A DNA stretch of 63,132 nt, counting the filler, from Rhabdomonas costata (Eukaryota): NCBI GenBank assembly GCA_019059605.1. It is 48 parts of 48 records of this genome, joined end to end, with 100 filler letters (N's around TTAATTAATTAA, not from the genome) between each part and the next. Parts side by side here need not be neighbours in the genome. Positions count along the whole stretch, not along the records: positions 34,263 to 35,480 come from JAHMHO010023202.1; 47 more parts are not named here. One strand, written 5' to 3'. Under the pieces are notes generated by a model. The model did no database searches, was not told the origin of the DNA, and was given only the letters and a program-made list of their open reading frames with translations. Both the position numbers and the translations under genes were made by a program. The first letter of the stretch is position 1, and each line of letters opens with the position of its first letter. Below are positions 1 through 63,132 of the stretch, piece after piece.

Positions 1-190
1 GTTTTGTTTTTCCTTTTCCGGATGATTTCCGCCGTGTACATTGGACGCGTGATTTTTTTCGGGTGGGGAGGAGACCAACCTGGGCTTTGCTGTGCGTTTC
101 GCACTGCGCCAGACCCCAAAAAATTCTCTTTCGCTCACACCAAAATTTGACCGTTCCTCCCCCCCTCCCCTCCCCCGCTACGTTTTGCAG

Positions 191-1170
191 ATCATCTGAA
201 GTCCACCAACGTGTTCAGCCAACTTCGGCAGATTCTTGAAGAACACAGCTCTACTGAACTCGACGACGTCGCAACTCATACGGGGAAGGTCATGGATGTT
301 GTTCGCGAGAGGGGCTTGATTCAGAAGTTGCTGCAGTCCCTGCACGACGAGCATGGCACTTCGCCCGTGCAAAGTCTTTCGCTTCCGGCTCCATCGTCCA
401 GGCGTACGCTCAAAGGCCACCGCTTTCTCCACGTGAGAGTTTTGGGTGGGAGGTGCTCTCTCTCGCTCTTTTTCTTTGCCCGCCCGCCGCAATTCGTTAT
501 CTGCGTTATTCGAAAACCTTGGTCAACTTGAACGATGGCTTGACCCCTTCGGTTTCCCGTGGACGTCTTTCTGTACACTTTTTTGTTCACTCTGCTGGTG
601 GGGTAAACAAAAGCTTCAGAAGGAAATAAATAACATAAAATAAATGACCGGATAACTCAAGAGCTAGCCACCCTTGTCTCACCTCTGTCATTCAGCTGCC
701 TGTTGTTCTCCCCTTTACTTCACCACATTCTTTCCTTTCCATTGCGAACAGTGCCGTTATTCGTGACGACCACCCTTCCTTCTTCAATTTTGGAGACTGT
801 TCGTCACCATTCAAAAGATCCCTTTCTTTCACGACAGCAAGAACTTTGCTGTTCACGCCCCAGTGAGTCATTTTTCTGCTATTGTTGTTGCAAAGCCAGT
901 TCGTTAGCATAGCATTGCAGGTGGTGTTTCTTCTTTCAGAGCTTTTCTGGACCATCTCGACACCGACCCGGCAATAGGAACGTCGTCGTCCTCCTCTCCC
1001 AAGTCGGCCCCTGAGGTGTATATTGCAGTGCTTTTTGGGAGCCAAAGATGGCAGAGCAGGGGTGTCAGCTGTGTTTGCGACCCGCCCTGGGACGAGGACT
1101 TTTTATTGGACCTGGATGCGGAGCGTGGGCTTCTTCCCATGACAGCTACTTCCCAGACTTCCCCCAACCG
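191..1170 (+). CDS. CEP76: Centrosomal protein CEP76 homologue, N-terminal/C2 region (partial, spliced)
   Basis: Exons 191-452 and 940-~1170 with a GT-AG intron at 453-939. Spliced product ...HRFLHVRVLGGR|AFLDHLD...FGSQRWQSRGVSCVCDPPWDEDFLLDL matches the CEP76 motifs YLYLQVLGGKAFLEHL and QRFRSKPVPCACEPDFHDGFLL. Confidence 0.85.
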
Positions 1171-1218
1171 GTGCTCTCTATGCGCGTTCTGCGTTCTGTG
1201 TGCACCCGAGGTCAAAAC

Positions 1219-1318
1219 NNNNNNNNNNNNNNNNNNNNNNNNNNNNNNNNNNNNNNNNNNNNTTAATTAATTAANNNNNNNNNNNNNNNNNNNNNNNNNN
1301 NNNNNNNNNNNNNNNNNN
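1219..1318. other. Artificial contig spacer (first of 47): N44-TTAATTAATTAA-N44
   Basis: The same 100-nt spacer, with stops in all six frames, recurs every ~1317-1318 nt and divides the window into 48 contigs of ~1214-1218 nt. Confidence 0.99.
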
Positions 1319-1353
1319 GGTGGGTGGGGGAACAAGACGTCCAAAGGGAAAAC

Positions 1354-1999
1354 CTGGCTGGTGGCCTGGATCACCGCGGAGTGGGTGGAGACCAGCGCAG
1401 CTTCGTCCACGGCCAGCAAGTGAAACCCTGAACGACAAAGTGCGAGAAAGCGTGTGCCGTACGGGCACGCGCGTGCATGTGTGCTTGGGAAGGTGCATTC
1501 GCAGGTGTGAGTTTGGGTGTGGGTTTGTTTTCCAACAAAGAGTACCCGACCTTTCTTAGTCAGTGGCAAAGCCACCGATTTTTGCGGACGCTGTTGAAAC
1601 TTGAAATTCCCTCTCAGACTCTGGCCATTTTCTCTTCACACACAAATACATAGGCACGCCTCCGATGTCCATCTGTAGCGCAGAAACGTTGCGGTGGTTC
1701 AGGTTCCCGACCTGCCGCTGCACAACAGAGTGCTTGCGGAGAGACCCATCCACCCCGCTCCTACTCCCACTGGCGCTGCTCCGGGGCTTGCGCTGAGTAA
1801 GGTCCTCTCCGGATGAGGACACCGAGATGCGCTCCGTGGCAGCGGCGGGCGCAGGGGCCACTCGGCGTGAGGTCTTGCGGCTGACGCCCAGCTCGCTGCG
1901 CTTCTCGTCATCCGCAGTCTCAGCCTGATTCTCATCGTTGGGGTGATGCTCCGGTGCGCCCGCGCCCAGCACGGCCTCGGGGAGGAAGGCCCGGAACTC
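1354..1999 (-). CDS. Class III adenylate/guanylate cyclase fragment (coiled coil, linker, start of catalytic domain)
   Basis: Exons 1999-1660 and 1427-1354 joined by a GC-AG intron give EFRAFLPEAVL...NLNHRNVSALQMDIG|GFHLLAVDEAALVSTHSAVIQ. DIGGF resembles the DIxGF metal-binding motif, and EFRAFLP resembles the pre-catalytic helix of protist receptor cyclases. Confidence 0.6.
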
Positions 2000-3079
2000 C
2001 TGCAGGGAAGATACGACCCTGGTGTGCTCCATACAGCCAGGCTTTCTGGTGAAGCCAATTGGACAAGAATGCACATTTCTGGACTGGAATGAGAAAAAAG
2101 AGCAAAACAGAGCCTCAAGAATTCTTTTGGGTTAAACGTTCAGCACTGCAGAGTAGCCAAAGCTTTCCAAAACCCTTTCAATGAAACCGTGTCTATCCAG
2201 CAGCGGAAAGCGTAAAAAATACAGATAATTACATGCACAAATGCACGTACCGGCGCACCCGACGTCGCCATTCCTAGTTACATCCCACCCCAATAACCTG
2301 CTGCACAGGGGGGATATTAGACCATCAGATACACGAGAACCTCGAATGTAGGCAACATATCCAACTTATCCCCCCCCCCCAACTCAAAAATAAATGCAAT
2401 GAAAGAATACATGCGACCACACAGAGGCCCCTGGCTCGGCCCAAAAACATAGAACTTCAATAAGACCTCACCCCCCAAATGCACTGAAAGAATACCATCA
2501 GCTTGTTCACCATCGTCCCGAAGAAGGCCTGGATGTNNNNNNNNNNNNNNNNNNNNNNNNNNNNNNNNNNNNNNNNNNNNTTAATTAATTAANNNNNNNN
2601 NNNNNNNNNNNNNNNNNNNNNNNNNNNNNNNNNNNNTTTTTTGGGTATGTATCGATTTTTCTGAGCTCCTGTAGCTGCCCAAGTGTCGTGGCGTGATGGT
2701 CTGCTTATGTGGAACATGATATTTTCCCTCGCTGACTTTCCCAATCATTCAGAAATGCAAACGGCAATGAAACGTACTGTCTATCTTACGGTTCCCATGC
2801 ATGACTGGTCGATTGTGCGTTGCTTTTTGGGTGTTCTCGCTGAGAAAAAAGGCAACCTTATTATGTGTTTTTTTTTTGCAGCTTTCTGTCCCACCTTTGT
2901 TTTCCGTCTTTCTCGTTACTTGTGCGCGAAACAAAGTAAAGGAAGCAGCTTTCCGTGTGCAACTCAGCGTGATATTGTAGGGGCCAAGATATCAGTATAT
3001 TTTGATTGCGTTTTGGCCGAGGGGGTGCACCGCGGGCGACAGTGCAGTGTGTGGCGGTGGTAAGGGTCATTCGGCTGAG

Positions 3080-3625
3080 ATGGCGGAGGCCTTCGTCGCC
3101 CTTCCTGAGGGCATCGAGGATCACACTCTGTTCCACGTCCGGACACTGGTCAACACCGGGAACTCCTTGTACCGCTCTGGGCATTACCAGGTCTGTGTCT
3201 GTGCGACCTTTCTCAGTCATCATCTCAAGTTTTGCTACTGCTCGGGACTCCGAGGCCCCCATGAGGGGCTAGAGTTGCCTTCACCCAAATGCCTGAGCGA
3301 GACCAGCGTTTTAGACCGTGATATGGATTCGAGCCGCTTTCGGTGCCTGACAGTATCCATTACAGTGTGCACCCTTCACACCCGCTTAGTGTTGGAATGT
3401 TGTGTTTGCCTTGCCTGCCTGCTTTTGGTGAGTTGTACACGGGGTGCTTGCCGCTTGTGTGGCTCTTGTCCGCAGGATGCCCTGCAGTACTTCTCCAGGG
3501 CTCTGCGGGACCTCACTTCGCACATCAAGTCGACCTCCGAACTGACCCCTAGTGGGAAGATGCTCCTGAGTAACCTCTACAGCCGCCACGCGGCGTGCGC
3601 CAACAAGCTCCAAAACTACCCCCAG
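3080..3625 (+). CDS. TPR-repeat protein, N-terminal part (spliced)
   Basis: ATG at 3080; exons 3080-3190 and 3476-3625 with a GT-AG intron at 3191-3475. GNSLYRSGHYQ|DALQYFSRAL...LLSNLYSRHAACANKLQNY fits the TPR consensus. Confidence 0.75.
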
Positions 3626-5272
3626 GTGATAGGGCGAGGATTTGGGCGAAAGATAGTCGTGGCCCCGGTCCATTACAGGGGGGTGGCGGTGGCACACATC
3701 CGCAGACGAGGCAAGGCGGGGTGCTTCCAGAAGACCCCCCCGGAATGCCGTTATCTTTCACCTGGTTGGAGTGCGGTACAGACGTTTAGTGGGGGCAAAA
3801 CGATCGGGTAAAGTGACGTGAACTTTGTCCTGCGCATTTAGCGCCACCCCCCCCNNNNNNNNNNNNNNNNNNNNNNNNNNNNNNNNNNNNNNNNNNNNTT
3901 AATTAATTAANNNNNNNNNNNNNNNNNNNNNNNNNNNNNNNNNNNNNNNNNNNNTTGTTTTGGTTTCAAGGGGTGAGAAATGGGTGTATCCTGCGGTAAG
4001 TCCCTGCTTTGTCTCAGCGTGCCCTTGCTTACCGTGTCTGCCTGCCGTGGCTCGGGCCTTGATCACTGTGTGTAGGGCCTGGCCCTCCTCCAGTTCCTCT
4101 CACCATTTTCCCCGTATGGGGATGAGTGAAAAGATGAAAAGCGTCCTTTATGGGGTCGGGCGGTTAGGCGATTGAATGGGGCGACGGGGGATTGTGTTTT
4201 TGGAGGTATCCTCTGATCCTAGTTGGAGACGATATCCTCCCTCTCCCTCGCTCTCTCTTCCCAACCTCTCCACCTCTCCACATCATGACTCCCCGTCTTC
4301 TGCAATCCGAGGAAGAGAGTGGAAAGGAACGCTGTGCATCTGGAGTTGGGGAAGGAAGGACGGCCTGACTGGACTTTTTGCACTGCATTCTGGTTCTGAA
4401 CTCAGACCCTCCGGTCCGTTTGCTTTGCCCTTCCCCCCCCCCCCAAAAAAAAACAAATGAAGTGCAGATAGCTGTGAAGGTGCAGAGTTTGCGTGGGGAG
4501 TAAAGAGAGCCTCTCTTTGGAACCTTTGGTGGATGCCCAAAATGGGCACTGGAGATCTCTACGTGTAATTTTCTACCGCGAAGCAGACTGAGTCCGACTT
4601 GGGGAAACAGCGTGAAATGGCTAAGTGTCCGTTGACCAATATTTTGCCAGCTACATACAGGCCCCCCGTCAGGTCAAAAGTTATAGCTCAAAGCGTAAAA
4701 AGCATTTCATAATATACTTTAAGAAGAGCGCACACACGCACTCACGCGAGAGACCTCTACCCACACACCAACAAGATGTGCCAGCACTGTGATTGCAAGT
4801 GAGCCCAACCCATGACACTGAACCCACACCGGAACGCAGCACAACGCAGCAACCCATTACATAAGAACCACACACCATGACCAAAGAAGAAGAGGCAGCA
4901 CCAATAGAAACACCACGACCGGTAGAAGCAGAACATGAAACCAGCACTGTAGATTCCATATTATCAGACATACCAGCACCGACAACGCAGACACCAACAG
5001 AACCATATCCACCGCACCACTTCCAACATCCACACACCCAACGCCAGCACTACCACAGTAACGAAAACAAGCACCCACACCCAAAGCTACCACCAACATC
5101 CAATGCAGCCGTGACACCAATGCACACCAACCCCATACCAGCACCTACTCCACCGACGACAGACCAACAAACNNNNNNNNNNNNNNNNNNNNNNNNNNNN
5201 NNNNNNNNNNNNNNNNTTAATTAATTAANNNNNNNNNNNNNNNNNNNNNNNNNNNNNNNNNNNNNNNNNNNN

Positions 5273-6466
5273 ATTAGTCGCATGGTTGAGTTCAGGCCGC
5301 GCTTCGGCGGGGTCAATGGAGCGAAGGAGAACGTGCCGAAGGGCCTCCTTCTCCGTCTTTACTTCTGCAGCGAGCAAAAATCTCTGGCATCTCTCAAAGG
5401 CATTCTTCCCGCGCGCCTGCTCCAGAACCCCTTGGGCGACTGCAAAGCGGTCACTGTGGGACTCCGGGAGGGCATCCAAATCGTAATACGTGATGGTTTC
5501 TGCAGTGGTGTTGTGCAGAGCCCCGATAAAGACGGTGTCATCCGGGATGGTGATGCCATAATCCTGCAAAAGAAAAAATACTCACATTGAAAGGCACAAT
5601 TCAAACCGAAAAAGTTAAATTCACCAGCATTCAATTGGGCAAACGTGTAAGCAAGTCAGAATCCGAGCAAAGACTTGTCTTCAGCAAAAGGCACGAGCAT
5701 AAAGGCAACCAAACATAATGACCTTGATCAGGTGCTCCCGCACCACTGGGTGGTTGGCCAGCCGCGCGAAGAGCCGGGCGTTCGGGCCACCCTCACGCCC
5801 ACTGCAGGCACCGCAGTTATATGCCGCCATGAACGGGTTGTTCACACTGGTGGCGCCGTGACCCATCACGATCACAACAGGTGCGAAGCGATGAGTTTCT
5901 TGGACGCCAACGTTCTTGAAAGTTCGAGCCAGCAACGTGGCCCCCACATCTGGCGGAAAGGGCAGCTGAAAGTCGGTCCGCGGAGTCTTTAGAAACGGGT
6001 CCAAGAGTAGGTCCTTCATCTTCTGCCTTATGGTGGGGGCAAACCCAAACACATACAGCCGTGCAAGAGACAGAGGAAACAGCAGAGACAACCCAAGAGA
6101 CCCTACGGGAGAGAAGGAAGCTTTCTCCCACAGCAAAGACATTTTGTAAACAAGCCGCCTGCGGCGGTTAAACCGCGCGACGGAGTTGTCACCCCGATCT
6201 CCTTCCACCAAGGTGCCGCAAGGAACGTTTCCCTCCGGCGCCAGAACCACAGGGTCGCTGCCATCGGCGGACTGGTACTTAATTGGAATATCGAAGAAGC
6301 CCGCCACACCGAAGGTTTCAACCTCAGGACTGATGCTTTCAGCATGCCGGCGCAGCGAGCCCACCCGGTCGTCGATGCATGCGTACAGCTGCAATTGCGG
6401 GCGGGCGGAGCCCTTAGAGACAGAGTTGTCGCCAATGGCACGGAGAATAGCGCTCTCAAACTTCTC
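5273..6466 (-). CDS. dabA: DabA-like (DUF2309/PF10070) beta-carbonic-anhydrase-like inorganic carbon transporter subunit, internal fragment with spliceosomal intron
   Basis: Exon 6466-5723 is preceded by a pyrimidine tract and AG; exon 5563-5273 follows a phase-0 GT-AG intron at 5722-5564. Motifs: ACIDDR..SLRRHAE, ETFGVAGFF, MGHG.TSVNNP...AYNCGAC.G..GGPNAR, IPDDTVFIGALHNTT, ERCQRF, RSIDPAEARPELNHATN. Confidence 0.93.
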
Positions 6467-6616
6467 CTGAGAAACGAAAGAATAACCACANNNNNNNNNN
6501 NNNNNNNNNNNNNNNNNNNNNNNNNNNNNNNNNNTTAATTAATTAANNNNNNNNNNNNNNNNNNNNNNNNNNNNNNNNNNNNNNNNNNNNGTGTGGGTGT
6601 GTTTGGTTGGGGGGGG

Positions 6617-6641
6617 GAAGCAAGCAATGAAGCAAGCAAGA

Positions 6642-6696
<55 letters not shown>
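6617..6696 (+). repeat. (AAGC)n tetranucleotide microsatellite, intronic
   Basis: Near-perfect tandem aagc units are directly visible. Confidence 0.95.
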
Positions 6697-6745
6697 GTAG
6701 GCTTAAGGGGGAAAATGGGAACAACACGGGGCCTCTGGCACTGAC

Positions 6746-7542
6746 CTGGGCAGCACCGAAAGGATGGTCGCGCTGGCCCTCTGGATCAGGGACACCGAGT
6801 TCTGCGTGGATATCCCTCCCACGGCGACCTCCAAAGAAACTCCGGAGCACCCCTGCTTCCCGCCGGCCGGCGTAGTGCATACCAGGGTGGTGTCGTTGAT
6901 CACCATGGGGCTGGGGTCCACCAGCTGTGAATTCCATTTCCGTACATAGGACACACAAAGAGAGTATTGCTTGGCGCTGAACTGTGCTGACGCCCAACGT
7001 TCCTGAAGGTGCGGTCATCCGATCGGTAACACAAACAGTGAAACCGCTTGCACGCTGTGATATGCTGGAGACTCCGAGAGAAGGTAATAACAGCCACATA
7101 CACACAAACACAGAGAGTGGTGTATTGTCTAGGGTCTTGTCCCGCTTGAACGCAGCCTCTGTCTCGAGAGCACGCATAAACACAAACCGGCACACTGGGA
7201 CGTGGGTACTTCTCAGGGAGAAGGACGGACTACCTGCCATTCCATCACACTGCCCTAAGCATGGTTTGGCTAGAAGTACGAGCCCACCCTTGGGATGGAC
7301 CGCCACATGCCCGTGTGTGGGCGCCCGAACGGACATCAGTTCGTCATGGTGATACCACGGGGTTGAAGCTTTCGCATGCAGCAAGGAACAGTCGCCTTCA
7401 CAAGGTCAAAGGGAGCCCAATACCTTCGCAAGTGAGCGCAAATACAAGCGCACACACATGCACACCGTTCCGAAGAGACACTGGACCGCCAACGTCGAGG
7501 AGTTCACAAACCCATCACCCACAACAGTAATCTTGGTGCCGC
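6746..7542 (-). CDS. IPT/TIG-domain surface protein fragment (spliced)
   Basis: Exons 7542-7466 and 6924-6746, joined in phase 0 by GT-AG: GGTKITVVGDGFVNSSTLAVQCLFGT|LVDPSPMVINDTTLVCTTPAGG...VSLEV, the IPT/TIG consensus. Confidence 0.8.
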
Positions 7543-7914
7543 CTGTTGGTTGTTGGTGGGAAGAAAACCCGTGAGGAGGCTGGCGCACCCCAGAAAAGGT
7601 GTTTCTGATCCATGGCATAAGTGCTCCCCACGGGAATTAGCATTCCACGCCGGCGAATCAAGAGTTTAGCTCAGCGACAGAAACCTTAGTGAAAAAAAAC
7701 GTAAGGCAGGAGAAAGCACGTCGTTTTTGGAAAGCCCACCGCGCCCTTGAGAGCGCGATGCCGCCGAGACAGGCGCAGATCCAGCTTCCAACCCCACAAA
7801 ATTTTGGTNNNNNNNNNNNNNNNNNNNNNNNNNNNNNNNNNNNNNNNNNNNNTTAATTAATTAANNNNNNNNNNNNNNNNNNNNNNNNNNNNNNNNNNNN
7901 NNNNNNNNGGGTGG

Positions 7915-8049
7915 GGTGCTTGCTAAGCTTAGGAAATGAAATAAAACGCTCCTATGGCTGCCGACCCCGCTGCCGGCTACTGCATTAACGGTGCGCCGGG
8001 TTGTTGTCCTAGGAGCGTTTTATTTCATTTCCTAAGCTTAGCAAGCACC
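7915..8049. repeat. Perfect 40-bp inverted repeat at contig start
   Basis: 7915-7954 is the exact reverse complement of 8010-8049, with a 55-nt loop. Confidence 0.95.
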
Positions 8050-8550
8050 ACGCCCAAAATACGTCGCCCTGAAGCTGCGACGCTTGCAGATATTTTGTCG
8101 GGTTTTTTGTTTTGATACCGGCAGTGAATCTCTTCTCCCGCCTTGAGGCAGTGACGTTGAGCGGACGAAGAGAGCCTGGCCGGGATAGCGGGGTGACCAC
8201 TTGCACAGTTCTTGTGTGTGGACCGAGGACAGAAATCTTCGGGCGCATGACAATGTGTTGCTTCTGTCGTGTGCAGGTTTGTTTCGCTGACGAAGTCCCG
8301 CTTTGCTTTGTCGTCTTCGCGCGCATTTTGCGTGCGTGGAAATTCCAGAGCTTTCTCACTTAAGAAAAAGGTTTAGCAGTATAGGGACCATTTAGCGCAC
8401 CGCGCTCGAGCGACCGCAGCATCTTTGGTACTGTCTCTGCCTTTCTATCAACTCACCCCTTTTCTCTTCATGGCATTTCAGGAGAGAATCCCCCCCGAAG
8501 ACCTATGCACAAGCACATGATTTTTGCCCACCCGATACTGCGCAGGCTGG

Positions 8551-8930
8551 ATGCTGCTACTGGCCGTTCTGCTGTTTGGTTTGCGCTTCCCCTCGGAGCG
8601 CTGCCCAGGCCTTGCCTCTGCGGAACCCCCCGCCGCTTCTCCGCCCACTCGAGCGGAGTTGGTGTTCCAGAACACCATGGCGGTGCTGCGGCAGCATCGC
8701 AACCTCTCCCAGGCCGCACCCAGGATCCCCATGTGGCCCCCGTCATGCCCCTTCGCTGGGCCAGCGCCCTACTTGCAAGCTTTCCTAGCGCCCACCCCCA
8801 CGCGCTCGCGGGCTGCGGTGCTGATCATTCCCGGAGGGGCGTACGTGGGGGTTGCTGTGTCCAGCGAGGGCCCGTTGGTGGCGAGGTGGTTCACACAACG
8901 CGGGATCTCTGCCTTTGTGCTGCGATACAG
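8551..8930 (+). CDS. Bacterial-type alpha/beta-hydrolase (acetyl/feruloyl esterase-like), first exon with signal-like N-terminus
   Basis: MLLLAVLLFG... followed by YLQAFLAP...RAAVLIIPGGAY...SEGPLVARWFTQRGISAFVLRYR; similarity ends at the donor AG|GT at 8930/8931. Confidence 0.75.
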
Positions 8931-9226
8931 GTTCGCCAGGGGGGCGGGGTGGATTGGGAAGTGTGGTGTTTGGTCGTGTTTTGCGTTTCATTCAAAGTCC
9001 TACAGTGCTTTGGGCCATTCCCGCGAAAAGGCCTTCTGGACTCCGCGAATTTTGTGCCCCGCTGCGCGTTTCCTTGGAGTCTTTTCTCGAAGTTTTGCCT
9101 GCGATTCACGGATGTGAACCAAAACANNNNNNNNNNNNNNNNNNNNNNNNNNNNNNNNNNNNNNNNNNNNTTAATTAATTAANNNNNNNNNNNNNNNNNN
9201 NNNNNNNNNNNNNNNNNNNNNNNNNN

Positions 9227-10444
9227 AAGTTATTCCAAAGCGGAAGCGTGGTCGGTCTCCTGGCATGCTGCACCCACAGGCCGCTTGAAGCGGGTAATCA
9301 ACCAGTCAGCACACGGTTACGGGACATTTCCTGCTCCCACGCCGCAGCATAGTCTAGGCATCCCACCCGTGAGAGGAAAGAGTGGCTGCCATGGCCACAG
9401 TTTTCTATGGCCCACGGTCGTAACTGCAAGTGCTGGTCAAGGGGTACGTCCTTACTGGGCCAGTGTGACAGGGTCACCCCGCCCACAGTAGTAGAGTTCA
9501 TTACCAGCTCAGGCAGAAAAGCGTGTGGATAGCGCGCCCCGAAACATCGACCACGTGGAGGTGGGACGATGCCGTGGGCTTCACACGGGAAGAACGGAGG
9601 CCAGGATCTCACCCAGGTGGCCTACCAAGCATATGGCCCTTAACTTCCCACTAAACGCAGGAAGAAAAGCAAGGCCAAACGAGGCGCAGACTTGGAGGTC
9701 AGGGTTGGCCTTCGCCTTGAGCAGGACACCACGGGTACCATCATCACCTTCCTCTAGGGCGTAGTGCAGCGCGGTCTTGCCCACGGTATCCTGCACTTGG
9801 GAAACATATAGACCGTGGTCGTGGTGCACGGCTATAAAAGCGCCTGCACAAAAACCTGGAGGCCACCTTCCATTCCGAGCAAGGGGCATAACCTAATGCA
9901 AACAGGCGGAGCCCCAAAGTAGAGAGGCTTCCCACCCGTACCAAGAAATAAGATTCCCAGCACAGTGCTATGCTAGCAGGAGCTTCACAAAAAGAGAAAA
10001 AACCATTTACCCACAAACAGCTTCTCAAGTTCTCAAGTTCACAACAAAGCTTATCAAGTTCTCAAGTTAATCATCAACTACGCCATCCTGCAAGTCAAGC
10101 GGGGCCTTCGAGTCGATCCAACTCTCCACCACAGAGAGGGGTGCTTTCCTCTGGTTGGCGCAGTGCAGCTCCGTAGAAAGTTCCAGCCCACTGTCCAGCC
10201 TGCGCACATGCCAGGGCCACTCCACGCTGCGCACAGCACTAAAAAGAAAGGGAAAGCACGAAAAGCTGTGGGTGAGCAGTGAACTTCCCATAACTTACCG
10301 CAAACCGTCGGAACCTTAAGTTACTCCAAAGCGGAAGCGTGGTCGGTCTCCTGGCATGCTGCACCCACAGGCCGCTTGAAGCGGGTAATCAACCCGTCAG
10401 CACACAGTTACGGGACATTTCCTGCTCCCACGGCGCAGCATAGT
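9227..10444. repeat. 127-bp direct repeat at both contig ends (9227-9353 and 10318-10444; 4 mismatches)
   Basis: Direct comparison of the two copies; implies a repeat unit of ~1091 bp. Confidence 0.9.
9692..10238 (-). CDS. Ankyrin-repeat protein fragment (spliced)
   Basis: Exon 9790-9692 (99 nt, AG/GT-bounded) encodes exactly one repeat, DTVGKTALHYALEEGDDGTRGVLLKAKANPDLQ. An upstream exon at ~10238-10081 has a degenerate repeat, TELHCANQRKAPLSVVESWIDSKAPLDLQD. Confidence 0.75.
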
Positions 10445-10696
10445 NNNNNNNNNNNNNNNNNNNNNNNNNNNNNNNNNNNNNNNNNNNNTTAATTAATTAA
10501 NNNNNNNNNNNNNNNNNNNNNNNNNNNNNNNNNNNNNNNNNNNNTTGGTTTTCTGCCTCATAAAATGACCTTTGTTTGCTGATTAATTGCATGGATGCTA
10601 AGGAGGTTCTGGAGCGGTAGCGGTTTAACGTCCGCTTTTGGGTCCCTGAGAATATGTGCAAGGCCGCACAAAGCTTGCCGTCTCTGTCCTGGGCAG

Positions 10697-10966
10697 GTCA
10701 TGGATAAGCACCTTCGGGAGCTCGCGTTCTCGATGATGGCGGTGAAGTTCCTGAAACTGGATGCGGAGAAGGCCCGGTTCTTTGTGGGCAAGTTGGCGAT
10801 CCGCACCCTTCCCACCGTGGTGTTCTTCCGCGACGGGGTGGCCTTTGGGCGGGTCGTGGGCTTTGAGGGGCTCGGCAGCGAGGACCATGGCGGGGAGGAC
10901 TTCTCGCCTGAGGCGCTGGGCACTCGCATCCGCGAGGGCTTCAGCAGTTCCGTGCCTCTAGAGTGA
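10697..10966 (+). CDS. Phosducin-like / thioredoxin-domain protein (TXNDC9/PhLP3 family) exon
   Basis: After a CAG acceptor: VMDKHLRELA...KFLKLDAEKARFFVGKLAIRTLPTVVFFRDGVAFGRVVGFEGLG...EDFSPEAL. Confidence 0.85.
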   Translation, partial: VMDKHLRELAFSMMAVKFLKLDAEKARFFVGKLAIRTLPTVVFFRDGVAFGRVVGFEGLGSEDHGGEDFSPEALGTRIREGFSSSVPLE

Positions 10967-13900
10967 GTGGGGTGTCCGGTGACCTGTGTGAGAAGCAATA
11001 CTCTTTTCACCCTGTTAAACCTTTGCGTGTGTGCTGCATGTTCCTAGGGATCTGGATGGTTGTGGTTTGTTAGGGGCTGCTTTTTTGGCGGTCCGTTTGG
11101 CGGTGTGTCTCCCCGCCGCCGCATTGTTCTTCCGTGGTTTTCGGAGACTGGCTCTTTGCTCAAACCCTGCGGGGAACCAAAACCCTTCGGTGGTTTTCTC
11201 ATTTTATGCCCTTGCCGTGAATTCAAGTGGAGACCGGAGTTTTCCGTGTCGGAGGAGTGCTGAAAAGTACGTAGTGATGTACTTCTGCGCACCTGGTTCG
11301 CATAACGCCAAAAAATAACACGAAAAAGGGGGTACTTGGATGCCTTAAAAGCCTCAATCTCAGCGTGCACAGTAATTTTATCAAATCATACGTAAGGAAA
11401 TGGCAAAGACAGCAAAGTGGCGAGAAGCTTCCTTGCAAGGATCGAGTCGCTCGAATGATGAGTAGTGCACCATCATACAGGTAGGTGGGCGACGATGGCA
11501 AGAAACAGTTAACATGAAGGCAAAGATTTATTGCTGGACAGACTGGTAGGAAGGAAAAACGGGGACTGCGAGGCACTGATTGTGGGAGCATCGGCAATAC
11601 AGGTGGTTTGGGAGGAGGGTTTGCTGATGTATCTTAAGTGTGTGATTGTTTTCGAGTTTCCGCAGAGTATTCAATTTCGCAGAGGTTTGTTTTGGGAAGG
11701 GGAGCAGCGCGCAAAAGAAAAATAGGCAAGCAAGCAGTATAACAAACAAACAAACAACCACANNNNNNNNNNNNNNNNNNNNNNNNNNNNNNNNNNNNNN
11801 NNNNNNTTAATTAATTAANNNNNNNNNNNNNNNNNNNNNNNNNNNNNNNNNNNNNNNNNNNNGGGGTTGTTGGGTAGTGCAGATGAGGGCACTGAGCTTC
11901 GGACACAAAGCAGCAGCAGCATTATTAACAGGAGAAAAGCTGAATGGGGAGAAAAATCACCGGAGTTCAGGAGTTCGGCAACAAACAAACAGTACAAGGA
12001 GGAACGAAAAGATGGGAAGGGGAAACAAAACGGTTTGTTTTGATTTGGTAGCGTGCAGGGCAGCAGGGCAGACTTCTTACTTCTGTTGGTTTCTTCCTAC
12101 CCCTAGTTACATGCCAATTCCTGAGATTAGGACCTGCAAGTTTGGAATTTTTCTGGGAACGTTGCAAAAATGCTGTTGCTGCTTCCACATCCTAGGTATG
12201 AGGTTCTCGATTTTCCTTTTTTGCTTTGCAGCCCTTCAGCCATCCCACGAGCACATCTCCACTCAGGGCTTCCTCGTTGTCCTCAGCTACGGAGGTTTTT
12301 TTTTGCGTATTGCAAGTTTGTGTGTTCGCAGTGCCCCCCATCACTTCCCCTTCACCATCGCTCTTTTCTCTGCTGTACCATTGACCTCCATAATTTTGGG
12401 CGTTTCCGCTGCCTGCTGGTCTCCACATCGCTTTCGTGTGCAGGCCGACCCGCTGCCTGCGACGGAGAAGCTCGGGCAGCTTTTCCTTTCAGGTCTTTCT
12501 CTTCTTCTTCACGTTTCTCGGAAACACCCCTGAAACCAAGAATGGCCTCCTTTCACCCCGGTGACTTGTTTCCCCGTAACTAAATGACACCATCCAGGAC
12601 TGTATTTCTTTTGCCTGGTGCACCCTTCCCATTCTCAAATGCATCTTTCGCGTCATGTTTACTCCTGCTCTTTTGCTCTTTGGCTTCGTGTTGCGTGCAT
12701 TTTATGAGAGCAGGACGAGCTTGGGTGTGTTTCCGCTTGCTTTCATAGTGATTGCCGCGGAGCTGCAGGGACGGAGCGACGGTGTGCTTTCATTCATTCA
12801 TTCTTGCATTCATTTTTTTCTTGTTAACGTGTGCTTTCTGCACGGGAGGGGCGGAATGTAAAACCATTCGGAATCATACCTCAAAAGGTCCCGTGTGGGC
12901 TGAAGCCGAAGCATGCAAAATTCTGCGAGACCGTCCAGTGGCTCTTTCAGCGGCTCTTTTTATCGTTCCTGTAGCTTTTGTTTTGAGGCGGGAGTCATGA
13001 AAACCCAACACAAAGTCAAAAGAGTTCAGGTGCCAACACACTGATGCTTCAAAGGAAAAAGGCAAGAACGATAAAAACAANNNNNNNNNNNNNNNNNNNN
13101 NNNNNNNNNNNNNNNNNNNNNNNNTTAATTAATTAANNNNNNNNNNNNNNNNNNNNNNNNNNNNNNNNNNNNNNNNNNNNGTGCCAAGTGGATCTGGGAG
13201 AAAAATATTACTAAAGGGATTACGGCAAAGAAACTAGGGATCCTAAATAAAGATCAAACAAGACCCCTGCGCAAACCAGTGAAAATACCCTGTCTGTTTG
13301 AAGAAGGGAAGTAATGGAATATCAATCAACGCATCAGCTTCGATGCTTCACACCAGTGGCCTCTCGATGAATCTAGTGCCCGTATTGCTTTAAGACCTTC
13401 AAGAGTGAAGGGCCGAAATGAAACAAAAATATCAGAGCTCAAAGGGCCGTGGCCGTTCCCCGCACCGAAGCTGCCTCTTCTCATCGGATGCCCGCTGAAA
13501 CTGTTTCGAGAGCGTTTTGGGACAGTCCCGCAGCTCACTTATCGCCATCCCACCCACGGGACCGTAAACATCACACGGACTGACGGTCAGTTCAACATAG
13601 CCGATAACCAAAAGGCGGTCTGTGGGCGGTCGCTCCCAACGGTGAACACACCTTCAGGAACAGCTCGGAGTTGGTGAATCTTACGCAAAGGGAGGCAACG
13701 GCTTCTCCAGAGAGCAGAGACTCCCAACGAGTAAGAAAAACCTGTGAGGGGTATAGTAAATAAGCGGCATTGGCGGACGAAAATGGGCCCAGTGGTCTTT
13801 TTGGAGTGGTGGTTACTCTCGAGTTTCCACTGCTTTCTGGGGATAGGAAGTGCATTTTTCAGGAATTTAAGCAAGAAAAGTCTGGTTCTATTTTTTGAGT

Positions 13901-16900
13901 GGTGAAGGAGACCCCCACTACCCTGGCTAGACACTATCGACCTTGAACACCCAACCCCCATTTTTAAAGTGGTAATAAAGATAGTGGGTCTAGCTAGCTA
14001 GCTAGCTAGCGAACTAACTAACCATGTAACTGTCTGTCTTTCTAAATCAATGAGCCACACAGAAAAAAGCTTTGGTGAATGGTTGCTGCAGTTGGTGGTA
14101 CAAACTATAGAATGAGTCTGCGTTCAGATTTTCAGGTTCTCTCTGCGGAAAAAACCAGTGTTTAATTCCATATAAAAAGTCTAACTCCAACTGGACAGCT
14201 TTTTGAAACGCACTCACAACGAGGAATGGTCAACCCCCCGCACCCCCTCCCTATTCCAACCTCAGAGGTGTTTCGGCTCATAACGGCATGGCGCTCGTTT
14301 ATTCCTCGAAAGTCGTCCCCGACAGGGACCCAAACCCGCTCCACTGCTAAGGCCTCAAGCGGGGGATGGGGTGCCAGCCAGTGGGCGTCGATTCTGGANN
14401 NNNNNNNNNNNNNNNNNNNNNNNNNNNNNNNNNNNNNNNNNNTTAATTAATTAANNNNNNNNNNNNNNNNNNNNNNNNNNNNNNNNNNNNNNNNNNNNGT
14501 GTTTTTTTACTGTGTGACAGGGGTTTTTTGAATCGAGCTTTGCCATATGCTTTTTGATGTTTAGCGGTGTGTAACGGGGCATTCCCATTCCTTTTTCCGG
14601 TTTTGGTCCAAGCTATTTCTTCTTCACGGCAGTGCCCATGTAGTGTTATTTCTTGGTGGTGGTGGGGTGTTCTTCTTTCGGGCTTGTGCCCTCTCTGTGC
14701 CTGTTGTGCATAGAGCCAAGGGATGAGCCTACCGAGGATGTTCACAACCACAACCCTGCAGAGACCCTTCAGTGATCCCCTCTGCTAGCAGACCGCCTCC
14801 TCCTCTGGAATCAGCTGCTCGCCCCTCGCCGCCTCCAGCGTCGAGCTAATGCTGGTGATGGACTATTGCAGCAGTGAGTGTCAGTCGCAGACACGATGCA
14901 GATGAACGCACGTTTCGTCGTTGCGTAGGGCGCTCCTAGACATTCAAGGGACCCGTGGGCTTCTTCTACAATCGCTTGGGTGCTAGGGACCATCCACTCC
15001 GACACGTTGTTGTGGACTGTCCGCTGAAGGTTCAGCGGTGTACTACCGCATGAACGCCTGTACTGTACCCGTTCACACTATATCCAGTGGCCGCCCGATC
15101 GTCTCAGAAGCACATGGTGAGCTTGCCCTCCAGGGGAGGGGGTCGTGACTGTGATCCCTTTTGCTCCTCGCAAGCACGGCACAGAAGTCACGTGCCGCTG
15201 GATTGCTGCAAGACCTACGGAAGGGTTCGAACATTCCCAATTGTATGAAATTCAGATGAAAACGAGATGTGTGTGTTCACGTTCGTTTCCCCCGCTGTTG
15301 AAAAGCCTGAAAAAGGGGATGCCGTGATGATTTCACTTTTCGTTCTTTCTCGAATACTAGCAGAGCCGTTTTTCCTGTAACTTTGGCGTACGTCTGCTGA
15401 TGTTGTTTATACACACATGCATACACACGCTCCCTCAGAATTTCGATTGCAAGATTTTGCCTTCCTCAGAAGCAGAAAGAGGTGATCCACGTTTCTTCAG
15501 GGGACATCTGGCCTTTTATATAAGCGGACGGTAGCCAAAAGAGAAAGAGAGTGGGGACCGAATTGGGGGAAACGGTGACCACCATCGGCGGTTGTATATG
15601 AGATATGGCATTTGCCGTGGCGTGTTTGACTTTCTCGTCTCAAGCGAGTTCTTAAACCCAGATCGCTCTACCGTCATTACCCCCCGAAAGCGCGCACACC
15701 CCACCTTCGACCACGCNNNNNNNNNNNNNNNNNNNNNNNNNNNNNNNNNNNNNNNNNNNNTTAATTAATTAANNNNNNNNNNNNNNNNNNNNNNNNNNNN
15801 NNNNNNNNNNNNNNNNTGTTGGTTGGGTAACATATGCTTTATATTTGTGAATACGCAATGCTTCAAACTATCGATTAACTGTGTGGCATGCTTGCTTTAG
15901 TTTGCTGGATGCGACCCATAACTGGTTTTGATCATGGACCCGTGAAACATGAACCAAAGAAAATTGAGATTGATACGCTACTTCTGAGCTTGGTAAGTTG
16001 CCTTGCTTGCTGCATTGCGAACAATTGTGTGAAAAACAGAGATGTTTTAGGTGCAGCTTGTCATATTCATGTAAAAGTGCCTCTGAAACGTCGCTTGATA
16101 TTACTCGTCCATGGACATGTACGCAAGTCATCGGTGGTGTAAAGTTGCTGTTAATGCGTCTCAGTTGGTGACTAATTGACACAAGGCACAGTACACTGGA
16201 CAGTAGGCCACCATAAAATGTTTCCTGGAGATCAAGTCACTCACCTGGAGAGTAAAAAATACATTGTGCTAACGTGTCAATGTTTATCAATTCGGACCCA
16301 CGATCTAATACTGTTGGTATGTGTGTAGATGTCTGTCACTGGCACACAGCTGAATAACAAAAGTTTGACTGATCTCATTCAATCAGGGTCGGCACGCAAA
16401 GAACAGAGTGAGTTGTGTACATGGGATGGTTCCCTTTGTCTGACGCTTTTGAACGAATCTGTGCAATCACATGCTCAACAATCTTGACGAGCACTGTCAC
16501 ATTTCTATGCAAGATTCCATTGAGTTTTCCATTGTGTTTTGTGGCTGCTACACTATGGGTCACTTCTAAACTGTGCTGCGCCGCGTGTGCTTTGTCAACG
16601 TGGTGAATGGGTACTAACATATGTCATTGTAGTGGAATCGTTGGACGTGATTTATCTTTCCTATGTATGAAGAAAATAATGCGAACAATTTATCAAACCA
16701 CAACTAGAAATAACGCGATTGCCCGCATAAACAAGAAATGTGTCTTTAAATCACATATATCTGATATAAACAATCACGTAAACGTAGTGAATGTGATTGA
16801 CCAAGCGCCAGTATGCCAAAAGTCCACTGTAGAGCCTGCGCATTGGGATCTGAATAAGTTTAGTCTTCACAACCAAAGCTCGACTGAGAAAATTAAATGA

Positions 16901-19781
16901 CACTCTATAGTCGATGGGTGACTTTGTGGTTCTAAATGCTTGCGCAAAGCACTGAGTAAACCACATGAAGTGGCAGTTGTTCAATCTCCTGGTTGGGACC
17001 ATATTTGGCCCCCCCAAACCAAACCACCAACCCCNNNNNNNNNNNNNNNNNNNNNNNNNNNNNNNNNNNNNNNNNNNNTTAATTAATTAANNNNNNNNNN
17101 NNNNNNNNNNNNNNNNNNNNNNNNNNNNNNNNNNTGCAGGAGCTCCTGCTCTCTCCGGCCATCCTTAAGGTGCACGACCGTTTTTTTTTCGTTTTGCGCG
17201 CGCGTTGTTGTGCCGTACCGAAGGTTCCAGCTGAAAATGCTCTTGAGTGTGAACCTGCAGTTTTTTGTAGCTGGTTGCTATTTGGGGGCAGGTTCGGGGT
17301 TAAGCTCTTTTGATGGTTGCTTATCTCGCTATTGCTTTTCTGCCTTCCCTTACCATTGATGGACCTCGTCAAAGTTTCACCTTGGGCTTCCTCCGCAATA
17401 GGTATTAAAAAGAACAGTGTCCACGTCACACCCAGGATGCATAACTCGCCACATAAGATCAGGCATAAGGGCGTTCGACAAGTCTTCCAACTAAAGCAAT
17501 GAACACTGCCCCACTTATCCGCACCGGAAGGTCCCGCTTGGGTGCAGCGCAGTATTCCTGTAGTTAGCCCCCCTAGCCGTCTAAAGTGGAGGGGGGCTAC
17601 AGGTTGGGGCCAGCCCGCACGGCGACTGTCGCGCCCTCCTGGCCAGCTACGGACTGCAGCACGACCCTTCCTCACTGTGCTGCGTCACCCGGATGCTGGG
17701 CTCGTACGTACCGCTGCGGGGGCGGCGCTTCAGGCCAGGGTTGTGGAGGAAAAGTCGAGAGGACCAGATCTCCCATGCCGGCCTCAAGGACTACGCGGAC
17801 TACCTGCTCGGGGTGTGTTTGTTATTACGTTCGGTCCTCATGCAAGCTGGCTGATGCAGGAGCCCCAATCCCGTCTCCTATGTTTCTTAGGAGCTTCAGT
17901 CAGGACCAGAGGAACTGTGGTGACTGGATGTCTTGTTATAATTCGCCAACGGTGCGCTGTGGCATCTGGGACGTTTAAGCGTCAAAACCAGACTGGCCCA
18001 CAACCCCTGCCGCATCCGCCACTTCACTATTGCGCCAGATCCCCGACCCCTCAGACCGAAACTGGCAAGCTGGGCGGGGGGGGGGGCGTTCTCCTTGCGC
18101 TCTCCGGAACTTCACGGGACAACCCCCAGTCCCCCCCTCCCCTCACGCACACGCATGCACTGTGTTTGAATTCACCCCACAATGCCGGGTGCTCTCTGAA
18201 CTACAGTATTAGTTGTAACAAAACAGCACCCACAGGCCGGTGGGTTTTCGCCAGTACCACAGGTTACGTGTACAAAAACGTTCACTGCACTCCTTGCTAT
18301 CGGTTTGGCAATGATGTTTTAAAAATGAAATATGCCGGCACCCCCCCCACAANNNNNNNNNNNNNNNNNNNNNNNNNNNNNNNNNNNNNNNNNNNNTTAA
18401 TTAATTAANNNNNNNNNNNNNNNNNNNNNNNNNNNNNNNNNNNNNNNNNNNNGGGGTGTGGCAGGCTATGGCTATAATACCCCAATACAGCTATTACTCG
18501 TGTTCCCTGGGATCCCAATAAGAGCTTTTGCAGGGGGTTGGAGGGCCAATAGAAGCTTTTGCCCTTTTGAAACTGTGCGAGCACATTCGGGACGGCTATT
18601 TTCAGTGATTGTGCCTCTGTTTTCATTCCCTTTATTCAGAAAAAGGGGGTTAGGACACTTTGCATGCTTCAGGATTTCCAATAAACAGCATGCAGGGGGT
18701 TAGGAAGCCTTGCTCGTGTTCCCACTTAGGGGGAGTACAGTAGTAAAGCTATGCCAATTGTTCTTCTGAGTTCTTCTCAGGCCTCCAAGTTTTTTCCACT
18801 TCTCCAATTAAGGGAATGTATAAAATCTCTTACCTTCCAAACGTGACCAAATCGGGAGCTTGTATCTTTTGCGGCTTCGGGTGTGCCCTTCAGGGTTTGA
18901 CCCTCAGCCAGAGATTCTGAGCGTTGCACAGGCTCGCTCCATGGCCTCGAAGGTGACCTTCCTATTGCCTGGCCCTGGGGTCATTGAAAAGCTCAAGGCA
19001 AAGGTTTGGGCAGCCCGCTCTCTGTTTTCTTTCTTCTCTTTCCTTGCTTTTTTGTCTCTTCTGTCTTTCTTAACTCTTTTTGAGTGATGCTGTGCTGTTG
19101 GGAGGATGTACGGTGCAAAAATCGACCCATCTCGACGCGGCACTTGTGGCGGCTGAAAGTGGTTTGATTCATGTGGAAGGGCTGAGGGCGAAAAACTTGT
19201 GGACTTCAGTGGGGAGTGCGAGGTTGGATGTGTGCTAGGAAGGTTATTTTTCTGGCGAGTGCGGGGAGATTCGGACGGATGTGTATCCATTGATGAGTCT
19301 TTGCTACATTGGTGGTTTTTGAGGAGGCGGGTTTTGGTTCTGAGCTCCCCTTTTTGTATCGAGTCGGGTTGTGATTGGCTGGCGCTGGTAAATTGTATGG
19401 AATTTCTACCTCCTGGATGGAAATTTGAAAAGTTTTTTTTGAAGGACCAGTCTGTAGCTGAGCGATGGCGTTGGAGTTTGGCGGCCGAGTGAAACAGCTT
19501 CAGTTTCAGTTTCAGTTTAAGGCCGGGGTGGGCGGCCCAGTCAGAGCTAAAGACACGATTGCACAATTTCAGAATTTCCTATGCTCATTACTGTTGCTAT
19601 CATATGCAGGTTTTGCTTTTTGAGTACGTCCCGCTTTGTTTTCTTGTTATCATGTCTGTCCAAAAAAAANNNNNNNNNNNNNNNNNNNNNNNNNNNNNNN
19701 NNNNNNNNNNNNNTTAATTAATTAANNNNNNNNNNNNNNNNNNNNNNNNNNNNNNNNNNNNNNNNNNNNGTTGGTCCAGAT

Positions 19782-19996
19782 CACCTGGGTGATCTGGACC
19801 ATTACAACTCTGCTATGATCTCTCGCCAAGCTGTGTATAGGTAGCCTGACCGAGCGTTTGGTCAGGAGCTGGCGCGCGAGAGGCTGCGCTCCGTCTCCGC
19901 TTACCTTGTCGGCTCTCTGGAATCTCTATGAAACCTCTGGAAACTAGTCTCTGGAAACACAGCGCGGAAATGAGGAGCACCTTGGTGACCTGGACC
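19782..19996 (+). repeat. Interspersed repeat family, copy 1 (~200 bp)
   Basis: Ordered motifs TAGCCTGACC-N7-GGTCAGGAGCTGGC, CTCTGGAAA repeats and CACCTkGGTGAyyTGGrCC recur at 22520-22731 in an unrelated contig. Confidence 0.65.
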
Positions 19997-20903
19997 GTGG
20001 CATGCCTAAAACGGAAAACGTCCTAATGGACGGGCGACGGCCGATCACTCATGGCCACGCCGCTTTGGAAAACTTTGGAAAAGCACCTGTGTAACTCGTC
20101 CTCGGGAACATCTCTGCACCAGATCTCCGGCCACTTACTTTTCAACAGGCGAACTACACACGCTCTTGAAAGAAACCACATGACGCAACGTCCCAAGGAG
20201 CCGGGGCCAAAAATAGCGGAAAGGCAGCCCTTATTTTTCTGATTAGTTTTCGCTTCTTGGGGCCGTCTGATGTTGCCAACCGTCTCCGTCTCCGTCATCA
20301 GGCGTTTGATCATTAGAGCGGCCGCAAAAAACTGGAAGGGACGCCTTTGCACCCAGGCTTGCCCCCAAATAGCAAAGCTTTCGAATCCCAAAGCCTTGGA
20401 CTCCCTGATTTACCCCGAATTCCCCGCTTTTCAGGTATGGCCCGAAAAATCCACAAATTCCGTGCGGAAACGGTCCGGAAGCGGCTGTGCTCGTGGAGCT
20501 GGGCGGGTGGTCCCCGACAAGGTTGCTGCGCTGCTTTGCCGGCCGGAGACGGTGTCACAAAGCATGGCAGAAATAAAGCCGCGGCGGCGACGGAGGATGA
20601 GGCGCGACATGGTAGGAGGGCGCCAGAACCCGAGTGAAACCCGAGGATAAACCAAGAGAAAGAAAAGGCGGAGGAAACAAGTCATGTCTTGCTAGGCCAT
20701 GCTGCTTTTCCCAAGTCCAAGTCACCAAGTCCCCACTCACAATTCCTGCCTTAAGACGAAGAAACCGAGGCACTTCGAAACGTGACAAGTTGGTTCACGA
20801 AGCGCTTACACCGAGGACTTCCTACTTGGAGACTCGCATCTCTTCCACGTGAGGCACACTTTTACTATATCTGAAGCACTCCATGTGGGAGGCGGAGGTC
20901 GAA

Positions 20904-20979
20904 GGGCAAGAATAACGTCCACAAAAAGACGGCTGTACAGATCAGTACAGCCGTCTTTTTGTGGACGTTATTCTTGCCC
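20904..20979. repeat. Perfect 35-bp hairpin at contig end
   Basis: 20904-20938 is the reverse complement of 20945-20979, with a 6-nt loop. Confidence 0.95.
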
Positions 20980-21087
20980 AACAACCCNNNNNNNNNNNNN
21001 NNNNNNNNNNNNNNNNNNNNNNNNNNNNNNNTTAATTAATTAANNNNNNNNNNNNNNNNNNNNNNNNNNNNNNNNNNNNNNNNNNNN

Positions 21088-22000
21088 GGGTTTGTGGGCT
21101 ATGAAGATTCCAACTTCGGAAGCCGTCAGAACAAGCCATTGGATGAAACGTAGCGTGCGCAGCCAACGGAGTAGTGCGAGCTGGCGGAGAAAGATATCAG
21201 TGAGGGAAGAAAAGATGGTTGAGATGAATTAAAATTGATTGGAAATTAAGTGCACTGGAGAGGTGTGAAGAACTTTTCCCAGCCATTGCAATGTATGTGC
21301 GGGTGTGAAATTGCTCTTGTCATTAAGCAGGAAGCCCACTTTTTTAAGCAGAAATGCGGCGTAGTGAGTACACAAAAGATAACGAAAGGGAACTAAATTA
21401 ATTTGTGAATATTTATGAAAACACACCGGCGTGTTGAAAGTTACGTGGTAAATTGCTTTAAAGAGAAGGTAAAGTTACCTGAAAGTAATTACATTTACTC
21501 AAAGTTTTACACCACGTTTCTAAAGTACGGAAGCTCAGGCAGCAGATCAGCAGCACAGATGCTGTGGAACAAAAAAGCAGGCAGTATCATATAAGTATTG
21601 GCGAAGACAAAGTGAGAAAGAAAGGGTCTGTGTTGCAGAAAAGAAGATCGTCAATAATTGAAACACGGATGGAAGGATGGTGCGTAGAGACCAGCCGAAG
21701 GGCAGCAGCCGTGAAGCAGGTATTCCATGAGAGGTCTGAAGCGTGAAGTAACCAGATACAGATTGTGGTAGAGCTATGGACCAAAAAAAGTTCGCATTGT
21801 CAAAGAGGTTAAAATAGACTCGAGCTGAGTGAGTTTGAATGCTCTGGGCTTGTTAAAGCAATGAGGGAAGAAGTAACCAAGCAGGAAACGAGCTTTGCTG
21901 GGCGATTTATAGGTAAGTAAAGATGGAGATCGAAAGAGATGCAGTGAGGCTTGGAGCAGCGCGGCTCGGCAACTCAGGGCGAAAAATGAAAAATGGCCGG
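21088..22000 (-). mobile_element. Degenerate DIRS/Ngaro-like retrotransposon reverse transcriptase
   Basis: Frameshifted RT motifs in the correct order: KSPSKARFLL, FDNANFFWSIALP, LLPFGWS, SIIDDLLF, VGFLLNDKSNFTPAHTLQWLGK. Interrupted by a 235-bp insertion. Confidence 0.75.
21377..21611. mobile_element. 235-bp AT-rich insertion flanked by ACAAA direct repeats inside the RT
   Basis: ACAAA occurs at 21372-21376 and 21607-21611; deleting the insert restores DPFFLTL|CTHYAAFLLKKVGF in frame. Confidence 0.7.
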
Positions 22001-22519
22001 CGGTCGAGTGCCGTGGCACTGTTGGGTTGTGGAAATGAATGTGAAAGGGCAAAAGGAAAGAGATCAACAGCACAGTGGTAAAAACGTGCACACAACGGTG
22101 ACCAACCAGTTTTGTACCGACAGCTCTGTAGGAGGTCGCTGTGTGATGGTCTGGCCGAATGTGTCCTCGTCTTTGTTGTGTCGATTTTGAAGGAGTTTCA
22201 GGAGTCATGAGACTGAGCTGTCGTTTGCGCAATTCGGAGGGATTACGTGCAACTCAATGATGGCGAGTTTCAGTTGGGAATCAAGATGGGCAAGGGACAG
22301 ATGCANNNNNNNNNNNNNNNNNNNNNNNNNNNNNNNNNNNNNNNNNNNNTTAATTAATTAANNNNNNNNNNNNNNNNNNNNNNNNNNNNNNNNNNNNNNN
22401 NNNNNGGTTGGTGTGCTGGCTACCTCTTCCACGTGACTTCCATCCATTGGCCTGGCTCTCTGCCTCGCCCGGGGTCTTCACCACTGTCTCTATGCTGGCC
22501 TTCCATATCTCACCTGGCC

Positions 22520-22731
22520 CTGCTCTGCGCGCCTTCTCGCCCAGCTGGTTGATATATAGCCTGACCAAAGGCCTGGTCAGGAGCTGGCTCACAAGGAGCT
22601 GGGCTTCGACTTCTGTCTCAGCTGACCCTTGACAAAAGGGCACTCTGGAAACCTCTGGAAAATGTCTGTGTGCCACGCATGTGACTTTTCTCCTCTTTCT
22701 CTGGATGTGGAACACCTGGGTGATTTGGGCC
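22520..22731 (+). repeat. Interspersed repeat family, copy 2
   Basis: Same ordered motifs as 19782-19996. Confidence 0.65.
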
Positions 22732-23733
22732 TTTACATCAGGTGCTTCCTTTCGGTGGCGCGCTGGACCCGACAATTGCGGCGGCAATCGAGGCAAGGGA
22801 GGCCAAGCAGCCATGAAAGGGCGGCGCGGACCTGATTTGGCGCCATTGATATCCAGGTATTAGATCCAGTGAGCCAGTTCGGCGCGAGCGGGAGAAGGCT
22901 GGAAATGGCGCTCCGGGCGGCATTTGGTCAAAGCGGGCCGGTGTCTGTTAAAGTTAAGTGTTGGTTTTTCGGCTGGGGGGGTTTCCTTTTTATTATGCTC
23001 GTCTGTGGCGGACTCAGATTGGGGCGAAAGAGGGCGGAGAAAACCGGATCAGAAAACAAAAGCACACGAAGAAATGCGAGGATTTTATTCAAAAAATTTA
23101 TCCCCAGACACCGGGAAACCACACGGCTGGTGGAAAAGAGAAAAACCACGACAAAGGAAGCCGGGAAAATCGAAATACAAAGAAGCTCAGCTCCGCGTCG
23201 GACTAAACAAACGTCCAGAGAATATTTCGGGCCGATCGCGGAAAAGACAAACAAACCAGCGAGACTTACTGGCATCGTAGACATAGGCTGACTGCGTCGA
23301 TGTGTTGGCCTGACCTCATTTGCCTCATTTGCTGTCATGTGGCGCAGTTGCTGTGGCTCAGCATGTCCCCACCGAAGCTGCCCGTGCAGGGGTTTAGTAA
23401 GCAGCCGCTGTGGTGTGGCATGTGATTAGAAATGAATCCACCGCTGGAAGCGCCTGGATGTCGTACATTCTTCCTCCTCTCCACACCTTGACATTTCTGC
23501 GCTTCCAATCAATCTGAGGTTGCAGCCTCGTTAAAAATGGATAGCCCAGCACTAATGTATTGCCGTCTTGATCACTCTCAAAAACAATTTGATCGGCATG
23601 GTACCCAACCTTCCGACAACTCGNNNNNNNNNNNNNNNNNNNNNNNNNNNNNNNNNNNNNNNNNNNNTTAATTAATTAANNNNNNNNNNNNNNNNNNNNN
23701 NNNNNNNNNNNNNNNNNNNNNNNGTGTTTTTAC

Positions 23734-24056
23734 CATAGCACCAGCGCCGGCGCCAGGGTAAATACACACATCGTCACAAGGATGACGACTTTCAGGGGCA
23801 CCCTTAGCTTTGACTTGCCAGGGGTCTCCTGGGCAGGAAAGGGCTCTGCCCAAGCCCGTGCGGACTCCAGCGGATAGTTCTCGACCAGAGTGGCGGACGC
23901 AGAGTTGAGGGACCGCTCTACGGCAGGGGTGGCTGGGGTGCTGGTCTGAAGGGATCCGCCGTTGACTTCGCACCCAGACCCCGCGCTCAGCACATCCGTG
24001 GGAGGTTTCAGCACCCTTTGCAAATGACTTGCAGCTGACGAGGGAGCCGCCTGCAT
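23734..24056 (-). CDS. Membrane receptor N-terminus (possible receptor cyclase), first exon
   Basis: MQAAPSS... low-complexity tail, then KLRVPLKVVILVTMCVFTLAPALVLW (predicted TM helix), ending at a GT donor. Family assignment is inference. Confidence 0.45.
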
Positions 24057-25041
24057 AATGAGTTGAGTGATCTTACAGATCACCAGTGATTTTACGAGCC
24101 GAGATGGAAAGCAGGGGAGGAAGAAGTGGAGAGGAATTAAGAAAAGCACCGTGCAGCACCCTCAAAGCGATGTAAAAAACTTGCAGCGGGTTCCGCACGG
24201 GTTCTGCATAGAGACGTAGGAATGAAAGGGAGGAAAATGAAGAAACTAAACCACAGAAAAAGCAGCACGGTGAATAATACGTTAAAAAGAAAAAAAACGC
24301 CTTTGAAGCAAAAGTGGCAAACAGAGAGGTGCTGCGTAGTATGACGTTATGCAGGCTACATTGGAACCAAGGTTGCAACAAGCCAAACCATATCGTATTT
24401 TGCGCATCCATACAATACATATACACAACATCACATCACCACTTGTTGAGACAATTGCGCTTTGATATTTTTTTGCGGGGCGTGGGGTGAAGTGAAGTGA
24501 AGAGTTCAGGAGTGCTAAATTTGAAAGAAAATTAATCCACACTTAACACATAAAACAGCCAGTTTTGCACCGCGTACCCCGAAGAAAAAATAACAAATGC
24601 AACGAGGAACCGGTTCACGGTTCCCCTCAGTCACAAGCAATATCGCAGATGTCATTGGCTTTATCATAGAGCGTTCCATCCCAGCCAAATTCCCAGCTCA
24701 GCCTTTCGCTGTCGGTGGTATGGACGCATGCCCCCCCCCCCCGTTTTGCTTCCCTTCTCCGGTCACCGTGTCGTTCAGTCCTTCAGTTTCATCTAAGGCG
24801 AAGAGAAGCGCTCAGCTCCCGAGGAGAAGCGCTGTCCCCATGCGGACGTCCAGCTATTCCCTCCTCCAACTCCAATTATAGGGTGCCAGCGGTACCCATG
24901 CCTGATCGGTTTTGAAGGTGATCCCAAGGTCCCCCAACAAANNNNNNNNNNNNNNNNNNNNNNNNNNNNNNNNNNNNNNNNNNNNTTAATTAATTAANNN
25001 NNNNNNNNNNNNNNNNNNNNNNNNNNNNNNNNNNNNNNNNN

Positions 25042-26259
25042 TGTCCAAACGTTGGTGAGAAGACTCGAACTGAATGGTTTGCGACGGGTCGGCAGTTTTT
25101 TGAGACTGCTTGAGCCACTTCCAAAGTCGGGGGAACCATGCTCAAAGTTCCTTGATTCAAATGTCTGTTGAGTTCCACAGGTAGAATAGGAAGCGACTCC
25201 AGACCAATTGAACGAGTCTCCGAGGATATCCTCTCCAGAGGGCGTTGCGGAAAACGTTGGCCGTCAAGTCTTTGAAATCTTTCATGTGCGAACACGTTTG
25301 TTGGTATTGCACCAGCAGACCCATCAACACGCCCACGAGCTGATGAGGAGGGGCCACCGTACCGAGTTCCGGGTACCGAACGATGTGATAGTTGTAAGCC
25401 TCATCCCGGTGGTAGACTGTGGTGTGGAATTCTTTTTCCAGTCCGCTTTGGTGTCGACGTGCACTTTGACACCAAGGAACACCACCTAGTCCCATTACCA
25501 GGTTACATTGTAGTCCATGCCGTAATCTCCGGCGCTGGAAAACACACACCTGCCGTGTACAGGTCGTCGATGTACCTGGAGACGGCATCCTACCTTCCAG
25601 GGACTAGGTTGTAGGCGTGCTTCTTTTCAACTGGGTAACAATCCAATTTGGTGATTTGAGGCTCGGATGGCATAACCATTGGCATTAATATGATTTGGCG
25701 TCGTACCAGGCCTCCGTTGTACGTATAGTTGTTGGTGATCAGGTATGCGAGAAGGTCGCCAACGAGCCAGTGAATTCATTCCCATAGAAATTAAAACCGC
25801 ACGCGCTCAACCACAGCTGCTGAAGCGGTTCACCGTCAACTTCCATGAGACGGTTACGACCCGCTCGTGATAAAAGGCTTCCCGAATGGATTCCCTGACG
25901 TTGTTGATCACCGTTGTGAAATGAAAGAATGTATACATGATTCAGAAGTCCGCCGTCTTCTGCCCATGACCAAGGACTTTATCTTTTGAGGTTCTCACCA
26001 TTCGCGTGAACGGTCCGAAACTGTCTATCCACCAAAACGCTTTGATGCCATCATCCACTTGGCGCTGCTTGTTCTTTTACTTGATGAATTTCTTCACTGC
26101 CTGCAGCAGCAGGCAAACGATGGTCTTGTGGGCTTCGAATAGCGGTTGCCGAGATGGACCAGGGTTGCGCTCTTTGCCTGGCTGGGCGGGTTTGGTTCCA
26201 GCAGTAAATCGGAACTTCTTTTTTGTCGTCTTCCAAATGCCGTAGTTTTACACCACACC
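25042..26259 (-). mobile_element. Degenerate Penelope-like retroelement reverse transcriptase
   Basis: In order: KKKFRFTAG, AFWWIDS, KTADF..MYT, ITNNYTYNGGLVRRQIILMPM..PSEPQI, VSRYIDDL, then thumb-like FHTTVYHRDEAYNYHIVRYP...GVLMG..RGYP. Contains stops and frameshifts. Confidence 0.8.
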
Positions 26260-26897
26260 NNNNNNNNNNNNNNNNNNNNNNNNNNNNNNNNNNNNNNNNN
26301 NNNTTAATTAATTAANNNNNNNNNNNNNNNNNNNNNNNNNNNNNNNNNNNNNNNNNNNNGTGGTGGAAGGTCCGAAAAGTGCACCCCAGGCCCTCGAAAT
26401 CCGAAAATTTTCGAAAATGACCTTAAAAGAGCCATAATGGGGCCGTAGCTAACCTTGTTCAGGGATTGAGTACAAAAAAAAAAGAAGTGCGTTCTTGGGA
26501 GCAGCCGCTCAGGTTCCTGCTCCGTTTGGTGGTGGTGGGGGGGCAAGCGAAGCAAAGAGGTTTGTAATCCACTAGCTGTCAAGCTCCAATGTTTCTTCGA
26601 AAATATTACCGTTTCTTCGTTCTGGTCGTTTCTCGCTTCGTATTTAGAATACGCGCTGATTTGGAAGTGTGCTTTTGCAGCGTTGTGTACATTGACATAA
26701 AATGCCATTGATGAAGGGTGTTGCGAACCTCATCCTTGTCCGTGTCTTTTTCACAACAGACGTTGTTTTCCACCCTTTTCTTCTCAGTCACTCTGGTCCG
26801 CTTCGTTATTTATAAATCCGTTCATACACTGTCATGCATTGTCCCTTCTTTTCTGCTGCAAAATCTCTTCGCTTTGTTTTATTTTGCCCCTTCTCAG

Positions 26898-27207
26898 CGG
26901 AAACTACTACTGGATCCAGGCGAGGTACGCCCAGCACCTGGGGCACCTCCAAGAAGACGGCGACCGGGTCGCCGCAGAGATGTGGCTCACCACCACCCGC
27001 ACTTTATTCCCGGCCAAAATGTTCTGCACGTTTCAGTCGGGGCGGAATCACTACCGCGAGCGGTTTCCCCGCGAGCAGTACCTCCGGGCGGAGGTGTACG
27101 AGCGGATCAGGGATGGCCTGAGGGCAGTGGAGACCCCGCCCGAGAGGCGGACTCAGGCCCAGGCTGCCCTCATTCCCCGCACCAGCACGGACTGCCTGGC
27201 CCCTTGA
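26898..27207 (+). CDS. Terminal exon of a hypothetical protein (possible glycosyltransferase-like)
   Basis: Pyrimidine tract plus CAG, then GC3-rich GNYYWIQARYAQHLGHL...RVAAEMWL...stop. Resembles the SGNFWW...AEMWI motif of uncharacterised putative glycosyltransferases; function is uncertain. Confidence 0.5.
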
Positions 27208-28994
27208 ACTCTCTTGGTGATCGTTCCGTGGCCCTTTGGTCCATGGCCGGATTATTTCGTATTTCCATTTTGTTTTCCCTCGCACTGCCCCCGAGAAGAT
27301 GGTTTCGCATTTCGTGGCTTCCGCAGACACTTTGCTTTCATGGCACCCGAGTCCCTGTGCACGTGAGCCGCCCTCTGCTTTGGATGGACATGTAAACTCA
27401 TAAAAACATTACCGCATTACTTCAGTACCTCTTCGCCCTTTAATCGAAACGGAAATGCCCTCTGGGCGTTGAACAAGCCTCAAGCAAACAGTCCTGGAAA
27501 CGTGATGGGCTTCGACATTTTCATAAGAAGTTTTTCATTCGCTCTGGCGTGGCCTGGACTGAAACGCATGGGTCCTNNNNNNNNNNNNNNNNNNNNNNNN
27601 NNNNNNNNNNNNNNNNNNNNTTAATTAATTAANNNNNNNNNNNNNNNNNNNNNNNNNNNNNNNNNNNNNNNNNNNNGTTGGGGTGGGGGGAATGGAGAAA
27701 GAGCCAACGATCCTCGGACTAGATGCAAGAACATCCCCATGCGAACGAAGAAGACGGAACTGAGAAGATTTACGCTCCGTGTAAAGCTTGTCTGGAAAGT
27801 CATATGCTGCAGGCAGAAGCTCTTTTACCGTCAATGGTGAACCTTCCACTGACGGTAATACCAGCGCTGCGGCCAACAGCCACAATCACAACCCCTTCCG
27901 CTTCCCATCACCAGGTGATTGAGACCGCCGCATCGCGTGCATGCAAAGGCCCACCCCCTCAGTTGGGGGGGGGGCACAGATGCGCAAGCGTACCGTTGGA
28001 GAATGTCCGTACTGTGGGCGAACACGAGAGCCCTGCACAGAAACAGAGACCATTCCTCAAGGAGGAAGGCACTCACTGGCACGACGGAATTCCCTCTGCT
28101 GTTCATTTACGCTCTCCTCCGTTGCGGCGGCGGGCTCTCCACCCTCGCTCGATGAGAGACGTGTGCAAAACAAAAAAGAACCCCACTTCTCGTTCTCTCT
28201 TGTTTCTGCACCTTGTTCGCGAAAACCGCGGAGCTTTGCCGCGTACTCCCAAACTTGAAGCACCATATCGTGTCAATCCGCATTCTGGTGGTGTGCGAGA
28301 CCTAACACAATGGCCACTAACACCATAGCTCCAAGACTAAACACTAACACATACCATAGCACATACCCTAAAACCAACACTGGCCACTGGTGAGTGGAGA
28401 GGCTAGAGAAGACGCCCCTACACTACCATATGCATAGAAGCTACAATAGTGGTAGTGATGATGACGAGCCATAAATCAAAAAAATGCACTGTTGGGGTTA
28501 GAGTAGGGCCCTTGTTCTCGCTGTGCAAAGAGAATGCCAAGAGTAAGCACCCATACTCTCAGAGGTATCCACTCGGTACCAAGACAAGAATACCTACCCT
28601 AGATATACGCATGCATCTAAGGTAGTCATAACAACATGCCCTAATCTGATAAACCACAGTGATCACACGCTGGGTCCCTTGATATCGCTACGCTCATAAA
28701 TGTCAGAAGCCCCCACTACGCGCATGACCACTCCACGCGTTATGTACGACGAACCAACGCAGATGCCCACTAATCGATAAAACACAGAACCACACACATC
28801 AACGTCGCAAGAAACCATGGGCATAGCACAAACCCTTCGAGACCATAGCCGGGACATCACATACAGCACCACATACTCACAGAACCCACCCACCNNNNNN
28901 NNNNNNNNNNNNNNNNNNNNNNNNNNNNNNNNNNNNNNTTAATTAATTAANNNNNNNNNNNNNNNNNNNNNNNNNNNNNNNNNNNNNNNNNNNN

Positions 28995-29228
28995 GGGCTC
29001 GGTGGGAGGAAAAAGAAACGAAGTGAAAGGTGGCTGCGCTCGCACCGTGGCTTCCGCTTCAAAGCTAAGTGCGAGACTGAGTCGCACAAAAACGGACATT
29101 TGACAACCACAGCACAAGAGCAGCGCTGTACCACTGTGTCTAGGTAGGAAGGGCAAAAAAGCAGCAACTATACACACGGGGGGAGAGAAAAGGGCTCGGT
29201 GGGAGGAAAAAGAAACGAAGTGAAAGGT
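28995..29228 (+). repeat. 37-bp exact direct repeat (28995-29031, 29192-29228)
   Basis: gggctcggtgggaggaaaaagaaacgaagtgaaaggt occurs twice; the first copy is at the contig edge. Confidence 0.9.
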
Positions 29229-32200
29229 AGGCAAGAAAAGCGAAGGAAAATGAAAAGGAGGGGGGGCAACCAAACTGAGAAACTGAGAAACGCTCGTGTT
29301 GAAGCCATGACTGGTACCTTAAAGAAAAACCACAAAAACAAATGGGGGCGCGTGGCCTCTTCTGGTGCCTTTTTCCACTGGTTCAAGGTGGGCTTTTGGG
29401 CCTGGGTGGACGAGTGGGCCGCGGGTTGGCTGGAGCGCGCGGCACTATCCATACAGAGAAAAGTCCCCGGCCTGCTTCTGCTTTGCCTTCTACCCATATA
29501 TACATACATATTTTTTGTGTTTGTTTTCGTTTCCGTTCAGGTGTGGCTGCCATACTTGCCAGTATAAGAACTTTACCAACACGCGTACATACACGATAAG
29601 AACTTTACATGCCAGTATAAGAACTCATGTCTGTGGTGGTTCACTCCACGGAATGGGCTTCAGCTGAGTTGTGATTACCAGGTCATCCAAACCCGCGCTA
29701 TTTGCATGGTACATTACTTCTGCGTAATAATGTAACCCCCGTGCTGCCCAGCGCTGACTTGGGAGTGTGGGCATTCGCCTCTTCCCTTTCCCGCAGAAAT
29801 TGCTGTCACTCTTCGGCTGGGGAACCTCTGCTGAGCCTTGAGCACCCTGCACCTGCGGTCCCTCACCTGGACGGGTGCTCATCGCTCCCTGTGCGCCTGG
29901 CATCTTTTGGGTGCCGCCTTTTTCTTTTTCTTTTCGCCTTTGCTTTTGACGCTCGTTGGGTACGAGGGGTGCGTTTATTGCTCTCCGTAGCAGGGCAAGC
30001 GAGCGCCTACCCCTCCTGTCTTGTACTCTGTACTGTACGGTTTGTGTGGGGTGGGGTGGCGAGGCTATCATGGGGCGCTCTGCGCTCTCTGGCCCTGCCT
30101 TCTTCAAAGTGTTTGTGTGCGCGTGCGTACGTGGCTTTTTGCACGCTTTTACCAAACGTTTTCATATATCCCTTTCACTCGTGCCCCCACCCCCCCAAAC
30201 ACACCAACAANNNNNNNNNNNNNNNNNNNNNNNNNNNNNNNNNNNNNNNNNNNNTTAATTAATTAANNNNNNNNNNNNNNNNNNNNNNNNNNNNNNNNNN
30301 NNNNNNNNNNTGTTTTTTGTATTGATCTGTTCGATCTGCAAAACCGCCACCAGTGCCGACAAGACTTGTGGCGATGAATATGACTCTCACCATCTTTTGA
30401 GAACAAAGATGTCAGCTCGGCTTCCGCAGATATTAGTCCTTTCTTACAGTCAGCACATTTCCGTTCTCAACTGTCGCGTACGTCTCCGGGAGATGAGTGT
30501 GTGGGTGACAGGCATTTCGTATCGCCGCGGACAGCTCGCAGAGCATCAAGGTCGCCGTGGACACGGGGTTGATTATCCAGGGGGCAACTGAGGTCAAAAC
30601 TGGCGAACTGGAATAAGCTGGCGAAGCCTCTGTAGCCACCGAGACTGCGCGAACGCTGTGAGTGGGCTTGTACCCATCGCAAGTGTATGTTAAGGGATTA
30701 TGCTGTCATTCACCTCCACGACACTGTGCTCGGCGTACCGAAGGTTTAACTTCATTTCGGATTTTGGTAAGCAATGTGATTCATGGGAGAGAACTTCCCT
30801 GAATTGGTTGTTGGTTGGTCCCTGCCCAACCAACTTCTGGTCAATTACTATCAAATAGACAAGAAAAGAGCTTCGAACGGCATCATCATTACGTCGCTGC
30901 TGGTTGTGGCCTGCAGGACGGTCGCCCCTAGCTATTAATGTCATCTGAACTGTTTTTAGCGGAACAGCGGCGGTCCGATGCATTTTGAGAGGGGGGGTGT
31001 TATACGGGTTATACGGTGTTATACAAGACGTTTTGTACTGGGGTACCTTTCTTCGTCAATTCCCCCCCCCCAGCCCGACAGCCGAATTTCAAAACTGCGA
31101 GTGAAAGCGGCGCCACGACAAAGAAGACGAAAGCCAGCAAGTGGTCTTCAGTAGGCTCCTATCTCTCCTTGCCGGTACTTTTGTTCCTAAAGGTAAATCC
31201 CATGTCATCAGAACAGGGTGGTGGAATGTGCATTCTGCTTTTGACCCTCCGTTTTGGGTCCCCTTCACCAATCTGTTTTCTTTTTGAGACCACCGATTCT
31301 ACTCTCGGCTCTTGATCTCCATTGTGTGCATGTGTGATGGCCGGAGATCTGCCCTCCCATGGCAAGATGGTTCCTGCGCAAAGGACCTGGCTTTCGATTC
31401 CTCCCTCAGCCATACTTTTAATTTGTGACCCATGCTTATTCCCATCTCTTCTCAGCCGTGCTGTTCGCTTTTCTCTCTTCGTGAGAATGTTCGGCATGGG
31501 TGCGGCGGAGATGGGTGAACCCACAACNNNNNNNNNNNNNNNNNNNNNNNNNNNNNNNNNNNNNNNNNNNNTTAATTAATTAANNNNNNNNNNNNNNNNN
31601 NNNNNNNNNNNNNNNNNNNNNNNNNNNTCTCGGCGCCGCAGAGGAGGATGGGCCGACGGGATAGCCCAGCGGCGCGGTGCACACCAAGGCACGCGAGTGT
31701 GTACGCGTGGTGCTTCTTCACTCCGCCGTAAAGGGGTCGGGGTGCGGCGAAGGCGGTCTGCGAGGTCAGCATGTCCGAAAGAGCTAGGTCCCGGGACTAT
31801 ATAAGCAGGACCGGAGGAGGGCAAAAATGAGGCAAAATTGGCACCGACCCGCGAGATGCCGCTCACATTAGCACCCAGCGCCAGCCTCCATCTAAAGTCA
31901 TGCTTTTCCACTTGCCCCGATGCGCTGTGCTTAACGTGGATCGCACTTCTCCGTAACACTGCACACTGAATTCACTAGCCGATGCCTCCGAGCTTAGATT
32001 TTTTGTCTGTGTTATTGGGTGCGGAAATAGAGACCGCCTTGGCAGGTTCCTCACCTCGCCCGTTTCTGGTACGTTTAATTCGTTTTCAACGAGCTTGCAG
32101 TGATTAAGAGCCGGGGGTGCGACGACCCAAAGCGAGCTTTCAAAAAAAAGTATGCCTCTGAGCTAAACTCATTTCGAAAACCACCCCACAGAGGAGCTTC

Positions 32201-33037
32201 AGGATTCGTTCTCGGTCTTCTAATGACGTAACAAACACCCCAACGAAAACACGGCAGCAACGTGAACCACGGCACACCCATTTCCGTCGATAAAAAAGGA
32301 GGCGAGGAGGCACAAAAGGAAAACCCACACTGGAGCAGAGCCACTGGACCCCAGTCGTTATGACCCTGAGATACAGAGCCCAGATATGTCACCGGAAAAA
32401 GGGTGAAGACCGCCCGAGGGAGTCAAAGAGGAAAAAAAGACAGGCTTTGTAATCCACCCTTGTCGGCCTCGCACACACTCCCGCTTCGTCAGCCAATACC
32501 AAACACCCCGTGTGTGTCCACTCAGCCGTGAGGGTGCTCAAAGGCAGTCTTTCGCGGGGCTGGAAAGTCCATCCCTGTGCCCCGCAGACAGCGGAGCACA
32601 CAGGAGTTCGTCCTCGAACAGCAGACCATCGAGCGGGAATTCTCCCCTTGCTGCTCGGGAGCCGTTCCCATCCCCGAATGTCAAGCCACTTGCACTTGCG
32701 GAGTTCCTTGCAAGGGACGGAAATCAGGGGCAACGGGGGTAGCCAAAATGGTCCCGTCACAGAAAAGCCATCACGAGACGCGTGGGGGGAAACCCCAGAA
32801 AAGCGTTCTTCCCGAGACCACCCACACCCAACCACACCCACCACANNNNNNNNNNNNNNNNNNNNNNNNNNNNNNNNNNNNNNNNNNNNTTAATTAATTA
32901 ANNNNNNNNNNNNNNNNNNNNNNNNNNNNNNNNNNNNNNNNNNNNAAAGCAAAAATTATTACACTCAGTAACATCAAAGCATGCGCGGAATACAGCTAGA
33001 GCTTTTATCTGCAGATGGTGGGTTTATGTTTCCTCAG

Positions 33038-33735
33038 TTCACCGCCGCTCAGCTGGCGTTGATGTCCAGCGAAAGTACGTCCAGAGAGGATGTATGGGCC
33101 CTGGAGAATGTGGAGGGGTTTGCTCTGCTGGAGGCCACGCAAAGGCTGGCCGTGTACAAGTCCGAGGAGATGCTCTGGCTTACGTTGGAGCATGCTGAGA
33201 GCACCGCCAGGTTCCCAGAGAAGCTCTTTGCTATTCTATTCGAAGCAAATGTCTGTCAAATATCTCTTTCAGCTCAGAACAGAGTTTCTCCTGCCGGTTT
33301 CGGCACCGAATCAGCTTTTCGGGAAATTGGGATGAGGACCTGCTGCTGTTGGTGTGGTTTTACAAAGTCTTATCAATGGGGACCGCCTTCTCGACTGCTT
33401 AGCCCCCTTTCACTTTCATGTCCTTTTATTACTGACATACTGTATGACACGGCTTCTCGTTCCTTCTCAAATGGCTTTTCGCTCAGACCAACTTCTCCTT
33501 ACTTCATTTCCGTTTGGTGTCTGAGCTGGAGGTAGTGGCCTTTTTTTCAGCTGGCTGGTGAAGCACAAGCAGCTCAACACAGACCGAGCGGTGTCCTTTT
33601 TGCGGCTCTGTGAGGAGGAGCACCCGCGCCGTGAGGAGCTGCGCAGTACGGAGCAGAGGCTGTTTGAGGAGTTGATGGAGTTTTGGGGGGAGAGCCTGCC
33701 AAAGGGGAAACCCGAGATTTTATCCAACCCTTCCG
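33038..33735 (+). CDS. Hypothetical protein, two exons
   Basis: Exons 33038-33210 and 33551-~33735 join in phase 2 via GT-AG: ...LWLTLEHAESTAS|WLVKHKQLNTDRAVSFLRLCEEEH... No family recognised. Confidence 0.55.
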
Positions 33736-34443
33736 GTTCCGCTGTGCCCGCCGCATTGGAGGCCTCACCTTTCCCAGCGGTATGGAATCAGTTCCCGTCG
33801 CATTCATTTTTTTGATGGGAATTATTGGCGGGAGTGGGAAAAGTAACCTGTGCGGACTTTCGAAGTCGTGCATCTGGCTGGAAACGGGGAATTATTGGCG
33901 CAATAACTGGTCGTTGCACGGTTTGGTTCGACGCAGCCCGAGGTGTCAGCAAGAATTCGCCCAACAGCTCAGCCCCTCGGTTGATCCTTCTTGTAAAATT
34001 CGGTGTCTCTTCGAGTGTCAATCTGCAGATTGCAGTCGAACTATATTTAGAAAGTCGTGCTCAAATTTGATCGGTGTCCGTCGATTCACTACTTGGGCTT
34101 ATTTCACATTTACGGCTCTCAACCTTGTCAATCATTAGATCCACCGGGTCGTCCCACAAACCNNNNNNNNNNNNNNNNNNNNNNNNNNNNNNNNNNNNNN
34201 NNNNNNTTAATTAATTAANNNNNNNNNNNNNNNNNNNNNNNNNNNNNNNNNNNNNNNNNNNNTTTTGTTTTTTGTACCGGGGGTTTTTTCACCGTTTTGT
34301 GCACTTGTTTTGGTGAGGTCGAGTTTGGGTCGGGCAGTCCTGCAGGTATTGTTTTGGGTGACCTTGACCTCCATTGGTCCTGTTGGTCGCGTTGGTCCTG
34401 CGCACACGAGATGCACCGCCCACTTCTCCAACCAACGTCGTAG

Positions 34444-34545
34444 GGTGTCCAGGACCTAATTGGGGTGATCGAGCACTTCACGCAGTCCGTGGTGATCTCC
34501 ATCGGCAATGGCCCGAACGACCAGGACTTCATTTACCTTAAGAAG
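34444..34545 (+). CDS. ADSS: Adenylosuccinate synthetase (kinetoplastid-type), C-terminal exon of unit 1, no stop codon
   Basis: GVQDLIGVIEHFTQSVVISIGNGPNDQDFIYLKK matches the ADSS terminal motif (IE..T....ISIGNGP....IYL). Bounded by TAG and AAG|GT. Confidence 0.85.
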
Positions 34546-35029
34546 GTTGCTCATGACCCTTCACGCCCAGGCTGCTTCGTTCACCCCACAGACACTCGCC
34601 AGCGCGCACGCACACCCCTGCTATCTATCTGTGGCATCCCAGAGACTTCTTTTCTGCCCTCCTGATTTTGAACTGTTAGCATCCTCCCTCTCCCTCTTAT
34701 CTATCTTCTTGTGCAGAAACTGTTGCTGTTGTTGACCGAGGCATCAACATCGGGCTCTTTCGTGTTTTCGGGGAATGATTTGTGGATTGAGATGCCGGTG
34801 TATTCCCTCAGTTTCGGGCTAAGTGCCATTCTTCCTGTTGACTGATGAAAAGGCGCCGCTCCCTGTTACTTGCTCTGAGATCTGGGACCGTTCCTCGCGA
34901 TTATTGTGTGTGGAGGATTTGGCCCCAGCCCTTTGTGCCCGTACAGCGAAGCAGCACAGCCTGGCGGGGAGGCCCCGCATTGGTTACGGCGGCACCACCA
35001 CCACCACTACCGCCACCACCACCCAACAG

Positions 35030-35449
35030 ATCGAGGCCTCAGCGATGAACGCCGACCTGGCGCGCAACATGGCGGTGTACGAGGGCATCAAGGCCCTGCC
35101 CGTGCTGCCCGAGCTGAGCTACACCAGCCCCGCGCAGTACGATGAGGGCAGTGCCGAGGCCACGCTGTTCCCGCTCATTGATAGCCACGACGTCATCGCC
35201 ATCTGCGGGTGCTACTTCGGCGACGAGGGCAAGGGCAAGACCGTCGACGACGTCTCCAAGCACCCCAAGATCGGTTTGGTGGTGCGCACCAACTCCGGCG
35301 AGAATGCCGGCCACACGGTGTACTTCAAGGGCACGAAGTTTGTGTTCCACCTGGCGCCCTCGGGGCTGTTCAAGGGCAAGGTCAACCTGATCGGGCCGGA
35401 GTGCGTGATGGACCCGGTGAGCTTCATGGACACCGAGATCCAACCCCTG
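35030..35449 (+). CDS. ADSS: Adenylosuccinate synthetase (kinetoplastid-type), N-terminal exon of unit 2
   Basis: YFGDEGKGKTVD P-loop, RTNSGENAGHTV, KFVFHLAPSGL, IGPECVMDPVSFM; ends at the donor CTG|GTAAGT. Confidence 0.95.
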
Positions 35450-35820
35450 GTAAGTCTTATTTCTCTCCCACCCCACCACCNNNNNNNNNNNNNNNNNNNN
35501 NNNNNNNNNNNNNNNNNNNNNNNNTTAATTAATTAANNNNNNNNNNNNNNNNNNNNNNNNNNNNNNNNNNNNNNNNNNNNGTTTTTGGGTGGCCCTACAC
35601 GGCAATTAATGGTTGTGAATCGGGAAAACTTGCATCACCCAGCATTTCTCTTTCTTTATCTAAGACGTCTTGAGAAAATGGAGTGCGGGATAGCTTACGC
35701 TGAGGGCTGGCTGGCTCCGGGAAAGTCGACCAAAAGCCAACCAACTATTAACCGCCTGACAAGCAACCTTACGCATCGCATCGCATCGCCTGCCATCGTT
35801 CTCCCTTCTCTTCCGCACAC

Positions 35821-36786
35821 CTTGTACGTAAACGCGGGGCAGGTGAAGGTCCCCTGGCCATGGAAGGCGTCCTCCAGGAACTCCCCAGCGTAAGAGGAGC
35901 CATCGGCGTAGCTCATCGTGCCCGACCCCTGCACACCCCAATATTGGCACACAAAGGAATCAAGCAACGAACAAAAGAAGGAAAAAACGAACGAACGGGT
36001 TTGTCTTCAGCAACGGAAGCATACACCTCCAGTAAACTCTGCCAAAAGCAGGTTTTTCAAATCGGGCTTGGAATGAATGAGTGCGTGGGTTTCCCCTGCA
36101 ATCTCCTCCCTTTGCGTTTTCCCACACTTCCTCCACATTTCCGCATGGGGTATCTTTTTCTGTGGTGGCTGCTCTTTCGAGTCACTCAAGAGTGCAAAAA
36201 AAAAAACGAACAACAGGGAACGTCATCAGTGAAACAAACCTGCACATGACAACAATGAAAACAAAGCTTCCCGCCTGGGGTATGGCCGCCCATCGCATTG
36301 CAATGTGTGATCAGCTCAGCCCATCCCCTCTTGAACCAACCAAGCGAACCCTCTTTACAGATCCTCCACTTTACAGGTACTTCCACAGCAACGCAGTTGA
36401 AAGGAAGTTGAGGCATTCCAGAGATTTTTGTATTGTTTTGTATTTGTTCTGCCTTTCCTCAAATCGAAAGGAAAGCACATAGTCCAACATGACTGAAGCG
36501 CACTATAATGCAGTACTTTGAACCCTTTCTTGCCCAAAGGGGGTCGAAAAGCTCCGTTGGAAAGCTGGCTAAACAGCCAGACCTGCTTCTTTCCCCGGAC
36601 GAAGTGACCCTCGTAGGTGCCCGTCTTGTCCGTATATACCCCGCGGCCGTGCGGGGCGTTGTCGACCCAGGTGCCGCGGTACTGCGTGCCGGCCTGCAAG
36701 TTAACGCTGGTGCCCTGCCCGTGGCGCACCCCGCGCTGCCACTCCCCCTCGTAGACGTCGCCCCGCTGGTGGTTCACAAACCGCCC
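35821..36786 (-). CDS. MORN-repeat protein fragment (spliced)
   Basis: Exons ~36786-36583 and 35928-35821, phase 0: YEGEWQRGVRHGQG, YRGTWVDNAPHGRG, YEGHFVRGKKQ|GSGTMSYADGSSYAGEFLEDAFHGQG. Confidence 0.92.
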
Positions 36787-37299
36787 CACCACACCANNNN
36801 NNNNNNNNNNNNNNNNNNNNNNNNNNNNNNNNNNNNNNNNTTAATTAATTAANNNNNNNNNNNNNNNNNNNNNNNNNNNNNNNNNNNNNNNNNNNNGGGT
36901 GGGTGGGACATCTGATGGTTGGTACCGGTGGGCTGGTGAGCTGGTTCTTCGAGCGGGTAGGTGCACATCGCGCTTTTGGGTTTTTTGTGCCACCGTTGTT
37001 TTTCCGCGCTTTTTGGTCGTGTGATTCATCATCAGTGGGCGGTTAGGAAGGGTCTCGTGTGGATCGTGTTTCCTTCGTCCGCTGGGTTCTTTCACCGCTG
37101 AACGGCGGATAGCTGTGGTCCGTGGTCCGATTGCATTCCATCTTGCCCATTTTCGGCCGTTGTTTCTCGGAAGGGCTTTCCTTCGCTTTTCTTCTTCTTC
37201 TCCTGCTCCAAGCCCGGGGTACGTAGGCGGGGCTGCAGATCCGTTGTTCCTTTTCTTTTCTGTCGCAACTTCGGAGGGCTGGGGTGGGGCTGCCTATAG

Positions 37300-37538
37300 G
37301 TCCAAGAGGTGGAGAATGCGAAGACCACCAACCTAGTTACCAGCTCAGCCAGCTCCCCTCGAAGTGCACTGAAAAAACCCAAGCGGGTCGTGTGCAGCCC
37401 CCAGACCTTTCCGGGTTCAGCCCTGGAATCCTACTCGGTGCTCTCTTTGGCGAAGCTACGGGTCACATTTGGGGAAACCATTGAGCTGGGGCAGGACGTG
37501 GACCTTCCTGCACCTCCGCCAGGGATTATCTGGAGAAG
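37300..37538 (+). CDS. Possible internal exon, hypothetical protein
   Basis: TAG acceptor, open frame VQEVENAKTT...IIWRR, AG|GT donor. No family recognised. Confidence 0.35.
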
Positions 37539-38562
37539 GTTTTTTTCCGCTTTATTCGAAAGCTCACAACAGTTTGATTACGTCTCGCATCACGCCTTTG
37601 TGGTGATTGCGGGGTGACTCAATTCGACTTTGCCCCTTTCTTACACTTTGTTTTGTACGAATCCACGAAATACCGGTAGACGGTTCTCTATATTTCCCAT
37701 GCCGTGATGCAACCGTCCCCACGTGGTGCATATGTGATGCCATGTGGACACGGCGGGTGTGCTCTCTGAGGTCTCACATTCAGTCTGAGGATCACTATAT
37801 CACGCAAGACCCGAACCGAACAACGTGCCCGTTCCGGCCGGGCACACAATTCCAAAGGTGTGGGTATTCCAGCATTTTGGTTGGTGTGCATATCTCGTCC
37901 TCGGTATTAATATGGGAATGACATCAAAAAATGGGAAAATTACAGAGCGGTTAGAAAATCTCGAAACTCACAAAAAATGCTGTCCTTTCGAAGCAGTAGG
38001 ATCACTACGTCGCTTGTCATGACAGCTCAATAGCCTCCGGTTGAACCGGAAAACACAGAGAAGAGACCCGAACACCAACCCACCTTCCAACCCACACCAA
38101 ACACACCCACCACNNNNNNNNNNNNNNNNNNNNNNNNNNNNNNNNNNNNNNNNNNNNTTAATTAATTAANNNNNNNNNNNNNNNNNNNNNNNNNNNNNNN
38201 NNNNNNNNNNNNNGGTGTTTGGGTTCCTCGGGCTCGGGGAGGGTAGAGGCGAAAAAAAAAGGGGGAAAGGGGGTCAGAACCTCGTTCCAGTGAGGAGCTG
38301 CCCAAAAAAGAACGTTCCCTCGCTGACAAAAGCCTGAAACAGAAGCTGAGAAGCTGATGGCGGTGGACGTGCCACCAACTACAATACATGGGAGAAAGAG
38401 AAATTATCACGATGGGCGCACCACGGCCCATCTGAAAAGGACCCTCCCTCCCCTCCCCTCCCCTCCCAGAGGGGAGCGGGGGGGTGAGGATGAAGGCCAA
38501 GAGGATGCACGGAGTCCCAGTCACCACAGCTGTTTGTGGTGACTTGCAGAGGCTCACCACCG

Positions 38563-39385
38563 CTATTGCACCGGAGGAGGTGCCGTGGGGAGAGCTTTCC
38601 GAAGCCACCGGATATGGTCCGAGACGTGGTCCCCGTACTGCCTGAGGACCTCAGGGAGAGCCCAGTCGTCGCCCCGGACCTCCCCCCGGCAGCCCTTCGC
38701 GCCGCACATGCACTGGAAGGGCTCCCCGTCGACCACGAAGGTGGCGTAGTCGATGGTGATCTCCTCCCCTTCGCGGATCGCGCGGCGGGCCACGGTGTTG
38801 AGGCCTACCAGCCAGGTATTGGGCTCGCAGCTGTGGTTGATCGGCATCCACTCCTCGGGGTCCTTGCTCCACGTCACGAAGGTCCCCGGCGACAGCGGCC
38901 AGGCGTACCTCCGGAAGTCTCGCAGCTGCTCAGGGGAGAAGGTGCGGAGGATGTGCTGCAGGGAGGCGATCACGGTGGGCTTCTCCTCATTGACCTGCAC
39001 CACCTCCCCGGCAGCAATGTTCCGAGTGGCGAACAGCCCGAAGCCCCCCGCCTGGGAGTGCACCACCTCGTACGGGATGGCCCGGGCGTACTGGCGCTTA
39101 ACGGAAGAAAAGTTTTTTGAGGGACATTATTCGGGACGCTCCAGCTGCACCTTGAAGGACTCTCCGGCGGGAAACTTGCACTCCACGGGGAGAAACGTCA
39201 GCGGGGATCTGGGGTCCGCGGGATTCTCGGCAACCAGCACAGTGAACTCGCGGCCCTCGATGAACTCCTCCACCAGGACTTCCCCGAACATACCAACCAT
39301 CCGTTCAAGCTCGCGGGCCAGCCCAGTGATGTCCGTGACCCGAGAGTTGGGAGTTAGCCCAATGCTGTGCACCCCACCCTCCATC
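38563..39385 (-). CDS. D-Ala-D-Ala-ligase-like ATP-grasp fragment fused to SET + post-SET domain (C-terminal part)
   Basis: Exon ~39385-39151: SIGLT..SRV...VLVEEFIEGREFTVLV...PVECKFPAGESFK. 54-nt GT-AG intron at 39150-39097. Exon 39096-38563: GFGLFATRNIAAGE, INHSCEPN, EEITIDY, FQCMCGAKGCRG, stop. Confidence 0.88.
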
Positions 39386-39765
39386 CCACGTACCCGCTCC
39401 TTCCAGCAAAACCACCCCAAACACACCACCNNNNNNNNNNNNNNNNNNNNNNNNNNNNNNNNNNNNNNNNNNNNTTAATTAATTAANNNNNNNNNNNNNN
39501 NNNNNNNNNNNNNNNNNNNNNNNNNNNNNNGGTGTTGTGGTGAGGGAGTAGAACTCAGTCCCCATGATGCTGGAAAAAGGGTGTGCGGTGGGGTGGATAT
39601 CAAAACGCGGAACACAGCTCTGCAGAACACAAGATCTACTTGCGGATTTCCCAAGTCCGTCCTTCAAGAAATAGAATGTCACGTTTCACCGTGCTGCACA
39701 GGAAAACAGGCCAAACACCAGAAAGAAGAAAGGTAATGTTAAAAAAAAAACAGAAGGAGGTCCAC

Positions 39766-40271
39766 CTGCAGTTGCTGCCCGGAAAGTTCACCGTGTCGTT
39801 GCACACCGTGGCGTTCAGCGAGATGAACTGAGCCATTCCGGCGGAAGGGCTGAAGGAGACCAGCCGCCCATGCCCAGGAAGCCCGGGCCAGATCAATGTC
39901 GACGCGTAGTAGCTGTCAAGCACACCCAGCATGTGCGGCACCGTCAGAGGCCACCACACTTTCATCGCATTCACAAAGCTGTCCATCCGAAGCCCTGCCT
40001 GCCGGAAGTACATCGACTCCGCGTAGTTCAGCATGTGCCCGGTCTCAAACTTTGACACAATCACGTTCATCACGCTGTGCGCTGCCTCATGCATGTCTAC
40101 TTGGGCGATGTCCCGCAGGCTCTGCTGGCTCTGGATATAAGTCAGGTAGAACCCCAGAAATCCCGCGATTACCATCAGGGCGATGAAGGAGACCGTGAGC
40201 AGCACCTTCAGTGACATGAGATGGATGCCACAGAGGCGGCATGCCGCCGCCACTTTTTTTGGACAGGCCAT
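39766..40271 (-). CDS. Transmembrane sensor N-terminus (TM helix plus extracellular domain; receptor-cyclase/kinase-like)
   Basis: MSLKVLLTVSFIALMVIAGFLGFYLTY (TM), then helical SQQSLRDIA... and an extracellular region with N-glycosylation sequons (NAT, NDT); ends at CAG|GT. Confidence 0.6.
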
Positions 40272-40502
40272 CTGGAGTCCGCTGTTTTGGGAGGAGTGAC
40301 GAAGCAAGGAATCAAAGGAACACCCTTCTGCAGAAAAGAGAAGCCGTGGGGCTTCGTAAGCTAGAGAGGGCCACTCGAGGGACCCAGTGACTTTAGGCCT
40401 ATGGCACATGGGCTGCCTGTGTGGAGCGGAAGAGCCCTAATAGGGGGACGCGACTGTGGTAGTGGTGGAGATTCCATCGGAAGCTGGATTCCCCGGGGGG
40501 CC

Positions 40503-40743
40503 TGGAATGCATGCCCTTTCATTTCCCTTTCATTTCACCTTTTCACGGATAGCGGTTGCCGCGAAAATGGGGCCAGAAATCCTCCTGGAAGCCGCTGCAT
40601 TAAAGTGATAGTCACAGTCACGGTCGTGAACTCAAAGCTCAACTGTACTAAAGAGGCGTGGGGGTCGTTCAGCGTTCACGAAGTCATAACTGTAAGTACG
40701 TGAAAAGGTGAAATGAAAGGGAAATGAAAGGGCATGCATTCCA
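40503..40743. repeat. Perfect 45-bp inverted repeat at contig end
   Basis: 40503-40547 is the reverse complement of 40699-40743. Confidence 0.93.
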
Positions 40744-42349
40744 AACCNNNNNNNNNNNNNNNNNNNNNNNNNNNNNNNNNNNNNNNNNNNNTTAATTAAT
40801 TAANNNNNNNNNNNNNNNNNNNNNNNNNNNNNNNNNNNNNNNNNNNNGGTGTGTTGTTCATAATAATCCCTCTGCTGCCATGAATCATGAATGTCCGCTC
40901 TCTTGCTTTTTCACTTTCGGTGATGCGATGTGTTCCGGTGTACAGAGCAGGCCAGCCTTCCCATGCATTACTTTTTCTCATCGGCCTGTAAGCGGGGCCA
41001 TCCCTTTAATCTGGTACATGGCCAACGCCCTAAAAGCGTTGGACAACCAAGACAGATTACCAAATTAACGCTGTGGTCTGTCCCCTACGGAAAAGCCATG
41101 CAAGCCGAATTTTCGAATCTCCATCTCTCACATTCGTACCGTTGAGGTGATTGCTCCTCGACATTCGTTTGTGAGCCTCTCCATCAAAAAGGGGATGCAA
41201 GTCTCCCCGGGATATTCGGTTCAATACTTTCCAATGGCTCAGAGGGTCACGCACGTGTCCCGGAGTTTTATTACGGAAGGTCCTAAGCGTATGCCAACAA
41301 TCCTGGGGAGCCCCCAGCTCTATTTGTATTCCCACCATCTAAGAAAGCTCCACGCGGGCTCAGACGAAACAAAAAGCTAAACTCTGTCTGTTGTATTGCA
41401 ACCGTGGGCCTTCCCTATGCTCCGCTCGTGACTGTGAGCTCTCTTTTTCTTTGTGTTTGTGTACTTCCCCCCCCCCCTTTTTTTTGCTTTTGCTTTTGCT
41501 TTTGCTTTCCCTCGATTCGCGCGTGCCGATACGGAAAGCCGCGCTCTTACTGGCTCTTTTTCTTTTCAACGGTTCAACGGTTCATCACGCGTTTATTTTG
41601 TGTCTTCGTGGTGTTCTTCTCGAACGTTTCATCTGGGGAAGTGGAATTTTCTGAATTGAGGAGACAAATCAAACCGAAAAATCAATCCTCTTCGCCTCAA
41701 TAAATGGGAATTCTGATCTTCCATTTCCGGGAGCTTCTTTTTATGAAAGCTCGTTTGGGCCGTCGCACCCCCGGCCGTTTAACACTGCGAGTTTGGAATG
41801 AATGGTGTACAATAGCACAACCAAGCAATGGGGCCTGCCCTCTTGGGTTGATTCTGGGGCCCCTTTTGATCCGAAGGCACAGTCCTCGCCCAGAAACTCC
41901 TTCCTGCACCATTACCCTTGCTGGCTTGCGAAGTCCCCAGCAGGGCCAATAGATTAGTTACGGATTTCCCTACTTGCCTAAAATGCCCGTAAAAATGCTG
42001 AAGCAAGGCACTAAGGCAGAATTGCTTGGGAAACCTTGGGACCGTAAAATACACCAAAAACCCCNNNNNNNNNNNNNNNNNNNNNNNNNNNNNNNNNNNN
42101 NNNNNNNNTTAATTAATTAANNNNNNNNNNNNNNNNNNNNNNNNNNNNNNNNNNNNNNNNNNNNAATGCACTTGATAGTGGGGGGGGGCAAAACGGAGGC
42201 CCACATTTAAGCCCCAACGCTCGCCCAAAGCACCTATCCCCCCTCCCAAAATGACAAAACCACAGACTACTGCTACAGGAAATGGAAGGTAAGCTGTAAG
42301 TCCCTTCCACATCGACTGAGCGGCAGGTCCCCCTCCCCCCTCCGCCAAC

Positions 42350-43315
42350 CTGGGCCTCGGGCACCTTGGGGTCGTAGACGCACAGCTGGGCCCCATCGTC
42401 CAGGAGGCCCAGACACACCGAGACGGCGCACGTCTCTCTGGTGAGAGCGACGCAGATGATGCTCAGTTTTAGCGTGCGGGGTTTTTATGGGAGGGGGGGG
42501 GGTGGCGTATTTTCATGCGGAAATAAAGCGCAACATAACAGCTCGTATCGACAAACACTCCTGTTTGCGCAGGAAATGTGGGACAAGAACCTCAACCACA
42601 TCCCGGGCCTATATTACCCCCCAAAACCCTCCTGCTTTTCCTGTAATCGCATCCACACGCACTCTCTTCTCTGTTCATTCACGGGCATGCCTGGATGAAC
42701 CGAAGAGGATGATTAATGAAGACACAATCAGCACAATGTGATGTGAGAACATCTCTGCGGTTTGCAGTGCGCTGGTTGTTGATGTTCCTTCAGAATGGTT
42801 CCAAAAGACCCCGCCAACCGCAATCGATGAATCAATTTGCCTTTGCCAGTCTTCCACACACATGCACACCAAAAAGAGTGAACATTGAAATAGAAAGAGA
42901 GAAGGAAAAACACCTGGTGTCGCTGGTGCCCTTTTTGAATGCAAAGCCAAAGACGGCCAGGCGCTTGCCGGTCACCGTATCAAACATGTTGTGCACAATC
43001 GCGGTCGCAAATCTGCAGGAAAAGCAAAGGGCGCCCTGGTCATTCAAAACTGAACGCTGTACAAGATTACAAAGAAAGGGTGCGGAAACAGCGCGATTGA
43101 ACTCGAGCGTATGCAAAAGTGCTCCCCGCTGCACACCCCCCCCTCTCCCTTCCCGCTGCGGGAGGGGGGGGTACACACCTTCGCTTCTGGTAGTTGTTCA
43201 TGTCGATTACCCTCATCCAGTAGTCCCCGACCTCCTTCAGCTTCAGGGAGTAGCTGAGGTACACCAGGCTGAGGATATCCTTCTGCAGGGCAACTCCCCC
43301 AAACCCAGGGGAGAC
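42350..43315 (-). CDS. UGDH: UDP-glucose 6-dehydrogenase-like protein, three exons, catalytic Cys replaced by Ala
   Basis: Exons 43315-43179, 43012-42914 and 42437-42350, all GT-AG with consistent phases: VSPGFGGVALQKDILSLVYL...YWMRVIDMNNYQKRRF...MFDTVTGKRLAVFGFAFKKGTSDTRETCA...LLDDGAQLCVYDPKV. Confidence 0.92.
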
Positions 43316-43818
43316 CTGCGGTCAGCGGGCAGGGATGACGGAAAAAAAGGAGGGACGTTCTGCACTCCAAAGCAAAAACACNNNNNNNNNNNNNNNNNNN
43401 NNNNNNNNNNNNNNNNNNNNNNNNNTTAATTAATTAANNNNNNNNNNNNNNNNNNNNNNNNNNNNNNNNNNNNNNNNNNNNGGTTTTTGGGACTGAAGCA
43501 CAACTAAGGAGAGGAAAGCTATTGTTGCGTCATGGATTGTTTTAGTTTCCTCTGTGTATGTGGGTGTGCGGGGGGGGGGGTTCCCTCAGGGCCGGGCGAT
43601 TCCTGACTACAGGTTTTTTCAAGTTTTTACTCTCTTCTTCCTGTATGCCCGATGGTAGTGATGGGGCAGGAATTTTTCATCTTTGTCAGTGCTTCATATT
43701 TGATTGAAGAGAAGAATCTGAAAGATCGCAGTGTCACTAGAGTGGTGCCTCCACTACTTACCCTTTATTCTGCTCTGAAGCAATGCCGTCACTTCTCCCC
43801 CTCGCTACCCCCTCTCAG

Positions 43819-44086
43819 AAAGATGAACTTCGGAAAGCTAAGGTGGCTTTCCGATCTCATTGCGGTGCACGGGTACAACGTCCGAGCAATGCTTCTGGAC
43901 CGCAAAAGGAACTGCTTCCAGCAGACGGAAGGCCAGCTCAGGAGGCATCTCAGGGACTACCTGGATGCCGAGCAGACGGCTTTCCCGTCCCGCTACCACG
44001 ACATTGCGCGGAAGCTGGGGTACGACCCGGAGACATTCCATGCCCCGCTGCTGGTGGAGATGCTGGGGGACAAAGGGGGGTGGTGA
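43819..44086 (+). CDS. NOP16: Nucleolar protein 16 (Nop16) terminal exon
   Basis: WLSDLIAVHGYNVRAMLLDRKRNCFQQTEGQLRRHL matches the Nop16 motif W...L..KHG.D..AM..D.K.N..QQT.GQLRR. Confidence 0.78.
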
Positions 44087-44907
44087 AGGGGGTGAGGCCG
44101 GAGGGCTTTGCCGTGCTGCATCGCGTCTCTCTTCCTGGGACGTGTGCCAAGAGATCCTTGGGGAGAGCAAGATTGTGCAAAACTGGGATGAATGAAACCA
44201 AACCTTTGTCCTGTTGTGTTGGCGTCTTTTTAGTGACATTTTGAGATCTCTCGGAGGACCCACTAGGGACGCACACATTCACATTGTGGATAGATTCCGG
44301 TCTTCCTCATCGGTCCCGGTTTACTTTCTTTAACCCAGCCCTTGTGGGGCCCCCACTGTCGCAGTTGCGTGTGTCCAGTTATGAGCGATATGGGGGAGGG
44401 GTGTTTCACCATGTGTGGTGGACCAGATTGCAGTTGTTTACCGGTGTTTCGGAAATACGGAATGTGAGTGGTCATCCTTACACGCCAAATCGGACTTTGG
44501 GCAAAATCTCCCCACCGTGAATCTCCGTGGGATTCTGGCGGTGGAGCCGGACTGTTTTATTTCCCTCCGAACTCATTTCCTTGCGAAACCATAGTTCCGT
44601 GTTCAGGAGACGTGTTCTCCCCACCGATTGATTGTAAAGCAATGCCTGGGCTCTTCCTCCCTCACAGAGTGTGTGCTTCCCTCCCACCCACCACCAACNN
44701 NNNNNNNNNNNNNNNNNNNNNNNNNNNNNNNNNNNNNNNNNNTTAATTAATTAANNNNNNNNNNNNNNNNNNNNNNNNNNNNNNNNNNNNNNNNNNNNGG
44801 GGTTGGTGTAACAATCACCATATCAGCATTCTTTTTTCTGTGTTAGCTGCTGTGCTACGTTCGACATTTGAACGTCTTTGAAAAGGACTGTGCTTTTCCT
44901 TGTTCAG

Positions 44908-45799
44908 ATCATTGTGAAGGAGACATTTGCTGGGCTCAGGGCGATGACAAGGTACATGCAGGAGGTCAAAGTGAAATCCTATGATATTCTGGACGTATGT
45001 TTGCTTCTTGAATCTTTTGCTTGGGGAGGAGTTTCTGAACGAAGACGCTCACTGCGGTACATATGTTGGACTTCCGCTCTGCCTGTACCCCAGACTTCAG
45101 CTTCAGGGCACCCCAGACTTCAAGAGAAAAGGGGCGGTGGGAGGCTTAAGGCGTTGGAGAAGTGTTAAAATCGTTGGGGGGTTGTTCATGGCCAAGTATT
45201 TTGCTCTTGCTTGGCGCAAGGCAACGGACAAAGTGTGCCCCTTCATCACCAAGAACTACGGACTGCTGCTGAAGAATAACAAGCCCACGGAGACCTTCTC
45301 GAAAAACCGGGCCATCACAAAGTGTGTCGGGCCGTTCTCCAGGCTTTTCTCCGTCTTCCCTTTGTCTGGCCCTGGAAAAACGTGTATAAAGCAGCGGGCG
45401 ATTTTTCTTTCGAAAATCCCTGATTGCTCTTGAGATAGTTTCAGAATACCCATTGGGACATGGCGAAAACACCTTCATGCGCTTTCGCGGTCATCGTGCG
45501 GTGCCGCATCGGTTGCCGTCCCGCGCCATCGCTGCCATCATATGCAGTCAGTGTTCTGTAACGTTCCCTGGACCTGATGCTCAGTTTTCACTGCAGAATT
45601 CTGATTAGCACGTTCGGGCCGAAACACAACCAGCACAATAGTTAAACTCATGAAGTGTTAATTATTTATGTAAATTTTTGTAGATATAGGCGTGGGACCC
45701 AGATGGACCCAGATGAACTTTTCTCAGTTGCACTTAAAAGTGAACTGAAACGTCTATCCAACCCACTTGCAAAAACACCTTTTGACAAAGATCTGCAAA
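44908..45799 (+). CDS. Hypothetical protein, three exons
   Basis: Exons 44908-44964, 45221-45321 and 45690-45799 join in frame through GT-AG introns (IIVKETF...QE|ATDKV...AITK|RGTQMDPDE...). No family recognised. Confidence 0.5.
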
Positions 45800-47431
45800 G
45801 TGTCGCATTTTTGCATTTTCTGTCCTTTGCTGCACGCACACAAGTAGAAAACACAACGGCTGCTCATTCCCAACATCCTCCCTTCTTGCCCTTGTGGAAA
45901 TGAAAGAGAATGTTTGAGAGTTGCTCCTGTAGGTGATCGGATTCAGATGAAAGGATTTTTCTTTCCTGGAGATAGTGAGGGCGTAATACCCCGGAAAGCA
46001 GGGGGAAGAGACAGCNNNNNNNNNNNNNNNNNNNNNNNNNNNNNNNNNNNNNNNNNNNNTTAATTAATTAANNNNNNNNNNNNNNNNNNNNNNNNNNNNN
46101 NNNNNNNNNNNNNNNAGACCGTCGAGTACCCGAGTGACGCAAGATGATGAACATGTTGGGGGACCTCCAATGGGGTTACCATGCGAAGTGGGTAAGCAGA
46201 AGCTCTATGGGTTTGGATTTGCGGCTTTCCTTCGGCGCTTGACTGGGCTCTCACAGAGAAAGGAGAATGGCGCTCGATGGCCCCATCCAAGTTTCGAAAC
46301 GGGAGCCTGGTGCCCGCGGGATGCACAGGCGGCGTGTGGTTTTGGGTGCCTGCTTGTCACCCTATTTCTTTGATATCGCTCTATACTGCACCTTAACCCT
46401 GTCACACTCAGGTGGAGCATCCCGTCACGGAGTGTATCACTAACGTGAATATCCCTGCTGCTCAGCTCTGTATTGGAATGGGCATTCCACTCTACCGGTC
46501 TGACCTTCCCTCAACCCCTTTTCCTGATCCTTCTTAAACCAACTTTTTCTTGCAGCGCCAAGCGAGACAAGTCAGACAATGAAGTGTTAGCTGTACTGTG
46601 TGACCCGATGAAGACTGTTCCGTGAGCTGCAACTTTTCACTTGGGCAAGCCATGACAATGACTTTGCAGCGTTCCTTTTTCTGCCGGAGGCCTGCTTTTG
46701 TTCGCAACTCGCGACGCAGCGCCGTTAAACCACAGCCATTGGGTGTCGGTCCAATTGGAGTCCTGAGGGTTCCCTGTTGGGCTGAAACCTGCGTAAGGAT
46801 TGCATCAAGCGGATCTCCATTCCCTTGCTCCTTAAGCCCTACGGCTGGTGGCACTGAACCACGTTGGTGTGCACCACCTTGCTGTCGTCCATAAAGTTCT
46901 CGGCTGCGTTGGTCCAAAAAGCGGCACGAGCGTCATCCAGTGGTTTCAGCCAGCGTTTCTGTGTGCCACCAATGACCAAACCAACTTCGCCTTTGCTCTC
47001 CGCAGGTATGTTCGCCTTTTGAAAAGCCTTTGAAAGGAAAAATGAAGCCCAGAAGGAACAGTTCATCTGGCACACATTACACTCAACAGCGTGATGCTCA
47101 CCCCCCGTGAGTGCTTTTTTCAGGATCGCGGACATCCGAGCTCTGTGCAACCTGAACCCCTTTGAGTCTTCCGAAATCGACTTTGAATCCGTGGAGCAGC
47201 GCCAACCCATGTACGTACCGTCCCTCTCCCCAAAAAAAACAAAATTTGTGTCGGTGCCGCGCTCTGCTGCCGCTGAGCTGCGGGTTAGGGGCACTCGCTC
47301 ACGTTTTTCCGCGCTTGCTACCAAACACCNNNNNNNNNNNNNNNNNNNNNNNNNNNNNNNNNNNNNNNNNNNNTTAATTAATTAANNNNNNNNNNNNNNN
47401 NNNNNNNNNNNNNNNNNNNNNNNNNNNNNGG

Positions 47432-48332
47432 GGGTTGGGTGGCGGCGTCAATCTGGGTGCCGATGTCCTCGCCGGGGCGAGGCGCGGTGATGTGGACCAG
47501 GGTGTCGGCGTTGATGTTCAGGAGGCGGGAGCTGGCGGCGATGTTGACCGCAGTCTCGCGCTTGTCCCCCGTGAGCATCCAGATCACTACCCCGGCGGCA
47601 AGGAAGAAGGCAATCGTTTCCGGGACTTTGTCCTGAGGAGGATGCGTGGGGCGAGGAAGGACGGGTACAAAAATGCGGCCACGCCTTCAGCAAAAGAAAA
47701 GGTGAAGAAATGCACGTGGGCTTCCGAAACTGAAATGTAAGCTAATCAATTTATCGAAAATGTCGAGGTTAGCTCTGCATTTCAACGTGAATGAGCCGCT
47801 TACCACGAAGACCCTGGCCTGACAGGACTTGGTGAACTGTGACAAGTTCGGATTCTGGGGGCTTGCTTCTGACTCGGGGAAGCCGAAACCCGTGCCATTT
47901 GGCTTGATGGCGCTGTCAAGTCATGGCAAGGCATGTCAGGTGATAGCGTACTCGACGTGGCCAAATAGAGAAGGGGGCAGTCCGAGCTGCAAAAGAAAGC
48001 CACGAAAAATCACGTGGCTATGAAAAGATAAAACTGGTGATCATAACTGACCACATAACTCTCAGCGAACAGAGAATAAGAGAGTCCTGCAAAACTCTTC
48101 TTTTTCCACACTTCCACCAAAACCCAGTGCAGCGTTCCATGGGAGGCAGCACGCCTGTAGGCGGTCCTCCACCCCGGAGCACCCAACTAGGGCCAGGTCG
48201 TGCTCGAGCAGGGCGCAAGCCTCAGCCACAGCCGCCTCGCGGCCCTCCAGACGCAGCGCGGCCTCGTCGAAGGTCGCCTTCCAGGATGCAAATTCACCCT
48301 CCTCCAAGATCCGGTACCCCACCACCAGAGTG
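47432..48332 (-). CDS. P4-type ATPase (phospholipid flippase) fragment, two exons
   Basis: Exons 48332-48155 and 47632-~47432: [13 protein letters not shown]...[49 protein letters not shown]. Confidence 0.95.
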
Positions 48333-50284
48333 CTGCGAAAGTACCGACGAAGACGAAAAAAGCAAGAAGAAAAAATGGCAGAGAAGAAAAAAGCAGGACA
48401 GTCAGGCAGCGCTACCAGTCAAACTAGTCAAAAAAGAGAGACAACACAGGCAACTAAAGATATACAAGCGGGAGAAAAAGTACACTGATAGAAGAACAGT
48501 GGCTTCCTTGTCAATGGACATGCATTCACCACAGACGACCACTAAGACCGGATGATTTTCCCCCACGATGGTACCTTTTTCACAAAAAGCAGCAGAAAAG
48601 CATTGCCGTTGCCGCATGAGATGCACAAGAGGATCCTTTGGGCACGNNNNNNNNNNNNNNNNNNNNNNNNNNNNNNNNNNNNNNNNNNNNTTAATTAATT
48701 AANNNNNNNNNNNNNNNNNNNNNNNNNNNNNNNNNNNNNNNNNNNNGTTTTGTGTGTGCGAGGTCTCACTGCATATTTTTCGGCATGTTGATTTTGGGTG
48801 GGTTGTTCTCCGTGGGAGGTTGTGGGGGCCAATTGACTTGTGGAAGCAGTCGAAGGCGGTCAGGTCGGTTTTTGTCTCTTTTACCGCATCTAAATGCAAA
48901 TGGCCACGTCCCACTGGTGCGTCGCATCCGGTGACGCGTAAAGTGACACTGCTGCAGCTCTGTGCGACAGCAATGCAAATCTTTAGAAGACTCGAAGACT
49001 CCACGGTACACGAGAGCATATAGCCGTTTAGTTTTTCACCTTCGCTGTTGTTGTGTCAAAGTTGCGGGAATGGTGGGGTTTGCGTAAGGTATTCTGATTT
49101 TCACCATATCCATTTAGCCTTATTTTTGGTGGTGTGGTTGAAACGCGATCGTGATGGTGCCTGGTATGCAGGACAATGGGGAGCCCAAGCGTACCTGTTG
49201 GTTTGGTTGACCGCTTGAACCAGCCTTTGTATTTGGCCATTCCTGTACGCTTGTGTTGTGTACCCCCTTGGGCGTGCCGTGATAGGGATAGTTAGGGGCA
49301 CGGTTCCCGTTTCGTTTCCTGTTTTCAATGGATACCTCTCCCGATGCTGGGCTGAAAAACAATGCCTACATCCGTGTGTTGGTGTGCTCCTTCCTGGACT
49401 TCAAGGACCTTTGCATGGTGGAGCTGGTACTGTGCCCCTTTCCGCTTCCATGTTGTTTTGTTTTTTCAGAGTAGCTCGGGCAGTATGCTGAACGGCGGGG
49501 CTCCATTTCCGTGAAATCGGTTTCATCAGTGGCAGAAGAAATTGTTCTCTTAATTTATCATTCACATTAATAGTATTTTTGGTTCCACCTTTAAAGTGAG
49601 AGATGGAAAATACCAAAATGGGGTGCAAAAAGTCTCCCCCATTTTTAACCATGTCAGTTCTTGTGGAAGCTACTTGTTCCTCACATTTGACATGGTACTG
49701 GCCAATTGCCCATAGAAACGCCGTGCGCCGGAATAGTCGAGGTCAATATGACAACTTTGGCGTCCAGATTGCGGCCTTGTGCGCACATCTGCACCTACAT
49801 GCGCACAGATTCTCGGGGATATGCACGCGCACGTACGCAGGTGGATGAGAACTGGAGAAACTCCGTACTTCAGGCGGGTGACGGAGAGCTCTGGCGGCTA
49901 CTGTTTAAGGCAGCCGTCCTTGCCCCCCCCCCCCACATGCATGATCACCTCTGGGGAGCACCANNNNNNNNNNNNNNNNNNNNNNNNNNNNNNNNNNNNN
50001 NNNNNNNTTAATTAATTAANNNNNNNNNNNNNNNNNNNNNNNNNNNNNNNNNNNNNNNNNNNNGGTGTTGGGTGTGGGTGGGTTTGGTGGGCGCCATGCC
50101 GTGCAGCGTTTCAGGTGTGTGGACAATCGTCATTGAATAAAGGAGAAAGGAGAAAAGACAGAAAAAAGCCGAGAAGACGGGATGTGATGAATGCAGCACG
50201 TCGGCCCAATGCTCAGACACCTTGTACATAACCCATAATGTATGTATGCATGTGTGTGTGCGTGCCGCGCAGCAAACGCAGCAG

Positions 50285-50794
50285 GTGAATGCCGCGCGGA
50301 AGCCTCCTGTTGTGACGTACATGGACGGCATTGCGGTGCTGATCGACGGCCGCGAGCCCACCGCGCTGGAGCGGGTGGACCTCCTGGACGGAGTGCTGGA
50401 CGGGATGTACTTCGGGGCCCCCATTGTTGGGCTCAGGGTCTGCTTATGTGTGTGTATGTGTCTGTGTCCATGTGACCTGATTCAGCCGTCATGTTTCGGT
50501 TCACACTGTTCAACAAGACTCCGTCAGATTTTGCACTCCAGCTGGCCCCCAAGTTCCACAGGGGAATTGTTCAGGGACACCACACCCAGGTTCTGTGGGC
50601 GAGGCGTGGTCCTCGAAACCCCATGCGCAATGGACAGCGCGACGGTCTCGACTCTCCATGTGGTCAGAAGATGTCCTGAAGATCTCACGCAGAGGACGAT
50701 GAACCAAATTGACCTGACTGGGCGACTACGGACGGATTTGCAATTTCAACGGCGGTTGAAGGCTGTTCTCAAGGACCTTCACCCAGCAGAGGAG
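50285..50794 (+). CDS. Hypothetical protein, two exons
   Basis: GC3-rich exon 50285-50437 and exon 50528-50794, separated by a 90-nt GT-AG intron containing (TG)n; ends at GAG|GTATGA. Confidence 0.5.
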
Positions 50795-51380
50795 GTATGA
50801 TCCACTCCTTGAGAAGCGGGCTGGCTATGGTGGAAAACCTCTTCAGAACAACAATACAATATCGGCTAGCTGCAGTTTCTTCGGAACGGAAATCTCTTCA
50901 CAAAACGATGGGTTCTTCTTTCTTCTTTATTTGTCGAAGACCTTACGCTGGGTGCACTTTCCAGATGTCGTGGGTAGCGTCGGCGTCGATTTTTTCTCAC
51001 TTCTATTATTTTTCTGGACAGTTTGCCGTGTTTAGCACCCGTCGTTTTGTAGGGTTTTCAACTCTTACACCATCATGGGAGAGTCGTGGACTGTCTGAGG
51101 TTGGCAGCTTTTGACGGTTCCTTTGCGAGGATATGGGGAGGGGGCGGGGCAAAGCAAACGTTGTGCCACTATGCTTTGTGCAGAAACCCATGCCGGATGA
51201 GTTCCCCGTACCCAGCTCCTCGGTACGTCCCTCGCCTCCCTCGCCAAGCTTGCTTTCATGTTGTTGAACAACAAAAAAAANNNNNNNNNNNNNNNNNNNN
51301 NNNNNNNNNNNNNNNNNNNNNNNNTTAATTAATTAANNNNNNNNNNNNNNNNNNNNNNNNNNNNNNNNNNNNNNNNNNNN

Positions 51381-52260
51381 GGGTTTTGGTAGATGGGAAG
51401 GGGTAAAGCACGGCTTACTGAACCTGAAACCCTCTCATGCGCGCAGAAGGGAAAGTCAGAGCTGTGGTCCTTTTGCGTACTTGTCACTGTGGTAAGCAAA
51501 ACAGAGCCATTGGCAGCATATAGCTCGGATGGTTCGGAGCCCCCCAAAAGGAGGTTGCTTTGCATCTGGGCTTGGGTGTAGGGTTTGTGGGTTTCTAGTG
51601 CGAGGCCTTTGCCCGCTTTTAGGGGTTTAGAAAGGGTTTAGAAAGGTGCAACCCAGCTTCTTTGCAGGGGTTTTCGTGTGCCTCCGTGAAGCGATACGTG
51701 GAATGCTTTGACAGTATCGAGAGGAGGAGGACCTTCGTACACGCCCCGTTGGTTGGTGTTCCGAACTTCCTCAGTGGACTGCGCTGGATGGAGCAGAAAT
51801 TTCGCTCTACAACTTCGCTGGGATATAAAACCATGCATGCCTTCGCGGTGCCAAAGAAGGTGCAATCGACGTTGTTGTTATTGGTGGTGGCGTGTTAACG
51901 GTTACCACTGCTAGCGATTTCTCCTATTGGACAATTCCTTAAAAAAAGTAGTCCCCCCCCCAGTAGGGTTGTCCACGCTGTTTGGGCTGTGAACTAGTGC
52001 TTTTAGGGCCCTTCCGGAGAGTGCATGGGGTTAGGAGGTGATGCACAGGTCTCCTGGGATTCTATTATAGGAATTTGCAGGGGTTCTGGCGATTCACGGT
52101 TCCCGGGATCACAGCAGAAGCTTTTGCAGGGGATCAGGTGGCCATGCATGGGTTCCCTGGGATTGCTTGGGATTGCAAGTTTTAAGAAGTACACCTCAAC
52201 GCAAACTTGCAGTTGTGGTGGCGGGCAAAGGTAGTAATTACGGAGTTTCCATGATAGACA
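51381..52260 (+). mobile_element. Possible highly decayed non-LTR (LINE) reverse transcriptase
   Basis: Spaced motif remnants GFRKG, VECFDSIER...LVGVPNFL, AFAVPKKV and ITAEAFAGDQV resemble QxGFR, KAFDSV...GVP, FxVxxGV and LAFADD. Confidence 0.4.
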
Positions 52261-52425
52261 GGCAAAGCCAAGAGTCGTTTGTGTGAAAAAGAATTCCGTT
52301 TGTCACGCTTCCCCAACCACAAGCAGAAGTTTTCTCTATTTTCTGTTTTTTCTTGTTCTTCCGTTTTTGTGTTCGATTGTGTGAAAGGTTTTCGGCTTGG
52401 ACCTTGCTTTTTTGGAGGAGAGAAA

Positions 52426-52554
52426 ATGGTGAAGTTCGGAAAGTACATCGTGGAGGCGGCGCAGCAGAGCGGCATCCCCTTAGAGCACTTCCTGGACTAC
52501 AAGCTGCTAAAGAAGAAGGGAGTCGAGCCCATCGTCTCCACAAAAACCGCCGAG
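52426..52554 (+). CDS. SPX-domain protein, first exon
   Basis: MVKFGKYI...HFLDYKLLKK matches the SPX N-terminal signature MKFGK...YxxLKK; GAG|GT donor at 52554/52555. Confidence 0.82.
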
Positions 52555-54130
52555 GTGTTTAGGGAGAGTACCCACCCCACCAACCACACCCACCACANNN
52601 NNNNNNNNNNNNNNNNNNNNNNNNNNNNNNNNNNNNNNNNNTTAATTAATTAANNNNNNNNNNNNNNNNNNNNNNNNNNNNNNNNNNNNNNNNNNNNGCA
52701 AGACTTTTCCCCAGATTCGTCCTGAAACTTGCCTTCTCGGCTTCCATTTTCTTCTTTTCTTATTTTTACTTTGCGCTGACCTCTACATTGGGTGGCCTTC
52801 TCCGCTGCTTTGCATCCGCCTTGGCCTCCAGCTGTACTTTTGCTCTGCCCAGCTGGGTTTCCAGCTTGGGTATGCGCTGCTGGCCTGGGCCTCGCGGACT
52901 CAACCTGCACTCCCTGCTTCTCGTTGTTCCGCTGACCTGCACTGTCGGTAGGTGGTTCCTGCAATCCAGCGCTGTGTCATTGTTGAATGCGCAGAGACAC
53001 GAATGAGTGCCACATGGCATGTCCGTGTCAGGTGGTAGCACGGAATTATTTTTAGATTACAAAGTACCCGAAGACAACTTTGTCCACACATATTGTGTGA
53101 TGTATACACTACAACAAAAAAGATGTCTTGATATTCATCAGACTAGTCAGCTTGTAGACAATGTTTAACTGAGCATAATAAATTTGTGCACTCGATTACT
53201 GGGCGGTTCCCCCAGCCTCAGTTGCAGCATCAAGCGAGCAAATAATGTTTCTTGAGCTTGATAAAATGCTGCAGATTACAAGATATTTACATTGTGTAGA
53301 AGCCGGCAGTCATGAATCGTTACCAGTTGTCAGTAAAAAATATCTGGAGCTCATCGGAGTTCTGAGGAAGATGCAAGAGAATTACCATAAGTGTGCGAAG
53401 TCCGAAGAGACCCTAACGTAAAAGGAAACAGAGACAGGATCGCGTAGAAAGCGGAAGTCAACCAAAGAACCCACCACACACATTCTCGCTCGAAGTCAGA
53501 CCCAACAGCCAATATTCAGATATCATAGTAGTAGTTAGTAACGTAGCGAAGGAACACAGCAAACAAAGAAAGCGTAACCACGACCCCGAACCCACCGAAG
53601 ACAGACCTAACATCATGAATTCCCACTACGACACCGAAACCACACGTAGATGCACAGATGTATAAGGATACACGAAAGTCCACGACAGCGACACGGCACT
53701 GTTTCGGCCTTCCAGCCTCATCATGTGAACAAAGACGTGAACCCAAAGACCAGAACCAGGAACTGATGCCTCCGACGCCGACACGAATACCAACACCTGA
53801 AGGCAAGAACGAACCATGAAGACCAAGAACACAAACACCCAAACACCTGAACCACTCGAATTCTCAACCACGATGCAAAAACCCACTCATAAACAAAACC
53901 CCAAATACCAAACANNNNNNNNNNNNNNNNNNNNNNNNNNNNNNNNNNNNNNNNNNNNTTAATTAATTAANNNNNNNNNNNNNNNNNNNNNNNNNNNNNN
54001 NNNNNNNNNNNNNNGCGTTCCACGTGTCCCACGCAGAAGCGAATTTTCTGTTTCGAGTTTTGAGTTTGGGATCACTTCTGTGTGTGCATTGTACCAGTGT
54101 TCACACCCAGCTCATTCCATTGTTTTTCAG

Positions 54131-55113
54131 CGGGTGTACGCTGAGAAGTTGATGGACATTCTGGACCCTTACCACGAGTGCATCATGTATGCGTTTGTTT
54201 TGCGAGGTTGGGAAGGGTTGGTAGGAGGGGTGCAAGTCTGAATACAAAATTGCCCTAAAATTGCCCCTCGTGACCTCAGTTGGGTCTGCCGCAACACCTG
54301 CACCGCAGGCACCGCCTGTACCGCGATGACTGCCTGAACGTTGAGGGGAACTACCTTAAGGACCTCGCTTCCCTCGGCCGGGATTTGACCCAGACCGTGA
54401 TCGTGGACAACAGCCCGCAGGCCTTCTCTCTGCAAGTTCGTGTGCCCGACTTACCTCACGCTATAAGTTTGCGTTTTGAACGGGGTTTTGCTGTCATTCT
54501 GCCACTTTTTGCTCAGCTTGACAACGGCATCCCGATCCTGTCCTGGTGGAGCCGGCCGGATGACAGGTAGTGTTTTATTCTCTTTGCTTCTCGGTTTCTC
54601 CGTGACGTGGACCATTGGAAGCGAAGCACTTGCTGTTGCAAAAAACTTGTGCTTGAGTTTACAAATGTTTTTTTGGCAAATAGCTGTCTGACAATGACTG
54701 GAAAAGGTGCTGTAGGTGCACTGAAAGTTGTTGATCGCGTTTTTTGGAGCGCCTTTGTGTTTTCAGGCCTATTTTACATTTGAGCGGGGAGAGGGGCAGC
54801 ACACCAAAATAGGAAATCCTTGCCAGGTATGCAAAGGGGTGAGTGAGTGTACTCTTCTGGAGAGCACTTGGCCCGGAGCCCCTGTGGACCCTGGACTTGG
54901 CCTGGTGTGTTTTAGGAGTTATTTGGCTTGACTCGCCGCCTCACCCGCAGGGAGCTCTTCAAGGTGTGCCCCTTGCTGGACCGCCTCTCGGTGGCCAACG
55001 ACGTGCGGCCCATCCTGCGGGAGAAGTTCCAGCTGTTCAAGAAGGTGGAGGCGAAGATGCTCCCCTGCAACACCGACAGCGTATTGCCTCCCAAGGCCCT
55101 GGACTACTACTGA
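54131..55113 (+). CDS. CTD small phosphatase-like (NIF/FCP1 domain, CTDSPL2-like), last four exons
   Basis: Exons 54131-54186, 54309-54435, 54517-54566 and 54951-55113: [63 protein letters not shown]. Confidence 0.93.
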
Positions 55114-55832
55114 GCTCCTCCGAGCCGAGCGCACCCGAGGCCCCCAGGAGCCCTTGTGGCCCTGACCTACCCTCACACACAACACATGCACACAGACGCC
55201 CTTCCCCACCAACCCACACACACCCACCACANNNNNNNNNNNNNNNNNNNNNNNNNNNNNNNNNNNNNNNNNNNNTTAATTAATTAANNNNNNNNNNNNN
55301 NNNNNNNNNNNNNNNNNNNNNNNNNNNNNNNTGTGTGTTGTAATACTGGAAGTTTTGTATTGGGGGTACCTTTCCTCGGGTTTTCTGGCGTGTTAGAGGC
55401 TGACTTCGGAGAATTCTCCCGGGAACGGTGAGGAACGGTTCCCAGGAGTTTTGGCGAAGGACAGTGCCGGCCGCGGAGGCGAGTGATGGGAACGTTGCCC
55501 GGGCGGGGGGGACTTGGGGGAGTTTCAGTAGTAATGCGCCCCAAAAGCGCACACATTTGCAGGGGGATTTCTGGTGGACGAGCCTACCATCATAGTTTGG
55601 AATGCCATACCTTTACCTACCGTAATAGGGGAGTGGGGGGCATCGCTCCCTAACCCTGTCAGATCACAAGAAGCTGGATTGGGGAGGGGGTTATCCCCCT
55701 GCAAGAAAGATAAACGGGAAATAACCCTTTTGAATATTATCGTTTAACGTCGTTAAACCGTTTAACCCTCCCCCCCCCCATAGAAAAGTCCATCGGAGCA
55801 TGCTCGGGGACACGGAATCGGAATGCCTTAAC

Positions 55833-56293
55833 ATAAAGGCAACCTATCTTTGCCGCCAGGAGAGCATCCGCGTGGCTCAGTCCCTTCTCCATGCACCGCT
55901 GGGCAACGATTGAGCGGATCTGAGAAGACAAACAGGGCGGCACAGGTCGTACCCACAGGCTGAGATGGTCCGAAATGTAATGGGACACGAACAGAGGGGC
56001 CCACATTATGGTATGCATACCACAATCAAGAAAGTGCTCGAGTTGGGTAAAACGACAGATACAGAAGAACAAACAGAAAACATGAAGAGAAAAAGGCGGG
56101 GGAGCCACCTCAATCATTCTAGTTGTAGTCCCAGAAGCCAAAGCGAAAACCATTGCAGCCAGGATGCGGGCACGCATACTTCAGCGATGGTGCGGGGACA
56201 CCGAGTAATCTCAATCTCTCCATGGCTAGCTGAGCCCAACGGGCCCAAATTGGGAAGATGAGTGTCCAAGAATCTCAGATAGGCGTCGATTTC
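55833..56293 (-). CDS. Possible bacterial-type NUDIX hydrolase N-terminal region, two exons
   Basis: Exons 56293-56180 and 55919-55833, phase 0: EIDAYLRFLDTHLPNLGPLGSASHGEIEITRCPRTIAE|IRSIVAQRC...KIGCLY. The GEIEI...IG pattern is recalled from bacterial NUDIX extensions; the Nudix box is not in the contig. Confidence 0.4.
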
Positions 56294-57103
56294 CTGAATG
56301 AATTTGCACAGGTCACAACCCGGTCCAAAGGCACGGCAGACCGCAAACTTAATTAAAAAGAACTCATGAACTCATTACAGCAGCGCCACTGAGCTTCACT
56401 CCAAAGCAGTCGAATTATACTCCGCGTTGGGTCAAATGTGAGAACTCAGACCAAGCCCAACACGCACAACGAAAAGGGCCCCTTTTGAAGTGTTAGGCAG
56501 CGTTGCTCTGTTCTTCTCCATGCTCTCTAGGTCCGAAAACCAACCCACNNNNNNNNNNNNNNNNNNNNNNNNNNNNNNNNNNNNNNNNNNNNTTAATTAA
56601 TTAANNNNNNNNNNNNNNNNNNNNNNNNNNNNNNNNNNNNNNNNNNNNGGTTGGTGTGGTGAGGCGGGGGCATCGGCGGACCATCTGGGGCGGACTCGAA
56701 CCGTGCAGACAGTTGTACAGCATAACGAGTAACGGAGAGAGCAAACGGACGGTAATCGGGCAAGGTGCATCCGGAGGGAATATTTTTATGGGGGCCGGCT
56801 TCCTCTGGTTCTTTCCAGACACGGCGAGCTTTCAAGGGAGCCACAGAGTGCAAAGAGTAGAAAAGAGTAGCGTAGAGCAGAGTTCAGGCGATTTCAAACT
56901 AAACCACAGAAATCGGCTTGTGCACCGCCACACGCTTTTTCCATATTGCCAAGCAAGGAAATCAGCGCAAGAGATCGAGCTAGCCTCAACAACCGCAACA
57001 ACTAAAAACATCACACTGATCAAAATATAAGCTGGTTTTGGCATCGTATAAACGCGAAACAAAAGTCTTGGAAAGGAAACGGGTCTCTCAGAGGAGGGGC
57101 AAC

Positions 57104-57215
57104 CTTGTCCTGGGTCTGCGAAACCTCACGGGCCAGCTCCTCTGGGGAGAGCTTTGAGCTCATCGGGTGCAGCGCACACCCCGCCCCAGGGATCCCAAAG
57201 AAGGCCTCAACATAC
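57104..57215 (-). CDS. Acyl-CoA synthetase / AMP-dependent ligase internal exon
   Basis: CAG- and GT-bounded exon YVEAFFGIPGAGCALHPMSSKLSPEELAREVSQTQDK matches the LEAYFGIPGAGAVLH..N.RL....AEDK segment of medium/long-chain acyl-CoA ligases. Confidence 0.75.
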
Positions 57216-57969
57216 CTGGAAGAGAATCACGTACGAGCATATTAATGCAGATTTAATAAGAGCGGCAGCGGGCTGCTGGTGATAACAATGAAGAAAAAGC
57301 AGGACAATGCACACAAAGTACAGACAAAAAATCTGACTTGATATCAACTAAAATGTCAGCTGACTGACTGACTGAGTTTAACCCACATACCAAAGGAATG
57401 GCATCCCATCATATTCTATCCCATTCCAGGGCAAAGGTGTGACTGACGCAGGATGGTTCACCACTCAATCTTCCGTTGTGCCGCTGGCTGTCCCCTGAAG
57501 ACTGAGGAGTTTACGAAACACTGAGCTGGGTGAGAAGGGGAAAAAATGCTATGTAAACTGTCAGGAACAGGAAATCGGCTCGAATTCCATGTTTACGGCA
57601 GAACAGGCTGGTCTCGATTGGCGTTAGGCTGCAGGAAACTCTGGCCCCACCCCAACCACCCCAACCTAAGAAACATCGGGGCCAGCACGTCCCCTGGTTC
57701 AGGCATAAGGTACCCCCCCACACACACATTATAAGGCAGAGAAGAATAAAAAACACAAAGGAGAAACAGAGAAGGTTCTTGGGGCTTCTGCCGAGGAAAG
57801 GACTTTATGTTGAGATGAGTGGGGTTGGGGGCACACACTTTGGGCTATTCTGCGCCACCACCCCCNNNNNNNNNNNNNNNNNNNNNNNNNNNNNNNNNNN
57901 NNNNNNNNNTTAATTAATTAANNNNNNNNNNNNNNNNNNNNNNNNNNNNNNNNNNNNNNNNNNNNGGTG

Positions 57970-59009
57970 TGGGTGGGCTGGGCCGAGAGGGGCGGTACAG
58001 CCACCACTGCACCACAAGCACCACATCTGTGCAGCATGCCCCCGTGAGACAGAAAATCAGTGCACTTGGTAAGGGGTCCCGAATCGAAGCGAAACGCATT
58101 CGCATCGTCACAACGTCGAACAAAAGGGATACTGTTTTTGTCGGGTCAGGCAATCACGACCTTCCAAGGTCTGGGTGTGCAGTTTTGGATTTCGGCACCG
58201 CACTGACTTCCTGGGAATCGATATCGCTCTTGCTTCTAGCATTGGAGCAGCTTAAAGGGCCGCAAAAGGCACTTTAAGGGGGAAAAATACACCAAAAAGG
58301 TCAAAACCACATTGCTCTAATCAGCGTATAAACGCGTTTTTTGGCACCCTGGTAAAGCGGTTCTATTTTGAGTAGAAGACCCAAGTCCAGAGTCCATTGT
58401 CCACCAAAGCCAAAGTGTGAGTAGGCAAAAGGCATAGAAAGTTGAGCCCCCTGCAGTGTAAAGCAGAAGGTCTACAACCACCGGCGAGGAGATGCATGAC
58501 TGATGCATCTACTACAGCAGAGAGATGCTTCTGGGAATGAAAGGGATGAAAGGGAACGAAGGGGAAGGACAAAAAGGAGGAGAAAGAAAAGGTGCGTGTG
58601 TGGCAGCAGGGAGCGGTGCAATGTGTTCTCTGGAGAAGGGAAAGGGTGAACGTCTGGGCACCACTGGCGACTATTATTACAGCTGGCAATCGCGTGGATA
58701 AAAAGTGGATAGAAAGGTGATCGTGTTCCCTGGTACTCGGACGGCAAACGGGGGAGGGAGAGTGAGAGGCTGTGATCTGGCATTTTGCCGCCCACCCCCG
58801 CGCCGCTCCACACAAAGAAAGCCCTTCAAAAATGCCCTCACCAAAACCATTCAAAATGCTAAGCAATGACGGGTTCAATAATGCTACGGCAGAGGGGAAG
58901 GAGGGCAAAGCGCACACCCATCGTAGTGTAAAACAAAGCAAGCAGAATCTGCAGCGGTAGGCCGGACATGATGATAGTCCCAGCTAAGTTGCAGCTGTCG
59001 CCCAGAAAC
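57970..59009 (-). CDS. PQ-loop lysosomal amino-acid transporter (PQLC2/Ypq-like) fragment
   Basis: Exons 59009-58918 and 58026-contig edge, phase 1: FLGDSCNLAGTIIMSGLPLQILLALFYTTM|DVVLVVQWWLYR. Confidence 0.8.
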
Positions 59010-60701
59010 CTGCGTATGCCCCATCAAACATTGAGGGAGCATTAGCTACAAGCTTTTGGTAAGGCCAAAACCTAAGTCACACTATAAAATGTTGTATTGG
59101 AAGTTTTTAGAAGTCGGAAGTTTGACGACAGTGGTTACAAACCTCAAACCCTCGCGCACACATATCATTCCTACAACCCACANNNNNNNNNNNNNNNNNN
59201 NNNNNNNNNNNNNNNNNNNNNNNNNNTTAATTAATTAANNNNNNNNNNNNNNNNNNNNNNNNNNNNNNNNNNNNNNNNNNNNTTTTGTTGTTGCAACGTT
59301 GGGCATTCTGGGTTCCAGTGGTCACGGTCTTCACATGGATGTTGGGCGATCTATGCAAGGGGCTGAACGTGGGGTGTTGCGGTGGTGTTTCTGGCCTTCC
59401 ATGCGTTCACGGAGATGTTTCAAGGGCTTGCAGTTTTGGGGTTGGGGTTCCGGCTGAAATTGAAGTAGGTAACTAGGCTGCTCTGGGTTTCTTTGGTGTT
59501 CTGGGAAGAGTAGATGGGTGGTGGGGTGTCTTTCGGTGCGCGGGGTGTGGGTTGTGGGCTGGGTCAAGACTTCGTGGTGTGCGCCGCTACTGAACTTGTA
59601 CTGTGTGTTGTCGTGGGACTCTTGGTGGGATTGATGCTTGCAAGTTTGCTGACGGTGTTGGAGCTGAAGGTGTTGGGTTCGTGTCAACGGCGTTTTGGTC
59701 CTTCGTAGTGTGGTTGGTTCGGGTTGTGTCAGGTGGTGGGGGATGGGGGTCAAGTTGTTTTACAAGTTGGTGTAGTCGCATGGGTTACAGGTTTGTATCT
59801 GTGTGGGTGCTGCGTTCTGTGGACTTGTGGTGTACTTGTCTGGGTTGGACGTTGCGTGTGGGTGTCACAATTTTCCGGCGATGAGCCGGACTCTTCACCG
59901 GTGGATACCGGTAAAGCCCCCCTCCCATCTCTCATTGTGTTCTCATTGTAAACGAGAGCCTGTTAGTGAGTTCGCAGTTTGGTTGATGGTGTTTTGGTTT
60001 GTGTGCTTGTTTATTTGTTCCTGTGTTGTCCAGTGAAATAGCGACAAGAGAAATACGTGGAACGTACTGTAGTACACATATAGTCATCATTGCGATTACA
60101 CCATGTCAAGGATGCAGTTGTGTTGAAGAGCCATGCAGATGTTTCTTGATGGTCCGAAAAGAAAAGGAGGCCTAAAAAGCCGATGTCCTTTCGGAAGTTC
60201 CTGTTTTTGAACCACTTTTTCCAAATGTGTGGTTACTGTGCTTGCTTTCAGAAAAAATCGACAGAAATGCACTTATCTTGGAAGATTGTGCACTCTGTTT
60301 GAATAGAGAAATGGAGGAGCCTAAAATTTAAAATTACTGGTATTAGGAAAATATACACAGCGTTTTTAATTTAGTTAATCATTCTCTCCGAAAACAGTGC
60401 ACAGCCAAAGGGGGCAGTGCTCACAGGGTTTCGATCAGGCACTGGGTGGGTTCAGCAAGCTCCCCCCCCCAAGCGTTTCGGTGTCTCTCAAACCCACCNN
60501 NNNNNNNNNNNNNNNNNNNNNNNNNNNNNNNNNNNNNNNNNNTTAATTAATTAANNNNNNNNNNNNNNNNNNNNNNNNNNNNNNNNNNNNNNNNNNNNGT
60601 GGTTTTTGCACAGGCTCCTTTTTTCCTCGTTCTGTTTATAAGCGGCACAGTGGCAGCTTTTAATGGTCAAGGCAAGGGGTGAGAGGTGAGAGTTTAGGCC
60701 A

Positions 60702-61187
60702 ATGGCTAGTGCTGAGGCCGCGGCAGCGTTCGCGCAAAAACTAGAAGCCTTTACGCTTTCCAAGGCCGAAGAGGTCTCGCGGTTTGTTCACGACAAGTTG
60801 CAGGTCAATGTGGTCGCACCCTGCGGTGCGACGGGAGCGGAGGACCAGCCCGTAGAGCTCTTCTTGGGCTTCCAGGAGTACGCCAGATTTATTGACGGCC
60901 TGCTGAGTGAGTTCCTAGCCGCGGAAGGTTCATTGGCGCTTTTTTTTCCAACTCTGCGCTCGCCTTAATGTGCTGGATGTATTGTACTGTGGATATGAGT
61001 TGCCCATAATTGAACTCGTTGGTTTCGCTGTGCAGGGACGGAGCTTGTGGAGGCGTCTCGGCATCTCGGATCACTTCCTGCCGAACAGCGAGAGACGCTG
61101 GCGAGCTCAGACTACATAGCGGCAGCGCTGGAGTACACTGCCTTTGTGAAACTGTTGCATGATATCCGCGGCATTTACGACCTATGA
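60702..61187 (+). CDS. BART-domain protein (ARL2BP/CFAP36 family), apparently complete, ~125 aa
   Basis: Exons 60702-60927 and 61036-61187, phase 1 GT-AG: EDQPVELFLGFQEYARFIDGLLSEFLAAE|GTELV...DYIAAALEYTAFVKLL, stop. Confidence 0.75.
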
Positions 61188-62509
61188 CCTTGGTTTTCAT
61201 GTGCTACGCTTCATTTTCAACATTTGAACTCACGAGCATTTTTATCAGCTGTGGCGCAGACAATCTCGTCACGTTACAGCCACGGCTACTGGTTGCGGCC
61301 AACCCAGGAAGGCTACGTCAGCTAATTTGTGGCCTGCAGCCACAGCATTTTCAATAAGCCATTTGAATATGTATCAAAAGGCTTTATGAGTGTTAGCTTC
61401 AGTCGAAAAAAAAGTTGCGCACTCTATGGCGGGTTTTCCACTGCCGGAGTTATTAATGGTTTATTGCGGGTAGGTTGGTTGCAGTGTTACCAGAAAAAAT
61501 CTCATTTATATTGACAAAGGAGGTTTCAAGGCACCGATACCACGAAATGGCGCTAATCGCTATCTTGTGATTTTTCCAATCTTGGCTGAGAAAAGGCTAA
61601 GAAAAAATATACACTCCCGTGTAGTGGTCCAGGAATCAGGTACCTTGGCCAAAGTTAACCCGGGTCGGGCTGGGGATGCAACCGGTTCGGCTCCAGTGAT
61701 GTTGAGTGGAGGAAGCCTCGACAGCATCTGCGCGACCGCATGCTCAAATGCCCAACCACGCAGAAACTACCACAGAACGGAAATGGCAAATCTGCGAAAC
61801 AAAGGGGCGGAACAANNNNNNNNNNNNNNNNNNNNNNNNNNNNNNNNNNNNNNNNNNNNTTAATTAATTAANNNNNNNNNNNNNNNNNNNNNNNNNNNNN
61901 NNNNNNNNNNNNNNNGTGTGGGTGTGTTTGGTGTGGGGTGTAAACAGGGCGAACGAGCGAAAAACTACACTGGATTCCAGGGGCTGCGAAAGCTGTTGGT
62001 GCGACCGCGGAGTGGGAGTGGATACCGTATTAAACAACAGCGATATCATTGCCCATTATTTCAATGCGAATGGGTAGCAAAACTCTTGCTGTTGGAATTC
62101 GTCACCCGTAAACCCAGTTGAACGGGAAACTTTGTCAAGTTAACTCTCAGTTAAAGCGTCTTGTCCGTTTTTATGCACCTTCTCTGCAGTGTTGAGTACT
62201 TCTTAAGTTTTTTCAGCTGTGTGTATCAATGACAAAATGAATGGTACCAGGAACAGGAGTGCTCGTCGGGGCAAGGTTTTTCCCTTTTGCTACCCACACA
62301 CATTCAGAGGCACCAATGATTTCTTAAAATCCTCGTTTTCGGTGCATGATCCCCTCAAGTTCAATGCCCCTGCCCCGAATTTCGCCACAATTTTCACTTT
62401 TCTCGCCACTGGGAAAGTAGGTCTTAAATCGAGGCGAGGGGACTTGCTGTCCTTTCTCCATTTAAAGGTCTCCTGTGTTTTACTTGTGTGCATGCTCTTG
62501 TCTTTCCAG

Positions 62510-63060
62510 GGAGCTTCGGACATTGCCCTGCGGGCAATGGCCCTACAAGCTCACTACACCCCCAACTTGGACCTGAGCTTTGACTGCCGGGCTGACACCT
62601 CTGCTGCACGACGAAGCCGCGGTCCGCGACTTGGTATGACCCAGATCACTTTGTCACATGCAGGGTGATAGAAGTTGAAACAAAGCATCACATAAATAGA
62701 AGCGAATGATTGTTCACCTGAAATCCATCCCCCCCCCACTCACACTCAGCCGTACACAGTGAAGTTGAACGTACCTATGTGAAATTACACCTCCGGGTTT
62801 TGGTTTTCTTAATAAGGTCTCGTGTAATTTCTCTGTTCGCAAGTTGGCAGGTTACGTTCCGACTGGCTTTCATTTCGTCATTGGAATTTTTTCAATTCTC
62901 GCTTTTCTTGTACTCAGCACAGAAGTTGGGGCTAGTTCCTTGCCCTCCTCCCAAGCTCTCCGCCGAAGAATGGGAAAAAGTCCACAAGGAGTCTCAGCGC
63001 CGTTGTGACTCGTATCACCCTTGCGCAATCTGCCACGAGCAGTTTAAGTCGGAACCTCAG
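62510..63060 (+). CDS. RNF32: RING finger protein 32 homologue fragment
   Basis: Exons 62510-62633 and 62918-63060, phase 1: ALRAMALQAH...GPRL|AQKLGLVPCPPPKLSAEEWEKVHKESQRRCDSYHPCAICHEQFKSEPQ, matching RNF32 LAQKLGL..PP..LS..EW..V.....GDS..PC.IC.E.F. Confidence 0.85.
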
Positions 63061-63132
63061 GTGAGGCCTGTTCTGCCCTTGATTCTGAGGAAGCCTTTTT
63101 AATTCTTGTTGTGGTTGTGCACCCCACCAACC

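What the first reader, a model, noticed from the sequence alone, without database searches (positions are those of the whole stretch)
34444..35449. Head-to-tail adenylosuccinate synthetase: C-terminus of one unit splices in frame to the N-terminus of the next
Seen: the ADSS C-terminal motif (...ISIGNGPNDQDFIYLKK) lies upstream of the ADSS N-terminus on the same strand. It has no stop and ends at AAG|GT (34545/34546). The next acceptor, CAG|ATC (35029/35030), is in the same phase, giving ...FIYLKK-IEASA-MNADL...GDEGKGKT. Established: ADSS functions as a homodimer, and euglenids are known to make polyproteins (LHC, RbcS). Inference: a covalent tandem dimer or polyprotein of a purine-synthesis enzyme joined by a ~5-aa linker. 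Alternatives are a circular permutation or tandem genes resolved by trans-splicing.
Basis: partly seen in the sequence, partly recalled or inferred. Interest (0 to 1): 0.85.

Follow-up and report, generated by a model that had tools for sequence, protein, structure and literature searches.

The report
Two-unit adenylosuccinate synthetase gene junction
A short contig from a euglenid-like genome holds the end of one copy of a purine-synthesis enzyme and the start of the next, and related organisms translate two such copies as a single chain, a design not found described for this enzyme.

Summary
The window is an artificial chain of 48 contigs of about 1.2 kb joined by 100-bp N/TTAATTAATTAA linkers. 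The finding lies wholly inside one contig, 34263-35480.

That contig holds the last 34 codons of a long-type adenylosuccinate synthetase (ADSS), 34444-34545. This exon ends at the family's natural C-terminus with no stop and is followed by GT. The first 140 codons of another unit (35030-35449, ATG at 35045) sit 484 nt downstream on the same strand and in the same phase.

The in-frame reading gains independent support from relatives:
- A Euglena longa transcript ORF carries two ADSS units with no stop between them.
- An unnamed 1125-aa protein does the same.
- Two unnamed transcript-like ORFs cross the same junction.
- A genomic ORF of that last lineage breaks off at the same point into what looks like a GT intron.

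The read-through tail has non-coding composition (GC3 21/39 against 159/174 in the exons).

My best reading is a single-chain ADSS "dimer". It is not a plastid-type polyprotein. No report was found.

The parts
34163..34262 (.). Synthetic linker (N44-TTAATTAATTAA-N44) marking the left end of the contig
34263..34443 (+). 3' part of the intron before the last ADSS exon; ends ...CGTCGTAG
   Evidence: An in-frame TAG lies just before the exon. Relatives continue upstream with ...PLPK, which this sequence does not encode.
34444..34545 (+). Last coding exon of the upstream ADSS unit (34 codons, ...ISIGNGPNDQDFIYLKK) with no stop codon
   Evidence: tblastn best matches E 9e-11 to 1e-8. GC3 28/34.
34546..35029 (+). 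Spacer between the units, proposed to be a conventional GT...CAG intron of 484 nt. The 3' end could instead be at 34951 or 34954.
   Evidence: GT at 34546 and CAG at 35027-35029. GC3 of 50-59% in all three frames. No end-to-end pairing of the nonconventional kind, -0.7 kcal/mol.
34663..34665 (+). TGA that would end the upstream unit if the spacer were not removed, adding 39 extra residues
   Evidence: The tail has GC3 21/39 against 159/174 in the exons, Fisher p 2e-7.
34993..35027 (+). C-rich tract (22 C of 35) ahead of the CAG acceptor
   Evidence: [quoted passage not shown]
35030..35449 (+). First coding exon of the downstream ADSS unit. It has a 15-nt leader (IEASA), ATG at 35045-35047 and the P-loop GDEGKGK at 35219-35239.
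   Evidence: PF00709 positions 2-77, E 1.1e-22. tblastn E 1e-49 to 9e-57. GC3 131/140. Coordinates.
35450..35480 (+). 5' part of the next intron (GTAAGT...)
35481..35580 (.). Synthetic linker marking the right end of the contig

Best explanation
The contig is the boundary between two tandem units of one gene for a long-type (euglenozoan) adenylosuccinate synthetase.

The upstream unit has lost its stop codon and ends in a 5' splice site. The 484-nt spacer is removed as a conventional intron, using a C-rich-tract/CAG acceptor a few codons before the downstream unit's ATG. The two units are then translated as one chain of about 1,180 residues.

ADSS works as a homodimer (established knowledge, recalled). 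The chain therefore most likely stays whole and folds as a single-chain 'dimer' in the cytosol, and is not cut into monomers.

**Shown:** the anatomy in this contig, and in-frame two-unit ORFs in relatives.

**Inferred:** the splice in this organism, the acceptor used, the number of units (two), and the fate of the chain.
For: **1. The upstream exon ends at the natural C-terminus without a stop.**
- The exon ends one residue short of where relatives stop.
- In 86 of 114 family members that carry the C-terminal motif (164 examined), at most 6 residues follow IY[LIV]; the median is 3.
- Here there is no stop, and GT follows.

**2. Composition.**
- The read-through tail is non-coding-like: GC3 21/39 against 159/174 in the two exons, p 2e-7.
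- Other coding ORFs in the window also have high GC3: 0.87 for a SET-domain ORF.

**3. Relatives show the fused form.**
- E. longa P0002 has two PF00709 stretches in one ORF. Its units are 87.7% identical, so this is not an assembler loop.
- P0168, 1125 aa, has two units.
- P0001 and P0166 run from ...FIYLKK through a 16-residue linker into the next unit.
- These were the only 2 of 164 fetched homologues with this motif order. P0166 and P0168 were added later through cluster look-up.

**4. Same break point in a genomic relative.**
- Genomic P0167, on a 335,392-bp contig, reads ...FIYLK and then VCCVSS...stop.
- Transcripts of the same cluster read ...FIYLKKVGGTQ.... This suggests an intron starting GTnTG at the same site.
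- P0165, on a contig of the same length, is the following unit and ends with a stop.

**5. Splice signals.** A C-rich tract plus CAG precedes 35030, as at E. gracilis 3' splice sites (PMC11170887, section 9).

**6. Pointers to an uncleaved, non-plastid chain.**
- Linkers in four lineages share no motif or length. The plastid decapeptide differs by one residue between E. gracilis and E. longa (PMC4938576, passages).
- P0167 starts MSFPNAD, like Entosiphon's MDFANAD, so it has no presequence.
- The E. longa record header gives a complete ORF of length 1185. That fits two units with no room for a presequence (arithmetic is mine).
- Purine enzymes are reported absent from Euglena plastids (PMC7580956, passage).

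**7. Phylogeny.** The window's ADSS falls in a 9-row clade with Entosiphon, E. longa and the two unnamed lineages (SH-aLRT 98, quick tree).
Against: - There are no RNA or protein data for this organism.
- The donor GTTGC shares only the first two of five positions with the E. gracilis consensus GTGTG (PMC11170887, section 7).
- The downstream unit keeps its own ATG 15 nt after the acceptor. This is exactly what a spliced-leader acceptor plus short 5' UTR would look like. Being in phase and open over 5 codons has roughly a 1-in-4 chance.
- Seven in-phase acceptors are possible, and one well-placed out-of-phase acceptor (34947) would give a stop overlapping the ATG.
- C-terminal tails of 41 or more residues occur in 6 of 114 family members.
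- The first 128 residues of the E. longa ORF were not seen.
- That P0165 and P0167 share one contig rests only on equal contig length.
- A single short-read contig of 1,218 bp cannot be checked for chimerism here.
Confidence: 0.5

Rival explanations
1. Processed polyprotein. The units are translated as one precursor, as in the best explanation, but a protease then cuts the linker and releases ordinary ADSS monomers. This is how the known Euglena RBCS, LHC and cpPGK precursors behave.
For: Euglenids do make and process multi-unit precursors (PMC4938576 and PMC7729029, passages). In-frame multi-unit ADSS ORFs exist in relatives. P0001 joins a linker to an N-terminus otherwise seen on P0167, which could mean more than two units.
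Against: The linkers are not conserved in sequence or length and do not resemble NMAAMTGEKD. The known processing takes place inside the plastid, while purine enzymes are reported absent from Euglena plastids. No presequence is seen. The counts seen fit two units: P0167+P0165 and the E. longa header length.
Confidence: 0.2
2. Two separate genes in tandem, as in kinetoplastid arrays. The upstream mRNA reads through to TGA at 34663-34665 and is polyadenylated in the spacer. The downstream mRNA receives a spliced leader at 35029/35030 and starts at ATG 35045. This route could also coexist with the fused one.
For: Euglenozoa are described as transcribing polycistronically and resolving units by spliced-leader trans-splicing (PMC8061765, passage). 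E. gracilis outrons and introns share the C-rich tract and CAG. The unit keeps its ATG 15 nt after the acceptor. The donor is weak. Tails of 41 or more residues exist in 6 of 114 relatives.
Against: The tail has non-coding GC3, p 2e-7. All terminal units seen in the closest clade stop 3 residues after FIY[LVI]. Three related lineages carry no stop between units, and two of them have no Met at the junction. P0167 against its transcripts indicates an intron at this very site.
Confidence: 0.2
3. Artefact or relic. Either the 1,218-bp contig is a chimeric or collapsed short-read assembly, or the C-terminal exon is a dead remnant of a partial duplication lying upstream of an ordinary single-unit gene.
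For: The assembly is extremely fragmented, with 48 contigs of about 1.2 kb in this window. No reads could be examined.
Against: The exon is flanked by AG and GT exactly at the homology limits. It keeps exon-like GC3, 28/34, and the conserved ISIGNGPN...FIYL motif. The same head-to-tail order with the same break point occurs in independent relatives. The contig has no internal repeats or end overlap.
Confidence: 0.07

Closest known systems
Euglena nuclear-encoded plastid polyprotein precursors (RBCS, LHC, chloroplast PGK)
   Same: Several copies of one mature protein are encoded head-to-tail in one euglenid nuclear ORF without stops (PMC4938576 and PMC7729029, passages).
   Different: [quoted passage not shown] They have up to eight units and are cut inside the plastid. 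The ADSS linkers are 8-21 residues (window 8, if the acceptor is 35030) and are not conserved. Two units are seen, no presequence is seen, and purine enzymes are reported absent from Euglena plastids.
Single-unit long-type ADSS of Euglenozoa (Trypanosoma, Leishmania, Bodo saltans, Entosiphon sulcatum)
   Same: Same family (PF00709) and the same long form of about 580-710 residues. The window's pieces group with Entosiphon and Euglena in the quick tree.
   Different: Each of these has one unit with its own stop. 0 of 28 metagenome loci hold two units, as do 0 of the other 162 homologues scanned.
ADSL-ADSS and ADSL-ADSS-HAD fusion proteins (P0228, P0240; also ADSS-HAD, P0267)
   Same: ADSS is joined in one chain to another enzyme of the same pathway step.
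   Different: These are hetero-fusions with a single short-type ADSS domain, not a repeat of ADSS.
Kinetoplastid-style tandem gene arrays resolved by spliced-leader trans-splicing
   Same: Head-to-tail copies lie on one strand, each preceded by a pyrimidine tract and an AG acceptor (PMC8061765, passage).
   Different: In such arrays every copy has its own stop codon (recalled). Here the natural stop is missing, and relatives read straight through.
Outron/intron interconversion shown in C. elegans (Conrad, Blumenthal and co-workers, early 1990s; recalled, not read here)
   Same: An acceptor is cis- or trans-spliced depending on whether a 5' splice site lies upstream. That would explain how a donor at the end of unit 1 turns the next unit's leader acceptor into an intron end.
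   Different: That work used engineered nematode genes. No natural gene fusion of this kind is known to me.

Membership tests
Adenylosuccinate synthetase (PF00709), long euglenozoan type | Significant match to the family profile | tested here: met
   The N-terminal exon matches positions 2-77 of 416, E 1.1e-22, 80.8 bits against a cutoff of 27.
Adenylosuccinate synthetase (PF00709), long euglenozoan type | GTP-binding P-loop GDEGKGK | tested here: met
   Present at 35219-35239. The motif's role is recalled.
Adenylosuccinate synthetase (PF00709), long euglenozoan type | Conserved C-terminal end ...ISIGNGP.....IY[LIV] | tested here: met
   Seen in alignment A1. tblastn best matches E 9e-11 to 1e-8. 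The piece alone gives no Pfam hit at E <= 1.
Adenylosuccinate synthetase (PF00709), long euglenozoan type | Complete units (about 580 residues each) | not testable with these tools
   Only 34 + 140 codons lie in the contig. No other contig of the window holds ADSS, and no genome is held.
Euglenid plastid-type polyprotein precursor | Two or more units in one ORF without stops | tested here: inconclusive
   Met in relatives P0002, P0168, P0001 and P0166. In the window it depends on an unverified splice.
Euglenid plastid-type polyprotein precursor | Conserved decapeptide linker | tested here: not met
   The linkers QRASASPAVPSSAPKQVTADF, KKVGGTQEAEEVAANFP, KKIAAKKVEQEIPLDITQS and KK|IEASAM share no motif with each other or with NMAAMTGEKD.
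Euglenid plastid-type polyprotein precursor | N-terminal plastid-targeting presequence | tested here: inconclusive
   No presequence is seen on P0167, P0003 or P0004, and the E. longa header length leaves no room for one. However, no 5' end of a two-unit mRNA was actually seen.
Euglenid plastid-type polyprotein precursor | Proteolytic release of monomers | not testable with these tools
   This needs protein data.
Tandem genes resolved by spliced-leader trans-splicing | Each unit has its own stop at the natural end | tested here: not met
   There is no stop until 39 codons past the natural end, in sequence of non-coding composition.
Tandem genes resolved by spliced-leader trans-splicing | Own ATG shortly after an AG acceptor with a pyrimidine tract | tested here: met
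   CAG at 35027-35029, ATG at 35045, C-rich tract at 34993-35027. The same signals also serve cis-splicing.
Tandem genes resolved by spliced-leader trans-splicing | Spliced leader on the mRNA and a poly(A) site in the spacer | not testable with these tools
Euglenid nonconventional intron | CCAGG at +3..+7, CCTG at -9..-6, and pairing of the intron ends | tested here: not met
   The 5' end is GTTGCTCATG and the 3' end is CACCCAACAG. Pairing energy is -0.7 kcal/mol for 34546-35029. Criteria are from PMC11170887, section 9.

The most novel reading that the evidence does not exclude
A tandem gene pair was welded into one gene by outron-to-intron conversion. The upstream copy lost its stop and gained a 5' splice site, so the downstream copy's spliced-leader acceptor and 15-nt leader became an intron end and a mini-linker.

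The acceptor still looks like a leader acceptor and the ATG is kept. The same locus could therefore yield both products. Cis-splicing would give a single-chain ADSS dimer, and trans-splicing would give a monomer. The balance between the two would set the enzyme's state of association.
Probability: 0.2. Interest if true: 0.8.

Novelty: new variant of a known kind. Interest (0 to 1): 0.6.

Why it matters
Multi-unit genes in euglenids are known only for plastid-targeted proteins, which are cut apart inside the plastid. A two-unit, apparently cytosolic purine enzyme would extend that design beyond the plastid, and several euglenid lineages appear to share it.

It would also be a natural single-chain version of an obligate homodimer. 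This bears on how ADSS activity is controlled through dimerisation.

The junction intron sits exactly where a spliced-leader acceptor would be. That offers a concrete, testable case of how trans-spliced tandem genes can fuse.

A practical point for the scan: the window is a chain of unrelated contigs, so features that cross the linkers should not be trusted.

Tried and rejected
- **Own genome.** None is held.
- **First metagenome scan, with P0001.** 133 pattern matches, none confirmed.
- **Second metagenome scan, with alignment A2.** 28 loci, all single-unit at 43-60% identity to P0003 over the longest segment of each locus; short exon-sized segments reach 71%.
- **'Longer' protein search with P0003.** Only P0002 among 6325 candidates.
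- **Whole-library representative search.**
  - 8318 hits at E <= 0.001.
  - Among the best 150, only three are longer than 689 residues, and all three are hetero-fusions.
  - The euglenid cluster itself did not appear there; the top hit has 50% identity.
- **P0123.** Its 92% coverage of the junction query turned out to be a monomer with a long N-terminus.
- **Rfam on the whole window.** Nothing found.
- **Repeats in the contig.** Only one 15-nt pair.
- **Nonconventional-intron test.** Negative.
- **Circular permutation.** Rejected, because relatives hold complete consecutive units.
- **Structure prediction of a two-unit chain.** Not sent. In a local MAFFT trial all 100 monomers aligned to unit 2, leaving unit 1 with a depth of two. 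The tool also returns no inter-unit geometry. No long-type ADSS structure is solved; the best PDB match has E 2.7e-28 and covers the N-terminal third only.
- **Earlier findings of this scan.** Nothing relevant.

Full report
**What the window is.** The 63,132-base window is not one stretch of genome. It holds 47 identical 100-bp linkers (44 N, TTAATTAATTAA, 44 N). These separate 48 contigs of 1,214-1,218 bp that are roughly sorted by length. The finding lies entirely inside one contig, 34263-35480, so the concatenation did not create it. It does rest on a single short contig whose assembly I could not check.

**The observation.**
- After AG at 34442-34443, the + strand reads GVQDLIGVIEHFTQSVVISIGNGPNDQDFIYLKK (34444-34545).
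- GTTGCT follows, and the frame stays open for 39 more codons to TGA at 34663-34665.
- After a 35-nt C-rich tract and CAG (35027-35029), the same phase reads IEASA, then ATG at 35045.
- A further 134 codons follow, including GDEGKGK (35219-35239), up to GTAAGT at 35450.
- The N-terminal piece matches PF00709 positions 2-77, E 1.1e-22.
- tblastn of five relatives against the whole window finds only these two pieces. E values are 1e-49 to 9e-57 for the N-terminal piece and 9e-11 to 1e-8 for each query's best match to the C-terminal piece.
- The C-terminal piece aligns with the last 34 residues of relatives and ends one residue short of their stop.

35030 is not the next AG. One search lists 21 AG dinucleotides (34571-34972) before it, and seven in-phase acceptors keep the frame open: 34853, 34880, 34916, 34952, 34955, 35030 and 35036.

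**What kind of ADSS.** The closest proteins are long-type ADSS of 580-710 residues.
- The top four of 225 hits are P0001 (unnamed), P0002 (EukProt Euglena longa), P0003 (unnamed) and P0004 (EukProt Entosiphon sulcatum), at 59-68% identity.
- In a quick maximum-likelihood tree of 38 rows, the window groups with these in a 9-row clade (SH-aLRT 98). It sits outside the 7-row group of E. longa and the two unnamed lineages. The careful search did not finish, and the window row fills only 27% of the columns.
- The window's organism is therefore a euglenid-like lineage, not close to Euglena itself.

**Evidence from relatives.**
- P0002 (E. longa, 1057 aa as held) has two PF00709 stretches with no stop between them.
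  - Its junction reads ...FIYI-QRASASPAVPSSAPKQVTADF-ANGD....
  - Its units are 87.7% identical over 456 residues, so this is not an assembler loop of one unit.
  - Its record header says 'complete, len:1185'. The 128 residues not held correspond to the missing N-terminal part of unit 1, down to about five residues before the F-x-N-x-D start motif. A complete ORF would therefore be exactly two units with no room for a targeting presequence. This rests on the header and the alignment; the arithmetic is mine and the residues were not seen.
- P0168 (unnamed, 1125 aa, same 90% cluster as P0003) also has two units. They are joined by KKIAAKKVEQEIPLDITQS.
- P0001 and P0166 (contigs of 2,529 and 2,609 nt) both begin with ...VISIGNGPNADNFIYLKK. 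They run through VGGTQEAEEVAANFP into a full unit that ends FIYVNSC-stop.
- In the same cluster, P0167 comes from a 335,392-bp contig, so it is genomic.
  - It starts MSFPNAD (compare Entosiphon's MDFANAD) and reads ...FIYLK, then VCCVSSVMDDVYLF-stop.
  - That is what read-through into an intron beginning GTnTG would give. GTGTG is the E. gracilis 5' splice-site consensus (PMC11170887, section 7).
- P0165, on a contig of the same length, is the next unit and ends with the stop.
- That lineage therefore appears to have a two-unit gene with an intron at the very place where the window has its GT.

**Negative controls.**
- Only P0001 and P0002 among 164 fetched homologues show the C-terminal motif ahead of a P-loop.
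- 0 of 28 metagenome loci are two-unit.
- The 'longer' search returned only P0002.
- The only three long proteins among the best 150 library representatives are ADSL-ADSS(-HAD) or ADSS-HAD hetero-fusions.

**Composition.**
- GC3 is 28/34 and 131/140 in the two exons.
- GC3 is 21/39 in the read-through tail (Fisher p 2e-7 against the exons).
- GC3 is 25/43 in 34823-34951 (p 1e-6).
- GC3 is 22/26 in 34952-35029, which encodes QHSLAGRPRIGYGGTTTTTTATTTQQ in phase (p 0.28).

The tail after KK is thus not coding-like, which argues against the read-through ending. The last 78 nt before 35030 could be either a CCA-repeat pyrimidine tract or a Thr-rich linker entered through the acceptors at 34952 or 34955. 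I cannot decide between these. Every in-phase choice gives a fusion. An out-of-phase acceptor at 34947 would give a Pro-rich tail ending in a TGA that overlaps the ATG.

[quoted passage not shown] The acceptor therefore suits cis- and trans-splicing equally. The donor GTTGC is a weak match to GTGTG. The spacer shows none of the nonconventional-intron features.

**Mechanism.** My best reading, at 0.5, is as follows.
- The spacer is a conventional intron.
- The units are translated as one chain.
- The chain stays whole as a single-chain version of the ADSS homodimer. The homodimer itself is established knowledge, recalled.

Four points favour 'whole and cytosolic' over 'cut polyprotein':
- The four linkers share neither motif nor length. 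The plastid RBCS decapeptide differs by one residue between two Euglena species (PMC4938576, passages).
- The known processing is plastidial (PMC7729029 and PMC4938576, passages). Purine enzymes are reported absent from the plastids of both Euglena species (PMC7580956, passage).
- No presequence is seen.
- The counts fit two units.

Rivals:
- A processed polyprotein (0.2).
- Separate mRNAs made by spliced-leader trans-splicing at 35030, with the upstream unit ending at TGA 34663 (0.2). This is plausible given euglenozoan polycistronic transcription (PMC8061765, passage) and the retained ATG. It is weakened by the non-coding tail, and by relatives that lack both a stop and, in two of three, a junction Met.
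- An assembly artefact or dead exon (0.07).

The trans-splicing route may coexist with the fused one. That is my most novel reading: an outron turned into an intron by a new upstream donor, as shown experimentally in C. elegans (recalled, not read here).

**Novelty.**
- Full-text searches found no report of multi-unit ADSS:
  - 'adenylosuccinate synth' + Euglena + polyprotein gave 0 papers.
  - 'adenylosuccinate synth' + Euglena gave 3 unrelated papers.
  - 'adenylosuccinate synth' + euglenid gave 3 unrelated papers.
  - The 10 listed of 139 papers from a broader term set, none of which holds the ADSS term.
- Supplements were closed and subscription journals are not covered.
- Known euglenid polyproteins (RBCS, LHC, cpPGK) are all plastid-targeted.
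- I therefore rate this a new variant of a known kind, seen in E. longa, two or three unnamed relatives and this organism. The decisive RNA and protein evidence is still missing for the window itself.

Noticed in passing
whole window; linkers at 1219-1318, 2537-2636... 61816-61915: The window is 48 unrelated contigs of 1,214-1,218 bp, roughly sorted by length. They are joined by 47 synthetic 100-bp linkers (N44-TTAATTAATTAA-N44). Any feature or gene order that crosses a linker is an artefact.
   Followed up: yes
window 35698-36006 (-) and 36358-36795 (-): Two neighbouring contigs each carry an open frame with MORN repeats (PF02493, E 1.4e-7 and 1.4e-13). Because they sit on separate contigs, their adjacency means nothing.
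   Followed up: partly
window 38566-39126 (-): A 187-codon open frame with GC3 0.87 encodes a SET domain (PF00856, E 3.3e-12). It served here only as a composition reference.
   Followed up: partly
P0228, P0240, P0267 (library representatives): These are natural fusions of adenylosuccinate lyase, ADSS and a HAD hydrolase in one chain (1219, 982 and 846 aa). Consecutive purine steps are joined in a single protein. Their organisms are unknown.
   Followed up: partly
P0153, P0006, P0051 (tree): The Bodo saltans virus ADSS sits inside the kinetoplastid/bodonid clade in the quick tree, which suggests capture from the host. Long-type ADSS labelled Woesearchaeota or Nanoarchaeota form a separate sister group, so the long form is not confined to eukaryotes.
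   Followed up: no
P0001 versus P0166 and P0167: P0001 joins the inter-unit linker to an N-terminal stretch otherwise seen on the first unit (P0167). This means either a third unit exists in that lineage or the transcript contig is a chimera of near-identical units.
   Followed up: no
window 35044-35047: In the +1 frame an open frame (34842-35048) ends with a TGA that overlaps the downstream unit's ATG (ATGA). It would be used only if the out-of-phase acceptor at 34947 were chosen. This is probably coincidence.
   Followed up: partly
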